A stretch of DNA of 64,000 nucleotides from Arcicella sp. (GTDB lineage: Bacteria > Bacteroidota > Bacteroidia > Cytophagales > Spirosomataceae). The DNA lies in the NCBI GenBank assembly GCA_034519515.1, contig JAXHOK010000068.1, positions 219,421-283,420 on the forward strand. Direction: 5' to 3'. Each line of letters opens with the position of its first letter. Positions within the stretch are counted from its first letter, which is position 1. Positions 1-64,000 of the stretch are shown here, in pieces. The position numbers and the translations under genes were made by a program. The notes beneath the pieces were generated by a model that saw only the letters and a list, made by a program, of their open reading frames with translations, did no database searches and was not told where the DNA came from.

Positions 1-279
1 AAATGTAAGAGTTGACGTATAAATCAAAGAAGCAACAATGACGAAAATAATCGGCTTTACGAGTCTGTTTCTATCATCGTGGATAAATGATTTTACGCTT
101 TGTCCTGGTCTGATTAGGAGTTCTTTGATGGTGTAGAAAATGCCCTTTTCAAAGTGAATCAAGTGTTCAATTTCGTGTTTGACATAATGCCCATCAATGC
201 GTTTGAGGGTTGCCGCTTGTCCGCAATTAGAGCAAAATTTTCCATCAATTGGGTGATTGCAGTGTTTGCAATTGGTCAT
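1..279 (-). CDS. DUF3667-like membrane protein with N-terminal zinc ribbon (partial, runs off window start)
   Basis: Translated by hand from ATG at 279: MTNCKHCNHPIDGKFCSNCGQ...HFEKGIFYTIKELLIRPG...RNRLVKPIIF; CxxC...CxxCGQ plus LLxRPG motif. Confidence 0.75.
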   Translation of the reverse strand, partial: MTNCKHCNHPIDGKFCSNCGQAATLKRIDGHYVKHEIEHLIHFEKGIFYTIKELLIRPGQSVKSFIHDDRNRLVKPIIFVIVASLIYTSTLTF

Positions 280-325
280 TTTGGGGTTTTGGTTTTGATT
301 TCTGAAAAGAGGAAGACATTTTAAC

Positions 326-829
326 CTAAGAAATCCAGTCAAATAGTTGAGTTGCTCTATCTTTTGTCAAAACAACAAATGTATTTACATTAAATAGTTT
401 TGCATAAGCGTTAAATCTTGATTTATAGTCTGTGTTTACAGTTGAAATAAAGACTTTGTCGGCATCATTACAATTGACGATAGATAATAGTTTTATTTTA
501 GTTTCACCGCTAATTGAAAATGGAATACAAGCCTGAATTGATGCTGAATAGGGTTTTTGTAGTAAAATAGACATAATCATTGAAACGCTATCAACAGATT
601 TTTTTACCAAATCCCAAATACGTTTATCTGAATATTCCCTATTAGTTAAGTTGGCAACACTCCAATCTTTTAATTCAATGAGGTATAGAGTATCATTATT
701 TACATCGTACCAACAAGCATCCATCTCTTTGAAGTGATTTTGAATATCTTTGTAGCCCTGACAATCTTGAAATCTAAAATAGTTATTATCGGGAAAATTT
801 AGTGTGATCAGACTTTCTGTGATTGGCAT
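326..829 (-). CDS. hypothetical protein, putative PD-(D/E)xK-type nuclease partner of the upstream ATPase
   Basis: 167 aa; EMDAC...LYLIELKD has D...ExK spacing; starts 2 bp after the ATPase stop. Confidence 0.5.
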   Translation of the reverse strand: MPITESLITLNFPDNNYFRFQDCQGYKDIQNHFKEMDACWYDVNNDTLYLIELKDWSVANLTNREYSDKRIWDLVKKSVDSVSMIMSILLQKPYSASIQACIPFSISGETKIKLLSIVNCNDADKVFISTVNTDYKSRFNAYAKLFNVNTFVVLTKDRATQLFDWIS

Positions 830-831
830 AA

Positions 832-1911
832 TTAATTATTATTAAAGTCTATTTCGATTTCTTGATCATACATTTTTAAGGATTCATCTACGATTGAATT
901 TGAGGGCAAAACCCCGTCAATTAAATCATGAAAAGAATTGGTTAAAGACTTTCCAATTTCTTTTTCTAAATTCCAGCACTTGATTTGTAATTTATCTCTT
1001 TTTGCACAAATAGCCATCTGCTTAATCACAAAATAACTATGCGATGCAATAAAAATTTGCACTCCTGCCTTACTAATAGCTACCAACATTTCAACCATTT
1101 TTCTGATAGCATCTGGGTGTAACGCAGTCTCGGGTTCATCCATAAACAGAACCGTTCCCTTTCCTAATTGTCTGTTTGTGATTAACGTTGTGAGAATTCC
1201 TATTTTTTTAATTCCTTCCGCCGTTTGTTGCATTGAGAATTGCTGATTACCTTTTTTGAAAATAAAAGGTTGGTCTTGTAGCCCAGTTTGTTCTATTTTA
1301 CCTTCAAATAAGTCTTCTAAAGATTTATTCACAGAACTTAGTTCGGTTGAAACTCGTCCCTTCGTAGTTTCTAAACTTAATGCTTTTATCAAGTCCAAAT
1401 AAGTATCATCAAAACCTTTACCATAAAAATTATCTCTAATATTTCGTATGTCATTAAATGCTGTTAATACTTCCTTGGCGGGTACGAACAATGCGTTTAT
1501 TAGATTATCTGGGATGCTGTTTATCGGTTCGGAACAAGTGCTTATTGTTGATTCTGTGGTGCTGCCAAATGCAAAATAAATGTCTTGATTGTACTTACCA
1601 TTATTTCCAACTATATTGATATTTACATCTAATTTTTCTTTAATTCCTTTTTGTACTAAATCGCCTAAACCATTTTTACGAGGCATGAAAGTATCAGTAA
1701 GTTTATCGGCTAACTCTTTTTTGAATGAAACATCTCCCGATTTCTTTTTTAAACTGTATATTTCTAATGATTTAACAGTTGTATATAAAAGCTTCAACAA
1801 TCCTGTTTTACCAGTATCATTTTTCCCGATAATTATATTGATTGCAGGTATATTTTCGAGACTCAACTCAGAATGAGCCATAAAGTTTTTTATTGTAACC
1901 GATTTTATCAT
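832..1911 (-). CDS. ABC/AAA_21-family ATPase (defence/TA-associated type)
   Basis: Walker A GKNDTGKT, signature AEGIKK, Walker B LFMDEPE, H-loop SHS; start moved to ATG 1911 (MIKSVTIKNF). Confidence 0.85.
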   Translation of the reverse strand: MIKSVTIKNFMAHSELSLENIPAINIIIGKNDTGKTGLLKLLYTTVKSLEIYSLKKKSGDVSFKKELADKLTDTFMPRKNGLGDLVQKGIKEKLDVNINIVGNNGKYNQDIYFAFGSTTESTISTCSEPINSIPDNLINALFVPAKEVLTAFNDIRNIRDNFYGKGFDDTYLDLIKALSLETTKGRVSTELSSVNKSLEDLFEGKIEQTGLQDQPFIFKKGNQQFSMQQTAEGIKKIGILTTLITNRQLGKGTVLFMDEPETALHPDAIRKMVEMLVAISKAGVQIFIASHSYFVIKQMAICAKRDKLQIKCWNLEKEIGKSLTNSFHDLIDGVLPSNSIVDESLKMYDQEIEIDFNNN

Positions 1912-2026
1912 TTTATTAATCGTTAAAAGCAATTAATTCGTATTTATCAAAGTTAATTTAAAGTTGGGCTTAATTATGTGTTTTAGGTAATCAAATATTT
2001 TCTGCTTAATCTTTTAAGTCATTCCC

Positions 2027-3556
2027 TCATACCAAAACCTCCCGTCCCACCAACAAAATCTCCTCCACAAACTCCCGTGAATTACTCAGTCTTGGCACTT
2101 TATGCTGTCCACCCAATTTGCCACGGTTTCGCATCCATGTGAAGAAAGTTTCTTTGGGAACAACGTTCACTTTGGGAGCTTTCAGCACCATGTCTTTGTA
2201 ACGTTTGGCATCGTAATCTGAATTATTTTCTCGGAGGGTTTCGTCCAAAATTTTATTAAAAACCTTTTGATTATCAGGCTCTTGCGAAAATTCTATTAAC
2301 CATTCGTGGCAGCCTTGCTGGCGGTTATTCATATACACGGGGGCGGCAGTGTAGTCGGTCAGGATTGCCCCCGTTGCTTCGCAAGCACGGGTGATGGCTT
2401 GCTCGGCATTTTCGATGATGAGTTCTTCGCCAAAGGCATTGATGAAGTGTTTTGTTCGCCCCGAAATCTTGATTCGATATGGATATTTTGAGGTAAATTT
2501 TACGGTATCCCCAATTTTATAACGCCATAAACCCGCATTGGTCGAGATTATTACGGCGTAATTTTTATGCAATTCTACTTCATCCAAGGTCAAAGTTTTG
2601 GGCTTTTCGTTCTCAATTTCTTCCATCGGAACAAACTCATAGAAAATGCCGTAATCCAGCATCAACAGCATTTCGTCGGGACGATTGATGTCATCTTGTA
2701 CACCAAAAAATCCTTCGGAAGCATTATAAATTTCAAGATAATCCACTGATTTTGAAGGAAATATATTCGTTTGAAACATCTCCCGATAAGGCTGAAAAGC
2801 CACAGCCCCGTGAATAAAGAATTCAAAATTGGGCCAAACTTCCAAGATATTTTGCTTGCCCGTGATTTCCAAAATTTTCTCAATCAAAACCAACGTCCAA
2901 GTCGGAACACCCAAGATAGACGTTACATTTTCTTGAGAAGTTACTTCCGCCATTTTCTGGATTTTCTCTTCCCAAACATCCATCAAAGCCACATCCAAGG
3001 AAGGCGTGCGGATTAATTGAGCCCAGATTGGTAGATTTTTCATCACTACCGCCGATACATCGCCCATTAAAACTCTGGAATTGAGGTCATTAGACTGTAA
3101 ACTACCCCCGATAGAAAGCCCTTTACCCGAGAAAACCTCGGTGTTGGGTTTGTTATGCAAAACCAAGGTCATCATATCTTTGCCACCCATAAAATGACAG
3201 TCGTCAAGGGATTCTTTCGAGACAGGAATAAACTTGCTGCGGGCGTTGGTAGTGCCTGATGATTTGGAAAAAAATTGAATATCTGAGTGCCAAAGAATAT
3301 TTTGTTCGCCCCGCATCATGCGTTCGATGTGTGGGAAAAGGTCTTCGTAAGTAGAAATGGGAACACGCTCTTGAAAATCTTTGATGGAGATAATTGACTG
3401 ATAATGAAAGATTTGCCCCCATTCCGTAAACATTGCCGACTGGATTAATTGCCAAAACATTTGCTCCTGCGTTTCCATGGGTCGTTCCATAAACGACTGG
3501 ATTCGGGGCAAGCGTCTTTTCATTAACCAAGCAATAGTTTCGTTGAGGATAGCCAT
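2027..3556 (-). CDS. GH3 auxin-responsive promoter family acyl-adenylate/amido synthetase
   Basis: SKSSGTT, YNASEG, GLWRYKIGD and GGQHKVPRL motifs. Confidence 0.9.
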   Translation of the reverse strand: MAILNETIAWLMKRRLPRIQSFMERPMETQEQMFWQLIQSAMFTEWGQIFHYQSIISIKDFQERVPISTYEDLFPHIERMMRGEQNILWHSDIQFFSKSSGTTNARSKFIPVSKESLDDCHFMGGKDMMTLVLHNKPNTEVFSGKGLSIGGSLQSNDLNSRVLMGDVSAVVMKNLPIWAQLIRTPSLDVALMDVWEEKIQKMAEVTSQENVTSILGVPTWTLVLIEKILEITGKQNILEVWPNFEFFIHGAVAFQPYREMFQTNIFPSKSVDYLEIYNASEGFFGVQDDINRPDEMLLMLDYGIFYEFVPMEEIENEKPKTLTLDEVELHKNYAVIISTNAGLWRYKIGDTVKFTSKYPYRIKISGRTKHFINAFGEELIIENAEQAITRACEATGAILTDYTAAPVYMNNRQQGCHEWLIEFSQEPDNQKVFNKILDETLRENNSDYDAKRYKDMVLKAPKVNVVPKETFFTWMRNRGKLGGQHKVPRLSNSREFVEEILLVGREVLV

Positions 3557-3788
3557 AATTTTTTTTAGGTATTAGGTTTTGGGAGAAATCCCTGCATTAC
3601 AAACATAGGGGATTTTGTTGAATGTAGCAAGATGAATAAGTTGAATTGTGGTTAAAGAATTATGCTATTCTCTTATTTTCAATGCCCGATGGTTGAGAAA
3701 ATGGTAGAACAGTCTTTTCTTTCATTGGAATTGCAGGGCATTTATTCGGAGAAATATTGGGATAAGGTGAAGGAGTTGTGATGTCGGC

Positions 3789-4469
3789 TTATTTCCTAAG
3801 ATTTTTATTCAATTCCTCGACTAAAAGATAAACCGTTGTGCATGGATTTTGATGACAGTATTCTTTATCTGTATGAGATTTATGTAACCTTTCTGCGTTT
3901 CTGATAGCAAATGGTAATCTATCTAAAAACATAGGGTAGAGGCTTTTAGCAAAATCTTTCCCTTTTCCATCCTTTTCATAATTGAATCCTAATTTATCTG
4001 ATAGTTTACGGTAAATCTGCGTTCTGTGCATTTCTGTTTCTAAATATTCATCACGCAAGAGAAACCATAACTCAAAACAATCATTTGAGTAGGCACAATT
4101 TATGTTATTTTTACTTGCAAGATATATTGCATTGTTAAAGTCTTGATTATCTTGTCCTTGATTTTCATACCTAATATCTCTATCGAAAACCACCCATATT
4201 TTTAAGGTTTTATCGTCATTTTTACGTTTACGTTTAATTACATCCTTTACTAATGCTGTTCTTGACATTCCTAAACCAATAGCTTCAACTCTCGTATCGG
4301 TTCTAACTGGAAAAGATTTAAAATATTCTGGCTCAGTATTTTCACCTTCGCAATAAATCAAAAATGTCTCTTTTACCACAATGCTTCTTTCGGGTCTTCC
4401 TGCATTCTGCCTTTTACCCCAATCTGTATCTTTATCGGTCGGCTTCACATATGTTCTTCTCTTTCCCAT
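3789..4469 (-). CDS. RloB family (TOPRIM-like, AbiLii-like) protein
   Basis: LIYCEGENTEPEYF, VVFDRD, SNDCFELWFLL and NPCTTVYLLV motifs; abuts the upstream ATPase. Confidence 0.85.
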   Translation of the reverse strand: MGKRRTYVKPTDKDTDWGKRQNAGRPERSIVVKETFLIYCEGENTEPEYFKSFPVRTDTRVEAIGLGMSRTALVKDVIKRKRKNDDKTLKIWVVFDRDIRYENQGQDNQDFNNAIYLASKNNINCAYSNDCFELWFLLRDEYLETEMHRTQIYRKLSDKLGFNYEKDGKGKDFAKSLYPMFLDRLPFAIRNAERLHKSHTDKEYCHQNPCTTVYLLVEELNKNLRK

Positions 4470-5831
4470 TTATCCAAAAATACTGTTTAAAGGTTTTACA
4501 AATGGAATAGCACCGTATTTGCCTCTGATATAATCTTTTTCAAAAGAGGCATCATTTCTAATTCCCTTAATTTCAGCTAATGAGTAGATGGAAGTTTCAG
4601 CTTTTGAGTTTTTTTCAGTAAAATACAACTGGTCTCTTCTCAGTAAATCTTTATCTAAGAGATTAGTATCGTGTGTAATAAAGCATAATTGAGCAAATTT
4701 ATTCTTTTCTGAATTGAACATATTGATGATTGCTTTTGTAAGAAGGGTATGGAGCGTTGAACCAAACTCATCAATAATTATTGTACCTCCGTGATTGATA
4801 CACTCTAAGATTCTACCAGCATAGCTAAACAATTTTCTTGTTCCCTCCGAAGCATCATCATCAAAATTAGAAATATCAATACCTACTTTTTCCCCTTTTT
4901 CATTGAAAATATTTCTTTTTGAGGAAAGTAAATGATTAGGTTGAATTAAACCATCAATTCCATTATTTTGCATAATAATTCCAATTTTTTCAAAATCCAA
5001 TTGACTTATTAAAAATTGTTTCGCATCTTCTTCCGTTTTTGCATTTTTCAAGTCCTTCATATTTACGCCTAAACCTAATAAAAATTGCTCTTTAAGATCT
5101 ACATCGTCATTAAGTACAATATCCACCAATTCTTCATCGGCAACTTTTATAAATTGCAATAATTCAATTTTTGCTTTTTCGTCCCCCAGATATTGCATTG
5201 ACATATCTCTTAACATATTATCTTCAATTAGTTTATCAACCCCTTTAATGACCAAAATATCAGCAAGATATTCTAAAATAGAGGAGACTAATCCATCACT
5301 AAATTCATATACAACATTCAAAAATAAATTATTTTTCTTTGTCTTTTTATCTAAACCAACTCCTTCACCAAATCTTTCTTTGATGATACTGATATTTTTT
5401 TCTTCTCTTGTAAAATATTTTACTTCGTTTTTTTCCGCAGTTCCAAAAAGCCACTCAGATTTAATAATTCCTTTTTCATAAACAAATCCATAACGGTATG
5501 TTTTTTTATCAAGAATAAAAATAATTTGAAAGAAAGTGCCTTCATTTCTGGTGGCTGTATTGTATTTGAAAGGTTGAATTTGCTCCTGAAATTTATACTT
5601 TTCATCAAAAGGTGCTTTAATAAAACCCAACATTGCTCCAATGGCTTTTACTAAGTTACTTTTCCCGCTACTGTTAGCTCCATAAACACCAATAGATTTC
5701 AACAAACGAGTTTTCTCATTTGCTTGAAATACGTGAGTATCTTCATGTTCGTTCACGGCAGTAGCTAAAAAACTAAGGGTCTGCATTTCTTTGATGGAAC
5801 GAAAATTACTTACACTAAATTCTACTAACAT
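4470..5831 (-). CDS. RloA/AbiLi-like AAA_21 ATPase
   Basis: NFRSIKE, GANSSGKS, SEGTRK, IIDE, THD, LLRRDQ and YxxGKYGAIP motifs. Confidence 0.88.
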   Translation of the reverse strand: MLVEFSVSNFRSIKEMQTLSFLATAVNEHEDTHVFQANEKTRLLKSIGVYGANSSGKSNLVKAIGAMLGFIKAPFDEKYKFQEQIQPFKYNTATRNEGTFFQIIFILDKKTYRYGFVYEKGIIKSEWLFGTAEKNEVKYFTREEKNISIIKERFGEGVGLDKKTKKNNLFLNVVYEFSDGLVSSILEYLADILVIKGVDKLIEDNMLRDMSMQYLGDEKAKIELLQFIKVADEELVDIVLNDDVDLKEQFLLGLGVNMKDLKNAKTEEDAKQFLISQLDFEKIGIIMQNNGIDGLIQPNHLLSSKRNIFNEKGEKVGIDISNFDDDASEGTRKLFSYAGRILECINHGGTIIIDEFGSTLHTLLTKAIINMFNSEKNKFAQLCFITHDTNLLDKDLLRRDQLYFTEKNSKAETSIYSLAEIKGIRNDASFEKDYIRGKYGAIPFVKPLNSIFG

Positions 5832-5995
5832 TTTATTGAATTTTGAGTTTTTTTCACAAATATTACAATAATAACACCAAATTTTGAGAAATTATTTCAC
5901 GCCGTGTAAAAATTAATTTTTAGAGCAGCACTTTAATTACAAAATCTTATCTACCAGCTCCTAAAAAACTAACAAACTAAATCCTCCAAATTCCT

Positions 5996-6003
5996 TATCT
6001 TTG
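5996..6003 (+). promoter_or_regulatory. Bacteroidota sigma70 -7 box (TATCTTTG) for valS
   Basis: Exact TAnnTTTG 20 bp upstream of the valS ATG. Confidence 0.6.
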
Positions 6004-6023
6004 CAATCCAAAATTTCACAATT

Positions 6024-8699
6024 ATGATTTCAAAAACATACGCTCCACAAGAAATAGAAGCCAAATGGTATCAGTATTGGCTCGAAAATAAGCACTTCGC
6101 TTCCAAGCCTAATCCCGACAAAGAACCGTATTCCATCGTGATTCCGCCGCCTAATGTTACGGGCGTGTTGCACATGGGACACATGCTTAATAACACCATC
6201 CAAGACGTATTGATTCGCAAGGCACGCATGGAAGGCAAGGAGGCTTGTTGGGTCCCTGGCACTGACCATGCGTCTATCGCAACGGAGGCAAAAGTGGTGG
6301 CAATGTTGAAGGAAAGGGGTATCGAAAAAAAGGATATTTCTCGGGAAGAGTTTTTGAAATATGCTCACGAATGGAAAGATAAATACGGCGGAATTATCCT
6401 CGACCAATTGCAAAAATTGGGTGCTTCTTGCGATTGGGACAGAACCCGCTTCACAATGGAACCGTCTCTTTATGAGGCAGTTATAGATACTTTTGTTAGA
6501 CTTTATAACAAAAAACAAATCTACCGTGGCGTGAGAATGGTAAACTGGGACCCTCTCGGAAAAACGGCACTTTCGGATGAAGAAGTGATTGAAAAGGAAA
6601 TCATGGCGAAATTGTATTACATTAAATACGCTGTCAGCAATCAGCAATCGGCAATCAGCGAAGAAACCGCCGAAAGCCCAAAGCCGACTGCCGATAGCCA
6701 TTTAATCATCGCTACCACTCGCCCTGAAACCATCATGGCGGATTCTGCCATTTGTGTAAATCCGAATGATGAACGTTATTTACATCTTCATGGAAAGTCT
6801 GTTTTTATTCCATTATTGAACCGTGAAATTCCAGTAATTACGGATGAATACGTTACGATGGATTTTGGAACGGGGTGCTTGAAAGTAACCCCTGCTCACG
6901 ATTTGAACGATTATGAGTTGGGTATCAAGCACAAATTGCCCGTAATCGATATTTTGGATGATAACGGTTTCTTGAATGAAAAAGCCGTGTTGTATGTGGG
7001 GCAAGACCGTTTTGCGGCTCGCAGAAATATTGTGAAGGATTTGGAGGAATCGGGGCATTTGGTAAAAATGGAAGAATACAAATCCATCGTCAAAACTTCT
7101 GAGCGGACGGGTGCGGTGATTGAGCCAAAATTGTCTTTGCAGTGGTTCTTGAAAATGGACGAGATTTCTAAGCCCGCCTTGGAAAACGTGATGAACGATA
7201 ACATCAAATTATATCCTTCAAAATTCAAAAATACTTACCGTTCATGGATGGAAAACGTCCATGATTGGTGTATCAGTCGGCAGTTGTGGTGGGGGCAACA
7301 GATTCCAGCTTATTACTTGCAAGACGGTACGGTTATCGTAGCAAAAACTAAACGGGAAGCCCTCAGAAAAGCACAACACGATTTGCTTTTATTTGCCCTC
7401 ACCGAAGAGGATTTAAGCCAAGACCCTGACGTTCTGGATACTTGGTTTTCATCATGGCTTTGGCCCATTTCGGTTTTTGATGGTATTCAAAATCCTGAAA
7501 ATGAGGATATTAAATATTATTATCCAACCAATGATTTGGTAACTGGTCCCGATATTTTGTTTTTCTGGGTAGCTCGAATGATTATTGCGGGTTATGAATG
7601 GCGTGGGGAATTGCCTTTCAAAAATGTGTATTTGACGGGTATCGTTCGGGATAAGCAAGGACGTAAAATGTCAAAATCCTTGGGAAATTCGCCCGACCCT
7701 TTGGAGCTAATTGAACAGTACGGAGCCGATGGCGTTCGGTCGGGATTGTTGTTTTCTGCCCCTGCGGGAAATGACTTACTTTACGATGATAAATTGATTG
7801 AACAAGGACGTAATTTCTGTAATAAAATCTGGAATGCGTACCGTTTTACGGAGCAATTAGCCGTGAGCAGTGAACTTACTTCTACGAGTAATGCTTTGGG
7901 CGTTTCTTGGTTTAATACAAAAATGAACCAAACGATTGCTGAAATTCAAGACCATTTCTCAAAGTTCAGAATTTCGGATGCTTTGTTGGCTTTGTATAAT
8001 TTAGTTTGGGATGATTTCTGTTCAAAATACCTCGAAATCATCAAACCAGCCTATGAACAGCCGATTGACAAAGTTACCTACGATGCCACGATTGAGATTT
8101 TTGAAAAACTGATGAAATTGTTACATCCGTATATGCCATTTATTACCGAAGAAATTTGGCAAGCCTTGGGGACACGTGCGGAGGGTGAAAGTATTTGTCG
8201 GGCAGATTTCCCAATGGCAAAGGCAGTTGATACCAAGATTGTCGCAGATTTTGATATTGTGTTTGAACTGGTTTCTAAAATCAGAGAGACCCGCAATGCC
8301 AAACAGCTTTCACCAAAAATTGCTCTGCCTTTGGTTATCAAAACAGAAAATAAAGCCCTTTACGGTCAATTTGAGGAGATTATTCAAAAATTAGCCAATA
8401 CCGAAAGCATTACTTACACCAATGAAAAAGTTGAATCAGGAATCTCTTTTGTCATAAAATCGGATGAATTTTTCATTATTTTGGAAGGAGAAATTGATGT
8501 AGAAGCAGCATTAGAAACGGCTCAAAAAGATTTGGAATACAATTTGGGTTTCAAAAGAGCCACCGAAGGAAAACTTGCCAATGAACGTTTTGTGGCAAAT
8601 GCCAAACCCGAATTAGTGGAAAAAGAACGCCAAAAATTAGCCGATGCCGAAGCGAAGATAAAGGCTTTGGAGGAGATGATTTTGAGGTTGAAGGGATAA
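6024..8699 (+). CDS. valS: valine--tRNA ligase
   Basis: PPPNVTGVLHMGH, WCISRQLWWG, DTWFSS, KMSKS and C-terminal coiled coil. Confidence 0.98.
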   Translation: MISKTYAPQEIEAKWYQYWLENKHFASKPNPDKEPYSIVIPPPNVTGVLHMGHMLNNTIQDVLIRKARMEGKEACWVPGTDHASIATEAKVVAMLKERGIEKKDISREEFLKYAHEWKDKYGGIILDQLQKLGASCDWDRTRFTMEPSLYEAVIDTFVRLYNKKQIYRGVRMVNWDPLGKTALSDEEVIEKEIMAKLYYIKYAVSNQQSAISEETAESPKPTADSHLIIATTRPETIMADSAICVNPNDERYLHLHGKSVFIPLLNREIPVITDEYVTMDFGTGCLKVTPAHDLNDYELGIKHKLPVIDILDDNGFLNEKAVLYVGQDRFAARRNIVKDLEESGHLVKMEEYKSIVKTSERTGAVIEPKLSLQWFLKMDEISKPALENVMNDNIKLYPSKFKNTYRSWMENVHDWCISRQLWWGQQIPAYYLQDGTVIVAKTKREALRKAQHDLLLFALTEEDLSQDPDVLDTWFSSWLWPISVFDGIQNPENEDIKYYYPTNDLVTGPDILFFWVARMIIAGYEWRGELPFKNVYLTGIVRDKQGRKMSKSLGNSPDPLELIEQYGADGVRSGLLFSAPAGNDLLYDDKLIEQGRNFCNKIWNAYRFTEQLAVSSELTSTSNALGVSWFNTKMNQTIAEIQDHFSKFRISDALLALYNLVWDDFCSKYLEIIKPAYEQPIDKVTYDATIEIFEKLMKLLHPYMPFITEEIWQALGTRAEGESICRADFPMAKAVDTKIVADFDIVFELVSKIRETRNAKQLSPKIALPLVIKTENKALYGQFEEIIQKLANTESITYTNEKVESGISFVIKSDEFFIILEGEIDVEAALETAQKDLEYNLGFKRATEGKLANERFVANAKPELVEKERQKLADAEAKIKALEEMILRLKG

Positions 8700-8718
8700 T
8701 ATTAATCTAAACATCAAT

Positions 8719-9219
8719 ATGGACAAGCAAAAAATACAAGAACGCCAACAACAAATTATTGACCTTATTCAAGGTTTTTGTACTGAAAAACTGAATGACG
8801 AATACTTTGATTTATCCAAAAGAGTGATTCAAAAACTTGGACGTAAACGAAGCGTTCCGTTCATTACTGGGCAACCCGAAATATGGGCAGCCGCAGCTAT
8901 TCATGCCGTTGGAACTATTAACTTTTTGTTTGATAAAGGCTTTGAGCCTTACACTTCGATAGATGATATTAATAATTTTTTTGGAACAAAAAAGACCACA
9001 ACTGGCGGTAAGTCGAAGATTATCAGAGATTTACTAAAACTAAATAGGTACGATAAGGAATTTTCAACCAAAGACATGAGTGAAAATAATCCTTTCACAA
9101 GTTACGTGATGGTTGATGGGTATATTCTTCCTATGAGTAGTTTGCCAGAAGACTTGCAAATTGCTGTCAAAGAAGCAAGAGCTGCGGGGGGTGATATGTC
9201 ATTTACTACAAGAAAATAA
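8719..9219 (+). CDS. DUF6398-like hypothetical protein
   Basis: 166 aa; FCxxKLNDEY...KLGRKR...WAAAAIHAVGTINFLFD pattern recalled for this family. Confidence 0.6.
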   Translation: MDKQKIQERQQQIIDLIQGFCTEKLNDEYFDLSKRVIQKLGRKRSVPFITGQPEIWAAAAIHAVGTINFLFDKGFEPYTSIDDINNFFGTKKTTTGGKSKIIRDLLKLNRYDKEFSTKDMSENNPFTSYVMVDGYILPMSSLPEDLQIAVKEARAAGGDMSFTTRK

Positions 9220-9241
9220 GAAGTTGTTTTAAAATTTTATC

Positions 9242-9283
9242 AGTAATAGCCTCTAAATCAATCATTTAGAGGCTATTACTTTT
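9242..9283 (+). terminator. intrinsic terminator after valS/DUF6398-like gene
   Basis: AGTAATAGCCTCTAAAT / ATTTAGAGGCTATTACT inverted repeat followed by T run. Confidence 0.75.
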
Positions 9284-9366
9284 ACACATACTAAATATTT
9301 ATTTCTGTAATCAATTCAAAAAACGAAAACACTCAACAAAACCCCTTCCCCTCCCTTATTTTTTCG

Positions 9367-9374
9367 TAATTTTG
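9367..9374 (+). promoter_or_regulatory. -7 box (TAATTTTG) for pcrA
   Basis: TAnnTTTG 25 bp before the ATG. Confidence 0.5.
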
Positions 9375-9399
9375 AATCATAACAAGGATTAAAATAATT

Positions 9400-11721
9400 A
9401 TGGATTATTTACAGGGACTCAATGAACCGCAACAACAAGCGGTACAACATATCAACGGACCATTGATGATTATTGCGGGGGCGGGTTCGGGCAAAACTCG
9501 GGTACTTACTTATCGCACGGCTTATCTCATCGAAAAGGGGATTGACCCTTTCCAAATTCTGCTTCTGACTTTTACTAACAAAGCCGCTGGTGAGATGCGA
9601 AATCGTATCGAAACAGTAGTGGGAAATGATGGTAAAAACCTCTGGATGGGGACTTTTCACTCGGTTTTCGCCAAAATTCTTCGTTTTGACGGAAAGCATT
9701 TGGGCTATACTTCTGATTTTTCTATTTATGATACTGACGACTCCAAATCACTTATCCGAAGCATCGTAAAAGAGCGTGGTTTGGACGATAAAATCTATAA
9801 ACCCAACGTGGTTTTCAACCGAATCTCGGGAGCAAAAAACCGCTTGATTGGTCCTGATGAATACGCCAATAATCCCGTGATTGCAGCGGATGATGCTTCG
9901 GCAAAATTACCCGAAATGGGTAAACTCTACAAGATTTACGCCCTCCGATGTTTTCAGGCAAACGCCATGGATTTTGATGATTTGCTGTATAATACCAATA
10001 TCCTTTTCAGAGACCATCCAGCGGTTTTGGATAAATACCAACGCAAATTTAAGTACGTAATGGTAGATGAGTTTCAAGATACAAATATTTCTCAGTACCT
10101 GATTGTCAAGAAGTTATCCGACATTTCACAGAATCTTTGCGTTGTGGGTGATGATGCTCAGTCAATTTATGCCTTCCGTGGGGCGAGTATTGATAACATC
10201 TTGAATTTGGAAAAAGATTACCCCAATATGACCACCATCAAGTTGGAACAAAATTATCGTTCGACGGTCAATATTGTGGAGGCTGCCAACTCGGTTATTG
10301 CCAAAAATAAGCATCAATTAAAGAAAAATGTTTTTACCGAAAACGAAGAAGGTTCGTTGATTGAATTGATAAAAGCGGGTTCGGATAATGAAGAAGGAAG
10401 GCTGATTTCGACCCATATTTTTGAGTCGAAAATGAACTTGGGTTTACGCAATACCGACTTTGCGATTTTGTATAGAACCAACGCCCAATCTCGTACTTTT
10501 GAAGAGTCTTTACGTAAACTGAACATCAAATATCGTATCATTGGTGGCTTATCTTTTTACCAACGCCGAGAGGTAAAAGATCTGATCGCCTACTTCCGTT
10601 TTGTGGTCAATCAAGCCGATGAAGAGGCTTTCAAGCGGATTATCAACTTGCCCAAAAGGGGAATCGGTGATACCACGATTGCCAAAATTACCATCACTGC
10701 TTCGGAGCAACAGATTCCCGTTTGGCAGGTGGTTTCTAATATTCGCCAGTATCAGGCGGGACGTTTTGCTGATACCATCGAAGGCTTTGCCGATTTGATA
10801 AAGTCCTTCAAAATCATGGCGGAATCTCAGAAAAAAGATGCTTATGAAGTGGCGGCTCACATCGCTAAGGCATCGGGTTTGTTGAAGGAATTGCACGAAG
10901 ACAAAACCGTGGAAGGATTATCACGTTACGAGAACGTTCAATCATTATTAAACTCGGTGAAAGAATTTGTTGATAATCCCGATACGAGCGAAGAAGAAAA
11001 AACACTTTCGGCATTTTTACAGAATGTATCGTTAATGACCAATGCCGACCAAGACGATGCCGATGGTGACAATGACCGTGTAACGATGATGACCATTCAC
11101 GGGGCTAAGGGGCTGGAATTCAACCATGTATATGTCGTTGGGTTGGAAGAAGACCTTTTTCCGAGCCAGATGATGCTCCAAAGTCGGGCGGATTTGGAAG
11201 AAGAAAGACGACTTTTTTACGTGGCAATTACCCGTGCCGAAAAGAAATTGATGATGTCTTACGCCGAGACACGCTACCAATGGGGACGTTTGAAACCTTG
11301 CGAACCAAGTCGTTTTTTGGATGAAATTGACCCCAAATATTTACAATTTGCCAAAAATATCCGTAGAGCCGTTGAAGACACGCAAAGGTTGCCACAAGGT
11401 TTTGTGAGGATGTCAAGTAAGGAGCAAAAAATGCCCGATTTCAACACGCCCGATACTAAAACGCCCATTGCCAATTTAATCAGACCCTCGACAGCCCCAC
11501 GCCCGCAAGTAGCGAATACATACAGTCCTTCGCAAGATTTTGTGCCGAGTGATACCAAAAATTTACAGGAAAATGACCGAGTGGAACACTTGAAATTTGG
11601 TTTTGGGAAAGTAAAAAAGATTGACGTAAACGGGACAGACCGCAAAGCCATTATTCAATTTGAAGGAAGTATTGGCGAGAAGACTTTGCTGTTGAGTTTT
11701 GCCAAGTTGCGGATTTTGTAA
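9400..11721 (+). CDS. pcrA: ATP-dependent DNA helicase PcrA/UvrD
   Basis: AGAGSGKT, VDEFQD, VGDDAQSIY, QNYRST, HGAKGLEF, EERRLFYVAITRA and C-terminal Tudor-like DRVEHLKFGFG. Confidence 0.95.
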   Translation: MDYLQGLNEPQQQAVQHINGPLMIIAGAGSGKTRVLTYRTAYLIEKGIDPFQILLLTFTNKAAGEMRNRIETVVGNDGKNLWMGTFHSVFAKILRFDGKHLGYTSDFSIYDTDDSKSLIRSIVKERGLDDKIYKPNVVFNRISGAKNRLIGPDEYANNPVIAADDASAKLPEMGKLYKIYALRCFQANAMDFDDLLYNTNILFRDHPAVLDKYQRKFKYVMVDEFQDTNISQYLIVKKLSDISQNLCVVGDDAQSIYAFRGASIDNILNLEKDYPNMTTIKLEQNYRSTVNIVEAANSVIAKNKHQLKKNVFTENEEGSLIELIKAGSDNEEGRLISTHIFESKMNLGLRNTDFAILYRTNAQSRTFEESLRKLNIKYRIIGGLSFYQRREVKDLIAYFRFVVNQADEEAFKRIINLPKRGIGDTTIAKITITASEQQIPVWQVVSNIRQYQAGRFADTIEGFADLIKSFKIMAESQKKDAYEVAAHIAKASGLLKELHEDKTVEGLSRYENVQSLLNSVKEFVDNPDTSEEEKTLSAFLQNVSLMTNADQDDADGDNDRVTMMTIHGAKGLEFNHVYVVGLEEDLFPSQMMLQSRADLEEERRLFYVAITRAEKKLMMSYAETRYQWGRLKPCEPSRFLDEIDPKYLQFAKNIRRAVEDTQRLPQGFVRMSSKEQKMPDFNTPDTKTPIANLIRPSTAPRPQVANTYSPSQDFVPSDTKNLQENDRVEHLKFGFGKVKKIDVNGTDRKAIIQFEGSIGEKTLLLSFAKLRIL

Positions 11722-11842
11722 GGGGTCAGCAGGTAAAAATTTCATCTGTACTTTAACTTTATAATTATTGCAAATATCTGATAGTCAAATTATTACAAAT
11801 CAAAACTAATCATCTTATTTTAATTCCATATCGAAAAAGTAC

Positions 11843-13837
11843 ATGAAATTACTAAATTTAAGACTTACCAATTTTAGGAAAATAAGTAATTTACCTGAAA
11901 CCACCATTACTTTTAACCAAGATATTAACGTTTTGGTAGGAGCAAATAATGCGGGTAAAACAAGTATTCTAAATGCGATTCAGAGGCTTTTTAAGACGGA
12001 AGAGGTTACGCCAAGAGATTTGAATTATTTAGTAAATGATGGGAATTTGATAATTGAGGGAGATATTTTACTGACTAAGGAACAGTGGAAATCGTATTTG
12101 ACTTTGGGAATAAATATTACGAATAGTATTGCTACTAATGTTGATTTAGAAGGTTTATCTGAAATGATGTTACCCGAAGTCATAACGTTGAAATCTCAAG
12201 TGAGTTATATTAACAAAAAAGAAACATCTCGTTTCCTAAAAGCTGATATTGACAAGGAATTTTTTGATGGACATCAAAACTTAGATTTTTTACCTTTAAC
12301 GGTAATATTATCAAATACTCAACATGTCATTGCCAATTCTAATTTCTACAACGTCTATAAATCTCCTCTCTATCTTGATTCAAAAGGAAAAATTTTAGAT
12401 AATGAAAAATTTATTCCTCTTAATCAAATTGAAGAAAAAACCTCTGATAATTATGTAAATATCAGGGGTTTACTATATGCTTTAAAGAAAAGAGAACCTC
12501 AAAAATTTGAAGATTTCAAAAAACGTTTATTGGAAATTTTTACTGAACTGAACGATGTAGATGTTATCAACAATGAAGAATTAGGACAATTTGAACTGAT
12601 TTTACATGAAAAACTTCGTAAAAACGGAACAACAGAAAATGTTAGTTATGACATCAATAATGTTGGGCAAGGAATGCAAACGTTGGTTTTGATGCTTTCT
12701 ACAATTCTATTATTGAAGCCAAGTATTGTGCTAATGGACGAACCAGAAGTACACATGCACCCAAGTTTGATAAAGGAATTTGTTAAATATATTCAATTAC
12801 TTTCCGTTGATACTCAGTTTATTATCACTACTCACAGTCTGGTTTTGATTCAAGAAGTGGGTTTGGATAAAGTTTTTTCATTGAAGAATGAAATTGACCA
12901 GAAGGGAATTATTATTTCAAAAGTAGAGGATAAGAATAAATTATTGGAAACTGTCCAACAATTGGGCTATGAAATTGATACACTAACTTACACTCAAAAA
13001 CCCTCCATTTATGTATTTACGGAAGGTCCGAGTGATAAAGATTTTATTCTGGCATTTGCAGAAAAAGCAAATCTACAAGCTCAAATAAACTCATTTGCAA
13101 CGGCTTTTATTGCGATGGGAGGAAAAGGCAATCGGTATAAGTTGGCTAATTTGATTAATATACTCAATGAAGAAGAGTTTATAAATGCCCCGCTTTTGAT
13201 GGTATTGGACAAAGATGAAACGGCTAATGATACGATTGAAGACATAAGAAGTAAGTTCTTCTCGAAAAACCCTAAAAGGTTGCATTATTTAAGTAAGCGA
13301 CAAATTGAGAATTATCTGATTGATGAAAAGGCTATTAAAAATATTGTTGCTAAAAAAATCAAAGATGAAACTTTGCTAAATCAATGGGAAACTGAAAATT
13401 TTAATGATAAAATTCTCAGTTTTGTAGAACTCCAAAAAGATAAAATTCAAGAAAATTTCATTAGTGAATTATTCATTAATGATTCGTTGGTAAATGCAAA
13501 ACGTATTACAGAAATTCTTAAATCTTTAAAAGAAAAGCCTTTAAATCAATCAATACCTGAATTTACAGGGGAATTATTTAAAACTATTGGTATTCAAACA
13601 TCACAACTCTCACAAAAAACAAACTCTATTGTAACAGAGTTTGAAAGTAGTTGGGAAACAAATAAAGTAGAAATGTGCGATTGTAGAGAGTTATTGAAGG
13701 CAATTCGACAATGGGTTCAGCAAGATTACAAAGTATCATTTTCAAATAATGAATTGATTGAAGCAATGGATAAAATTCCAGACGAAATAAATACTTTATT
13801 GATTCAACTGACCAAGCCAGATGAGCTTAAAATTTAA
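11843..13837 (+). CDS. OLD-like ABC-ATPase fused to TOPRIM nuclease domain
   Basis: GANNAGKT, GQGMQ, LMDEPEVHMHP, TTHS, then TEGPSD, LDKD and IENYL TOPRIM motifs; AT-rich. Confidence 0.85.
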   Translation: MKLLNLRLTNFRKISNLPETTITFNQDINVLVGANNAGKTSILNAIQRLFKTEEVTPRDLNYLVNDGNLIIEGDILLTKEQWKSYLTLGINITNSIATNVDLEGLSEMMLPEVITLKSQVSYINKKETSRFLKADIDKEFFDGHQNLDFLPLTVILSNTQHVIANSNFYNVYKSPLYLDSKGKILDNEKFIPLNQIEEKTSDNYVNIRGLLYALKKREPQKFEDFKKRLLEIFTELNDVDVINNEELGQFELILHEKLRKNGTTENVSYDINNVGQGMQTLVLMLSTILLLKPSIVLMDEPEVHMHPSLIKEFVKYIQLLSVDTQFIITTHSLVLIQEVGLDKVFSLKNEIDQKGIIISKVEDKNKLLETVQQLGYEIDTLTYTQKPSIYVFTEGPSDKDFILAFAEKANLQAQINSFATAFIAMGGKGNRYKLANLINILNEEEFINAPLLMVLDKDETANDTIEDIRSKFFSKNPKRLHYLSKRQIENYLIDEKAIKNIVAKKIKDETLLNQWETENFNDKILSFVELQKDKIQENFISELFINDSLVNAKRITEILKSLKEKPLNQSIPEFTGELFKTIGIQTSQLSQKTNSIVTEFESSWETNKVEMCDCRELLKAIRQWVQQDYKVSFSNNELIEAMDKIPDEINTLLIQLTKPDELKI

Positions 13838-13903
13838 GGGAGAGTTTCATAGTAGAGTTGTTCTTCCATTCAAAAATTGTACTTTTCATTAATTCCTAAA
13901 AAA

Positions 13904-13931
13904 TAAGCCATGAAAAGTTTTCTCATGGCTC
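13904..13931. terminator. hairpin between convergent genes
   Basis: AGCCATGA / TCATGGCT stem preceded by an A run. Confidence 0.5.
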
Positions 13932-13949
13932 AAACCTCACCGCTAAACC

Positions 13950-15269
13950 CTAAGAAAAATACTTCGTCTTCCCAGGCACAGCCACTGGATAATTCCCGTT
14001 CGCATCGGGTTTCAGAGGCATATCAGCATCCCAAGCAAAGGTTTTTGGCATAATATCAATGCCTGAATTAATGGCTTTGTCCCACTCAATAGTTTGCCCA
14101 GAATAGGTGGCTAATCTGCCTAAAATGGATGTCATGGTTGATTTTGCTCCGTTTTCGGCATCGGCAAATTTATATTCTCCTTTGGCAATTGCCGCAAAAA
14201 GTTCATCGTGTTCAGTTTGGTATGGGTCGGGGTCTTTTGAGGCGTTATGTTTGAAAAGCGTTTTGCCTTTATGGTCGGTAATGTGGGCGGCATCAAACAT
14301 GATTTTCCCTTTTGTACCAACCACCATTTCGTCCACCTTCGCCCATGTGCCTTTTTGGTGGCGACATTGTGAGTTTAAGATTGTGCCATCGGCGTATTCA
14401 AACTCTACGATGTGGTGGTCAAAAATCTCGCCAGTGTCTTTGCCCACACGAGTGCCACGCCCACCCGTGCCACGAGCCTTCACGGGATAAGCCCCTTTTG
14501 CCCAGTTGATTACGTCAATATTATGAATATGTTGTTCAGTAATATGGTCGCCACAAATCCAGTTAAAATAATACTAATTTCGCATTTGATATTCCATCTC
14601 GGTCATTGAGGCGGTGCGTGGTTTTGTCCAAACGCCATCATTATTCCACCAAGCCGAAGCCGAAACCACATCGCCCACCATACCATCTTGCAAACGCTTC
14701 ATCACTTCACGGTATGAGGTCTGATAATGTCTTTGCAGACCCACGACAACATTCAATTTTTTGGCTTTTGCTTTTTCGGCAGCCACCAAAATTCGTTGGA
14801 TTCCTGCGGGGTCGGTAGCACAGGGTTTTTCCATGAAAATGTGCTTTCCCGCATTCACTGCCGCCTCAAAGTGCATCGGACGAAAACCTGGGGGAGTCGT
14901 CAAAATCACGACATCCGCCAAAGGAATTGCCTTCAAATAAGCATCAAAACCCGTGAATTTATTTTCGGGTTTTACGTCAATTTTAGATTTCAAAGTGGCT
15001 TGTTCATCGCTCGTAATTGCTTCAAAACAAGAATCCAAGCGGTCTTTAAAAGCATCCGCCATTGCCACCAATTTCACGTTTTGTTTGGTGCTAAGTGCCT
15101 GAACGATAGCACCAGTACCTCGCCCACCGCAACCGATGAGGGCAATTTTGATGATATCGTCCACGCTATTATTAAGCCTTGAAGCCTCCGAAAAAAACGG
15201 AGAAACCAACAATCCTCCTGCCGTGAGGAGAGAAGTATTTTTTACAAATTCACGCCTGTTTTGATTCAT
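13950..15269 (-). pseudogene. Tat-exported Gfo/Idh/MocA oxidoreductase with an in-frame TAG at 14574-14576
   Basis: NRREF twin-arginine signal, IGCGGRG, EKP. The two ORFs share a frame and read EYQMRN*YYFNWICGDH, where W (TGG) is expected. Confidence 0.85.
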
Positions 15270-15360
15270 TGGATTTTTGGATTTATGTTTGAAATTTGTG
15301 TAACATACTTATTTAGAATGAATTATAATGATTAGAATATTATTTTTTAGGAATAGATTT

Positions 15361-15442
15361 CCCTTGTCATCCTGAAAGGAACTAACTGTGAAGTCCCAAA
15401 TAATCCTCAAATCGAAGGTAGTTTCTTTCAGAATGACAAGGG
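15361..15442. repeat. REP-like palindromic unit A
   Basis: CCCTTGTCATCCTGAAAGGAACTAACT ... AGGTAGTTTCTTTCAGAATGACAAGGG, 24/27 complementary. Confidence 0.85.
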
Positions 15443-15513
15443 TAATTCTCTTCTAAATGATAGAACAAAAATGTCAAAACTGAACTAAATTACGAAAGCC
15501 CCAAGCAAATTAT

Positions 15514-15612
15514 CCTTGTCATCCTGAAAGGAACTAACTCCGAAATTCCAAAGGTGTGTTTCTTAGGCACTCTAAGGTATATTCTTTCAGGAATGCCTAA
15601 TCAGAATGACAA
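15514..15612. repeat. REP-like palindromic unit B
   Basis: Left arm CCTTGTCATCCTGAAAGGAACTAACTCCGA; degenerate right arm ending TCAGAATGACAA. Confidence 0.8.
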
Positions 15613-15631
15613 TGAGACTTCGTTTTCCGAA

Positions 15632-15922
15632 TCAAGGAATAATAAAATTCCAATCTGGATTGTGTTCATTTATCAACGCCTCTTTCTTATCTCTCATCAT
15701 TAATTTGATTTCTTTTTCTCGTTCAATAGCGTGTTGAATGTATTGATAATATTCAAAGTGCAGAAGATTGTAACAATAATATTTACCTGCAAAAATTTTT
15801 GGATTACCTCGGTTTTCAAAGTGTTGTTGCATTCTAACTTGCAGATTGTTGGTAACGCCAGTGTAAAGAACTGTCTTTCTTGGGTTAGTTACGATGTAAA
15901 CGAAATAATTATGTTGCTTCAT
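15632..15922 (-). CDS. small stand-alone GIY-YIG nuclease (UPF0213-like)
   Basis: YFVYI...LYTGVTNNLQVRMQQH...AIEREKEIK. Confidence 0.9.
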   Translation of the reverse strand: MKQHNYFVYIVTNPRKTVLYTGVTNNLQVRMQQHFENRGNPKIFAGKYYCYNLLHFEYYQYIQHAIEREKEIKLMMRDKKEALINEHNPDWNFIIP

Positions 15923-15988
15923 GAGTGGTTATGTTTGAATTTTGAGTTTTATAAAAAATAGTTGCTCTGAAATAATCAAAATTGTACA

Positions 15989-16076
15989 CTTTGCATCCTG
16001 ATTAGGGACAAAATCTGAATTTTCCAAAAATTAATTATCTTCAACTCGGAGTTAGTTCCTTTGAGGATGACAAGGG
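15989..16076. repeat. REP-like palindromic unit C
   Basis: 16046-16075 is the reverse complement of the unit B left arm at 29/30; degenerate left arm at ~15989-16018. Confidence 0.8.
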
Positions 16077-16137
16077 CAGTTTTTGGCTCTTATCGAATTA
16101 AAACTCATTTCCGATTTGTTTTTATATTCAATAACCT

Positions 16138-17075
16138 CTACTTCAAAATCCCCTCAAAAAACGACTCAACTTCCTCCTTCGTGGGTTGTTTCACAGGACG
16201 AACCACTCGGAATCCCACAAAAGGCGAATCTGCATTCCACCATTTACTTTTGGGAATTTGAGGGTCTCTTCTGTTCCAAATTAAGTCGGATTTTAGGCGG
16301 TCGGCACTGCGTAATTGAGCTTCTTCGCTTTGGTAATTTCCGCCCTTCACGGTGCTTGGATAACGTTTTATTTTTACGCTATATGGTGATATTTGCCCTT
16401 CTTTCAAAGTCTTATAAAATCCTTCATCATATTGGTCAAGTGTCCATTCTGCCACATTTCCCAACATATCATACAAGCCCCAAGGGTTTGTTTTTTTTCG
16501 GCTACGTGATGATATTTTTCTTCCGAATTACCTTTAAACCATGCGTAAGTGCTTAATTCTGAGGCATTTTCTCCAAAAAAGAAACGGCTTTTGCTGTCTG
16601 CTCTGCACGCATATTCCCATTCGGCTTCGGTGGGTAGGCGGTAGAAAAATCCCGTTTTATAATACAACCATTTGCAATACATCAAAGCAGCATATTGTTG
16701 CATGGAATTGGCTGGAAATCCTCCTACTTTGCCCATGCCCAAAGTAAAATCTATGTACGGCGGACTCGGGCGAGTGATGGCATCGGGCTTGGGTTCGGGG
16801 TCACGTTCTTCTTCAAAGAAAAGTTGGTATTCGTCATACGTTACCTCCGTTGCCCCCATCCAAAAAGGTTCTATTTTTATTTTAACTTGGGGGCTTTCAT
16901 CGGCTTCGTGTCCTGGTTCATTTTCGGGACTTCCCAGCATAAATTCACCCGCAGGAATAGGCATCATTTTAAACTTCACAGTTGTGTTAGGAATCACTTG
17001 TTCATAAGCCTTAAAGTCTTGTGATAGAGATATTTGTGATACTAAAAAGAGAAAAACTAAAATTGTTTTTTGCAT
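16138..17075 (-). pseudogene. formylglycine-generating enzyme (SUMF1/FGE-sulfatase) family protein, 1-nt frameshift near 16490
   Basis: RLPTEAEWEYACRA in one frame; NPWGLYDMLGNVAEW and GFRVV in the next; shift at an A8 run. Confidence 0.85.
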
Positions 17076-17154
17076 TATTCTTATGAAAAATTATATCTTT
17101 TAAAGCTACTAAAAAAAGTAAAGAATTAAAAGATATACTTAGAAAAAGAGAAAC

Positions 17155-17187
17155 AAAAAAAGAGAGACTCAAAAGCCTCTCTTTTTT
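17155..17187. terminator. terminator downstream of purH
   Basis: AAAAAAAGAGAG / CTCTCTTTTTT stem. Confidence 0.55.
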
Positions 17188-17190
17188 GAA

Positions 17191-17269
17191 AACTTCCCGA
17201 AAGTAGAAATAACTTTCGGGAAGTATCTCGCAATAACTTCCCGAAAGTAGAAATAACTTTCGGGAAGTT
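17191..17269. repeat. two direct copies of a 34-bp palindrome
   Basis: AACTTCCCGAAAGT-AGAAATA-ACTTTCGGGAAGT at 17191 and 17235. Confidence 0.9.
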
Positions 17270-17286
17270 CAAGTTTTTACGAAAAA

Positions 17287-18807
17287 TTAATGCTTAAAAT
17301 GACGAATCCCCGTCATCACCATCGCCACACCATTCTCATCACAATAGGCAATTGAATCTTTATCTTTTATTGAACCGCCTGGTTGCGTAACTGCCTTGAT
17401 ACCAGCCTTATACGCAATCTCTACACAGTCTGGAAAAGGAAAAAACGCATCCGAAGCCATTACCGCACCTTGCAAATCGAATCCAAATTCTTTGGCTTTT
17501 TCGATGGCTTGTTTCAAGGCATCAACCCGTGAAGTTTGCCCCACGCCACTGGCTAAAAGTTGTCCTTCTTTCGCCAAAATAATGGTGTTTGATTTGGTAT
17601 GTTTACAGATTTTTAAAGCAAATTCTAATGCTTTTAACTCTGATTCAGTTGGTGCTTTTTGGGTAACGGTTTTAAAATTAGCGATTTTTTCAGTAACCAA
17701 ATCTTTATCCTGTTCCAAAACTCCATTCAACAAAGTCTTGAACATTTTTCTGCCAAAATCCACTTGTTTACGAACCAATAAAATACGATTTTTCTTGGTT
17801 TTAAGCACTTCCAGAGCCTCTTCTGTGTATTCTGGAGCAATCAGAATCTCGAAGAAAAGCGAGTTCATTTCTTCGGCAGCCGCTTTATCAACCGTTCCGT
17901 TGGTGGCTAAAACTCCGCCAAAAGCCGAGATAGTATCGCAAGCAAAAGCGTTTCTGTATGCCTCATGTACGCTCGCACCCGAAGCCACTCCACAAGCGTT
18001 GGTATGCTTGATGATAACGAAAGAAGTTTCCTCAAATTCATCCAATAAAGTGATGCAAGCGTCCACATCAACTAAGTTGTTGTATGATAATTCTTTGCCG
18101 TGCAGCTTATCAAAAAGAGCCTCTAAATCACCATAAAAAGTGGCGGATTGATGAGGATTCTCTCCATAACGTAATCCACTTTGCGGTAAGGTTTTAAAAT
18201 CGTAAATATCGGTTTTGTTGCCGTTGAAATAGGCATGAATGGCAGTATCATAATGTGAAGAAGTACCAAACGCTAACATGGCAAAACGCTTGCGGTCGGA
18301 TAAATCAGTTTGGCAGTTCTTGTTTTCCAGAATCGAAAGCACTTCTGCGTATTGTGTCCGTGATGAAACAATCAAGACATCATTGAAGTTTTTGGCAGCC
18401 CCACGAATCAAGGAAATGCCACCAATGTCGATTTTTTCGATAATGTCATCTTCCGAAGCACCACTCAAAACGGTTTCCTCAAAGGGATATAAATCTACGA
18501 TAACAAGGTCAATCGAAGGGATTTCATATTGAGCGGCAGTGTCTATATCTCCTTGATTATCACGACGATACAAAATTCCACCGAATACTTTTGGGTGTAA
18601 TGTTTTCACTCGTCCACCAAAAATTGAAGGGTAACTTGTGAGGTCTTCCACCGCCGTAACTGGGATATTTAACTCTTCAATAAAAGTTTGTGTGCCACCC
18701 GTTGAGTAGAGTTTTACACCATTTTTATGGAGCAATTCCACAATCGGAGCGAGACCGTCTTTGTAATAAACCGAAATGAGAGCTGATTGGATTTTCTTGG
18801 ATTCCAT
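17287..18807 (-). CDS. purH: bifunctional AICAR transformylase/IMP cyclohydrolase
   Basis: GGRVKTLHP, IDIGG, LRYGENPHQ, SDAFFPF, RHFKH. Confidence 0.98.
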   Translation of the reverse strand: MESKKIQSALISVYYKDGLAPIVELLHKNGVKLYSTGGTQTFIEELNIPVTAVEDLTSYPSIFGGRVKTLHPKVFGGILYRRDNQGDIDTAAQYEIPSIDLVIVDLYPFEETVLSGASEDDIIEKIDIGGISLIRGAAKNFNDVLIVSSRTQYAEVLSILENKNCQTDLSDRKRFAMLAFGTSSHYDTAIHAYFNGNKTDIYDFKTLPQSGLRYGENPHQSATFYGDLEALFDKLHGKELSYNNLVDVDACITLLDEFEETSFVIIKHTNACGVASGASVHEAYRNAFACDTISAFGGVLATNGTVDKAAAEEMNSLFFEILIAPEYTEEALEVLKTKKNRILLVRKQVDFGRKMFKTLLNGVLEQDKDLVTEKIANFKTVTQKAPTESELKALEFALKICKHTKSNTIILAKEGQLLASGVGQTSRVDALKQAIEKAKEFGFDLQGAVMASDAFFPFPDCVEIAYKAGIKAVTQPGGSIKDKDSIAYCDENGVAMVMTGIRHFKH

Positions 18808-18894
18808 TGTTTTGTTTTAATAAATAAAGTACAAAATTAGGGAATTTCAATTAAAGACGGGATAAAGTTTGAATTTATAGTCTGCGTAAAAACT

Positions 18895-18930
18895 AAAAGC
18901 GAGTTTTCCGTGATTGGAAAACTCGCTTTT
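18895..18930. terminator. intrinsic terminator of the lipoprotein/peptidase islet
   Basis: AAAAGCGAGTTTTCC / GGAAAACTCGCTTTT perfect stem. Confidence 0.75.
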
Positions 18931-18949
18931 ATCTTGCAATATTATTTAC

Positions 18950-19411
18950 CTAATTCAATGTATAAATGAAAGAAAATTTAGCAGGACTATCTCTTTTTTC
19001 AAGTATTATTTCTTTACCGTTGAAAACTACCTTATTATAAGTAACAACAGTGGTAAAAGAAATATCCAAACTTATTTTATCAATTTTACCGTCTGGATAA
19101 ACCATTTCTATAGTATTCATACCTTCTTTTAGAATCTCTTTGGTTAAACCGAAACCATTAAAAAGCTCAAAAAATTTATTGCCTTGTGAATCTTTATATA
19201 TTCCTATTTTATTGCTTTCAAACGTATATACTTTGTTATTATCAGAAGTAACAATGAACTTAATATCTTTGCTATCCAATAATTTTGTTTTCTCTGTATC
19301 TTTAAATGTCAGAAAAGTCCCTTCAATTTTTCCTGGGGAATTAATTATGGGTTCCGTTTTCTGACAAGATATTACCGAGAATAGTGCGATTAAAAATGAG
19401 AAGATTTTTAT
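18950..19411 (-). CDS. putative lipoprotein with non-ATG (ATA) start
   Basis: Frame stays open upstream of the tracked ORF: (ATA)KIFSFLIALFSVIS-CQK is a lipoprotein signal peptide; no ATG in frame. Confidence 0.6.
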   Translation of the reverse strand: MKIFSFLIALFSVISCQKTEPIINSPGKIEGTFLTFKDTEKTKLLDSKDIKFIVTSDNNKVYTFESNKIGIYKDSQGNKFFELFNGFGLTKEILKEGMNTIEMVYPDGKIDKISLDISFTTVVTYNKVVFNGKEIILEKRDSPAKFSFIYTLN

Positions 19412-19416
19412 GTTGC

Positions 19417-19815
19417 TTAGATTTTTAAATTGTAAATACCACCGATTGAACTATTAAAATTGTAGGGCATAGGATTTCCACTTTCATCAGCCCCCCAATA
19501 ATATTGAGAGAACCAACCATTATGAGAACCTCCCCAACCCCAATTCATACTGAAAATTGTATAATAAATTGGCACCCATTGATCTCTACTATGATTGTAA
19601 TATCCATAAGGATATTTCCAATTTTGATAACCATCACATACCCAAGCGTGGCACTCACCACCATCACAACCTTCCAAAATCACAGGATGTTCATCGTATA
19701 ATGAAACTTTTGTATTATAAGCCCAATTGTTGTCATAAGCTATTCTGTCTCCTTGTATAAAATTAAATGTATTTATCAAGGCATTGCGAGCTTTCGTGAG
19801 TGTTGTGCTTGATCC
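19417..19815 (-). pseudogene. C-terminal fragment of a C10 (streptopain-like) cysteine peptidase
   Basis: GSS...ALINTF, HAWVCDGY and MNWGWGG..NGWF motifs; signal peptide, prodomain and catalytic Cys region absent. Confidence 0.8.
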
Positions 19816-19976
19816 AAGTTGATTTGATTTATCTGACTCTGAGTAAGTGGAAATGGATAAATCACATACTGTGAAACATTAGTACCGTTTGGCGTACTCT
19901 GTGCTTTGACCGTTATTTCTTGAGATAAAATGGTCAAAATTCCTATAATTACTTTTAATATATTTTTCATTTTCAT
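19776..19976 (-). pseudogene. N-terminal fragment of a secreted protein joined out of frame to the peptidase fragment
   Basis: Signal peptide MKNILKVIIGILTILSQEITVKA-Q, then runs into peptidase-derived DNA and stops. Confidence 0.55.
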
Positions 19977-20000
19977 TGAGTTTGATTTTAGAATATTTCA

Positions 20001-20375
20001 TTACCAAATTTTAGTTCCGTACAATACCTTGATTTCCTTGCGATTCTTCTTGTAATCATTAAAATCATCTACTTTCAAAAGATTTAGCTTAGTACCATCA
20101 CAAAAATATTGATGAATATTGGTTGATGAACACACAGAGCATTGAACCTCAATAACTTTTTCGTTTCTGTATTCAAAGAGAACAACCCCATTGAGATTTT
20201 GACCTCCTATTTGAAGTTTCATTTCATCAGATAACCATTTCAAATCTTTTATTGGATCTTTTACTCCACACACGAGTACTGGTGGATTTGGGTCTTCATT
20301 ACTCGAATTATTAACACACGACATAAAACTCATTAATAAGATGGTTACGAAACACATCAAAAGCGGCTTTTTCAT
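20001..20375 (-). CDS. hypothetical lipoprotein (DUF6970-like)
   Basis: Lipobox FMS-C; CGVKDPIKDLKWL, CxxC and YFCDG. Confidence 0.65.
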   Translation of the reverse strand: MKKPLLMCFVTILLMSFMSCVNNSSNEDPNPPVLVCGVKDPIKDLKWLSDEMKLQIGGQNLNGVVLFEYRNEKVIEVQCSVCSSTNIHQYFCDGTKLNLLKVDDFNDYKKNRKEIKVLYGTKIW

Positions 20376-20383
20376 ATCTAATA

Positions 20384-21118
20384 TTATTTTAAAGTTTGAA
20401 CAAAAGTAGTAACATCCGAAAGTATCAAATCGACCACTTTCAAATCGGACATAATCATTTTATCTGCAAAAAGATTTTTAGAAGATTGCATTTTATCATC
20501 ACTTTTGGTTTCTTTTTTACCCAATACAATCGCAAACTTATTGGCAACGAAAGCAGATGTCATTTTACCAAAATCCCCAAAATACATATCATAACCAGCT
20601 TTTTCATTCAGTTTTTTCATCAACAACTTTAATAAAAAAATTCTCTCTTCATTTGAAAACTTGGACATTATGTTATCACTGCAAAGTAATAATTCAAAAG
20701 CACAATAATCAAACGTAAAACCTCCTTTACTGTCTATTACTTCAATTTCTGAAATTCTTTTAGTTTTGTAATATTCAATCATATTGATACTGATGTCTTT
20801 CCTCTCAGTAAGTTCTTTGAAACCATTGAAAGAATTAATCACTCCATTCATTCCTTGGTATGGACTGTCAGAAGCTGTATAATTTCTTAAAAATGGGTAT
20901 TTCAAGCAAATTTCTAACAATTCCTTTGTATTGATAGATTTCAACAATTTCTCAGGCATTTGTAAATCTCTAACAATATCGGGCGTATTTTGATAGGATT
21001 TCCATTTTTCAGTTCCTGGCTTAATTGGGTAATCCCAAGTCAAATTCTGAGCATAACTATTGAATGCAAAAAAACTCAATAATTGGAAAATGATAATTTT
21101 CATAAGCGTCTGTTTCAT
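20384..21118 (-). CDS. hypothetical secreted protein
   Basis: 244 aa with signal peptide (SYA-Q) and WDYPIKPGTEKW motif. Confidence 0.7.
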   Translation of the reverse strand: MKQTLMKIIIFQLLSFFAFNSYAQNLTWDYPIKPGTEKWKSYQNTPDIVRDLQMPEKLLKSINTKELLEICLKYPFLRNYTASDSPYQGMNGVINSFNGFKELTERKDISINMIEYYKTKRISEIEVIDSKGGFTFDYCAFELLLCSDNIMSKFSNEERIFLLKLLMKKLNEKAGYDMYFGDFGKMTSAFVANKFAIVLGKKETKSDDKMQSSKNLFADKMIMSDLKVVDLILSDVTTFVQTLK

Positions 21119-21491
21119 GGCGTTTACTGGATTTTAGATGATTGAAAATTAGAAAAAATAGACAATGTTGCGGGGCAATGAGTCAGGGCTAATAGATAAT
21201 TAGCCACAATCGGTTTTGTGAGAGATATTTGCATGATTATTTGTTTTTTAAAATTTACATTGCGTGTGTTTCAATGATAGCGGCTAATAAAAAACAGGGA
21301 AATGGAATAAAGCGAACAGGTATATTATACTTTAAAACTTTTTATAACGCAAATGTACATATATACATTTGCATAGTCCTAATTTTTCATGTTAAATCTC
21401 AATAATAAGATTATAACCAAGAGAAGAATTATCAAACTTCCGAGCTTTGAGTTTGTATATTGTATTTTTGTAAAAGTGTAAAACTCCCGAT

Positions 21492-21956
21492 ATGAATTTA
21501 GATAAAATAGATTTACAAATCTTAAAGTTTCTTCAAGAAGATGCTTTAATGACTAATAAAGAGATAGCTTCCCGCTTGAACTTGACGACTACGCCCATCC
21601 ATGAGCGAATCAAACGGCTTGAAAATGAAGGAGTTATTGAAAAATATACCGCCATTTTGAATAAATCGAAATTGGGAAAAAGTTTGGTGGTTTTGGTGGA
21701 CGTAACCCTCAAAGAACACGCCGCTACGTTTTTGGAACAGTTTGAGAAAGACGTTTTACTCCTCCCCGAAGTGGTGGAATGTTACTGTATTTCGGGTGGT
21801 TCAGATTTTTTATTGAAGGTTTTGATGAAAGATATGGACGAATACCGACATTTTATTTTGCACAAATTAGCGACACTTTCCAATATTGGCAATGCTCAAA
21901 GTAGGTTTGTGGTGAACGAAATTAAAAGCCAAACGCCTGTGCCGATCGAGGTTTGA
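21492..21956 (+). CDS. Lrp/AsnC family transcriptional regulator
   Basis: LDKIDLQILKFLQED...RIKRLENEGVI HTH; VVECYCISGGSDFLLKV. Confidence 0.95.
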   Translation: MNLDKIDLQILKFLQEDALMTNKEIASRLNLTTTPIHERIKRLENEGVIEKYTAILNKSKLGKSLVVLVDVTLKEHAATFLEQFEKDVLLLPEVVECYCISGGSDFLLKVLMKDMDEYRHFILHKLATLSNIGNAQSRFVVNEIKSQTPVPIEV

Positions 21957-22142
21957 TTTGGATTGATTTGGGATTTTTTTGTCTGTGCGACTCAGTCTAA
22001 ATTTGGATTGCGAAACGTCGCACCGTGTCAGATTAGAAGATTTTTTGGATTAAAAACAATTGAACATGAATAAGAATTTACAGATTTTACGGTGACGTAA
22101 ATCCAAAAAATCCATAAATCCCACGAATCCAAATTCAGACAA
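21957..22142. repeat. degenerate GGATT/AATCC ~9-mer repeat element with inverted ends
   Basis: Left GGATT-rich and right AATCC-rich runs; TTGTCTG...AATTTGGATT versus AATCCAAATTCAGACAA. Confidence 0.55.
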
Positions 22143-23409
22143 CTTCCCCCCTCCGCTTCAAACTCAAATTCCACATAGAAAGTCCCACTAAAATCACATA
22201 AACAACTGATACACAATAAGATAATACAATAAAAAACTCCAAATAATTAATACTTTTTTGGAAGAAATTTTTATAGAAAAGCACTAAAATGCTACCCAAA
22301 TAAGCGTAATAATCAGCAAAAGTAATGAGAAATCCCACCGTGCCAGATTTTTTGAAGGCGGCAATCATTCGCTCGAAATATAGGCTATTGCACATGGAGT
22401 ATGCCATATAAACACCCAAGCCCAAACTCGTGAGCCAGCCCACGGGAGAGAGTATTTTTTGCTGATACAATAGCGTACTCACGCCAATCATAACGCCTCC
22501 TGCCAACATCAATAACTGAATAATCACGAAAGCCTTGTAGTTGTTTTGTACCCAACGCATTGCCGCCATCATCAACAAAACCGTAATAGCAATGGGTGTT
22601 TCGGTTTGGGTGAAAATGGCGGAATTATTGCCATATCCCAATAATTTCCAGATTTCGGGCGTGAAATTATCCCTAAATTCTCGGAAGGTTGTTAGTAAAA
22701 TATACGACATTACGAAAATGAACATACTCAATGCAAATTCACTGATAAATGCCTTACGGTCAGCCTTTTGCATGGGTTTTCTTTCGGTACGATTGGCTTT
22801 ATCGGCTTCGGTGGGTGGTGGAATTTGCCCCATCAGCCACGTGCAAATCCCGAAAGGAATAATCATAATGGCACACGCCACAAAGGGCATCCAAAACTGA
22901 CTAATTTCTAAGGTACTCATCACCCATTTACCGATACTTTTGGCAAAACCCGAACCCATAATAAACGAAGCTGTAAGCACCGCTACCAACAAATCAGTCG
23001 TTTTTCGACCTTCCAAAAAACCTAAAATAGTGCCATAAACCATACCCAAAGGAAGGCTTGCCATGAAGATAAAAAATAAATTGTAAGGAGCGGAAATCAG
23101 GGCAAAAAACAGATAACAAAACCAAGACAATACAATCATTATCAGTAAGTTACGGGATCGGTTTTGGGGCAACATTTCCGAAACATATTTAATCCCCAAA
23201 CCCTTAGAAAAGGCAAAACCCAAAACCTGAGCGGTTATCATCAAGATTTTGAAATTGACTCCCAAAAAAGATAATTCCTCATAAGTTGCCGCCGTATATG
23301 CCCGCCTGAACGGATAGAAACACATATAAGTAAAAAAGGCAGTAATAGCCGCAAAAAAAGTAGCGTTGAAGGAATTTTTATTGATGAATTTGCTGATTGT
23401 TTGGGTCAT
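22135..23409 (-). CDS. DUF5690-like MFS-type membrane protein
   Basis: About 12 hydrophobic segments; YPFRRAYTAAT, FLEGRK, SGFAKS and FRDNF motifs. Confidence 0.75.
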   Translation of the reverse strand: MTQTISKFINKNSFNATFFAAITAFFTYMCFYPFRRAYTAATYEELSFLGVNFKILMITAQVLGFAFSKGLGIKYVSEMLPQNRSRNLLIMIVLSWFCYLFFALISAPYNLFFIFMASLPLGMVYGTILGFLEGRKTTDLLVAVLTASFIMGSGFAKSIGKWVMSTLEISQFWMPFVACAIMIIPFGICTWLMGQIPPPTEADKANRTERKPMQKADRKAFISEFALSMFIFVMSYILLTTFREFRDNFTPEIWKLLGYGNNSAIFTQTETPIAITVLLMMAAMRWVQNNYKAFVIIQLLMLAGGVMIGVSTLLYQQKILSPVGWLTSLGLGVYMAYSMCNSLYFERMIAAFKKSGTVGFLITFADYYAYLGSILVLFYKNFFQKSINYLEFFIVLSYCVSVVYVILVGLSMWNLSLKRRGEVV

Positions 23410-23500
23410 GTTTGGGGATGAAGATGGTTATTTCAAAGATAGGTTTTTTAGGGGAAATTTCTTTAAATGGTTAGAAATTTGATTTTACTATAAATTAAAA

Positions 23501-23628
23501 CCCAGCGACATTTACCTTAAAAAGTACAGATGTCGCTAAAAAGTAACAATAAATTTAGCGGTATTTAACTAAAAATATATAGATACCGCTAAAAACAATA
23601 TTAAATTTAGCGACATCTATTATATTTG
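23501..23628 (+). promoter_or_regulatory. five alternating 13-bp boxes (TTTAGCGRYATYT) ending at a TATATTTG -7 box
   Basis: Boxes at 23501(+), 23528(-), 23554(+), 23581(-), 23606(+); TAnnTTTG at 23621-23628. Confidence 0.75.
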
Positions 23629-23640
23629 TATCATAACGCA

Positions 23641-25050
23641 ATGATTATGAGCATAATAGGCAGAAAAATAGAAATAGAAGAATTTGATGGAATGATGGCT
23701 TCTAATAAATCAGAATTTTTGGTGGTTTATGGACGAAGACGAGTGGGTAAAACTTATTTGATTCGGCAATATTTCAATAATAAATTCAGCTTTTACTCAA
23801 CGGGTTTGGCAGAAGAAAAAACGAGCATACAATTGGCTAATTTTAATGCCGCCTTACGACAAAGCCCTTTTTATGAAGAGCAAAAAGATGCCGATAATTG
23901 GATGGATGCTTTTCGGAATTTAATAAAAATTTTGGAAGTAAATCCAGAGGAAAAAAAGGTAATTTTTATTGACGAACTACCTTGGATGGACACCAAAGAT
24001 TCGGGGTTAATTTTGGCAATTGATTTTTTTTGGAACAGTTGGGCAAGTGCCAGAAATGACATCAAGTTTATTGTCTGCGGTTCGTCGGCTTCTTGGATGA
24101 TTGACAACCTTTTGAAAAACACCAAAGGACTCTACAATCGGGTTACGAATCGGATAAAATTGAAGCCTTTTACACTGAAAGAAACGAAGGAGTATTTGAT
24201 GGTAATGGGCGGAAGTTATGACAATTATCAAGTCGTGGAATTGTACATGGCTTTGGGGGGAATTCCTTTTTATCTCAACTTCATAAAAATCCAAGAAAGT
24301 GCTTCACAGAATATTAATAGGCTTTTTTTTAGTGAACAGGCAAAATTAAGGGATGAATATTGCCTGCTTTTTGCCTCTCTATTCAAGAATTATCAGAAGC
24401 ATATCGCCATCATAAATGCCCTTGCTCAAAAGAAAAAAGGGTTGTTTAAAAGTGAAATTGTTAAACTATCAAAACTAAAAGATGGTGGAACTCTTACCAC
24501 TATTTTGAAGGAATTAGAAGCGAGTGATTTTATCAGAAAATACAATATGCCAGGGCAAAAAGTGCGGAATATTATCTATCAATTGACGGATAATTTTACT
24601 TTATTTTACCAAAATTTTATCGAAAAATCGAATGATACTGAACCTAATTTTTGGTTAAACATCATCAATACACCGCAATATTATGCTTGGGCGAGCAATG
24701 CTTTTGAAATAGTGTGTTTGTTGCACAGTCAAGAAATCAAAAAAGCCTTGGGCATCGCTGGAATTCAGTCAAATACCTACGCATGGTCGAACACAAAATC
24801 GCAGATTGACCTCATTTTTGACCGTAAAGACCATGTAATAAATTTGATAGAAATAAAGTTTTCGCACAGCAAATTCACCATTGCGAAAGACTACGAAGCC
24901 AAATTGCTCAACAAATTAAGTGATTTCAAGGAATCTTATAAAACTAATAAAGCTATTTGGATTGTGATGCTGACGACTTACGGATTAGGTTCGGTAAATA
25001 ATACAGGTTCAATTCATAATAGTCTGGAAATGAGTGTGTTGTTTGAGTGA
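23641..25050 (+). CDS. archaeal-type/STAND-like ATPase with winged helix and C-terminal PD-(D/E)xK-like domain
   Basis: IIGRKIE, YGRRRVGKT, FIDELPW, CGS, GGIPFYL; C-terminal QIDL...LIEIKF. Confidence 0.85.
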   Translation: MIMSIIGRKIEIEEFDGMMASNKSEFLVVYGRRRVGKTYLIRQYFNNKFSFYSTGLAEEKTSIQLANFNAALRQSPFYEEQKDADNWMDAFRNLIKILEVNPEEKKVIFIDELPWMDTKDSGLILAIDFFWNSWASARNDIKFIVCGSSASWMIDNLLKNTKGLYNRVTNRIKLKPFTLKETKEYLMVMGGSYDNYQVVELYMALGGIPFYLNFIKIQESASQNINRLFFSEQAKLRDEYCLLFASLFKNYQKHIAIINALAQKKKGLFKSEIVKLSKLKDGGTLTTILKELEASDFIRKYNMPGQKVRNIIYQLTDNFTLFYQNFIEKSNDTEPNFWLNIINTPQYYAWASNAFEIVCLLHSQEIKKALGIAGIQSNTYAWSNTKSQIDLIFDRKDHVINLIEIKFSHSKFTIAKDYEAKLLNKLSDFKESYKTNKAIWIVMLTTYGLGSVNNTGSIHNSLEMSVLFE

Positions 25051-25054
25051 AATC

Positions 25055-26212
25055 TCAATCCTTCTGACCCAGAGCCACCAACCCCAACACAGGTCCAATC
25101 GCTAAAAAAACATACAAATATTCCGCCCCAACATAACTGGAAAGAAGGTTGATAAATTGAATACTGACAATAGTAATGGCAAAACCGATACAGTTTACAA
25201 TCGTTAAAGAGGTGCCTCTGGATGCTTCGGGGGCATTTTGGGCTACCAAAGTTGAAAATAATGGAGAATCTGCTACTACGACCATTCCCCAAAAAAAAAG
25301 GAAAATCAGTAAAGCAATAACCGAATTTTGGGATAAGAAAAAAGGGGAAACCAAACAGCAAACACACGAAGCCAACAAAGCAAAAGTAGCAATACTTTTG
25401 GGCTTGAATCTTTCTGAAAACTGCCCACTCAATACGCAAGCTGCTGAACCAGAAGCGATTATAAGAAATGAATAAAGTGTAATATTTAGCGAAATATCAG
25501 GGAATTGACTTTTGTAAAATTTCAATATTACAGGCACAAAAGCCCAAAAAGCGTATAATTCCCACATATGCCCAAAATACCCGAAGGCAGCGGCTTGAAA
25601 TTTCTTGTTTTTGAAAACCGTAAAAAAAGTATTGAATTGTAACGCCTGTCCCGCTTTTCGATAAGGTCCGTCGGGAACGAAAACGTACATAATTGTTCCA
25701 CCCAAGAGTGATAAAATGGAAGTTCCGTAAATGACATATTGATAAGGAAAATTTGCGGTAAAATTTCTCAATAAATACGGAAAAGCCGTTCCCAACACCA
25801 AAGCTCCTACCAAAAAACCCAAGGATTTCCCTAAGCCCTTTTGGTAATAATCAGAAGCAATCTTCATCCCGACGGGATAAATTCCTGCCAAGAAAAATCC
25901 CGTTAAAAATCTAAAAATCAGGATATTAAACGAGTCTATTTCTTCAAGATTTATTACCAAATTAAAAATTCCTGCTAAAATGGCACTTACTAAAAACACC
26001 AAAGAAGGTGAAAAACGGTCGGCAATAGTCAGCACCGCAAACGTCAAAGTCCCCGTGATAAATCCAAACTGAATGGCACTCGTTGCATGGGCCAAAAAGC
26101 TGTTTTCTAACTGCAAATTGGCAATTAGTTCGGGCATGATGGCATTGCCTGCAAACCAAAGCGAAGTGCAGAAAAATTGGGAAATTACGATGGTAATGAG
26201 GATTTTGTTCAT
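25055..26212 (-). CDS. MFS transporter
   Basis: About 12 TM segments; ADRFSP, LAGIYPVGMK, GHMWELYA. Confidence 0.85.
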   Translation of the reverse strand: MNKILITIVISQFFCTSLWFAGNAIMPELIANLQLENSFLAHATSAIQFGFITGTLTFAVLTIADRFSPSLVFLVSAILAGIFNLVINLEEIDSFNILIFRFLTGFFLAGIYPVGMKIASDYYQKGLGKSLGFLVGALVLGTAFPYLLRNFTANFPYQYVIYGTSILSLLGGTIMYVFVPDGPYRKAGQALQFNTFFTVFKNKKFQAAAFGYFGHMWELYAFWAFVPVILKFYKSQFPDISLNITLYSFLIIASGSAACVLSGQFSERFKPKSIATFALLASCVCCLVSPFFLSQNSVIALLIFLFFWGMVVVADSPLFSTLVAQNAPEASRGTSLTIVNCIGFAITIVSIQFINLLSSYVGAEYLYVFLAIGPVLGLVALGQKD

Positions 26213-26242
26213 CTATAAATTTACCAACTATTTGCCAGAATC

Positions 26243-27613
26243 CTACTTCTTCAACAACAACTGCACCGAACTGTCATTTATCTCAAATTGATGGTTTTTC
26301 AAGAGTTTTATCATTTCAGCACCTGCCAAAATTGTTGGTCCGTAACCATGAGCCGCAAAGGGACTAATGGGGCGATGATAGTAAAATGCAGGGTCAAAAG
26401 CCATTCCCGTACCTACGCAAGTACCTTCCACTTGCCCTTTTTCGTTGATTTTTGTGGAAACGGCATTCCAGCCTAATATTGCTGAGGGAGAATACGCCAA
26501 CGCATCAAGCCAGCCCTTGTTGATGGCTTTTGCGAAGCAATAAGTATAAATGGCAGTGGCAGAAGTTTCTAAATATGAGTCATTTTTATCTAATAATTGA
26601 TGCCAAAACCCTGAGCCAGACTGATATGATGCCAAACCTTTGGCATGGGCTTTCAATAGTTCTAAAATCGCTGGACGACCTGCGTGGTTTTCGGGCAGTA
26701 CGTCTAATAATTCTACCATCGTCAAGATTCCCCAACCGTTGGCTCTCGCCCAATGAAACTGGGGATGTTCGGTCATGCCTTCAACCCAGCCGTGCATGAA
26801 TACGCCTTTTTCACGGTTAAACATTCTTTTTGAAAATAATAAAATTTGCTTCACGGCTTCGTCATAATATTTTTGTTCGCCCGTCAGTTTGCCCATTTGT
26901 GCCAAAGCAGGAATGCCCATAAACAAATCGTCGAGCCATAAAGTATTCATTTGTGGGCGGTTACGTGCCAAAGTTCCATCCGACAAACGGTGTTCTTGGG
27001 TCATAATATAATTGATGTGGCTGTCAATCAGCGGGCGAAGATTGGTTATACTCCCTTCACGAGTGGCTTTAATCATGGCGGTACACATAGCACCGCAATC
27101 ATCCAAAGCGTGCGGATTTACCAGCCCCCGCAAAGGTCCCTTCGTTCCCCAATCGGCATTTTGTTCGGAAGTTTTTTTGAAATACGGTACAGATTCGGCA
27201 ATGAATTTCAAGCGTTTTTCTACATAATCCTTAAAACGTGCGTCCCCCGTGGCTTGAGAAGCCAACAACATCGCAGAATATGTTACACCCCATTCATAGC
27301 TCACAATTCTGAAATCGCCTTTTTGTAAAGCCGTATTTTCATCAATTTTGGATAAATCAGTAAGCGTTTCACCCGTTTTGGAATTGACAAAATTGGTTGG
27401 CGTAACTTCATTCAAATAACCGTGAATTCGGTTCAAAACCTGCGTAATTTCTTCCGTTTTCACGATACCATAAGGCACGGGATAATCGGGTTGTATCAAA
27501 TGCAAAGGCGTATTGGAATCATTGGATTTAGTTACGTTTTTTTGAGCAAAAACAAAGCTGAATGAGCTGAGGAGCAATAAAATGCTTATTGTGAAAGTGA
27601 TTTTTTGGTTCAT
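26243..27613 (-). CDS. GH105/GH88 unsaturated rhamnogalacturonyl hydrolase
   Basis: Signal peptide; YEWG, WLDDLFM, WARANGW, GFWHQLL, ETSATA. Confidence 0.9.
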   Translation of the reverse strand: MNQKITFTISILLLLSSFSFVFAQKNVTKSNDSNTPLHLIQPDYPVPYGIVKTEEITQVLNRIHGYLNEVTPTNFVNSKTGETLTDLSKIDENTALQKGDFRIVSYEWGVTYSAMLLASQATGDARFKDYVEKRLKFIAESVPYFKKTSEQNADWGTKGPLRGLVNPHALDDCGAMCTAMIKATREGSITNLRPLIDSHINYIMTQEHRLSDGTLARNRPQMNTLWLDDLFMGIPALAQMGKLTGEQKYYDEAVKQILLFSKRMFNREKGVFMHGWVEGMTEHPQFHWARANGWGILTMVELLDVLPENHAGRPAILELLKAHAKGLASYQSGSGFWHQLLDKNDSYLETSATAIYTYCFAKAINKGWLDALAYSPSAILGWNAVSTKINEKGQVEGTCVGTGMAFDPAFYYHRPISPFAAHGYGPTILAGAEMIKLLKNHQFEINDSSVQLLLKK

Positions 27614-27675
27614 GTCATTGGAGTTTTGATGTTTAATCCAACAAAGGCAAAAAGCGTTTAAATATACCGATAAAT

Positions 27676-27785
27676 GTAGTGCGGCAATCTTTGCCGTTTT
27701 TTTTAAGTTTTAAAATATACGGGAAAGATTGCCGTGGTACGTTTGATTCACGGGAAGGATTTGGGCTGCGTAAGTGCCGTGGTAC
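27676..27785. repeat. GTAG-type REP doublet (degenerate)
   Basis: GTAGTGCGGCAATCTTTGCCG ... CGGGAAAGATTGCCGTGGTAC; matches the copy at 44278. Confidence 0.75.
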
Positions 27786-27786
27786 G

Positions 27787-28698
27787 TTACACAAACCACT
27801 CACCCTTCGATACCGCCTGAACCTTTCCCCCAATTCTGACACTAAATTCGGTTTCAGAAATTTTCCTGCCATCGTGATATAAAATAGATGGTCTCGGGAT
27901 TTCGTAGCCTTGTTCAACGCTGATTTTCACGGAATCTGTCCCCAAAAAATTCGTTTTCAACAAATAACTCAACAAACAGCCGTTGGCACTTCCCGTAGCG
28001 GAATCTTCGTTTAATTTTCCATCTTCAATCAAAAACATACGCCCATTCAATTGATTTTCAGGCAAATAGGTTTCTTTCGTAAACACAAAAAAGTTCATCG
28101 ACTTGCCCGAAGGATTGTTGGTTTTATAAAGATTATTTTTTAGTAAAAACTGCATCATCTTTTCGGCATTGGGTTTCATGGTTTGAATTGCCAGAAGATT
28201 TTTTACGGGAATAATCAAAAATGCCAAACCCGTAGAAACCTCCAAAATTGGGAATTCGGGCATCATATCTTCCAAAGAAATTCCTAATAAATCCGCCAAT
28301 TCTTCAACTGGATAATCTTTTCCAAAAACGGGATTAATCTGCTGCATCCAGAGTTTATCACCCACAAAATCTACGGGTATTTTGCCCACGCCCAAATTCA
28401 AAACTACCTGACTGACAGGCTGTTTGATGATTTGTTGGCGAATTACAAAGGCAGTTCCCAGCGTGGGATGTCCCGCAAAGGGAATCTCCTGTTCGGTCGT
28501 AAAAATACGGACATCGTAACCCGTTTCGGGCGTTGAGGTTTTGGTATTGACAAAGGTGGTTTCAGCAAAATTTATTTCTTTTGCCATCGCCTGCATGGTC
28601 TCGGTCGGGACGGAACCATCATGTTCAAAAACGGCTAATTGATTGCCTTGATATTTTTGTTCAGCAAAAACGTCAACGATGTGGAAAGGTATATTCAT
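27787..28698 (-). CDS. PhzF family isomerase/epimerase
   Basis: VDVF...GNQLAV, ETTF, RIFT, EIPFAGHPTLG, EDSATGSA. Confidence 0.92.
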   Translation of the reverse strand: MNIPFHIVDVFAEQKYQGNQLAVFEHDGSVPTETMQAMAKEINFAETTFVNTKTSTPETGYDVRIFTTEQEIPFAGHPTLGTAFVIRQQIIKQPVSQVVLNLGVGKIPVDFVGDKLWMQQINPVFGKDYPVEELADLLGISLEDMMPEFPILEVSTGLAFLIIPVKNLLAIQTMKPNAEKMMQFLLKNNLYKTNNPSGKSMNFFVFTKETYLPENQLNGRMFLIEDGKLNEDSATGSANGCLLSYLLKTNFLGTDSVKISVEQGYEIPRPSILYHDGRKISETEFSVRIGGKVQAVSKGEWFV

Positions 28699-29074
28699 GG
28701 TTGTTTTGTTCAAATTTGGATAGTTACTGGCAGATTGTTCGGAATTGATACAAAAGCCTTATAACTTTCATAATCACATTTATACAGTTTTTTGTTCCTC
28801 GGAAGCTAAAAGAAACCTTAATGGCTTTCTAACATCAGCTTAATTTACCTCTAATCATAGGGCTATAATTTTGTCAAAAAATCAAGCAGTCGTATTTGAA
28901 TTTAACTGGTACGGCTGGAATTATAAAGGGCATTAACCTGCATTTTTTAAATACCTGTTAGGAATTAGGCGGTTCGTTGCTACGATTCTGTTTGATTATA
29001 TCGTAATTTGCTGATTATTAATAAGTAGGAACACTTGCCCGAAGTGTTGGTTGCCCTAAAATCCAAATAAATAA

Positions 29075-29857
29075 ATGAAATGTTATTATTCATGTTTAAT
29101 CTTTGTGATGTCTTTTTTAAGTAATACTTTTTCACAAAATACAAGGCTTTCTGACCACAATTCAATAGGTTGGTATAATTACTTCGGCACGTTTAAATTG
29201 TCCAATAAATTTGATTTACACGCTGAATATCAATGGCGTAGAGATAATGTTATTACGGATTCACAACAAAATTTGTTGAGAGTCGGGATAAATTACAACC
29301 TAAATCCAAGGGTATTATTTAGAGCTGGCTATGCCTTGATAGAGACTTTTCCTTATGGCGAATATCCCATCAATGGCTTAGGGAGAGATTTTACTGAACA
29401 TCGAATATTTCAAATGGTGCAACTGTCTCATAAAGAGGGAATCGTGGATTTATCACACCGTTTTATGTTGGAGCAAAGGTTTGTGGGAAGATACAGTTCC
29501 GCCAGTGTTATGAGCGAAGACCAATTTCCCTTACTCAATCGGATGCGTTATATGGTGAGGGTGCAAGTACCGCTGGGAGGAACAGAAATTAAAGACAAAA
29601 CGCCTTATGTGGCAGCGTATGATGAGATTTTGGTGGGTTTTGGAGAAAACGTAAATGCCAATGTTTTTGACCAAAATAGATTAGGTATTTTGTTGGGATA
29701 TCGCTTCAATAAAAATACCAGAATCGAAGCAGGGTATCTCAATCAAATCGTGCAGTTGGGGCGACAGATAAACGGGCAGAATGTTTTTCAATACAACAAT
29801 GGGTTGATTATTAACACAAATTTCAATTTTGATTTGACGAAAAAATCAAAGCTATAA
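29075..29857 (+). CDS. DUF2490 outer-membrane beta-barrel protein
   Basis: EYQWRR, EHRIFQ, HRFMLEQR, RMRY, FDQNR motifs. Confidence 0.85.
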   Translation: MKCYYSCLIFVMSFLSNTFSQNTRLSDHNSIGWYNYFGTFKLSNKFDLHAEYQWRRDNVITDSQQNLLRVGINYNLNPRVLFRAGYALIETFPYGEYPINGLGRDFTEHRIFQMVQLSHKEGIVDLSHRFMLEQRFVGRYSSASVMSEDQFPLLNRMRYMVRVQVPLGGTEIKDKTPYVAAYDEILVGFGENVNANVFDQNRLGILLGYRFNKNTRIEAGYLNQIVQLGRQINGQNVFQYNNGLIINTNFNFDLTKKSKL

Positions 29858-29862
29858 AAACG

Positions 29863-29907
29863 AAAGTAGCTGAATGTATATAAAATCATATATATTCAGC
29901 TACTTTT
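29863..29907. terminator. bidirectional terminator hairpin
   Basis: AAAGTAGCTGAAT / ATTCAGCTACTTT; second stem ATAATCAGCTAAATC / GATTTAGCTGATTAT follows. Confidence 0.7.
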
Positions 29908-30025
29908 AGTTTTATAATCAGCTAAATCTATGTTTTTTAGGGATTTAGCTGATTATGAGGATTTAAAAGATTTATTTAACAAAGATTTAATTTACAAAAT
30001 TGAAAACTAATATTAAAAATCAACA

Positions 30026-30421
30026 TTATTCTGTTTCTGCAATATTGATAAAATTAAAAGAAGGTAGCATAATTGGATTATAACCACCATTTAAAGTTAA
30101 GTTTGAAATAAATGCTCTAACATAAGGAAAAGCAATGGCAGGAGCACTAATTTTTACAAATGAAGAGTTTTTAAAAACTTCATCAATTAGTGTATTAGTT
30201 TCAAAATGTGCTGTAACCTTTACATTCAAATTAAATTCAGCTTTGTCATCATTTATTGATAAATCAAAAATTATGGCAAACGATTTTTGATTTTCTTCAT
30301 CGAATCCAGTTCCGAATTTAAGATTAGTTTCTAATTCATTTGTGATTTCCTTATCAAATGTTTTTACATTCAGAAGTAAATCTGTTACCTGTATGTTTAC
30401 TAATTTAATCTGTGTATCCAT
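30026..30421 (-). CDS. SecB-like chaperone (TAC-type)
   Basis: 131 aa; APAIAFPYVRAFISNLTLNGGYNPIMLPSFNF is the SecB C-terminal signature. Confidence 0.9.
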   Translation of the reverse strand: MDTQIKLVNIQVTDLLLNVKTFDKEITNELETNLKFGTGFDEENQKSFAIIFDLSINDDKAEFNLNVKVTAHFETNTLIDEVFKNSSFVKISAPAIAFPYVRAFISNLTLNGGYNPIMLPSFNFINIAETE

Positions 30422-30426
30422 AGTTA

Positions 30427-30657
30427 TTATGCTGCCATTGCGTACTGAGTATTACCAGTTAAAGCAACCTTCTCTTTATTATCAACTAAAATATTTTGAG
30501 TTAAAGTAGTATTTTTAACCTTAACTGTTTCACCACTGACGAGTTGAGCAATAGTATCTCTATATTGGTCAAATTCAATCCATTTCAATAAAAAGTCCTT
30601 ATCAAATGAATTGAGTTTCTCTGTGAATTTCCTACTAAGTTCTTGATAGTTAAGCAT
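30427..30657 (-). CDS. putative antitoxin with SsrA-like C-terminus
   Basis: 76 aa between toxin-like and SecB-like genes; ends ALTGNTQYAMAA. Confidence 0.7.
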   Translation of the reverse strand: MLNYQELSRKFTEKLNSFDKDFLLKWIEFDQYRDTIAQLVSGETVKVKNTTLTQNILVDNKEKVALTGNTQYAMAA

Positions 30658-30661
30658 TTTA

Positions 30662-31210
30662 TTATTGTTGTTCTTCTAAATATAGTGCAAAGTTACTAAC
30701 ATTTTTAAGATTAAAGACTACAACTTGAATTCGTTTTTTGAAATATAAATCTGGAATTTCTGAATAAATACGGTCGCTTTTAAATGAATTTACTGGTTTG
30801 TCATCGTACATGATACATTCAACACCAATATTATTCCAAATATTATCTGCAAGAAATTTATGTACTTGTTCCAAGGTTACGTTTACATTTTTTTGCTTAA
30901 AATATTCAATAGTTTCTTCAATTTTCGTTCTGAAGAAGAAGTACCCTTCCTCATCAAAAACTGTATTAAGGCACTTTTCAATATTAATATCCGCTTTGTA
31001 AATATCGTAATAACCTGTGGCTCTTTTCTTGAAATCCTCTCCCCAATAATGAGCAAACTCAATTTCAGTCCAAAAATAATAACCCATACCTAACCATGCT
31101 GTTTTACCCGTACACTTAATTGGCTCTTCAAGAGCATGAGCATTTGACCTATATTCTTGGGTATGATAACCAATCAAATATGGCTTATTAGAAATACTTT
31201 TTTTCTCCAC
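30662..31210 (-). CDS. putative ADP-ribosyltransferase-fold toxin
   Basis: GYHT ... WLGMGYYFW ... AHYWG ... RIQVVV resembles an H-Y-[E/Q] ART triad; GTG start. Confidence 0.7.
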   Translation of the reverse strand: MEKKSISNKPYLIGYHTQEYRSNAHALEEPIKCTGKTAWLGMGYYFWTEIEFAHYWGEDFKKRATGYYDIYKADINIEKCLNTVFDEEGYFFFRTKIEETIEYFKQKNVNVTLEQVHKFLADNIWNNIGVECIMYDDKPVNSFKSDRIYSEIPDLYFKKRIQVVVFNLKNVSNFALYLEEQQ

Positions 31211-31306
31211 TTTAAAATAAATATATGAATAATATGGTAAATCTATGATAGTTATGACAATGTTCCAATCATTTAATTAAATTTTGATAACATATTCAAT
31301 TATTGA

Positions 31307-32506
31307 CTAAAACCGCCTAAAAGCCATCTCCGCTACCGTCTTCCCGATTGATAATGAGGAAGTTGCGGCTGGTGATGGGGCGTTGAGAATGTTGATGACT
31401 TTTTCGTCTTCGATGATGGCAAAATCATCTAAAAGCCCTCCTGTACGGTCGCAAGCCTGAGCCCGTACACCCGCACCGCCTTCGATAAGGTCAGATTCTT
31501 GGATTTCTGGAATCAACTCTTGCAGGGCTTTGGTGAAGGCGGTTTTTGAGAAACTTCTGTACATTTCGCCCAAACCCATTTCCCAATATTTTACCGCCAC
31601 TTTCTGGAATCCTCCCCACGTGAGGGTTTCCCATAATTCTTTGGCGTTGATGTCCATTTTTTTGTAACCCTCTTTTCGGAATGCCAGAACAGCATTTGGT
31701 CCCGCTTCCACGCCGCCCTTCATCATGCGGGTAAAATGTACGCCCAAGAAAGGGAAATTGGGGTCTGGCACGGGATAAATTAGGTTTTTTACCAAATAAT
31801 GTTTCTCGGGACGAATCTTGAAATATTCCCCACGGAAAGGTACAATCCGAACATCAATTGGATTATCCTGAGACATTTGAGCCACTTTATCCGAGTATAA
31901 TCCTGCACAATTTATCACCAATTTTGTTTCGTAAGTGTTGCGTTCCGTTTTCACAATCGACAACGTATGACCTTTGGTAATGCCCGTTACTTTTTCGTTA
32001 AATTGTAGGTCAGCACCCAAATTACGCAGTTTATCTGCCATTTTTTGGCTCATTACTTTATAGTCCACAATGCCCGTTTGCGGCACAAATAAACCCTCCA
32101 AACAAGACACATAAGGCTCATATTCCTTCACTTCCGAAGCCGATATTTTTCGTACTCCTGCCAAACCGTTCTGTTGTCCACGCACAAAAAGCGTGTCCAA
32201 TTGTGGGATTTGGTCAGCCTTGGTTGCCACCACTACTTTACCCGTAATTTCGTAGGGAATATTTTCTTGCTGACAAAATTCTATCAACTGATGATAACCT
32301 TGAATACAGTTGGTTGCCTTTAAAGAACCTGGTTTATAATACAGCCCAGAGTGAATTACGCCCGAGTTGTTCCCCGTCTGGTGAATGGCTACTTCCCGTT
32401 CTTTTTCCAGTAATAAAACCTTCAATTCGGGACGTTGTTCCTTGATTCTGAGGGCAGTAGCGAGTCCCACAATTCCTCCGCCGATGACAATAATATCGTG
32501 TTGCAT
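31307..32506 (-). CDS. lhgO: L-2-hydroxyglutarate oxidase
   Basis: GGGIVG, HQTGNNSGVIHSGLYYKPGSLKA, FLGVHFT, NAPSPAATSSL. Confidence 0.93.
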   Translation of the reverse strand: MQHDIIVIGGGIVGLATALRIKEQRPELKVLLLEKEREVAIHQTGNNSGVIHSGLYYKPGSLKATNCIQGYHQLIEFCQQENIPYEITGKVVVATKADQIPQLDTLFVRGQQNGLAGVRKISASEVKEYEPYVSCLEGLFVPQTGIVDYKVMSQKMADKLRNLGADLQFNEKVTGITKGHTLSIVKTERNTYETKLVINCAGLYSDKVAQMSQDNPIDVRIVPFRGEYFKIRPEKHYLVKNLIYPVPDPNFPFLGVHFTRMMKGGVEAGPNAVLAFRKEGYKKMDINAKELWETLTWGGFQKVAVKYWEMGLGEMYRSFSKTAFTKALQELIPEIQESDLIEGGAGVRAQACDRTGGLLDDFAIIEDEKVINILNAPSPAATSSLSIGKTVAEMAFRRF

Positions 32507-32516
32507 ATCTCAAAGT

Positions 32517-32716
32517 TGGTGAACGGTGAACGGTAAAAGGTGAACGGTTCACGGAGGAAGTTCACATCAAATAATTCACAATAAATCGCTCACAATAAAA
32601 ATTTATAAAGTATTAAAAATCAGTTAGTTAAAAATAAATATTAAATTCAAATCCGTTCACTTTTTACCCCGAACCCTTCTGTGTCCAGTCCCGTTCGCCT
32701 TTCACCGTGAACCGTT
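32517..32716. repeat. inverted heptamer tandem arrays (TGAACGG / CCGTTCA)
   Basis: TGAACGG-like units at 32517-32552 and complementary units at 32653-32716. Confidence 0.65.
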
Positions 32717-33474
32717 TAACCTTTTGAAGACCAGATTTCCCAAGCCTTTTCCGCCTGACCGTGCAACATTTCTAAACCAAAATGTACACCTTTTACTCCA
32801 TGCTCTAACCCCTTTTTCAAGAACATTGTTTCCAAAGGATTATAGACAATATCATACAATAAATGGTTGTTAGTCAGCAGATTATAAGGAATTTCTGGGA
32901 AAGAATCCACCTTCGGAAACATTCCTAAAGGTGTAGTATTAACGATAAAAAGATGCTCTTGCATGACTGCCTCCGTGAGTTCATCGTAGGTGATGGTATT
33001 TTCTTCTTTTTTTCGAGAAACGTATTGCGTTTGTAAACCTAAATCTTGCAAGGCTTGAATAATTGCTTTGGCAGCTCCTCCTTTGCCCAAAATTAAGGCT
33101 TTTTTGGGTTTAATCTCTTGAAAATCAGTCCATTGTTCCAACGTCCAACGAAAACCCCAATAGTCGGTATTGAAACCTTTGGTGATGCCATCTTCCATGA
33201 TTTTGATGGTATTGACTGCTCCAATTTTCAAGGCGGCTTCGTCCACCGAATCCAAAAAAGGAATGATGTTTTGTTTGTGCGGAATGGTTACGTTTAAGCC
33301 CCGCAAATTAGGAGATTGTGCTTTTAGTAAAGTTGGAAAATCTTGGATATTTTCTAATTCAAACTTTTCATAGACGTGTGTATCCGAGAGGTTCATTTTT
33401 TCAAATTTCTCCGTAAAATATCCCTTTGAAAAAGAATGACCCAAAGGAAAGCCAATTAAACCGTATGTGTACAT
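32716..33474 (-). CDS. aroE: shikimate dehydrogenase
   Basis: GFPLGHSFS, GLNVTIPHK, GAVNT, NTD, NTTPLGM, DIVYNP, GLEML. Confidence 0.93.
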   Translation of the reverse strand: MYTYGLIGFPLGHSFSKGYFTEKFEKMNLSDTHVYEKFELENIQDFPTLLKAQSPNLRGLNVTIPHKQNIIPFLDSVDEAALKIGAVNTIKIMEDGITKGFNTDYWGFRWTLEQWTDFQEIKPKKALILGKGGAAKAIIQALQDLGLQTQYVSRKKEENTITYDELTEAVMQEHLFIVNTTPLGMFPKVDSFPEIPYNLLTNNHLLYDIVYNPLETMFLKKGLEHGVKGVHFGLEMLHGQAEKAWEIWSSKG

Positions 33475-33522
33475 TTAAAATAAATTTGAGTATATTTGGG
33501 TCTATTAATAAAATCAATAAAT

Positions 33523-34020
33523 ATGGAACTATTAGTCGAGAGCTTCATAGTTGACAAGGAAACGTTGGCTTATGAAATTGAAAGAAATAAACCCATGCCC
33601 AGTAAAAACCACGGATACCTTCAAGGTCGTATTTTGTCTGAAATAGACCACTATTATCGCAAACAATTTACCTTAATTTCCGAGGTAGAAATACAAATGC
33701 CCGAACGACCAAACTGTGTTCCAGATGTGGCTATTTATCCGAAAATGGAAATCAATTTTTGGGATGATGAACTCGTAATGACTGAAATGCCTTTGGTGGC
33801 TATCGAAATAATTTCACCTACTCAAACAGATACTGAACTTATCAAGAAAATAAACCGCTATTTTGAGGCTGGTGTTCAATCTTGTTGGTTAGTAATGCCC
33901 AGTTTTCAAGCTATTTCTGTGTATTCAGGAATAGGTAAATACCAATTTTTCTCTTCCGAAATGACACTTAAAGATGATATTGCCAAAATTGAATTACCAC
34001 TTAAAGATATATTTGACTAA
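33523..34020 (+). CDS. Uma2 family endonuclease
   Basis: PSKNHG, PDVAI, IEIISPT, YFEAGVQSCWLV; TATATTTG box at 33491-33498 supports ATG 33523. Confidence 0.88.
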   Translation: MELLVESFIVDKETLAYEIERNKPMPSKNHGYLQGRILSEIDHYYRKQFTLISEVEIQMPERPNCVPDVAIYPKMEINFWDDELVMTEMPLVAIEIISPTQTDTELIKKINRYFEAGVQSCWLVMPSFQAISVYSGIGKYQFFSSEMTLKDDIAKIELPLKDIFD

Positions 34021-34024
34021 GCCA

Positions 34025-34438
34025 TCAAATCCCCTCCATTTCCATAAAAGATTGTAAAATAATAGTCGCTGAAATTTTATCTATATTACCTTTTTCACGG
34101 CGGTCTTTTTTGGAATATCCTCCCGCAATCATGGCTTGGAGTGCCAATTTGGAGGTAAAACGTTCATCGTGCAATTGTACTGGAATATCGGGAAAGGTCT
34201 TTTTCAAAGTTTTCACAAAGCCCTTTACGTGCGAGGTATTATTGGTATCTTCCCCGTCTAAGTTCACGGGCATTCCCACCACAAAAGCCTCCACTTCTTC
34301 TTTTTCAAGGTATTCTTTCAAAAAATTGATTACGTCTTTGCTATGAACAGTGTCCAAAGCCGAAGCAATAATTTTCAGGGGGTCGGTAACTGCCAAACCC
34401 ACCCGCTTCGTTCCGTAATCTATGGCTAATATTCTCAT
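34025..34438 (-). CDS. ruvX: RuvX/YqgF pre-16S rRNA nuclease
   Basis: [29 protein letters not shown]. Confidence 0.95.
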
Positions 34439-34444
34439 TTCATT

Positions 34445-34557
34445 AAGGTTTTAGGTTTTAGGTGTTTGGTATTAGTAAAGTAGCAAATGTAACAAAGAGA
34501 CCTATTAACCGTCTAATGTTCAAAACACTAAAACCCAAAACCTAACACCTAAAACCT
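34445..34557. repeat. inverted heptamer tandem arrays (TAGGTTT / AAACCTA)
   Basis: TAGGTTT-like units at 34445-34475 and AAACCTA-like units at 34521-34557. Confidence 0.65.
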
Positions 34558-34644
34558 TAATTAGCAACAAAGTTACGTCAAAATCATTGCTGACATTCCA
34601 GTTTTTTGTAACTTTAATATCTATTTCCACAAAATGTAGTAACC

Positions 34645-36339
34645 ATGCAAAACGAACAAACTCCCAACAATAATTCGACCATCGTGAAAATACCTATCTG
34701 GATTGCCCTTGCCGTAGTGGGAGGCATTTTATTGGGTGCTAATTTCTTTGGTGGACAGATCCGTATGGGCGATGTTTCTAAGAGTTCTAATAAATATCGT
34801 GAAATTGTTTCGTTGATTGAAAGCTCGTATGTGGATTCGGTCAATACGGATTCTTTGGTGGATTTTTCTATTAAAAAAATGCTTGAAAAACTTGATCCCC
34901 ATACGTCATATTTCTCTACGGAAGAGGCTGGTTCGGCACGTTCGCAGTTGGAATCGGGTTTTGATGGCATTGGTATTGAATTTAATATGTTTAGTGATAC
35001 CGTTTACGTAATGAACGCCATCATCGGCGGGCCTTCCAATGCCGTGGGAATAAAAAGTGGGGATAGACTTTTGAAAGCAGATGGGTTCGTATTAACAGGT
35101 CCAAAAGTTACTAATAGCTTTATTTTTAGTAAGTTACGGGGCGTTCGTGGTTCGGAAGTGAAATTGGAAGTATTAAGAAATGGCGAAAAAGGGATTAAAA
35201 AATTCACCGTAGTTAGAGACAGGATTCCGTCTTATTCCATTTCGGCAGGTTACATGATTGACGTTCAGACGGGTTATATCAAGGTTGATAGATTTACAGA
35301 ATCCACTTTTGAAGAGTTCAGAAATATTTTGGCAAACTTAAAAACACAAGGTCTAAAACGCCTTATGATTGACCTTCGTAACAACCCTGGCGGTTATAAA
35401 GACCGTGCCGAGAAAATGGTTGATGAACTGTTGGCGGGAGAAAAGATGATTGTTTATACCGACGGGAAAGGCACAAAGTACGATACCCAAACTTATACCA
35501 AAAGAGAAGGAATTTTTGAAAAAGGAGCAGTGATGGTCTTGATGGATGAAAATAGTGCTTCGGCGGCTGAAATCGTGGCGGGAGCTTTGCAAGACAACGA
35601 CCGTGCTTTGATTGTGGGCAGACGTTCTTTTGGAAAAGGATTGGTGCAAATGCCTGTAAATCTGCAAGATGGCTCAGAATTACGTCTGACCATTTCAAGA
35701 TATTACACGCCAAGTGGTCGCAGTATTCAGAAAGCCTACGTGATGGGACAGGAAGAGGACTATGAAAAAGATTACGAAAAACGCTTGAAAAGTGGTGAAT
35801 TTTTCAGTGCAGATAGCATAAAATTTAACCCAAAATTAAAATTTAAAACCTTTGGCGGACGCACTGTTTACGGAGGTGGAGGCATTACACCCGACGTATT
35901 CGTTGCCCGTGATACCACCTATTTTACTAAATATTTAAGCGATTTGTGGGGCAAAAATATCCTCCGTGAATTTGCTTTGAATTATACTAATGAAAATATA
36001 AAATCCTTAGAAAAACTTACTTTCAAGGATTTCAACAGATTTTTTGTCGTAAATGATGCCATGTTGATTGAAGTGCAGAAACTGGCAAAACAAGCCAATG
36101 TGAAGATGCGAGTAAGAGATTATGAGCGTTCGATGCCCTACATCAAGGCACAAATCAAGGCGTATATTGCCCGTAATGTGTGGCAACGCAAAGCATCCGA
36201 TGGTTTGAATAATGAATATTACCAAGTGATGGCAACTTACGATGATACGTTCCAAAAAGCCTTAGCTCAATTTGACAAAGCCGAAAAAATGGCAAGAGGT
36301 GAATTGGTGGAGACAATTTCTCATTCGGTGAAAAAGTAA
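34645..36339 (+). CDS. S41 C-terminal processing peptidase (PDZ)
   Basis: LDPHTSY, GIGI, DLRNNPGG, SASAAEIVAGALQD, GKGLVQ, RYYTPSGRSIQ. Confidence 0.93.
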   Translation: MQNEQTPNNNSTIVKIPIWIALAVVGGILLGANFFGGQIRMGDVSKSSNKYREIVSLIESSYVDSVNTDSLVDFSIKKMLEKLDPHTSYFSTEEAGSARSQLESGFDGIGIEFNMFSDTVYVMNAIIGGPSNAVGIKSGDRLLKADGFVLTGPKVTNSFIFSKLRGVRGSEVKLEVLRNGEKGIKKFTVVRDRIPSYSISAGYMIDVQTGYIKVDRFTESTFEEFRNILANLKTQGLKRLMIDLRNNPGGYKDRAEKMVDELLAGEKMIVYTDGKGTKYDTQTYTKREGIFEKGAVMVLMDENSASAAEIVAGALQDNDRALIVGRRSFGKGLVQMPVNLQDGSELRLTISRYYTPSGRSIQKAYVMGQEEDYEKDYEKRLKSGEFFSADSIKFNPKLKFKTFGGRTVYGGGGITPDVFVARDTTYFTKYLSDLWGKNILREFALNYTNENIKSLEKLTFKDFNRFFVVNDAMLIEVQKLAKQANVKMRVRDYERSMPYIKAQIKAYIARNVWQRKASDGLNNEYYQVMATYDDTFQKALAQFDKAEKMARGELVETISHSVKK

Positions 36340-36433
36340 TTCATAACGGTTTAAAATAGACCATAGATGAAACAGATTGTACAGATTTATACTGGGACGC
36401 ATAGTCGTTTTTATGGTCTATTTTTTTAGTATG

Positions 36434-37816
36434 TTATTGATCAACTTTATCTTCTATAATTTTCTGAACATCAGTAGGGACATTCGATAAAAAGTCAAAA
36501 CCTGTCAATCGTTCTATTTCATCAACTGATACTCTATATTTCTTCCAACTATGACTTCCAACTGAATTTTGATTAGGAATATTCACGGCAATAATTCGGG
36601 TATTTTCATTGATTCGTTGCACGTCATTTTGTCCGATGGGCAGTACCACAATAATTTTCCAAAGTGATGCTGGAACGGCGATATTTTTACTTTTTCCGAT
36701 ACTTCGAGTAAACCCATTTGTTCCTTCACCGCCTTCACCAATTGTTCCCGCAATGATATAAATTTCGTTGCCTTGTTGGGTTAGCGTTCTGCCGTAATCT
36801 TCTAAATTTTTCCAAATTCCACGGTTATGGTCGGGTGCTTGGGGAACTATGTTGGTCATTAAAAAAGTCTCTTGGTTATCCCCTAAACTGCCGTCACGGT
36901 CGTCCGAGGGGCATAAATGTCCACGGTCGAAGCCAGTTTCGGCATAATCTCTGGGGTTTACGTCATACCAATTGTTGGGTAAATCAGAATCAGGACGAAA
37001 GTCATTTTGTCGTTCCGTTTCTCCTTTCCAAGCCGTACTTAAATGCCACGAAACCCAGTTGGCGATGTTCTTATTTTTGTTGTAGGAAAGCGTATAACCC
37101 GTTTTTTTCATCAAAAAATTATCCGAATAAGCAATATTACTGACGGCATTGGATGGATTGCCCAAACCCAAATTATCATCCCGACTTGCCACGGTTGAAC
37201 CGTTTTCTACGGGTATAGAATTAGTACTTGTTCCGTAAGTAATAATCGAAATATCATCAATATTTAAGCGATTAACCGAACCATCCGTTTTGCGAATTTC
37301 GATGCGAGCGGCTTGAGTAGTATTAACGTTAAAAGTGGCATCACGCAAGGATTTTTCAGAGGCTGTCAGGGTTGAGCCTACTTGTTGCCAAGAGTTTCCA
37401 GCGTTCGTAGAAATCCATAATTCAAAGGTACTATTTTTGTCTAATTGATAAACTCCGTATTTGAAACGCACTTGCTGAATACCACTCAGGCAGTCAAAAT
37501 TCATGGTTAATTTTGCTGTTTCCTTCATTCTAACAGCTTTTGTGCCATTTTTTTGGTCGTTTTCAGCTCCGCCCATCACGGCATTATCCAAATTCCATTG
37601 TCCTGACGAAGCGGTAATATTTCCGTTTTCATATCGAATTTTGGAAGCCCCATCAAAACCTTCTGGGAAATTACGGGCAACTTTGGTTTGCACAGACGGT
37701 GGCGTAGGTGTAGGTCTGGGCGTGGATGAACCCGAACCCGTGGAAGGCATATACACCCCTACACAAGAAGAAAACGAAATGGAAATACTGAGTAAAAGGG
37801 TGATTTTTTTAAACAT
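36434..37816 (-). CDS. lipoprotein DNA/RNA non-specific endonuclease (NucA/EndoG-like) with N-terminal beta-rich domain
   Basis: Lipobox FSS-C, Pro-rich linker, DRGHLCPS, TNIVPQ, NRGIW. Confidence 0.9.
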   Translation of the reverse strand: MFKKITLLLSISISFSSCVGVYMPSTGSGSSTPRPTPTPPSVQTKVARNFPEGFDGASKIRYENGNITASSGQWNLDNAVMGGAENDQKNGTKAVRMKETAKLTMNFDCLSGIQQVRFKYGVYQLDKNSTFELWISTNAGNSWQQVGSTLTASEKSLRDATFNVNTTQAARIEIRKTDGSVNRLNIDDISIITYGTSTNSIPVENGSTVASRDDNLGLGNPSNAVSNIAYSDNFLMKKTGYTLSYNKNKNIANWVSWHLSTAWKGETERQNDFRPDSDLPNNWYDVNPRDYAETGFDRGHLCPSDDRDGSLGDNQETFLMTNIVPQAPDHNRGIWKNLEDYGRTLTQQGNEIYIIAGTIGEGGEGTNGFTRSIGKSKNIAVPASLWKIIVVLPIGQNDVQRINENTRIIAVNIPNQNSVGSHSWKKYRVSVDEIERLTGFDFLSNVPTDVQKIIEDKVDQ

Positions 37817-37969
37817 GAAAAGAATATTTTTGACTTGTCTGCGAATTTACAAAGTCTGAAGGAATAAGGAATTACCATTTAGCCAATATAGCACAATTTT
37901 TAGTAAAAATAAACAAAATGAATCTCCGTAAATTGGTGGAAATTTGTAAAAAAATAAATCAGAAATCTT

Positions 37970-38776
37970 ATGAATAATTTACTCGACCAGCTCTACGATT
38001 TACCGCAAAAAGCCGTTGATTTCTTCCAAAAAAATAGATATATCAAACTCAAAAATGTATTTGATGCTGATACATTAGCCTATTATGGCGATGCCATCAG
38101 TAAAAAAGTAGCCGAACTGAACAACCAAGAAAAACCTTTGGATGCCAGAGATACCTACGGAAAGGCATTTTTGCAGATTTTTAATCTGTGGCAAGAAGAT
38201 GAAATCTGCAAAGAATTTGTTTTCGGGAAACGTCTCGGGAAAATTGCTGCCGATTTGATGCAAACCGAAGGCGTAAGAATGTACCACGACCAAGCACTTT
38301 TCAAAGAAGGTGGCGGAGGCATTACTCCGTGGCACGCTGATCAGTATTATTGGCCTCTTGCCAGTGATAAAACCATCACAGCCTGGATACCGCTTCAAGA
38401 AATTCCCTTGGAAATGGGACCCTTAGAGTTTAGTGCAGGAAGCCATAAAATAGTAGAAGGTAGAGAATTGGCAATTGGCGATGAAAGCGAAGCCATTATT
38501 CAACAAAAATTGCGAGTTACGGATTTCAAACACATCATCGAACCCTTTGATTTGGGGGAAGTTAGCTTTCATTCGGGTTGGGTATTTCACAGAGCAGGGG
38601 CAAACAAAACCGAACAAATGCGAAAAGTTATGACTGTGATTTTTATGGACAGTAATATGATTTTGCAAAAACCAGAAAACGAAAATCAGCAGAAAGATTG
38701 GGAAAAATGGTGTACTGGGGCAGAGGTCGGAAAAGTGATTGATACGCACCTAAATCCTGTTATTTATTCAAATTAA
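37970..38776 (+). CDS. phytanoyl-CoA dioxygenase (PhyH) family Fe/2OG oxygenase
   Basis: TPWHAD (HxD), TAWIPL, FHSGWVFHRAG. Confidence 0.9.
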   Translation: MNNLLDQLYDLPQKAVDFFQKNRYIKLKNVFDADTLAYYGDAISKKVAELNNQEKPLDARDTYGKAFLQIFNLWQEDEICKEFVFGKRLGKIAADLMQTEGVRMYHDQALFKEGGGGITPWHADQYYWPLASDKTITAWIPLQEIPLEMGPLEFSAGSHKIVEGRELAIGDESEAIIQQKLRVTDFKHIIEPFDLGEVSFHSGWVFHRAGANKTEQMRKVMTVIFMDSNMILQKPENENQQKDWEKWCTGAEVGKVIDTHLNPVIYSN

Positions 38777-38778
38777 AT

Positions 38779-38881
38779 GTAGCACGGGAATCTGTCCCGT
38801 GTAGTTGGAATCCGATTTTGTAGCACAGGAGCCCTTCCCGTGTAGTTGAAATCCGATTCACAGGAAGGATTCCCGTGCTAC
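38779..38881. repeat. GTAG-type REP cluster (three arms)
   Basis: GTAGCACGGGAATCTGTCCCGTG, GTAGCACAGGAGCCCTTCCCGTG and inverted CACAGGAAGGATTCCCGTGCTAC. Confidence 0.85.
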
Positions 38882-38886
38882 CTATT

Positions 38887-39933
38887 TCAAAACAAGTAAA
38901 CTGCCCCAGCCTTCCCAACAGCCACCGCTTTTCCCGAAGAATTTATCCGTAAATCACTAAAAATGGCAGTATCTGTGGTTTCAATTTTCGTCCATTTTTT
39001 GCCAGCGTCTTCAACTTTATACAGTGCTGTTTTTCCCTCATTTTCAACGATAGAATAGCCCAAATTTTCGTTTTGAAAGGCTAATTTTGATACATTTCCT
39101 GCTACACCCGTTTTCAAAATCGTCCAGTTTTCTCCGCCATCGGTGGTCTTTAAAAATGCACTATTTTTTCCACCCACAAAAGCCTCTTTATCGCTGATTA
39201 AATACACCGAAAGTAAACTCTCTACCAAAGGACGAACGGGGTCAATGTAATCATAAGTGCCATCAGGTTTGATATTTATGACGTAAATTAAGCCAAAATT
39301 ACCCACCAGCATTCCTATTTTTTCCTTCAAAAAATGAACATCACTCATGTACCCAAAAAGGGTTTCATATTTGGTTTGGGCTAAATTAACCGTGTTTACA
39401 TAGTGTAGTTCGGTATATTCTCGGCTGTGAAAATTATCATAAAACTGTTTCAACACAAAGCCTTCTTGGTTTTTGGGATAGCTTGCCAGTGTAGCATCCG
39501 TGGGGCGTGCAATAGCTTTCCAAGTGGCACCACCATCGTTGGTTGCTAACACACTTTTACCACTCAAAACGCCCACTTTTTCATCTTTGAAACTGACTGA
39601 ACGCATTACAACATTAGTGCTACTGTAATTAATTTCAGACCATGTTTTTCCCAAATCTGTACTCTTGAAAAGGTAGCCTTTTGAGTCATCGTTTCCGAGA
39701 GCGAAAAGCGTTTGGTCATCGGCAAAACTGAGTGAAACCAAATCGGCTTTTTTCATCACGGGGTCGTTGAAAAAATTAACCGTTTTGGGCGGATCTACCA
39801 CAACAACGGGTGGGGTCGTAGTAGGCGTAACATTTACGGGCGTTGTGGGAACGGGCGTGTCCTTTTTTTCGGAACAAGCCAAAATACTAATGCTCCAAAG
39901 ACCAATAAAAGAAATGATTTGAAATGATTTCAT
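38887..39933 (-). CDS. Ycf48/BNR-repeat beta-propeller lipoprotein
   Basis: Lipobox ILA-C; repeated STDLGKTW, TNDGGATW, TTDGGENW. Confidence 0.85.
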   Translation of the reverse strand: MKSFQIISFIGLWSISILACSEKKDTPVPTTPVNVTPTTTPPVVVVDPPKTVNFFNDPVMKKADLVSLSFADDQTLFALGNDDSKGYLFKSTDLGKTWSEINYSSTNVVMRSVSFKDEKVGVLSGKSVLATNDGGATWKAIARPTDATLASYPKNQEGFVLKQFYDNFHSREYTELHYVNTVNLAQTKYETLFGYMSDVHFLKEKIGMLVGNFGLIYVINIKPDGTYDYIDPVRPLVESLLSVYLISDKEAFVGGKNSAFLKTTDGGENWTILKTGVAGNVSKLAFQNENLGYSIVENEGKTALYKVEDAGKKWTKIETTDTAIFSDLRINSSGKAVAVGKAGAVYLF

Positions 39934-40146
39934 GGGATTGCTTCTAAAATAATAACGTGAAATGATTGGCGGATTATTTTTTTAAGCAAAGGAAGGAGAT
40001 ACAAATTTCGGAAAATTTGTCGAATCATCAAAGGGTTTGTGGGTTTTAGTGGTTGGGTTTTAGGTAAAATAACGATTTCGTATTTTCTTTGTAAAAGAAA
40101 TTCCGTTCCGTGGTTAGTGTTGAATTGGGCGGTTACAAATTAAAGA

Positions 40147-40209
40147 AATCTGCGTAAATCTGCGTTGCGAAGCATCGCTGCGGCGAACCGTCTGCGGTAT
40201 CTGCGTGCC
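40147..40209. repeat. ATCTGCG short repeat with a 25-bp GC-rich insert
   Basis: AATCTGCGT x2, insert at 40166-40190, then TCTGCG x2. Confidence 0.6.
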
Positions 40210-40217
40210 ATTCAAAT

Positions 40218-40625
40218 ATGCTCGAAATCAAACAAATACATCCTTCCGAAACTTGGGGAATCCGCCATCGAGTAATGTGGGCAAATAAACCTTTTGAGGG
40301 TGTAAAATTGCTAAATGATGATTCTGGACTACATTTTGGGCTTTTCAGAGACAATGTTTTGCTTTCAGTTGTTTCTCTTTTTATAGAAAATGATACGGCT
40401 CAATTCAGAAAGTTTGCTACTGAAATTGAAGAGCAGGGGAGGGGCTATGGAGCAAAACTATTGGAACATATCATCCAAGAATCCATCAAATTGAACGTCG
40501 AGAGCTTTTGGTGCAATGCCCGAACCTCGGCGAGTGGATTTTATGAAAAATTTGGCTTAGCAATCGTTTCTGACACTTGGGTAAAAGATGGGATTGAATA
40601 TGTGAAAATGGAGAGAAACTTTTAA
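40218..40625 (+). CDS. GNAT family N-acetyltransferase
   Basis: QFRKFAT...QGRGYG...WCNAR...FYEKFG. Confidence 0.92.
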   Translation: MLEIKQIHPSETWGIRHRVMWANKPFEGVKLLNDDSGLHFGLFRDNVLLSVVSLFIENDTAQFRKFATEIEEQGRGYGAKLLEHIIQESIKLNVESFWCNARTSASGFYEKFGLAIVSDTWVKDGIEYVKMERNF

Positions 40626-40789
40626 GAAGCCGTTTTAAAATATATTCTGAATAAAGTCTGATTGTATTTTTTGAGTAGTGGAATCATATTTTTTTAAGGA
40701 ATATACAGCGTATCTTGTGTAAAAAATATGGTTTCGATAGTCAGAATAAGACAATCAGAATTTATCGTAAGATATTTTAAAACAGCTTC
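40626..40789. mobile_element. 164-bp MITE with 18-bp terminal inverted repeats and TAA target duplication
   Basis: GAAGCCGTTTTAAAATAT ... ATATTTTAAAACAGCTTC (1 mismatch); TAA at 40623-40625 and 40790-40792. Confidence 0.8.
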
Positions 40790-40882
40790 TAAGACTGGAA
40801 ACATCTCAAAAGTTTTTTTACCCGCAATGGATATTGTTTTAAGAAGTTCTTTAAAAAGATATAAGTAAATGTTTTAATTTTA

Positions 40883-41472
40883 GAAAGGGGAAGGGGGGGG
40901 GGGGGAGGGGAGGAGGGGGAAGGAGGGAACACGAAAAGGAGAGGGAAAAAAGAGGAGAAAGAAGAGAAATAAGGAAGGAGGAGGGGGAAAAAAAGAAATA
41001 GGGAAAAAGGAGAATTAGGAAAGGAGAAGAAAAAAAAAGAAAAAAGAAGGTATATAAAAACAGAGAAGAGACGAATATCCGAAAAAAAGGAAGAGAAAAA
41101 GGGCGAATGAATAGAGGGGAATAGCTGGGGAAGAGGAAGGAAAAAAGGATAGAATTCAAAGGGGATGAGTAAGGGGATTGGGAGTAATAAAAAATAAAAA
41201 AAAGCAGAGGAATAAAAATGGGGAAAAGGAGAATAGGGGAGGATATCAGGGGGATATAAGCAAGAGAATCTGAAGGGGATGGAAAGAGAGGGCTCAGACA
41301 AAGAAAAGATAGCAAGACATGAAGGGGGGAATAGGGAAAAAACTAAGGGAGAAAAAATAGAGAAGAGAAATAAGAGGTATGAAAAATATCAAGAATAGGG
41401 GGAATAAAACAAAAGAGCAGAAAAACTGGAAAAAAAAGAAAAAAATATGAAAAAAAAAAAACAAAAAAAAAA
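40883..41472. other. purine-only low-complexity tract, probably corrupted sequence
   Basis: About 590 bp almost entirely A/G on the + strand with long G and A runs and no periodic unit. Confidence 0.7.
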
Positions 41473-41491
41473 CATAAATCCTTACTCAAAA

Positions 41492-42001
41492 ATGAAACTT
41501 TCCCTCATCGTAGCCGTTGCCGAAAACGGTGTTATCGGACATAATAATCAGCTAATTTGGCATTTACCCAATGATTTAAAGCAATTCAAACGCCTCACTA
41601 CGGGGCATTGTATCATCATGGGGCGTAAAACTTTTGAATCCATCGGTAAACCCCTACCCAACCGAACTTCTATCATCATTTCTCGGAACTTAGATTTTCA
41701 AGTAGAAGGCTGTATCACGGTCAGTTCCTTGGAAAATGCCATTTCAGAAGCCGAAAAGATAGAAACCGAAGAGGCTTTCATCATTGGCGGGGCAGAAATT
41801 TATCGTTTAGCTTTACCCGTCGTTGATAAAATATATCTGACGGAAGTACATCACGCTTACGAAGGCGATACTTTTTTCCCAGTAATTGATAAAAATATTT
41901 GGCAAGAAACGCATCGTGAAAATTTTGAAATAGACGAAAAACATTCCGTTAAATATTCTTTTGTGGAAATGGAGCGGGGAGCTTTGAGCAGTGAGGTGTG
42001 A
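41492..42001 (+). CDS. folA: dihydrofolate reductase
   Basis: LIVAVAENGVIG, WHLPNDL, IMGRKTFESIGKPLPNR, IIGGAEIY, GDTFFP; start reset to ATG 41492. Confidence 0.96.
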   Translation: MKLSLIVAVAENGVIGHNNQLIWHLPNDLKQFKRLTTGHCIIMGRKTFESIGKPLPNRTSIIISRNLDFQVEGCITVSSLENAISEAEKIETEEAFIIGGAEIYRLALPVVDKIYLTEVHHAYEGDTFFPVIDKNIWQETHRENFEIDEKHSVKYSFVEMERGALSSEV

Positions 42002-42065
42002 GCAGTGAAAAAAATAGCTCAAATCTCATTGCCCACAGCTCACACCTCAACACTCAAAGCTAAAA
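41979..42065. repeat. inverted heptamer arrays (GTGAGCA / GCTCACA) at the folA-moaE junction
   Basis: GAGCTTT GAGCAGT GAGGTGT GAGCAGT ... GCCCACA GCTCACA CCTCAAC ACTCAAA GCT. Confidence 0.7.
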
Positions 42066-42067
42066 CA

Positions 42068-42478
42068 ATGATACAAATATCCGCTCAACCTATTGATATT
42101 CAGGCTTGTATAGATGCTGCCCAGTCTGAGCGTGCAGGGGCAATTGATGTTTTTGTGGGAACAGTTCGCAACCATAATAATTCCAAAGGAGTCGTCAGAT
42201 TAGAATTTGAAACGTATGATGTGATGGCGGTGAAAAAGATGGAAGAACTCGCAAATCAAGCTCGTGAGCGTTGGGAAATTGAAAAAATCGTGATGATTCA
42301 CCGCAAGGGCGTACTTGAAATTGGCGATGTGGCAGTAGTGATTGCTGTTTCCACACCCCACCGAGCGGCATCATTCGAGGCTTGCCAATGGTTGATTGAT
42401 ACGCTCAAACAGGTTGTACCCATCTGGAAAAAAGAAATTTATGAAAACGGCGAAGAGTGGTTGGAAGCTCACGCTTAA
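42068..42478 (+). CDS. moaE: molybdopterin synthase catalytic subunit
   Basis: GAIDVFVGTVRN, HRKG, HRAASF, LKQVVPIWKKE; start reset to ATG 42068. Confidence 0.93.
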   Translation: MIQISAQPIDIQACIDAAQSERAGAIDVFVGTVRNHNNSKGVVRLEFETYDVMAVKKMEELANQARERWEIEKIVMIHRKGVLEIGDVAVVIAVSTPHRAASFEACQWLIDTLKQVVPIWKKEIYENGEEWLEAHA

Positions 42479-42489
42479 ATAACTGAAAC

Positions 42490-43629
42490 ATGAACATTTG
42501 GCTTAAAGAAAATCTCAAGGGCGATTACCAAATCTGGACGGTAATTGCGGCACTTTCGCTCATTAGCGTTGTGGTGGTTTCCAGTGCTTCGGGCAAACTT
42601 GCGGTGCAGGGCGGGAGTATTATTTTTATGGTTCTCAAACATATTCTTTATATGAGTATTGGCTTGGGGGCAATGTGGCTTTTTCACAAAATGGACTATC
42701 ACCGTTTGGCTTCATTTTCAAACATTGGCGTGTGGCTTTCCTTGGGTTTGTTGTTGTATGCCTTCAAATTTGAAGAAGGGCATAATCACGCCAATCGCTG
42801 GATTCACGTGGGAAGTATGACTTTTATGCCTTCTGATATTGCCAAATTATCACTCATTACCAACTTGGCGTTTATGTTAGCCAAACGTCAGCACTTGGAT
42901 TATACATTTGCCGATATGATTCCGATGATTTTCAAAATTATCATCATCAGCATCGCCATTGCTCTCACCAACGTTTCTACGGCACTTTTGCTCTTTGCCA
43001 CTTGCTTTCTGTTGATGTATATTGGGCGTGTTCCAGCTAAGTTTTTGGGAATAGCTTTGCTCGGAATTGTTTTTTCAGCGGCAATTTTAGTAATATCGGG
43101 CAAAGGAACTCGTATTGAAACTGCCCGTAATCGTATTGTCAATTTCTCAAAAAATTTTAGTGATAAAAAGGATAAAAAGAAGGCGGGGCAAAATGAGGAT
43201 TTTCAGATAAATAGGAGCTATTTTGCCATTGCTAACGGGGGAATCACAGGAAAAGGACCGGGAAAAAGCCAGCAAAGATATTTTTTGAGCGAATCCGAAT
43301 CCGACTTTATTTATGCCATCATCATTGAAGAATGGGGGCTAATTGGCGGAATGCTTGTGTTGTCGCTTTACCTCTGGCTTTTGTACAGAGGCATGAAAGC
43401 GGTGGACAGTTCGGGGCGAGCCTTCGGGGGATTATTGTCGGCGGGACTTACATTCAGTTTGGTTATTCAAGCGATGGTTCACATGGGCGTTGCCACGGGC
43501 TTGGGACCCGTCACTGGGCAACCCCTGCCATTGCTCAGTATGGGCGGAAGTTCCTTACTTTTCACGGGGGCAATGATTGGAATTATTATTTCCGTTAGTA
43601 AAGACAAAGTGCGGGATGCGGTTTTGTGA
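42490..43629 (+). CDS. ftsW: SEDS family peptidoglycan glycosyltransferase (FtsW-like)
   Basis: ANRWI, PSDIAK, SDFIYAIIIEEWG, PVTGQPLPLLSMGGSS. Confidence 0.8.
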   Translation: MNIWLKENLKGDYQIWTVIAALSLISVVVVSSASGKLAVQGGSIIFMVLKHILYMSIGLGAMWLFHKMDYHRLASFSNIGVWLSLGLLLYAFKFEEGHNHANRWIHVGSMTFMPSDIAKLSLITNLAFMLAKRQHLDYTFADMIPMIFKIIIISIAIALTNVSTALLLFATCFLLMYIGRVPAKFLGIALLGIVFSAAILVISGKGTRIETARNRIVNFSKNFSDKKDKKKAGQNEDFQINRSYFAIANGGITGKGPGKSQQRYFLSESESDFIYAIIIEEWGLIGGMLVLSLYLWLLYRGMKAVDSSGRAFGGLLSAGLTFSLVIQAMVHMGVATGLGPVTGQPLPLLSMGGSSLLFTGAMIGIIISVSKDKVRDAVL

Positions 43630-43871
43630 TTTGGGGTGAATTTTAGAGAATTTGACTTTACCATTTTTACGAATACACACAGCGGAAATTGGTTTTTGAT
43701 TCATCTAATCCTCGTTATTCTTTAGAATCGGAAAAGTGGACAATAAATCAAAAATCTGAAACCCAAAATCACTTGAGTATATCATGCTTAACATTGATGT
43801 TAAATATGTTTTAACATGGTGTCCAGCATAATATTGTACTTACTATCGTCGAAAGTATGGGAATTAAATTA

Positions 43872-44222
43872 TTACTTTTTCCGCCTAAATATATGCAAAA
43901 CAAACACCTTCCCATCTTTGCTTTCTTCATAAGTGTCGACCAAATCCCATCCATTTTTATCTAATAAATTAAAAAGCTCCACTCGACTTTTGAAAAACAT
44001 TGATTTTTTGTTGGCATCCGTTATTTCCTGTTCACGGTCGGATGTTCCTTGTCCGTAATCCAAAAAAGCAGAAAGACGAGTTGCCATCCAAGTTTTTTGA
44101 GCTTTCACAGTGATGTAATTAACGTTTTTAAGGGTATTTAAACTTTGCCCATTCACAAAAATTTGTTGTGCATTGATGTGATAGCCAAAAGCTACCAAAA
44201 GGATGATAAAGAATTTTCTCAT
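43872..44222 (-). CDS. hypothetical secreted protein
   Basis: Signal peptide MRKFFIILLVAFGYHINA-Q; LDYGQ and KNGWDLV motifs; the longer tracked start lies in a REP. Confidence 0.7.
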   Translation of the reverse strand: MRKFFIILLVAFGYHINAQQIFVNGQSLNTLKNVNYITVKAQKTWMATRLSAFLDYGQGTSDREQEITDANKKSMFFKSRVELFNLLDKNGWDLVDTYEESKDGKVFVLHIFRRKK

Positions 44223-44277
44223 TGGATTTGTTGGTTTTGCTACAAGGTAATATTTTATCAAGAAATTCGCAAATAAC

Positions 44278-44352
44278 GTAGCACGGCAATCTTTGCCGTG
44301 TGTTCCCGTCTGATACACGGCAAAGATTGCCGTGCTACGTTTGTCGTGCTAC
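44278..44352. repeat. GTAG-type REP doublet
   Basis: Perfect 23-bp inverted pair GTAGCACGGCAATCTTTGCCGTG / CACGGCAAAGATTGCCGTGCTAC plus a partial third arm. Confidence 0.9.
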
Positions 44353-44419
44353 ATATAGGTACAGGACGGTTTTAAAGAGCCTCAACAATTAGTTTTGCAT
44401 CATTACAAATAGAAAAAAT

Positions 44420-46538
44420 ATGAAGAATTATAAACACGTATCTTATCTCTGGGACGATGCCAAAGCCGCTCAAATCACCAACGAAGTAGATTTATTTATT
44501 TATCGCTCCAATCTCTTGGGAGCAGATCTCCGATTAACAAACTATGGAGGTGGCAATACTTCCGTAAAAATCATTGACAAAGACCCACTCACGGGTAATG
44601 ACGTGGAAGTGATGTGGATAAAAGGCTCGGGTGGCGACATCGGTACTTTAACTAAATCGGGCTGTGCGGCTTTGTATATGGAAAGGCTTTTGGCTCTGGA
44701 AAATGTCTATCAAGGCATTGAAAAAGAGGATATTATGGTCGAATTATTCAATCATTGTATTTTTGATTTAGCCTCAAAAGCCCCTTCGATTGATACGCCT
44801 TTGCACGGATTTCTTCCTTTCCAACACATCGACCACCTTCATCCAGATGCGGCCATTGCGATTGCAGCGGCAAAAGACGGAGCAAAAATTACCGAAGAAT
44901 TATTCAACGGAGAAATCGGTTGGGTAGGCTGGCAACGTCCAGGGTTCGATTTGGGTTTGCAACTCAGAACTTGCCTAAACGAAGCCGCCGCAAAAGGCAT
45001 CAAACTGAAAGGAATCATGTTGGGTTCGCACGGACTTTTCACTTGGGGAGATACTGCTTTTGAAAGCTACGTGAATACATTGGATGTTATCGAAAAATGT
45101 GCGGAATACCTTGAAAGTAATTATAAAAACGTTTTCGGAGGGCAAAAAATTGAATCTTTATCTTCGGAAGAAAGAAAGAAGAAAGCCGCTGAAATTGCTC
45201 CAACGTTGAGAGGATATTGTTCATCTGAACGCAATATGATTGGGCATTTTACGGATGATGAACGTGTCTTAGAGTTTATAAATTCTAATGATTTGGCGAA
45301 ACTTGCTCCCCTTGGAACGTCTTGCCCCGACCATTTTTTGAGAACTAAAATTGCTCCATTGGTGATTGAGCAAGGAAGACTTCGCTTTGAGCGAAGTCTT
45401 CCTTCGGAAGAAAGCAAGCAGTATTTAGAAGGCGTTTTTGCTGAATATAGAGACGGTTATAAGGCTTATTATGAGGCTTGTAAGAAACCGAATTCTCCCG
45501 CTATGCGTGACCCAAATCCTGTGGTGATTTTGTATCCAGGCGTGGGAATGTTCACCTTTGCGAAGGATAAAACAATGGCTCGTTTGGCTTCGGAATATTA
45601 CACTAATGCCATCAACGTAATGAAGGGAGCGGAAGCCATTTCGGAATATACTGCCCTTCCACGTCAGGAGGCTTTTGACATTGAATATTGGTTGTTGGAA
45701 GAAGCCAAATTACAGCGTATGCCCAAGCCAAAGTCTCTTTCGGGACGAGTAGCGATGGTTACAGGTTCGGCAGGTGGAATCGGTAAAGCAATTGCCAAGA
45801 AATTTGCCGAAGAAGGTGCTTGCGTGATTTTGAATGATATTAATGAAGAACGTTTGGCTTTGGCAAAAGAAGAATTTGTTAAGAAATTTGGGAAAGATTC
45901 TGTCGCCACTACATTATTGAATGTAACTGACATTCAGAGTATTAACTCGGCAATGGATGCTGCATCCTTGGCTTTTGGCGGTGTGGATATTATTGTGAAT
46001 AATGCAGGAATTAGTATCTCAAAAACCATCGAAAATCATAGTCTGGAAGATTGGGATAAATTGTATGATATTTTAGTGAAAGGGCAATTCTTTGTAACCC
46101 AAGCCGCAGTGGCAGTGATGAAAAAACAAGGAATTGGGGGAGACATTGTGAATATTGTCAGTAAAAATGCCGTTAGTTGCAGGGCCCAATAATGCGGGCT
46201 ATGGTTCGGCAAAAGCTGCTCAAGGCACATTTCACACGCTTAAATGGCGGCTGAATTAGGCGGTGATAAAATTAGAGTAAATACCGTAAACCCCGATGCC
46301 GTAATTGCTGACTCAAATATTTGGGCAGGTGGTTGGGCAGAAGGTCGTGCAAAAGCTTATGGCATTACAGTCGAGGAATTACCTGCTTACTACGCCAAAC
46401 GTACTTTATTGAACGAATCCATCCTGCCAGATGACATTGCCAATGCCTGTTTCGCCTTCGTGGGTGGGCTTTTGAGTAAATCTACGGGAAATGTCTTGAA
46501 CGTGGATGGTGGCGTGGCGATGGGCTTTTGTGCGGTAG
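44420..46538 (+). CDS. bifunctional rhamnulose-1-phosphate aldolase/short-chain dehydrogenase, with apparent 1-nt insertions near the 3' end
   Basis: NYGGGNTS, PSIDTPLH, CPDHFLRTK, EYWLLEEAKL, TGSAGGIG, NNAG; YGSAK and VDGG recovered across shifts at 46170-46245 and ~46527. Confidence 0.88.
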
Positions 46539-46542
46539 AAAC

Positions 46543-46580
46543 AAAAAAGGTTTTCCAAATACTATTTTGGAAAACCTTTT
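46543..46580. terminator. bidirectional terminator
   Basis: AAAAGGTTTTCCAAA / TTTGGAAAACCTTTT. Confidence 0.7.
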
Positions 46581-46726
46581 ACTTTACTTGTGATGGCACG
46601 AAGTTCTTCTCTCATTCTTATCACATCGGGAGAATTTATAGCTTTTTCATACTTCCCACTTAATGAGGGATCAAGGGTAAAATTTGAACGGTCTAATTGA
46701 AATAAAGATTTTAGTTTAGTTTCCGT
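46562..46726 (-). CDS. 54-aa partner of the DUF6934-like gene (ACG in place of ATG)
   Basis: (ACG)ETKLKSLFQLDRSNFTLDPSLSGKYEKAINSPDVIRMREELRAITSKVKGFPK*; overlaps the upstream stop. Confidence 0.5.
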   Translation of the reverse strand, partial: TETKLKSLFQLDRSNFTLDPSLSGKYEKAINSPDVIRMREELRAITSKVKGFPK

Positions 46727-47180
46727 GTTTTTTTGAAATTAAATATGCAAAATAATGTTTCTCAGGGTTAAAATACTCTTTTCCCAAGTCAAATGTCAAT
46801 CCTTCAACAATGTACGAATCATCAAGATTATTGAAAATTTTTGAAATAGTAGCTCTGTAAAGTCTGGTACTTGATTGCGTACTTCCTGTGAAAATAACAG
46901 AAGGTTTAGGATTTAGTTCAAGAAAAAACAATAAGGTTTGAATTACGGTGGATAAAATCACCTTCATGTCCTTATTATTACTTTTATCGACTGTATCAAT
47001 TTTGTTATCAGGTAAAAGATTCCCAAAAACTAATTGATAAGTATTTGGTAAAATGTCTGGCATTTCATCAAATAATGTACAAAACACTACTTTTCTAATA
47101 ACTTTATCCTCACTTATGCTGTCAAATTCGTACCAATATTCATCTGGTGCAAAATAAATTGGATATACTGGTTTTTCCAT
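46716..47180 (-). CDS. DUF6934-like protein
   Basis: YEFDSIS, YQLVFGN, SNNKDMKVILSTV, FTGST..TRLY. Confidence 0.7.
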   Translation of the reverse strand: MEKPVYPIYFAPDEYWYEFDSISEDKVIRKVVFCTLFDEMPDILPNTYQLVFGNLLPDNKIDTVDKSNNKDMKVILSTVIQTLLFFLELNPKPSVIFTGSTQSSTRLYRATISKIFNNLDDSYIVEGLTFDLGKEYFNPEKHYFAYLISKKHGN

Positions 47181-47202
47181 TTAACAAAAGCAACAATAAA
47201 TA

Positions 47203-48477
47203 ATGCAACTCCAAAAACAACATATAGACTCCCTCAACTCAGATTTGGTGGCATCTCATACTAAAAAATTAGACTTTATAAAATCAGAAATCCCTAACGC
47301 TGAGGCAATTATCAAACAATTGGTGGATTTTCAAATCGCTATTCCCTCATGGGCATTAGGTACGGGCGGCACTCGTTTTGGGCGTTTCCCAGGCGGGGGT
47401 GAGCCTCGAAGTTTGGAGGAAAAAATTGAAGATGTGGGCTTGCTTCATGCACTCAATCAGTCGTCGGGAGCAATCTCTTTGCATATTCCTTGGGATATTC
47501 CAACGGATGCTAATGCCATCAAAACGCTGGCGGCTCAACATAATTTGAAGTTTGATGCCGTTAATTCTAATACTTTCCAAGACCAAGCCAATCAAGCATT
47601 AAGTTATAAATTTGGCTCTTTGCAAAACGTCAATAAAGCCGTTCGCAAACAAGCCATTGACCATAATATTGAGGTAATCAAGCACGGAATCGAATTAGGT
47701 TCAGAATCCTTAACCGTTTGGTTATCAGATGGTTCGTGTTTTCCTGGACAATTAAATTTCAGAAAAGCATTTCAAAATACTTTGGAGGGTTTACAAGAAA
47801 TTTATGCTGCTCTGCCTTCAAACTGGAAAATGTTTGTGGAATACAAATGTGCCGAACCAAACTTCTATTCAACCACCGTTGGCGACTGGGGGCAATCACT
47901 TTTATACGCCAATAAATTAGGCGAAAAAGCCTATACTTTGGTCGATTTAGGGCATCATTTGCCTAACGCTAATATTGAGCAAATTGTAGCCTTATTGTTA
48001 ATGGAAGGAAAATTAGGTGGTTTTCATTTCAACGATTCAAAATATGGTGATGACGATTTGACGGCTGGGGCGATGAAACCCTATCAGTTATTCCTGATTT
48101 TCAATGAGTTAGTGGAAGGCATGAACGCCCGAGGCATGAACTACGCCAGAGATTTAGGCTGGATGATTGACGCTTCACACAACGTAAAAGACCCTTTGGA
48201 AGATCTGTTGCAGTCGGTTGAAGCCATTATGATGTCTTATGCCCAAGCCCTTTCGGTGGATAGAAAAGCATTGGAAGTTGCTCAAAATGAGAACGATACC
48301 GTTCGTTGTCAGGAGATTTTGCAGAATGCTTTCCGTACTGATGTTAGGGCGTTAGTAGCAGAGGCTCGCCTACGTGCGGGCGGTGCGTTGAATCCTTTGC
48401 AAGTATTTAGAAATCTGAAAGTTAGAGAAAAGCTAATTGGAGAAAGAGGCTCAAAGACGGTGGCTACGGGTTTGTAA
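47203..48477 (+). CDS. rhaI: L-rhamnose isomerase (xylose-isomerase-like TIM barrel)
   Basis: PSWALGTGGTRFGRF, LHIPWD, NSNTF, EYK..EP, VDLGHH, FHFND, YGDDDL; rhamnose context. Confidence 0.88.
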   Translation: MQLQKQHIDSLNSDLVASHTKKLDFIKSEIPNAEAIIKQLVDFQIAIPSWALGTGGTRFGRFPGGGEPRSLEEKIEDVGLLHALNQSSGAISLHIPWDIPTDANAIKTLAAQHNLKFDAVNSNTFQDQANQALSYKFGSLQNVNKAVRKQAIDHNIEVIKHGIELGSESLTVWLSDGSCFPGQLNFRKAFQNTLEGLQEIYAALPSNWKMFVEYKCAEPNFYSTTVGDWGQSLLYANKLGEKAYTLVDLGHHLPNANIEQIVALLLMEGKLGGFHFNDSKYGDDDLTAGAMKPYQLFLIFNELVEGMNARGMNYARDLGWMIDASHNVKDPLEDLLQSVEAIMMSYAQALSVDRKALEVAQNENDTVRCQEILQNAFRTDVRALVAEARLRAGGALNPLQVFRNLKVREKLIGERGSKTVATGL

Positions 48478-48523
48478 TGCTGTATTTTTTCTGTATTTTT
48501 GAGGTGAAATAAATAACAAAGTC

Positions 48524-48679
48524 ATGGAAGCAATCAAAAAAGAACTGACTGAAGAACAACGCCGCCAAAACAGAATGGCATTGGGCGAAAGAATGTTGGC
48601 AAGCAAGCGACAAATGCAGAAGGAAATGAGGGCAGCCTACAAGAGTGCCCCTTTCATAAAAGCATTATTGAAAATTTAA
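48524..48679 (+). CDS. small helical protein, module 1
   Basis: MEAIKKELTEEQRRQNRMALGERMLASKRQMQKEMRAAYKSAPFIKALLKI*; similar to the ORF at 49409. Confidence 0.55.
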   Translation: MEAIKKELTEEQRRQNRMALGERMLASKRQMQKEMRAAYKSAPFIKALLKI

Positions 48680-48688
48680 AGCAAACGA

Positions 48689-49396
48689 ATGCAAGTCTTT
48701 CATAACCAGCTTCTTAAATACGGAATTACATACGAAGGAGGAGAATATAATTCATATTTTTTCAAAACAGATAGCGGAATAATTTATGAAATCAAGTTCA
48801 AAGAATTCTTTTATCTTTTGATGAAAATGCCGTTTAGGAACTGAAAAACAATAAGTAGACGTTTTTTAAATGCCCTTTTTTGCACCACTCTACGTTGCGG
48901 AATGCCGCCCAGATTAAATCCTCATTTAGCGATGCTAAACTGCGGCGACCGTCGCACGGTTTTATCGCCTTGATTGGCACAAAAAATAACATTTAAAAAT
49001 TCATCCACTTATTATTTTCCCGTTCCTTATTCATATTCTACTTATGAATTTGCGATTGAAGTAGCGGATAATCCACTTCAAGGTCGTCCTCCGCTTGACG
49101 CTCGCATTCCAATTACAATCGCATCCATTTTTATAGATTTTTTTGAAAGATTTACAGAGCCTTTGGTAATTTATATTTGTGATTCTTCTGACTCAAAACA
49201 ACTGGCTCGACAGCGAAAATTCAATACTTGGTTCGCAGAATTTAAACGCCCTGAGTTCTTTAAAGTTGAAGCCAATCTTTTGGATAAAAATGGAAATCCC
49301 ATACCAAGTTCATTGATTTTGAAGCTCAGTAATCCGTTTTTTATGCAAATTATTGAAGAATTTAAAATGATTATTGAAGGGTATAGTAACAAGTAA
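48689..49396 (+). pseudogene. DUF6169-like gene, copy 1, interrupted at ~48820-48990
   Basis: N-terminus GGEYNSYFFKTDSGIIYEIKFK (from 48689) and C-terminus YEF...IYICDSSDSKQLARQRKFNTWF both align by eye with 49560-50072. Confidence 0.7.
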
Positions 49397-49408
49397 AATA
49401 ATAAAGTC

Positions 49409-49588
49409 ATGATTACAATAACAATGGAAACCAGTAGCCCAAAGGCTATTGCTCTTGCTCGAAGAATGATGGAAAGTAAAAAACTACTTCAACAAGAAAT
49501 TAAAGAAGATGCTAAATCGCCAGAGTTCTTAAAAATAATTAATCAGTTAATTTTACAAAATGAATCTCGAAGAAATACAGAAAAATAG
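49409..49588 (+). CDS. small helical protein, module 2
   Basis: MITITMETSSPKAIALARRMMESKKLLQQEIKEDAKSPEFLKIINQLILQNESRRNTEK*; overlaps the next gene. Confidence 0.6.
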   Translation: MITITMETSSPKAIALARRMMESKKLLQQEIKEDAKSPEFLKIINQLILQNESRRNTEK

Positions 49589-50072
49589 TTACCCCTTCTA
49601 TTTCATAGGCGGACAAAATAATAGCTATGTCTTTGTAACTGATTCAAAAATTTCCTACGAAATTAAGTTTAAATCAAGCGATTATCTTTTTGATAATCGG
49701 CTTGATTTTCCCGTTTCGGCTTATGAATTTGTTATTGAAGTAGCAATCAATGATACGAATAAAAAACCTGCCACAGATTCTAAGATGCCCTTCGCAATTG
49801 CTTCTATTTTTATGGATTTTTTCCAAAAAAATAAAGAGCAAGTCTTCGTTTACATCTGCGACTCGTCCGATTCAAGACAAGAAGCACGTAGAAGAAAGTT
49901 TAACCAGTGGGTCGAATTATTCAAAGGTGATAAATTCATAAAAGTAGATACGAAAATTACGGAATCTGAAACCATCGCCTATTACAATTCTATCCTTATT
50001 CGTACTGATAATCCACGAATTTCCGCCATTGTGAATGCCTTTATTGATATTGCTAATGATTACCAAAAATGA
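49560..50072 (+). CDS. DUF6169-like protein, copy 2
   Basis: GGQNNSYVFVTDSKISYEIKFK...VYICDSSDSRQEARRRKFNQW. Confidence 0.72.
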   Translation: MNLEEIQKNSYPFYFIGGQNNSYVFVTDSKISYEIKFKSSDYLFDNRLDFPVSAYEFVIEVAINDTNKKPATDSKMPFAIASIFMDFFQKNKEQVFVYICDSSDSRQEARRRKFNQWVELFKGDKFIKVDTKITESETIAYYNSILIRTDNPRISAIVNAFIDIANDYQK

Positions 50073-51418
50073 AAATTCCCGTCTGTGCCATTTTTGATAT
50101 TGGCAAAACCAACAAAAAACTCTTTCTTTTCAACGAAAACTACGAAATAGTTTTAGAGAAATCCACTCAATTTTCCGAGATTCAAGATGAAGACGGATTC
50201 CCTTGTGAAGATGTCCAATTATTGAAAGATTGGGTCATAAACTCGTTTGGAGAGGTTTCTCAGCTTGAAGAATACGACATCAAAGCTCTCAATTTCTCAA
50301 CTTATGGAGCAAGTTTTGTGCATCTTGATTCAATAGGAAAAGTGATTGCTCCGCTTTATAATTATTTAAAACCTTATCCTGAAAATCTCAGAAAACAGTT
50401 TTACGATACTTACGGAGGTGAAGAACGCTTCGCCCAGCAAACGGCTTCCCCGGTATTAGGAAACCTCAATTCGGGAATGGTTTTATATCGTTTGAAATAC
50501 GAAGAGCCTGCTCTGTTTACTCAGATTCAGTATTCTCTTCATTTACCTCAATATTTAAGTTTTTTATTTACCAATCAATATTTTTCAGATATTACCAGCA
50601 TCGGTTGCCATACGAATCTTTGGAATTTTGAAAAAAATGAGTACCATGAGTGGCTTAGTTTAGAAAAAATTACCGAGAAATTGGCTCCGATAAATTCAAC
50701 AATCAAATCGTCAACAATTCAACAATCGAACCGTCAACAATTCAACAATCGAATCGTTGAACCGTCAACAATTGGAACGGGTCTCCACGACAGTTCAGCC
50801 GCTTTGATTCCATATTTAGCTACTTTCAAAGAGCCTTTCGTTCTGATTTCAACGGGAACTTGGTGTATTAGTCTAAATCCGTTTAATCATATTTCACTCA
50901 CTACTAATGAGTTAGCTCAGGATTGTTTGGCTTATATGCAATACACAGGCAACCCCGTAAAGGCATCACGCCTGTTTGCGGGCAACGAACACGAAGAGCA
51001 AACTAAGCGTTTGGCAACATATTTTCAAAAGCCGAATGATTATTTTAAAACCGTGAAGTATGACGTTCAAACAATAGAAAAACTAAATAGTGAATATATT
51101 TCTTTCGCAGAAAGAGATTTGAGCATTTTTGAAACCTACGAATCAGCCTATCATCAATTGATTTCAGATATTATTGTTCAACAAAAAACCTCAACCGAAC
51201 TGGTAACTTACAACGCCCCCGTAAAGCAACTTTTTGTGGATGGAGGTTTTGGAAAAAATGAAATTTACATGAGTCTTCTGGCAAAAGCCTTTCCCGAAAT
51301 GGAAGTTTATGCGGCTTCGGTGGCTCAGGCAACGTCTTTGGGGGCAGCACTGGCAATTCATCAAGATTGGAATACTCAGGAATTGCCTTTAAATTTGATT
51401 GATTTAAGAAGGAATTAG
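50069..51418 (+). CDS. FGGY-family carbohydrate kinase (probable rhamnulokinase)
   Basis: FDIGKTN, GLHDSS, STGTW, VDGG, TSLGAA; rhamnose context. Confidence 0.85.
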   Translation: MKIPVCAIFDIGKTNKKLFLFNENYEIVLEKSTQFSEIQDEDGFPCEDVQLLKDWVINSFGEVSQLEEYDIKALNFSTYGASFVHLDSIGKVIAPLYNYLKPYPENLRKQFYDTYGGEERFAQQTASPVLGNLNSGMVLYRLKYEEPALFTQIQYSLHLPQYLSFLFTNQYFSDITSIGCHTNLWNFEKNEYHEWLSLEKITEKLAPINSTIKSSTIQQSNRQQFNNRIVEPSTIGTGLHDSSAALIPYLATFKEPFVLISTGTWCISLNPFNHISLTTNELAQDCLAYMQYTGNPVKASRLFAGNEHEEQTKRLATYFQKPNDYFKTVKYDVQTIEKLNSEYISFAERDLSIFETYESAYHQLISDIIVQQKTSTELVTYNAPVKQLFVDGGFGKNEIYMSLLAKAFPEMEVYAASVAQATSLGAALAIHQDWNTQELPLNLIDLRRN

Positions 51419-51478
51419 AATCAAATACATTCTAATTCCTCACAAGCGTTCACCCTTTACCGTGTACCGATTTAGAGC

Positions 51479-52996
51479 ATGAGTATTCTCAAAAAATTAG
51501 CCAGCGAAACTGCTTCTTATGGCATCAGTACCATCTTGGGGCGTTCGTTGAATTTTCTGTTGGTTATCATTCATTCGGCAGCCTTTATGCCCGACGAAAT
51601 GGGTATCAATATCAAGTTATACAGTTACGTTGCCATTGCCAATATTCTCTACACCTACGGAATGGAAACTGCTTTCTTTCGTTTCGCCGCTGACGATAAA
51701 ACCAAATATTATAACATCATTCAAAGTGCTATTCTGGTTAGCAGTGGTGTATTTTCCTTGATTCTCATTGTTTTTTCAACGCCCATTATTACTTATTTGG
51801 GTTATCCCAATAAAGAGCAATTTCTCACTTGGCTGGCTCTCATTTTAGCCATTGATGCCATCACCGCCATCCCTTTTGCTCGTTTGAGATTAGAAAAACA
51901 AACCAAAAAATTCGTTTTTGCCAAGATTGTCAGCATCCTAATTAATGTTTTTTTGAACGTTTTTTTCTTATTAATTCTGAAAAAAATAGCCGATGGTGAT
52001 TATTTTCAGTTTATGCAACCGCTTGCCCAAAAACTGTATTCACCCAAGATTGGAGTAGGGTATATTTTCTTAGCGAACCTCTTGGCAAACGCTACTTTTA
52101 TTTATTTTCTCAGAAAAGAACTCTTCGATTTTCGTTTTCAAATTGATATTGAAGAACTCAAAAAACTCTTGCTTTATTCCTATCCCGTAATGCTAATGGT
52201 GCTGGCGAGTACCTTCAATTTGTTGTTTGACCGATTATTATTAGAAAGATTTTTGCCCGTTGGTTTTTATCCCAATCGAACCTCCGAACAAGCCCTTGGA
52301 ATTTATGGTACGGTTTATAAATTATCCATTTTCATGTCACTTGCCACACAGGCGTTTCGTTACGCCGCCGAACCGTTTTTTCTATCTAAAACTGATGATA
52401 AAAACTCCCCCGAAACTTTAGCAAACGTTACTAAATGGTTTCTGATAACTTGCATTTTTATTTGGCTAGGAGTAAGTTTAAATCTGGATATTATCAAAGT
52501 CATTACCTTAAATGACGAAATTTATTGGGAAGGTATCAGCGTAGTTCCAATTTTACTTTTGGCAAATTTGTTTTTAGGAATTTACTACAATATGTCCGTT
52601 TGGTTTAAACTCAATAAAAAGACCTATTTTGGCACACTAATTACCCTTATTGGCTTGGTTATCACTATGTTATTAAACATCATATTGATTCCAAAAATGG
52701 GTTACATGGGCTGTGCCATTGCCTTCATGTTTTCATGTTTTTCGATGACGGCTTTGTGTTACGTGCTTGGGCAACGATATTACCCCGTTCCCTATAAAAT
52801 CGGTTCGGCATCAGGATATATCATTTCGGCAGGATTATTGATTTACTGCGTAATGAAGATTCAATTCAGTAGTCTTTGGGTTTCAGTGCCATATCATTTG
52901 TTGTTATTAGTTTTATATACGGCAGGTGTTGTAATTGTTGAGCGAAAGACCATTATTCCACTGAAAATCAGAGATAAATACGCATTTTTAAAGTGA
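51479..52996 (+). CDS. MOP/Wzx-like polysaccharide flippase
   Basis: KKLASETASYG, YGMETAFFRF, AFRYAAEPFF; about 14 TM segments. Confidence 0.85.
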   Translation: MSILKKLASETASYGISTILGRSLNFLLVIIHSAAFMPDEMGINIKLYSYVAIANILYTYGMETAFFRFAADDKTKYYNIIQSAILVSSGVFSLILIVFSTPIITYLGYPNKEQFLTWLALILAIDAITAIPFARLRLEKQTKKFVFAKIVSILINVFLNVFFLLILKKIADGDYFQFMQPLAQKLYSPKIGVGYIFLANLLANATFIYFLRKELFDFRFQIDIEELKKLLLYSYPVMLMVLASTFNLLFDRLLLERFLPVGFYPNRTSEQALGIYGTVYKLSIFMSLATQAFRYAAEPFFLSKTDDKNSPETLANVTKWFLITCIFIWLGVSLNLDIIKVITLNDEIYWEGISVVPILLLANLFLGIYYNMSVWFKLNKKTYFGTLITLIGLVITMLLNIILIPKMGYMGCAIAFMFSCFSMTALCYVLGQRYYPVPYKIGSASGYIISAGLLIYCVMKIQFSSLWVSVPYHLLLLVLYTAGVVIVERKTIIPLKIRDKYAFLK

Positions 52997-53027
52997 AATG
53001 TCGATTTTTTTTGAGAAATTTGCGAGA

Positions 53028-53132
53028 GTTCAGTTATCAGTAAACAGTTATCAGTAAACAGGCAGATTGCCCAGGGCAATTTTGACATCGTTTTTCAAAC
53101 TGATAACTGATAATTGATAACTGAAAACTGAA
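53028..53132. repeat. inverted heptamer arrays (CAGTTAT / ATAACTG)
   Basis: CAGTTAT CAGTAAA x2 ... ACTGATA ACTGATA ATTGATA ACTGAAA ACTGAAA, ending 4 bp before an ATG. Confidence 0.8.
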
Positions 53133-53136
53133 AAAG

Positions 53137-53472
53137 ATGGATGATTCTCAAATACAAATTTTTGCTCGATTTAATGCTTTGGAACAAAAACTCAAAGTAT
53201 TAGTAGAGAGGTATGTTGAGATGAAACAGGCTTTTGGAGAAACCAAAGACGAAAATGAAAATCTTAAAAAAGTCCTAAATGATACTTTAAAAGAGAATCA
53301 AGAATTACAGAAAAAATTAAACCAACAAGAGAAAAACTTTAAAAAATCAGATAAATTCACTAAGATTGCAGTAAATAATTTAAAAAGTACGGGCAACCCT
53401 GTCCAATTGAAAGAAAAACTTGACGAATATATTTTAGAAATAGAGAAATGTATTAGCCAACTTAGCAATTAG
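53137..53472 (+). CDS. ZapB-like coiled-coil protein
   Basis: Heptad coiled coil ending KLDEYILEIEKCISQL; upstream of zapA. Confidence 0.7.
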   Translation: MDDSQIQIFARFNALEQKLKVLVERYVEMKQAFGETKDENENLKKVLNDTLKENQELQKKLNQQEKNFKKSDKFTKIAVNNLKSTGNPVQLKEKLDEYILEIEKCISQLSN

Positions 53473-53476
53473 TTTT

Positions 53477-53590
53477 TGAGTTAAAAAGTTAAAGAGTTAA
53501 AAAGTTAAAGAGTTGTAAAACACCCAATTGGATGATAACAGAGATTCTTTAACAATCCAACTTATTTAACTATTATAGCTCTTTTAACTT
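53477..53590. repeat. inverted octamer arrays (AAGAGTTA / TAACTCTT)
   Basis: GAGTTAAAAAGTTAAAGAGTTAAAAAGTTAAAGAGTT with degenerate complement before zapA. Confidence 0.65.
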
Positions 53591-53597
53591 AAACAAA

Positions 53598-53891
53598 ATG
53601 ACCAAACCCATACCTTGCAATATCCTTGTCGGAACGGAGGCTTTTAGTCCTACGCCCGCCAACGTTGCCGAGGAGGAAATCATTAGAAAAGCTGCCAAGT
53701 TGATTAACGAAAAAATCCAATATTATCAAGAAAGAAACGGTATTAAAAGTACCCAAAGGCTCTTGGCACTTTCAGCCTTGGATGTGGCAATGAGCATTTT
53801 GAAAACAGATATGCAAAACGACAGTTCGCAGAAGATAGTTTTGGATAGAATGTCATCCTTAGAATCCATTATTGATACTGTTATAGATTAG
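53598..53891 (+). CDS. zapA: cell division protein ZapA
   Basis: EEEIIRKAAKLINEKI...LLALSAL; zapB-like/zapA/rny order. Confidence 0.8.
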   Translation: MTKPIPCNILVGTEAFSPTPANVAEEEIIRKAAKLINEKIQYYQERNGIKSTQRLLALSALDVAMSILKTDMQNDSSQKIVLDRMSSLESIIDTVID

Positions 53892-54131
53892 AAATTTCTC
53901 CTTCGTCATTACCCAATAATTTGAAAACTGAAAATCACATACTGATTTTTGTAGCTATTTAGAACAATTTTAAATTCATTATTTTGATTATTCCTTACCG
54001 ATGATTTAGAATTTATACTTAGTAAAATTAGAGCATAATTTTTTGATGAAATATAACCTTTGAAAATAATTATCAAATTAATTAATCTCCAAATTGTCAA
54101 ATTAAAATCTCCTTTCAATTAGGCATTTGTC

Positions 54132-54203
54132 CGTTTTAGTACCATTTTTCCATTGGGTTTGTTTCGCACTGCAACCTTACGCACGAACAAATCTACTAAA
54201 ACG
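54132..54203 (+). other. predicted RNA hairpin with internal bubble upstream of rny
   Basis: CGTTTTAGTA pairs with TACTAAAACG; inner GGTTTGTTTCG pairs with CGAACAAATC. Confidence 0.5.
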
Positions 54204-54211
54204 ATATAACA

Positions 54212-55843
54212 ATGCTCATATCCATTCTGGCCGCAGTGGCATCCCTGATTGCAGGACTTTTTGTAGGTAAAACTGTCTTTGCTAAAAACAGCGAGAAACT
54301 CGAAGAAATAGCCCTCGCCAAAGCCGCTGACCTTGTAAAAACTGCCGATGCCAAAGCCGCTGATATTGTAAAAACTGCCGAACTCCAAGCAGATGCTCTC
54401 AAACAATCCCGTATTCTGGAAGCCAAAGAGAAATTCTTGAAATTACGTTCAGAATTTGAAGAAGATTCGACCAAGAAAAAGCAAATTTTAGTTCAAAACG
54501 AACAGACTTTAAAAGACCGTGAACGCCAAATCCAGACTTCGATGGAGCAATCTAAACAAGCAATGGAACAAGCTAAACGCATGGAAGCCGATCTGAATTC
54601 GCAACGTCAATCGCTTACTTCAAAGGAAGAGAATCTAAAAAGAAAAACCGAAGAAGCCGACAAGAAGAAAGCCGAAGCCGAAGAAATGTTGGCTGGACAA
54701 GTGGCTCAGTTAGAGAAAATTGCGGGTTTGACTGCTGCTGATGCCAAGCAACAATTGATTGATGCCTTGAAAGGCGAAGCCGAAACCAAAGCATCGGCAA
54801 TGATTAAAACTACCATCGAAGAAGCAAAATTGACGGCAACCAAAGAAGCCAAAAAGATAGTTATTGAAACCATCCAAAGAACGGCGGCTGAAAATGCAAT
54901 TGAAAACTGCGTATCAGTTTTCAACATTGAATCAGACGATGTGAAGGGAAAAATCATTGGTCGTGAAGGGCGAAATATTCGTGCTTTGGAAGCTGCAACG
55001 GGTGTGGAATTTATTGTGGACGACACCCCAGAGGCAATTATTATCTCAGGTTTTGATCCCGTTCGCCGTGAAATTGCCCGTTTGTCGCTTCACCGTTTGG
55101 TGCAGGACGGACGTATTCACCCTGCTCGTATTGAGGAAGTTGTGGCGAAAACCAAGAAAAATATTGATGATGAAATCGTTGAAATTGGCGAGCGTACTGT
55201 CATTGATTTAGGGATTCACGGATTGCATCCAGAGCTTATTAGAATGGTTGGCAGAATGCGTTTCCGTTCTTCTTACGGACAAAACCTTCTACAACATTCA
55301 CGTGAAGTAGCCAAACTTTGTGCCACGATGGCGGCTGAACTTGGATTAAACGCTAAGTTGGCAAAACGTGCTGGTTTGCTCCACGATATTGGAAAAGTTT
55401 GGCACGAAGAAGCTGAACTGCCCCATGCTATTTTGGGAATGCAACTGGCAGAAAAATATAAAGAAAACGCTGAGATTTGTAACGCCATTGGAGCTCACCA
55501 CGACGAAATTGAGATGACTTCAATGATTTCGCCCATCATTCAGGTTTGTGATGCCATTTCGGGTTCACGCCCAGGAGCAAGACGTGAAATGATGGAGTCG
55601 TATATGCGTCGTTTAAAGGAGTTGGAGGAATTGGCGGTAAGTTTTAAAGGTGTTCAGAAATGTTATGCCATTCAAGCAGGTCGTGAATTACGGGTTTTAG
55701 TAGATGCTGAAAACGTTTCGGATGAAAAAGCGGGCATGATTTCGTTTGATATTTCTCAGAAAATCGAAAAAGAAATGCAATATCCAGGGCAAATCAAAGT
55801 AACGGTAATTCGTGAAATGAGAGCGGTGAATTATGCGAAATAG
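54212..55843 (+). CDS. rny: ribonuclease Y
   Basis: N-terminal TM, coiled coil, KH ([13 protein letters not shown]), HD (GLLHDIGK), [10 protein letters not shown]. Confidence 0.97.
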
Positions 55844-55918
55844 ATGATTAGAGGATAGATCATAGAGTTTAGATGCTGATAGAGTAATACTCATCATTAC
55901 TTTGTGTTCTGAAATCGT

Positions 55919-55956
55919 AAAAGGGCTTGCAGAGTTAAATCTGTAAGCCCTTTTTT
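55919..55956. terminator. bidirectional terminator between rny and nrdB
   Basis: AAAAGGGCTTGCAGA / TCTGTAAGCCCTTTT, nested in TAGAG/CTCTA heptamer arms. Confidence 0.8.
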
Positions 55957-56004
55957 ACTTTATTTTTTGGAAACTCTCTCTGTTCTCTAAAATCTATTCT
56001 CTAT

Positions 56005-56988
56005 CTAAAAATCCGCATCCATTGCAAATGCCATTGATTCTTTCTCTGACATTACACCTGATTTTTGATATTCTGCTACTCTCTTCTCAAAGAAATTAGT
56101 TTTGCCTTGTAATGAAATCATTTCCATGAAATCAAATGGATTTTGAGCGTTAAATTTCTTCTGTAAGCCCAAAGCTATCAATAAACGGTCGGCAACGAAT
56201 TCGATATATTCACACATCATACCAGCGTTCATACCAATCAAAGAAACTGGCAAAGCATCCGATACAAACTCTTTTTCAATTTCAACGGCATCCAAAATGA
56301 TGTCATAAATATTTTGCGGATTCAATTGGTTTTTGATGTGGTCGGTGTAAAGCATACACGCAAAATCACAATGTAAACCTTCGTCTCTTGAAATCAGTTC
56401 ATTTGAGAATGATAGACCTGGCATCAAACCACGTTTTTTCAACCAAAAAATTGAGCAAAAAGAACCCGAAAAAAAGATTCCTTCCACCGCCGCAAAGGCA
56501 ATCAAACGCTCGGCAAAGTTTCCGTTTTCAATCCAACGCAAAGCCCAATCAGCCTTTTTCTTTACACAAGGAATGGTATCAACTGCACGGAGCATTTTGT
56601 CTTTTTCAACAGGATTTTTGATGTAAGTATCAATCAGCAACGAGTACGTTTCTGAGTGAATATTTTCCATCATAATCTGGAAACCATAAAAACATTTTGC
56701 TTCGGCATATTGAACTTCTGAAAGAAAGTTTACCGCCAAATTTTCATTCACGATACCATCAGAGGCAGCAAAAAATGCCAATACGTGCGAAATGAAGTGT
56801 TTTTCGCCATCGTTCAAACGGTTTTCCCAATCGTTTGTGTCTTGTGATAAATCAATTTCTTCGGCAGTCCAGAAAGAGGCTTCGGCTTTCTTATAGTATT
56901 GCCAGATGTCATTGTGCTTAATGGGAAATAGCACGAAACGGTTTGGGTCTTCAATCAAAAGGGGTTCAGCCTGCGAGTTGTTGGTCAT
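56005..56988 (-). CDS. nrdB: class Ia ribonucleotide reductase beta subunit
   Basis: [49 protein letters not shown]. Confidence 0.96.
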
Positions 56989-57347
56989 TGTTTTAGGTAA
57001 ATTATAGCTTTATCTTGAAATATTTAAGGATAAGTAATTAATAAAATTACTCAGTAATTGGCGATTTGTCAGATTTAAAACTAACGGTTGGATTATGAAA
57101 TTTACTTTGTTTGGAATTCTAAACGAATATACGCATTAGAAGATAAATCGCTGATAAAATACTGATTAAAAATGATGATTTTTTATGAGTTCTTTATTTA
57201 CCTTACTAATGATAGACTCGTGGAGTCTTAGGATAATTTGGGTGAAGTGTTAGCGTATATACACTCTACTATTTGAACAGTCAAAATGTTTTGATTTATG
57301 GATTAATATTTTCAAATTTATCAAAATATCAAAAACAAATTGAAATA

Positions 57348-58112
57348 ATGATACAAGATTTTTCAGGAAAAGTTGCCTTGATAACGGGGGCAGCATCGGG
57401 TTTGGGTAGAGCAACGGCTCTTTTATTTGCTCAACGTGGGGCAAAAATAGTGGTTTCGGACATGGCAGAAGATGGCGGACATGAAACCGTAAAAATGATT
57501 CAAGATATGGGCGGTGATGCGGTATTTATTGCCTGTAATGTTGCCAAAGAAGATGAGGTTATCAACCTGATAACCAGGACGGTAGAGGTTTACGGACGTG
57601 TCGATTGTGGCATCAATAACGCTGGAATCGGTGGGCTTTGGACTTCTTCGCACAAATATCCAACTGATAATTTTGAACACGTAATGGCGGTCAATTCCAC
57701 GGGCGTATTTATGTGTATGCGGGAGGAATTGAAAGTGATGATGCAGCAAGGTTCAGGGGCAATTGTGAATGTGGCTTCGGTGGCGGGTTTGTCGGGTTTT
57801 CCGAATAATGTGGCATATTCTGCCAGTAAACACGCTGTGGTGGGCATGACCAAATCGGCGGGTTTGGAATACGCCAAAAAGGGCATTAGGGTAAATGCGG
57901 CTTGTCCTGTGTTCACTATTACGCCCATGGTAACAGATATGTTTGATTTATTGGGGGATGATATGAAAGGCAAAATGGAAGCTGCAATTCCGATGAAACG
58001 CTTTGGACAACCCGAAGAGATTGCGGAAACGATTGTGTGGTTATGTTCAGATTCGGCTTCATTCATCACGGCTCATGCCTTGCCGATTGATGGCGGAATG
58101 ATGGCGGGGTAA
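57348..58112 (+). CDS. short-chain dehydrogenase/reductase
   Basis: TGAASGLG, NNAG, YSASK, IDGG; start reset to ATG 57348. Confidence 0.93.
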   Translation: MIQDFSGKVALITGAASGLGRATALLFAQRGAKIVVSDMAEDGGHETVKMIQDMGGDAVFIACNVAKEDEVINLITRTVEVYGRVDCGINNAGIGGLWTSSHKYPTDNFEHVMAVNSTGVFMCMREELKVMMQQGSGAIVNVASVAGLSGFPNNVAYSASKHAVVGMTKSAGLEYAKKGIRVNAACPVFTITPMVTDMFDLLGDDMKGKMEAAIPMKRFGQPEEIAETIVWLCSDSASFITAHALPIDGGMMAG

Positions 58113-58116
58113 ATTA

Positions 58117-58150
58117 AAAAAGCCATTCAGGACGCTCTGAATGGCCTTTT
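58117..58150. terminator. bidirectional terminator
   Basis: AAAAAGCCATTCAG / CTGAATGGCCTTTT. Confidence 0.75.
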
Positions 58151-58151
58151 A

Positions 58152-58616
58152 TTAATCAATCATCCCTCTATCAAAACTCCGTTTTACATCTTTTTCTTTG
58201 ATAGAATCTCGTTTGTCGTATAGTTTTTTGCCTTTGGCTAAGGCGATGTCTATTTTGGCAAAACCTCTATCTGAAATATACATCCGAGTTGGAATGACGG
58301 TTAAACCAACGTCTTTGAGCTTGTTTGTGAGCTTTTTGAGTTCTCGTTTGTTCAGTAATAATTTACGGTCTTGGAGGGGTTGGTGGTTGTAATGCGTGCC
58401 TTCATCGTACTTGGCAATATTCATTTGACGAATGTATAATTCATCCCCCAAGAACAAACAATAAGCATCCGTCAAGTTTACTTTTCCCTGACGAATTGAC
58501 TTAATCTCTGTTCCCTTCAACATGACTCCTGCCGTATATTTTTCCAGAAAAGCATACTCAAAAGATGCCCTTCGATTTTTAATTTCTATATTTTTTTCTA
58601 TTTTTTCTTTTGACAC
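58152..58616 (-). CDS. smpB: SsrA-binding protein
   Basis: NRRA, GTEIKSIR, RKLLL, GKKLYDKR. Confidence 0.97.
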   Translation of the reverse strand: MSKEKIEKNIEIKNRRASFEYAFLEKYTAGVMLKGTEIKSIRQGKVNLTDAYCLFLGDELYIRQMNIAKYDEGTHYNHQPLQDRKLLLNKRELKKLTNKLKDVGLTVIPTRMYISDRGFAKIDIALAKGKKLYDKRDSIKEKDVKRSFDRGMID

Positions 58617-58654
58617 AAGCTAAACAAGTTTTATGTTTGAATTATTTTTGCAGG

Positions 58655-59494
58655 CTATTCCATTTCTTTCCTCATTTTGACCAAGTAATCAAGACTATAT
58701 TTAACAATATTTGTTTCATCCTTATTTTCGTTAGGTTTGACTTTACGATAGGCTTCATCCATCAAATAAAAACCTAAATCAGCATCTTTATTATCAAAAA
58801 AACAACTTTTCCAAGATGCAGAATCATAATCATTTGTAAATGATATACCTTCTCCTGTCATTGCAAATGGAGAGTTTAGCCCATCAAATGAAATAAGCCC
58901 TCCTTTATTAATAGCGTAATTGTGATAGGCTATAAGGTAGTCAACATGACTAATTGACCTCTTTTTTATTTGTTCTTCTGTTTCTTTTATTGAGGGTGTT
59001 GTTCTCCAAGCATTATTTTTGATAGAAAAGGGATCGAATTTATCTTCTGAAAAATCTTGATTATCTGCGTGGAAATTTTCTGCAATACTAAAAATGTTAA
59101 AAAATGGAGCAGATTTAGATTTTTTTTGAAGCATATCGTAGGCAAATATTAAGGAGTCGTCCGTCAGTCTTATGATTGTAAAGTTAAATTGTTGGTTTTT
59201 AACTGTACAATTTATATCATCATTATTTACACGCTTCCATACTCCAATATTGAATTTTGAATAAATAGTTATCACCATTGTTCCATCTTCAAAAAATCTA
59301 ATATAGTCATTATTATCCTTGTGAAATCGACTTAAATCATTTGAATAAAAATCAAAAGCAAATCTTCCTTTCGTTATGTCAGCAGAAGGATTAATTTTAC
59401 CAATATCCCATTTTTTACATAACTTATCATCTGATTCGCTTTTACAAGAAATTGTAAATAATGAAATTGTTAATCCGAGTATTAATTTTTTCAT
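58655..59494 (-). CDS. hypothetical lipoprotein
   Basis: Lipobox TIS-C; AT-rich; lipocalin-like F..DGT...GVW pattern in the N-terminal half. Confidence 0.65.
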   Translation of the reverse strand: MKKLILGLTISLFTISCKSESDDKLCKKWDIGKINPSADITKGRFAFDFYSNDLSRFHKDNNDYIRFFEDGTMVITIYSKFNIGVWKRVNNDDINCTVKNQQFNFTIIRLTDDSLIFAYDMLQKKSKSAPFFNIFSIAENFHADNQDFSEDKFDPFSIKNNAWRTTPSIKETEEQIKKRSISHVDYLIAYHNYAINKGGLISFDGLNSPFAMTGEGISFTNDYDSASWKSCFFDNKDADLGFYLMDEAYRKVKPNENKDETNIVKYSLDYLVKMRKEME

Positions 59495-59524
59495 GAAGAA
59501 TTAATGGTTTAAACACGTTAAAAC

Positions 59525-60994
59525 CTATTTAGAGCTATAATTAGGAGCTTCCTTAGAGATTGAAATATCGTGCGGATGGCTTTCTTTGACCCCTGCTGAG
59601 GTGATTTTTACGAATTGTGCTTGTTTTAACGCCTCAATATTTCCTGCACCACAATAACCCATTCCAGCTTTTAGTCCGCCCACCATTTGATAAATAATTT
59701 CCGAAACTGAACCTTTGAAAGGTACTCTACCCACGATTCCTTCGGGTACTAATTTTTTAATATCATCTTCGGCATCTTGAAAATAACGGTCTTTTGACCC
59801 TTCTTCCATTGCCTCAACCGACCCCATACCTCGATACGATTTGAATTTACGACCTTCAAAAAGTACTACTTCACCTGGGGCTTCGTCTGTTCCTGCCAAC
59901 ATCGAACCCACCATGATTGAACTCGCACCGCCCGCAATTGCTTTTACAATATCACCTGAAAAACGTATGCCACCATCTGCCACGATGGGTACATCCAAAT
60001 CTGCTACGGCTTTGGCGGCTTCGTAAACGGCTGATAGTTGGGGCATTCCTACACCCGCAATGATACGGGTCGTACAAATACTACCAGGACCAACGCCCAC
60101 TTTCACGGCATCCGCCCCTGCTTCTGCCAAAGCCCTTGCACCTGCACCCGTTGCCACATTTCCACACATCACATCAACGTTTGGATAGGCTGCTTTTACG
60201 GATTTTAAGGCTTCGATAACGCCTTTTGAATGTCCGTGGGCAGTGTCGATACTGATGACATCCACACCTACTTGCACGAGTGCCTTCACACGGTCGAGGA
60301 TGTCAGGGGTTACTCCCACAGCCGCACCCACTCGCAAACGCCCGTGAGCGTCTTTACAAGCGTTTGGGTGGCTTTTTCGCTTGATAATATCTTTGTAAGT
60401 TACCAAGCCAATGAGTTTATAATCAGCATCAACGATGGGTAATTTTTCAATTTTATATTCTTGTAAAATTCCTTCGGCATCTTCCAAAGATGTTCCTTTT
60501 TTGGCAGTAATCAAGTTCGCAGTCGTCATTACTTCCGTTACGGGGCGACTCATATTTTTCTGGAAACGCAAGTCACGATTGGTCAAAATACCGACTAATT
60601 TTCCTTCATTATCAATAATCGGAATACCACCAATCTTGGATTCACGCATGATTTTGTGAGCATCGCCAAGGGTTTTATCTTTCGTTAAAGTAACGGGGTC
60701 AATAATCATTCCCGACTCCGAACGTTTCACTTTTCTGACCTGTTCAGCTTGCTGGGCTATGGTCATATTTTTGTGAATAATCCCGATTCCACCGCTTTGA
60801 GCCATCGCAATCGCCAGAGCCGCTTCGGTAACGGTGTCCATAGCTGCCGACAAAATGGGAACATTGAGCGTGATATTTTTGGTTAGTCGTGTTTGGGTAC
60901 TAACTTCACGGGGAAGGACTTCGGAGTAGGCAGGAAGCAGAAGCACATCGTCGTAAGTGAGGGCTTCAAAAAGGAATTTTGATGAGTCTAACAT
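59525..60994 (-). CDS. guaB: IMP dehydrogenase
   Basis: [21 protein letters not shown] pair, [15 protein letters not shown]; start reset to ATG 60994. Confidence 0.98.
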
Positions 60995-61105
60995 GGCAAA
61001 AAACGTTGATTTTGTTATTTGCAAGACAAAATTACGGTAAATTTTGTTCAATTAAAAATGTGGGTGATAAATTAGTGATTTCATATTTTTGCTAATTACT
61101 CAAAC

Positions 61106-61143
61106 AGATTGCTTCCTATGTAAAAAGCACGGTCGCAATGACA
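61106..61143. repeat. single GTC-type REP-like arm
   Basis: AGATTGCTTC...GTCGCAATGACA. Confidence 0.45.
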
Positions 61144-61156
61144 GCATACTTGTATT

Positions 61157-61894
61157 ATGGATTATCATCTCATCACTTTATTACTTTTATTAGCTTCCGT
61201 AGCCTTCCTTTATTCCTCAGTCGGACACGGTGGGGCGAGTGGTTATTTGGCAGTAATGACGTTAGTCGGGATTGCTCCGAATATGATGAAATCTTCGGCT
61301 TTGGTGATGAATTTGGCGGTATCATTGTTTTCGTTTATTGGGTTTTATCGGGCTGGATATTTTAAATGGAAACTCTTTATGCCTTTTGCTGTTGCGAGTA
61401 TCCCGATGGCTTTTGTGGGTGGTACAATGACACTTTCAGATTCTATTTATAAGAAAATATTAGCAGTTTGTATCTTGCTATCAATTATCCGAATGGTTTA
61501 TCAATTCAAACAACAAGACGAACCAAATCGCCCGATTCCTTTGTGGGCAGGTTTGCTTTCGGGTGGAACGATTGGTTTGCTTTCGGGGATGTTGGGTATT
61601 GGTGGAGGTATTATTTTGAGTCCGTTGATGCTGTTAATGAATTGGGCAAAACTAAAAGAAACGGCTGCGGTTTCGGCTCTTTTTATCTTCGTAAATTCAC
61701 TTTCGGGACTTTATGGACAGATGCAAAAAGGGGGAATTAATCTTACTGAAAACTTGCAATGGGCAGTTATGGCAACGATTCTGGGCGGTTTATTAGGTTC
61801 GTATTACGGCAGTCAAAAATTCAATATTCCTACGTTGAGGTATATGCTGGCAGTGGGTTTGGGAATTGCTTGTTTGAAGTTGATTTTTACTTAA
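61157..61894 (+). CDS. TauE/SafE family transporter
   Basis: YSSVGHGGASGY and SGMLGIGGG repeat motifs. Confidence 0.88.
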   Translation: MDYHLITLLLLLASVAFLYSSVGHGGASGYLAVMTLVGIAPNMMKSSALVMNLAVSLFSFIGFYRAGYFKWKLFMPFAVASIPMAFVGGTMTLSDSIYKKILAVCILLSIIRMVYQFKQQDEPNRPIPLWAGLLSGGTIGLLSGMLGIGGGIILSPLMLLMNWAKLKETAAVSALFIFVNSLSGLYGQMQKGGINLTENLQWAVMATILGGLLGSYYGSQKFNIPTLRYMLAVGLGIACLKLIFT

Positions 61895-62457
61895 TTACGC
61901 CACAATAAAAACGCAAAAAGGACAATCCACAGCACATCCACAAAATGCCAATAGAAAATAATTAGATTAATTTTGAGTTGATTTGGAGGATTTACCGAAT
62001 AAATAAAAGACTCGACATAAGACAATCTTTTGAGGGCTTCCACAAAAATTTTTATTAAGAAACCTAACCCAATCACAATATGCAGAATATGTAATCCCGA
62101 AAGCATATAGATGAATCCTTTTGAGTTTCTCACGTCTCCATTTTGCGTAAATAATTGTTGCCAACCTATCAATTGAAGCACAATGAAGGCAACTCCCAAA
62201 GATAAAGTCAGACCCATCAATACTCTGTAATTCAGATACTTATCTTCCTTAAAGTACATATTGGCAAGGTGCAATGTTAGACTACTAATCACCATCAAGA
62301 GTGTACTGACCCAAAAGATTTTTGGAATTTCAATCTTCGCAAAACCCGCACCTGGGCGTTCTAAATTCAGATATGAAGTTAGTAAAAACAAAAACATCAA
62401 CCCACTACCAAAAATGGCGAGTTGGAGCATAAATTTAAAAGGTTCTCTTCGTTGCAT
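61891..62457 (-). CDS. cytochrome c oxidase subunit III-like protein
   Basis: STLLMVISSLT, GLHILHI, FYWHFVDVLW; start reset to ATG 62457. Confidence 0.85.
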   Translation of the reverse strand: MQRREPFKFMLQLAIFGSGLMFLFLLTSYLNLERPGAGFAKIEIPKIFWVSTLLMVISSLTLHLANMYFKEDKYLNYRVLMGLTLSLGVAFIVLQLIGWQQLFTQNGDVRNSKGFIYMLSGLHILHIVIGLGFLIKIFVEALKRLSYVESFIYSVNPPNQLKINLIIFYWHFVDVLWIVLFAFLLWRN

Positions 62458-62461
62458 CAGT

Positions 62462-62525
62462 GTAAGACGGACTGCCAGTCCGTAGTATAAAGTTATTTGA
62501 TTTACGGACTGGCAGTCCGTGTTAC
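62462..62525. repeat. GTAA-type REP doublet overlapping the ispE stop
   Basis: GTAAGACGGACTGCCAGTCCGTA ... TACGGACTGGCAGTCCGTGTTAC. Confidence 0.85.
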
Positions 62526-63328
62526 ATTTTTCCCTGCCAAACTGAATAATTGGCAAAGTTCTTTTTCAAATCAATTTCCTTATCAAAAATCCCAAAAACC
62601 GTTGAACCCGAACCCGTCATGCTGGCGTATTCAGCCCCGTGTTTGTATAGAGAGTTTTTAATGTTTGCGATGGCTGGATATTTGGACAAAAGATGGTTCT
62701 CAAAATCATTTTTTACGACACCAACCCATTGACTGACAGGACTTTGTAGTATTTTTTTAAAATCAATATTCGCTTTTTGTGGCTTCACTCCCGAATACGC
62801 CTCTGCCGTTGAAATATGGATATTTGGATTCACCAAAACGATAAATTTATCGGATAAATCAACCTTAATCTCTTCAAATTCGTCTCCCTTGCCGAAGCAA
62901 AATTTGGGTTTATTCTGAATGAAAAAAGCACAATCACTTCCTAATTTTCGAGCGTAGTTTTTCATCATTTCCACGCTCATATTTAACTCAAAAAGGTCGT
63001 TTAAGGTTTTAATCGTGAAGGCACAATCTGCCGAACCGCCGCCCAAACCTGCCCCGATGGGAACAATTTTGTGCAAATGAATCATTACGGGAGGGAGTTT
63101 AAAGTCTTGATTGACAAGGTGATAGGCTTTCAGACATAAATTAGTTTCAGGATTGCCAGGAATTTCAATACCCGTGCTTTTGAAGGATAATTTTTCGGCT
63201 GGTATAATTTCTAAAACATCACTCCAACCCACAGGATAGAAGCAAGATTCGAGATTATGAAAACCGTCTGGGCGTTTTTCAGTAATGGATAAACCGATGT
63301 TGATTTTGGCGTTTGGGAAGGAGAGCAT
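62522..63328 (-). CDS. ispE: 4-diphosphocytidyl-2-C-methyl-D-erythritol kinase
   Basis: PNAKINIGL, DGFHNLES, PIGAGLGGGSAD, LGSDC, MTGSGS. Confidence 0.96.
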   Translation of the reverse strand: MLSFPNAKINIGLSITEKRPDGFHNLESCFYPVGWSDVLEIIPAEKLSFKSTGIEIPGNPETNLCLKAYHLVNQDFKLPPVMIHLHKIVPIGAGLGGGSADCAFTIKTLNDLFELNMSVEMMKNYARKLGSDCAFFIQNKPKFCFGKGDEFEEIKVDLSDKFIVLVNPNIHISTAEAYSGVKPQKANIDFKKILQSPVSQWVGVVKNDFENHLLSKYPAIANIKNSLYKHGAEYASMTGSGSTVFGIFDKEIDLKKNFANYSVWQGKM

Positions 63329-63461
63329 TTTTAAAATTTCGGTTCACGGTAAACGGTTAAGGGTAAACGGTTCTGCCCCGTGGTTGGTGTCCGCACTTAC
63401 CACACGTGCGAAAGCAATATTTTACTACAAATGAATGGTTAAATTGTTGGTTATCAAATAT

Positions 63462-64000
63462 TTAAAATGTAAACCTATCAGGATAATCCGTAATCAAACC
63501 ATCAACGCCCAAGGCTTTCATGGCTTTCATATCTTCAACGGTATTCACCGTCCACGGTACTACTTTTATACCTTTTGCGTGGCACATATCCACTCTTCGC
63601 TTGATTAAATTTTTGTAATACGGGCTGAAAATATCGGGATTAAATCCCAATTTTGCCAGTGTAAAATCAACCATTTCATTCTCTACCAAAGCCGATAAAG
63701 TTACCCGTTTGTATTTTTTAATATTTATCTGTAAGTGCCAGTATTTCAGTACATTAAAATCAAAACTTTGCAAAATTATTCGTTCGGGTTTTAGGTATTT
63801 CGTGATTTCTTTATACACTAAATCAGAAAATTCTTCGACCGTTTTGGGCTGTGAAATACCGTATTCTTTTTCTTCCGATTTTATTTCGATGTTGTACTTT
63901 ACGGGTTTTAACTTTTTCTCTTTGATATACGCCTCGCACGCCTGTATCATGTCACGCAAAAGAGGTTTGAAAGTAGCCATTTTTTGCTGTTCTGGAAACA
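63462..64000 (-). CDS. glycerophosphodiester phosphodiesterase (partial, 5' end beyond window)
   Basis: NIEIK, LQSFD, PWTVN, GVDGLITDYP; frame open to the window edge. Confidence 0.9.
   Translation of the reverse strand, partial: FPEQQKMATFKPLLRDMIQACEAYIKEKKLKPVKYNIEIKSEEKEYGISQPKTVEEFSDLVYKEITKYLKPERIILQSFDFNVLKYWHLQINIKKYKRVTLSALVENEMVDFTLAKLGFNPDIFSPYYKNLIKRRVDMCHAKGIKVVPWTVNTVEDMKAMKALGVDGLITDYPDRFTF

Follow-up and report, generated by a model that had tools for sequence, protein, structure and literature searches.

The second gene of a compact three-gene operon in Arcicella sp. ends with a copy of the very peptide tag that the tmRNA of the same genome encodes. The operon occupies positions 30026-31210 of the window, as we call the whole stretch of 64,000 nucleotides that was analysed, and its host is taken to be a member of the Bacteroidota, judged by its nearest homologues and the type of its tag. 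We read the operon as a CmdTAC-like toxin-antitoxin-chaperone (TAC) module of Bacteroidota that is likely to act in abortive anti-phage defense and whose antitoxin end would serve as a host-tag degron. We give this reading a rough probability of 0.7.

A first interpretation made from the letters alone (hereafter the sequence-only reading) had described three tightly packed ORFs, and these were confirmed on the minus strand with gaps of 4 and 5 bases. Gene 1 (30662-31210, 182 aa, GTG start) encodes a putative CmdT-like toxin with a predicted ADP-ribosyltransferase (ART) fold, gene 2 (30427-30657, 76 aa) the candidate antitoxin and gene 3 (30026-30421, 131 aa) a SecB-like (CmdC-like) chaperone. 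The operon had also been called AT-rich. Indeed, its GC content is 29.0% against 38.0% for the genome, a value this low being reached by only 0.8% of 8235 same-size genome windows. The placement of the operon behind lhgO holds in so far as a 399-aa FAD oxidoreductase ends 96 bases upstream of gene 1; the name lhgO is that of the sequence-only reading, whereas Pfam assigns the protein to DAO. The 96-base leader between the oxidoreductase stop and the toxin start (31211..31306, minus strand) is A+T-rich, and most of the same-genus genomes examined have other genes in its place. TAnnTTTG is a promoter element of Bacteroidota. It was not found in positions 31151-32900, and sigma-70 promoter matches were no more frequent than by chance (22 vs 18.3 +/- 3.8). 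At the other end of the operon, the proposed terminator hairpins could be located as two adjacent A+T-rich hairpins (29853..29956) between the chaperone gene and a convergent DUF2490 gene, with arms at 29853-29881/29888-29916 (86%) and 29914-29928/29942-29956 (100%). Possibly they act as a two-way terminator for both genes, the terminator role being putative.

The slot that the module occupies is variable, and the module itself is an accessory insert. Among 14 same-genus genomes that carry the neighbouring oxidoreductase, the sequence past its stop differs, with only four distant genomes resembling each other, and the module is not present in the 0.7-1.5 kb available after the oxidoreductase. 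Likewise, the genes flanking the module in the window are common to none of 80 related loci. No phage genes were seen in the ORF list of window positions 20000-42000 (family scans covered some of these ORFs only), and relatives of the toxin are present on 37 viral contigs.

The motifs that had been claimed for gene 1 are all present: YHT (residues 15-17), WLGMGYYFW (39-47; given as WLGxGYYFW) and IQVVV (161-165). Gene 1 matches the PADLOC model PD-T4-9_A of the CmdT family (PDLC04068, E 9e-16, 56.5 bits, residues 15-169) and, as a second match, PDLC04069 (E 6.1e-9). It had no match in Pfam (E <= 1), NCBIfam or PDB-sequence searches, PHROGs returned weak matches of unknown function only, and tblastn against annotated phages and plasmids found nothing. 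We collected 108 close homologues and 503 representatives at E <= 0.001. Across an alignment of 70 sequences H16 and Y45 do not vary, and Q162 is conserved in at least 90%; H16 and Y45 are also retained across 8 sequences that include distant toxins. By position and conservation, we infer that H16, Y45 and Q162 form a catalytic H-Y-Q triad.

The predicted structure of the toxin (pLDDT 91.3) has an ART-type fold. The Foldseek comparison suggested by the sequence-only reading gave no match at E <= 0.001, yet PARP, diphtheria-type and RES-type ART folds make up most of the rows listed. In a wide fold search the top rows were mostly chains of the ART superfamily. A cyanophage protein (Z 8.9, rmsd 4.0, 142 residues aligned), NatT (8qnl; Z 8.5, rmsd 3.5, 138 aligned), MbcT (6fkg; Z 8.5, rmsd 4.0, 135 aligned), ParT (6d0h; Z 8.3, rmsd 4.1, 137 aligned) and PARP-1 (5ds3; Z 8.1, rmsd 4.2, 122 aligned) rank as tied, and diphtheria toxin (Z 7.6, rmsd 4.3, 128 aligned) is also among the top rows; a Z of 8-9 barely exceeds the level that the tool calls common. 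The RES-type and PARP/diphtheria-type enzymes (NatT, MbcT, ParT, PARP-1; Z 8.1-8.5) thus share a common fold with gene 1, whereas their identity to it is 4-10%, gene 1 has no RES match in Pfam, and they belong to two-gene toxin-antitoxin systems or are eukaryotic enzymes.

This fold bears on what the toxin might modify. An mRNA substrate would be carried over by analogy from CmdT only, and within the same TAC architecture the toxin might instead degrade NAD+ like RES-type enzymes or modify protein or DNA. The tied leading ranks of NatT, MbcT and ParT among the fold matches (Z 8.3-8.5) are in line with such a target, as are the moderate size of the CmdT profile score (56.5 bits) and the identity of about 19-23% between the toxin and the two toxins from viral loci with the highest PD-T4-9_A scores. 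However, the invariant H16 and Y45 together with the nearly invariant Q162 correspond to the HY-[EDQ] triad described for CmdT (PMC11618068), and the profile that gene 1 matches is that of the CmdT family while no RES family is matched in Pfam. We consider a target other than mRNA unlikely.

The SecB signature noticed in gene 3 was borne out by a match to PF02556 (E 5.8e-11, above the cut-off), the sole one in this 81.6%-complete genome, and gene 3 matches PD-T4-9_C with an E of 7.6e-35. A housekeeping SecB operon was considered and rejected: NCBIfam secB scores all lie far under the cut-off, and the locus was not found in the stretch of up to 1.5 kb past the neighbouring gene in the 14 same-genus genomes.

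The PADLOC model PD-T4-9_B (CmdA) matched neither gene 2 nor anything else in the genome at E <= 10 nor any of 15 aligned antitoxins (0/15), no match was found in Pfam or NCBIfam, and the ESM Atlas gave no usable one. The antitoxin model consists of helices at residues 4-17 and 20-40 followed by a low-confidence loose tail, which is likely to be the chaperone-addiction region (ChAD); past the helices, Y72 is the only aromatic residue. The sequence-only reading had noted a very short antitoxin that lacks an obvious DNA-binding domain. The 76 aa and the architecture of two helices and a tail agree with this description; such an antitoxin is nothing out of the ordinary, as CmdA is alike and the PADLOC B model has 77 positions. 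The copy of the tag at the end of the antitoxin had been overlooked by that reading.

Structure prediction further suggests how the antitoxin would engage the toxin. In the predicted complex the antitoxin helices pack on toxin residues of about 79-130 with a score of 0.81, compared with 0.00 for the best of 3 controls; runs share at least 67% of contacts, and the partner pLDDT is at least 62. Among solved pairs 116 of 157 attained this mark, and among mismatched pairs 2 of 215; these counts apply only roughly here. The tail makes no confident contact in the model. The predicted binding site is a helical subdomain of the toxin away from H16, Y45 and Q162, which fits a role of the antitoxin in folding and holding the toxin.

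How does this module compare with known TAC systems? PD-T4-9 corresponds to CmdTAC (bioRxiv 10.1101/2024.02.24.581848), which has been described from E. coli ECOR22 (PMC11618068) and E. coli O112ab:H26 (bioRxiv 10.1101/2024.02.24.581848). CmdA is reported to comprise two helices and an unstructured tail; CmdT alone is non-toxic and needs CmdA to fold, and it is the toxin-antitoxin pair that kills (PMC11618068). Because CmdT folds only with CmdA, a non-toxic gene 1, which the sequence-only reading had named as a refutation, would be unsafe as an argument against a TAC. CmdT is described as ADP-ribosylating mRNA at the N6 of A in GA and thereby blocking translation, with a capsid protein as the trigger and ClpXP needed (PMC11618068; bioRxiv 10.1101/2024.02.24.581848). 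The window module resembles CmdTAC in the matches of toxin and chaperone to PD-T4-9_A and PD-T4-9_C, in the T-A-C gene order, in the predicted ART fold with its putative H-Y-Q triad and in an antitoxin with two helices, a loose tail, a terminal [L/M]AA and (predicted here) toxin binding. In contrast to CmdTAC, the window antitoxin is undetected by PD-T4-9_B and has 76 aa compared with about 121 aa for the CmdA of O112ab, its tail equals a whole host tag where the papers on CmdA, compared by their descriptions, mention only LAA or AA, and the module sits in a chromosomal variable slot of a Bacteroidota host with no prophage seen.

Toxin and chaperone are hence placed in known families, whereas the antitoxin appears to form a family of its own within a CmdTAC-like module. 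The proposal of a TAC with an ART-type toxin gains support from the PADLOC matches, the fold, the conserved gene order and the predicted interface, and its description as a divergent Bacteroidota version of CmdTAC was well chosen. HigBAC modules (M. tuberculosis PMC5105189, PMC6377645; E. coli NT1F31) share with it a SecB-like gene after the antitoxin and a loose tail with an aromatic residue near its end, and a terminal degron of ClpX type is described for the M. tuberculosis system (PMC5105189, PMC6377645). Unlike the window module, HigBAC is described with an RNase toxin, an HTH antitoxin and termini of Val-Ala or Leu-Pro, which are no copy of a tag.

To place the module among its relatives, we retained the best 80 of 288 genome stretches that encode a relative of the toxin. 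A SecB-like gene follows within 1.5 kb of the toxin in 71 of these best 80 loci; in three of these 71 the toxin ORF is short and probably broken, and among the 9 loci without such a gene several lie at contig ends. An antitoxin could be assigned in 77 of the 80 loci, with a median length of 84 aa, and it ends with AA in 69 of 77. The PD-T4-9_A model gave 5 weak matches in 400 genomes of another class, four of them without the downstream T-A-C order and the fifth (G021) at a contig end, and the PD-T4-9_C model gave 1 match in 300 genomes.

We then turned to the end of the antitoxin. ARAGORN finds a single tmRNA in the genome (G000:C40:184616-185013) with the tag GNTQYAMAA, and the last nine codons of the antitoxin gene before its stop (30427..30456 including the stop, minus strand) encode the same nine residues (9/9). 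When the 12629 ORFs of at least 60 aa in the genome were compared with the tag, one reached 9/9 and one 8/9, and all others stayed at or below 4/9. The 8/9 ORF ends with AGNTPYAMAA and encodes an HTH protein between a weakly RelE/Gp49-like toxin gene (TM 0.56) and a third gene that is weakly SecB-like (hhalign probability 35%, E 4e-4). By these similarities it marks another TAC-like locus, the second in this genome, whose HTH antitoxin is unrelated to gene 2. The antitoxin tail differs from a genuine SsrA tag in that it is encoded in an ordinary gene instead of being added to a stalled chain and in that synonymous codons differ: only 3 of 8 degenerate codons across the tag are identical between the antitoxin gene and the tmRNA.

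Does the tail follow the tag of each host? Of the 80 genomes, 66 had a tmRNA that scored over the cut-off and 14 had none; G020 (tag-like match outside the hit) and G075 (no tag) were left out, and for seven tags that ARAGORN had miscalled or missed a pattern was used instead. This gave 62 locus-host pairs, the window included. Ten pairs match exactly (9/9), 12 at 8/9 or better and 13 at 7/9 or better. Exact matches (10/62) compare with 2.05 expected by permutation (20000 permutations, maximum 8), and the mean identity of tail and tag is 4.34 vs 3.69 +/- 0.12 when permuted. As rows from kin are not independent, 9 rows from close relatives and the row of a genome with two tags were removed to form a reduced set, in which 6 of 52 pairs reach 8/9 or better against 1.8 expected (p 6.5e-4). 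At the variable positions -8, -7, -6 and -3 the mean host match is 1.17 vs 0.71 +/- 0.10. Matched tags are GENNYALAA in flavobacterial hosts, GNTQYAMAA in Chitinophagaceae and the rare GEGNYALAA in one host (L019). Tails thus track host tags above chance.

The full tag is found in a minority of relatives. In 49 of the 62 pairs identity is 6/9 or less, the four nearest relatives of the window toxin have loose tails, and the commonest end among relatives is a loose aromatic-x-x-AA. Of the tails within 7/9 of any tag, 4 of 16 fit the tag of another host better than that of their own. A full match is therefore an optional feature of these antitoxins. A second set of 16 loci, selected by the chaperone model alone and found in 15 of 150 genomes of the family, had upstream ORFs of which 9 end with AA, 3 are similar with another end, 2 lie at a contig edge and 2 are without a candidate. 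By hand count, the nine AA-ending ORFs share 8, 8, 8, 7, 7, 7, 7, 4 and 3 residues with their host tags. Because none is exact and the tags of this family share G...YAMAA, the second set speaks for matching at the family level only.

The host-matched mimic of the tmRNA tag is a real and repeated feature for which we found no prior description. Full host-matched tags on antitoxins were not found described in the titles and abstracts of the literature searched, a coverage outside which most subscription papers lie. The CmdTAC paper gives the LAA end only, its main text being without ssrA or tmRNA and its supplement containing one unrelated mention of ssrA (PMC11618068), and the terminal AA has been likened to the key element of the SsrA tag (bioRxiv 10.1101/2024.02.24.581848).

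Full identity could still be without function, if an old copy of the tmRNA frame had been acquired by recombination or if the match reflected the ancestry of host clades, and if the terminal AA were all that matters. Most tails are loose while their loci look intact, as this explanation would have it. The codons tell otherwise. Of the 91 degenerate codons in 11 matching pairs, 28 are the same in antitoxin gene and tmRNA, compared with 31.9 +/- 4.0 expected from the codon use of the loci themselves. For want of an excess of identical synonymous codons, the idea that the tail had recently been copied as DNA out of the tmRNA gene was rejected. Amino acids that are kept while codons drift point to purifying selection on all nine residues, and selection would thus act on the tag peptide. 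A functionless match is likewise at odds with the tracking of hosts at positions -8, -7, -6 and -3, with the match to the rare tag in L019, and with the recurrence of the same state among antitoxins of unrelated families and alongside another type of tag.

The residue preceding the tag argues both ways. The first Ala of the tag is carried by the tmRNA and not encoded. Relatives often add this Ala: among the 22 tails that have Gly at -9, 15 carry it at -10. In the G-type host tmRNAs belonging to this set, the codon at this position is mostly one for Asn, Thr or Ile and never one for Ala. The -10 argument is weakened by three tmRNAs of the family and many phage tmRNAs that encode an in-frame Ala before the tag, and in some tails position -10 is occupied by Thr or Ile, both of which are frequent there in the frame of tmRNA genes; in the window antitoxin it is Thr and not Ala. 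Taken together, we regard a functionless match as unlikely.

A toxin tree of 74 rows, restricted to loci with both an antitoxin and a toxin ORF of 150 aa or more, carries the full tag in 19 rows, with at least 10 changes of state. That the GNTQYAMAA tail arose only once among these toxins was rejected, the five GNTQ[YF]AMAA rows giving a p-AU of 1.7e-54 as one clade; the tails served to define this clade, at a time when the tree had already been viewed.

How might such an end work? On the model of E. coli CmdTAC, a SecB-like tetramer would bind the loose tail of the antitoxin and hide the tag until a phage structural protein draws the chaperone away. The bared tag would then mark the antitoxin for degradation by Clp proteases (the genome has clpX), and the freed toxin would ADP-ribosylate mRNA, stop translation and abort the infection. 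From this analogy we infer anti-phage activity and the mRNA target. The full tag would be retained since the tag-reading machinery of the host would read beyond the terminal Ala-Ala; a full host-type tag might then allow faster removal of the antitoxin, and the commoner loose aromatic-x-x-AA end would be the weaker one. In E. coli the upstream residues of the tag are described as being read by SspB and ClpA (PMC10862746). As a search of the 81.6%-complete genome did not find SspB (PF04386), the reader would be an undescribed adaptor or the unfoldase itself.

The tag may at the same time be the handle of the chaperone, with the SecB-like protein holding the tag tyrosine. A surge of tagged proteins, caused by phage-driven mRNA decay or ribosome stalling, would then displace the antitoxin by competition and set off the toxin; what the module senses would be ribosome rescue on a mass scale and not one capsid protein. 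Such a handle would account for a tail that follows the host tag. Y72 as the sole aromatic residue after the helices and the aromatic residue that 57 of 70 AA-ending tails have at -5 are compatible with it; in E. coli HigBAC, Y214 of 218 (-5) is listed among four predicted ChAD anchors (bioRxiv 10.1101/2024.02.24.581848), and a ChAD-bearing competitor is reported to fire a TAC in vivo (PMC6377645). However, ClpX degrons also favour an aromatic residue at -5, with the consensus [LFYW]-[LAR]-L-A-A (PMC10862746), which makes a role of the chaperone unnecessary. Constant production of tagged proteins would presumably risk firing in uninfected cells, and the triggers described for characterised systems are phage structural proteins (PMC11618068; bioRxiv 10.1101/2024.02.24.581848). 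We consider it improbable that the tag acts as a handle and prefer the degron alone. A working TAC that serves in stress response or as a selfish addiction module would agree with the discussion of the M. tuberculosis TAC as stress-responsive (PMC8165232) and with the lack of phage genes in the ORF list of positions 20000-42000, but it is unlikely given that both characterised members of the toxin family are described to defend against phages (PMC11618068; bioRxiv 10.1101/2024.02.24.581848), that the content of the slot varies across the genus and that relatives occur on viral contigs.

Viewed alone, the operon would modestly extend a family of mRNA-targeting defense systems to Bacteroidota. 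The unexpected part for the specialist is the full tag, which a subset of antitoxins appears to keep under selection at the peptide level, often with an untemplated Ala. Its retention implies that tag recognition in Bacteroidota may span 9-10 residues, though no SspB was found, and the tails could be used as natural reporters for finding the tag reader. A tag on the antitoxin would couple toxin release to the host route that destroys tagged proteins, and a mobile TAC may have to re-tune its tail after a switch of host. Going further, unrelated TAC antitoxins, with tags of the Bacteroidota type or the proteobacterial type, might repeatedly have evolved and re-tuned a full host-tag mimic that is degron and chaperone handle in one, such that TACs monitor ribosome rescue in the course of infection and Bacteroidota possess an undescribed tag reader; we hold this wider proposal to be speculative and doubtful.

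Finally, we asked how general such tails are. They are rare overall: in 400 other Bacteroidota genomes the pattern of Ala, tag and stop was matched once, in a tmRNA. In metagenomes it gave 26 hits, none called a tmRNA, of which 18 precede a SecB-like gene, 6 precede a weakly SecB-like family and 2 lie at contig edges. The pattern is thus a practical search key, with TAC-like loci in 24 of 26 metagenome hits. The toxins upstream are ART-like, HEPN-like or HTH-linked; 1 of 3 HEPN-like toxins tested scored over the Pfam cut-off, and the three partner proteins tested from HEPN-type modules had no significant Pfam match. On viral contigs the same pattern gave 21 hits, including 4 TACs and 6 called tmRNAs. 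The proteobacterial-type pattern gave 76 viral hits, 64 of them called tmRNAs and 9 more without an ORF and with a like context. Full tags also occur in proviruses that carry the proteobacterial-type tag. The remaining 3 of the 76 hits are coding ends directly before SecB-like genes, which, compared without the tags of their own hosts, end with AANDERFALAA or AANDENYALAA, the latter being the E. coli tag as printed (PMC10862746).

Modules carrying a HEPN-like toxin and a tag-like tail, that is, a C-terminus resembling a tmRNA degradation tag, were found at L153, L155, L156, L158, L160, L161, L164, L165, L170, L175, L177, L190 and L193, with further loci at L261, L262, L267-L269 and L273. In these modules the gene for the HEPN-like toxin is followed by that of a partner protein of 120-200 aa and then by a SecB-like gene. 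Three partner proteins were compared with Pfam and gave no significant match. The combination is predicted to be a HEPN-type toxin-antitoxin-chaperone (TAC) module, for which our literature search found no published description.

The genome of the window (G000) itself encodes a second TAC-like operon on the minus strand (L141:5127-6504, corresponding to G000:C49:128127-129504) with a GC content of 31%. Its genes encode a weakly RelE/Gp49-like protein of 144 aa, a 167-aa HTH protein with the C-terminus AGNTPYAMAA and a weakly SecB-like protein of 145 aa.

Tag-like tails may be distributed more widely than TACs, as suggested by a two-gene module (L191:1027-1533) whose second protein ends in AAGDNSYALAA and is followed by no SecB-like gene. 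We take this module to resemble HicAB; its only Pfam matches were weak ones to HTH domains. Numerous phage tmRNAs (L178, L182, L185, L188, L195, L197 and most of L292-L367) encode tags such as GNAEYAMAA or AANDEVFALAA, with an in-frame alanine before or within the tag. In the genome bin G074 there are two tmRNAs (L120, L148) whose tags differ from each other (GEYNYAMAA and GENNYALAA), reflecting either contamination or a prophage copy.

In most of the loci on viral contigs L215-L227 and L230-L239, the gene order differs: the SecB-like gene lies directly upstream of a distant toxin relative rather than two genes downstream of the toxin. In L168 and L173 a single 212-aa ORF runs from an ART-like toxin straight into an antitoxin tail whose last residues are AGNTQYAMAA; the near-identical L163 encodes toxin and antitoxin as separate genes. 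The joined ORF is either natural, through fusion or deletion, or an assembly artefact. Short toxin ORFs, probably decayed toxins, accompany intact antitoxin and chaperone genes in L053 (36 aa), L058 (117 aa) and L075 (101 aa). In G021, a genome titled Thiotrichales, a toxin relative sits at a contig end (L021) and another contig begins with an antitoxin-like ORF ending in YDFSIAA and a SecB-like gene (L368); the two are probably one locus split across contigs.

The site after the 399-aa FAD oxidoreductase (stop at window 31307) is a variable slot within the genus, occupied in most relatives (L241-L254) by cargo that differs, such as small genes or an ATPase. Elsewhere, the window holds a pyrimidine-rich low-complexity stretch at 40789-41464, possibly an assembly artefact, whose ORFs are F/S/P/L-rich. 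The window also encodes a 474-aa archaeal-type ATPase (PF01637; 23626-25050, plus strand) and, on the minus strand at 36434-37816, a protein of 460 aa whose C-terminal part is a non-specific endonuclease domain (PF01223).
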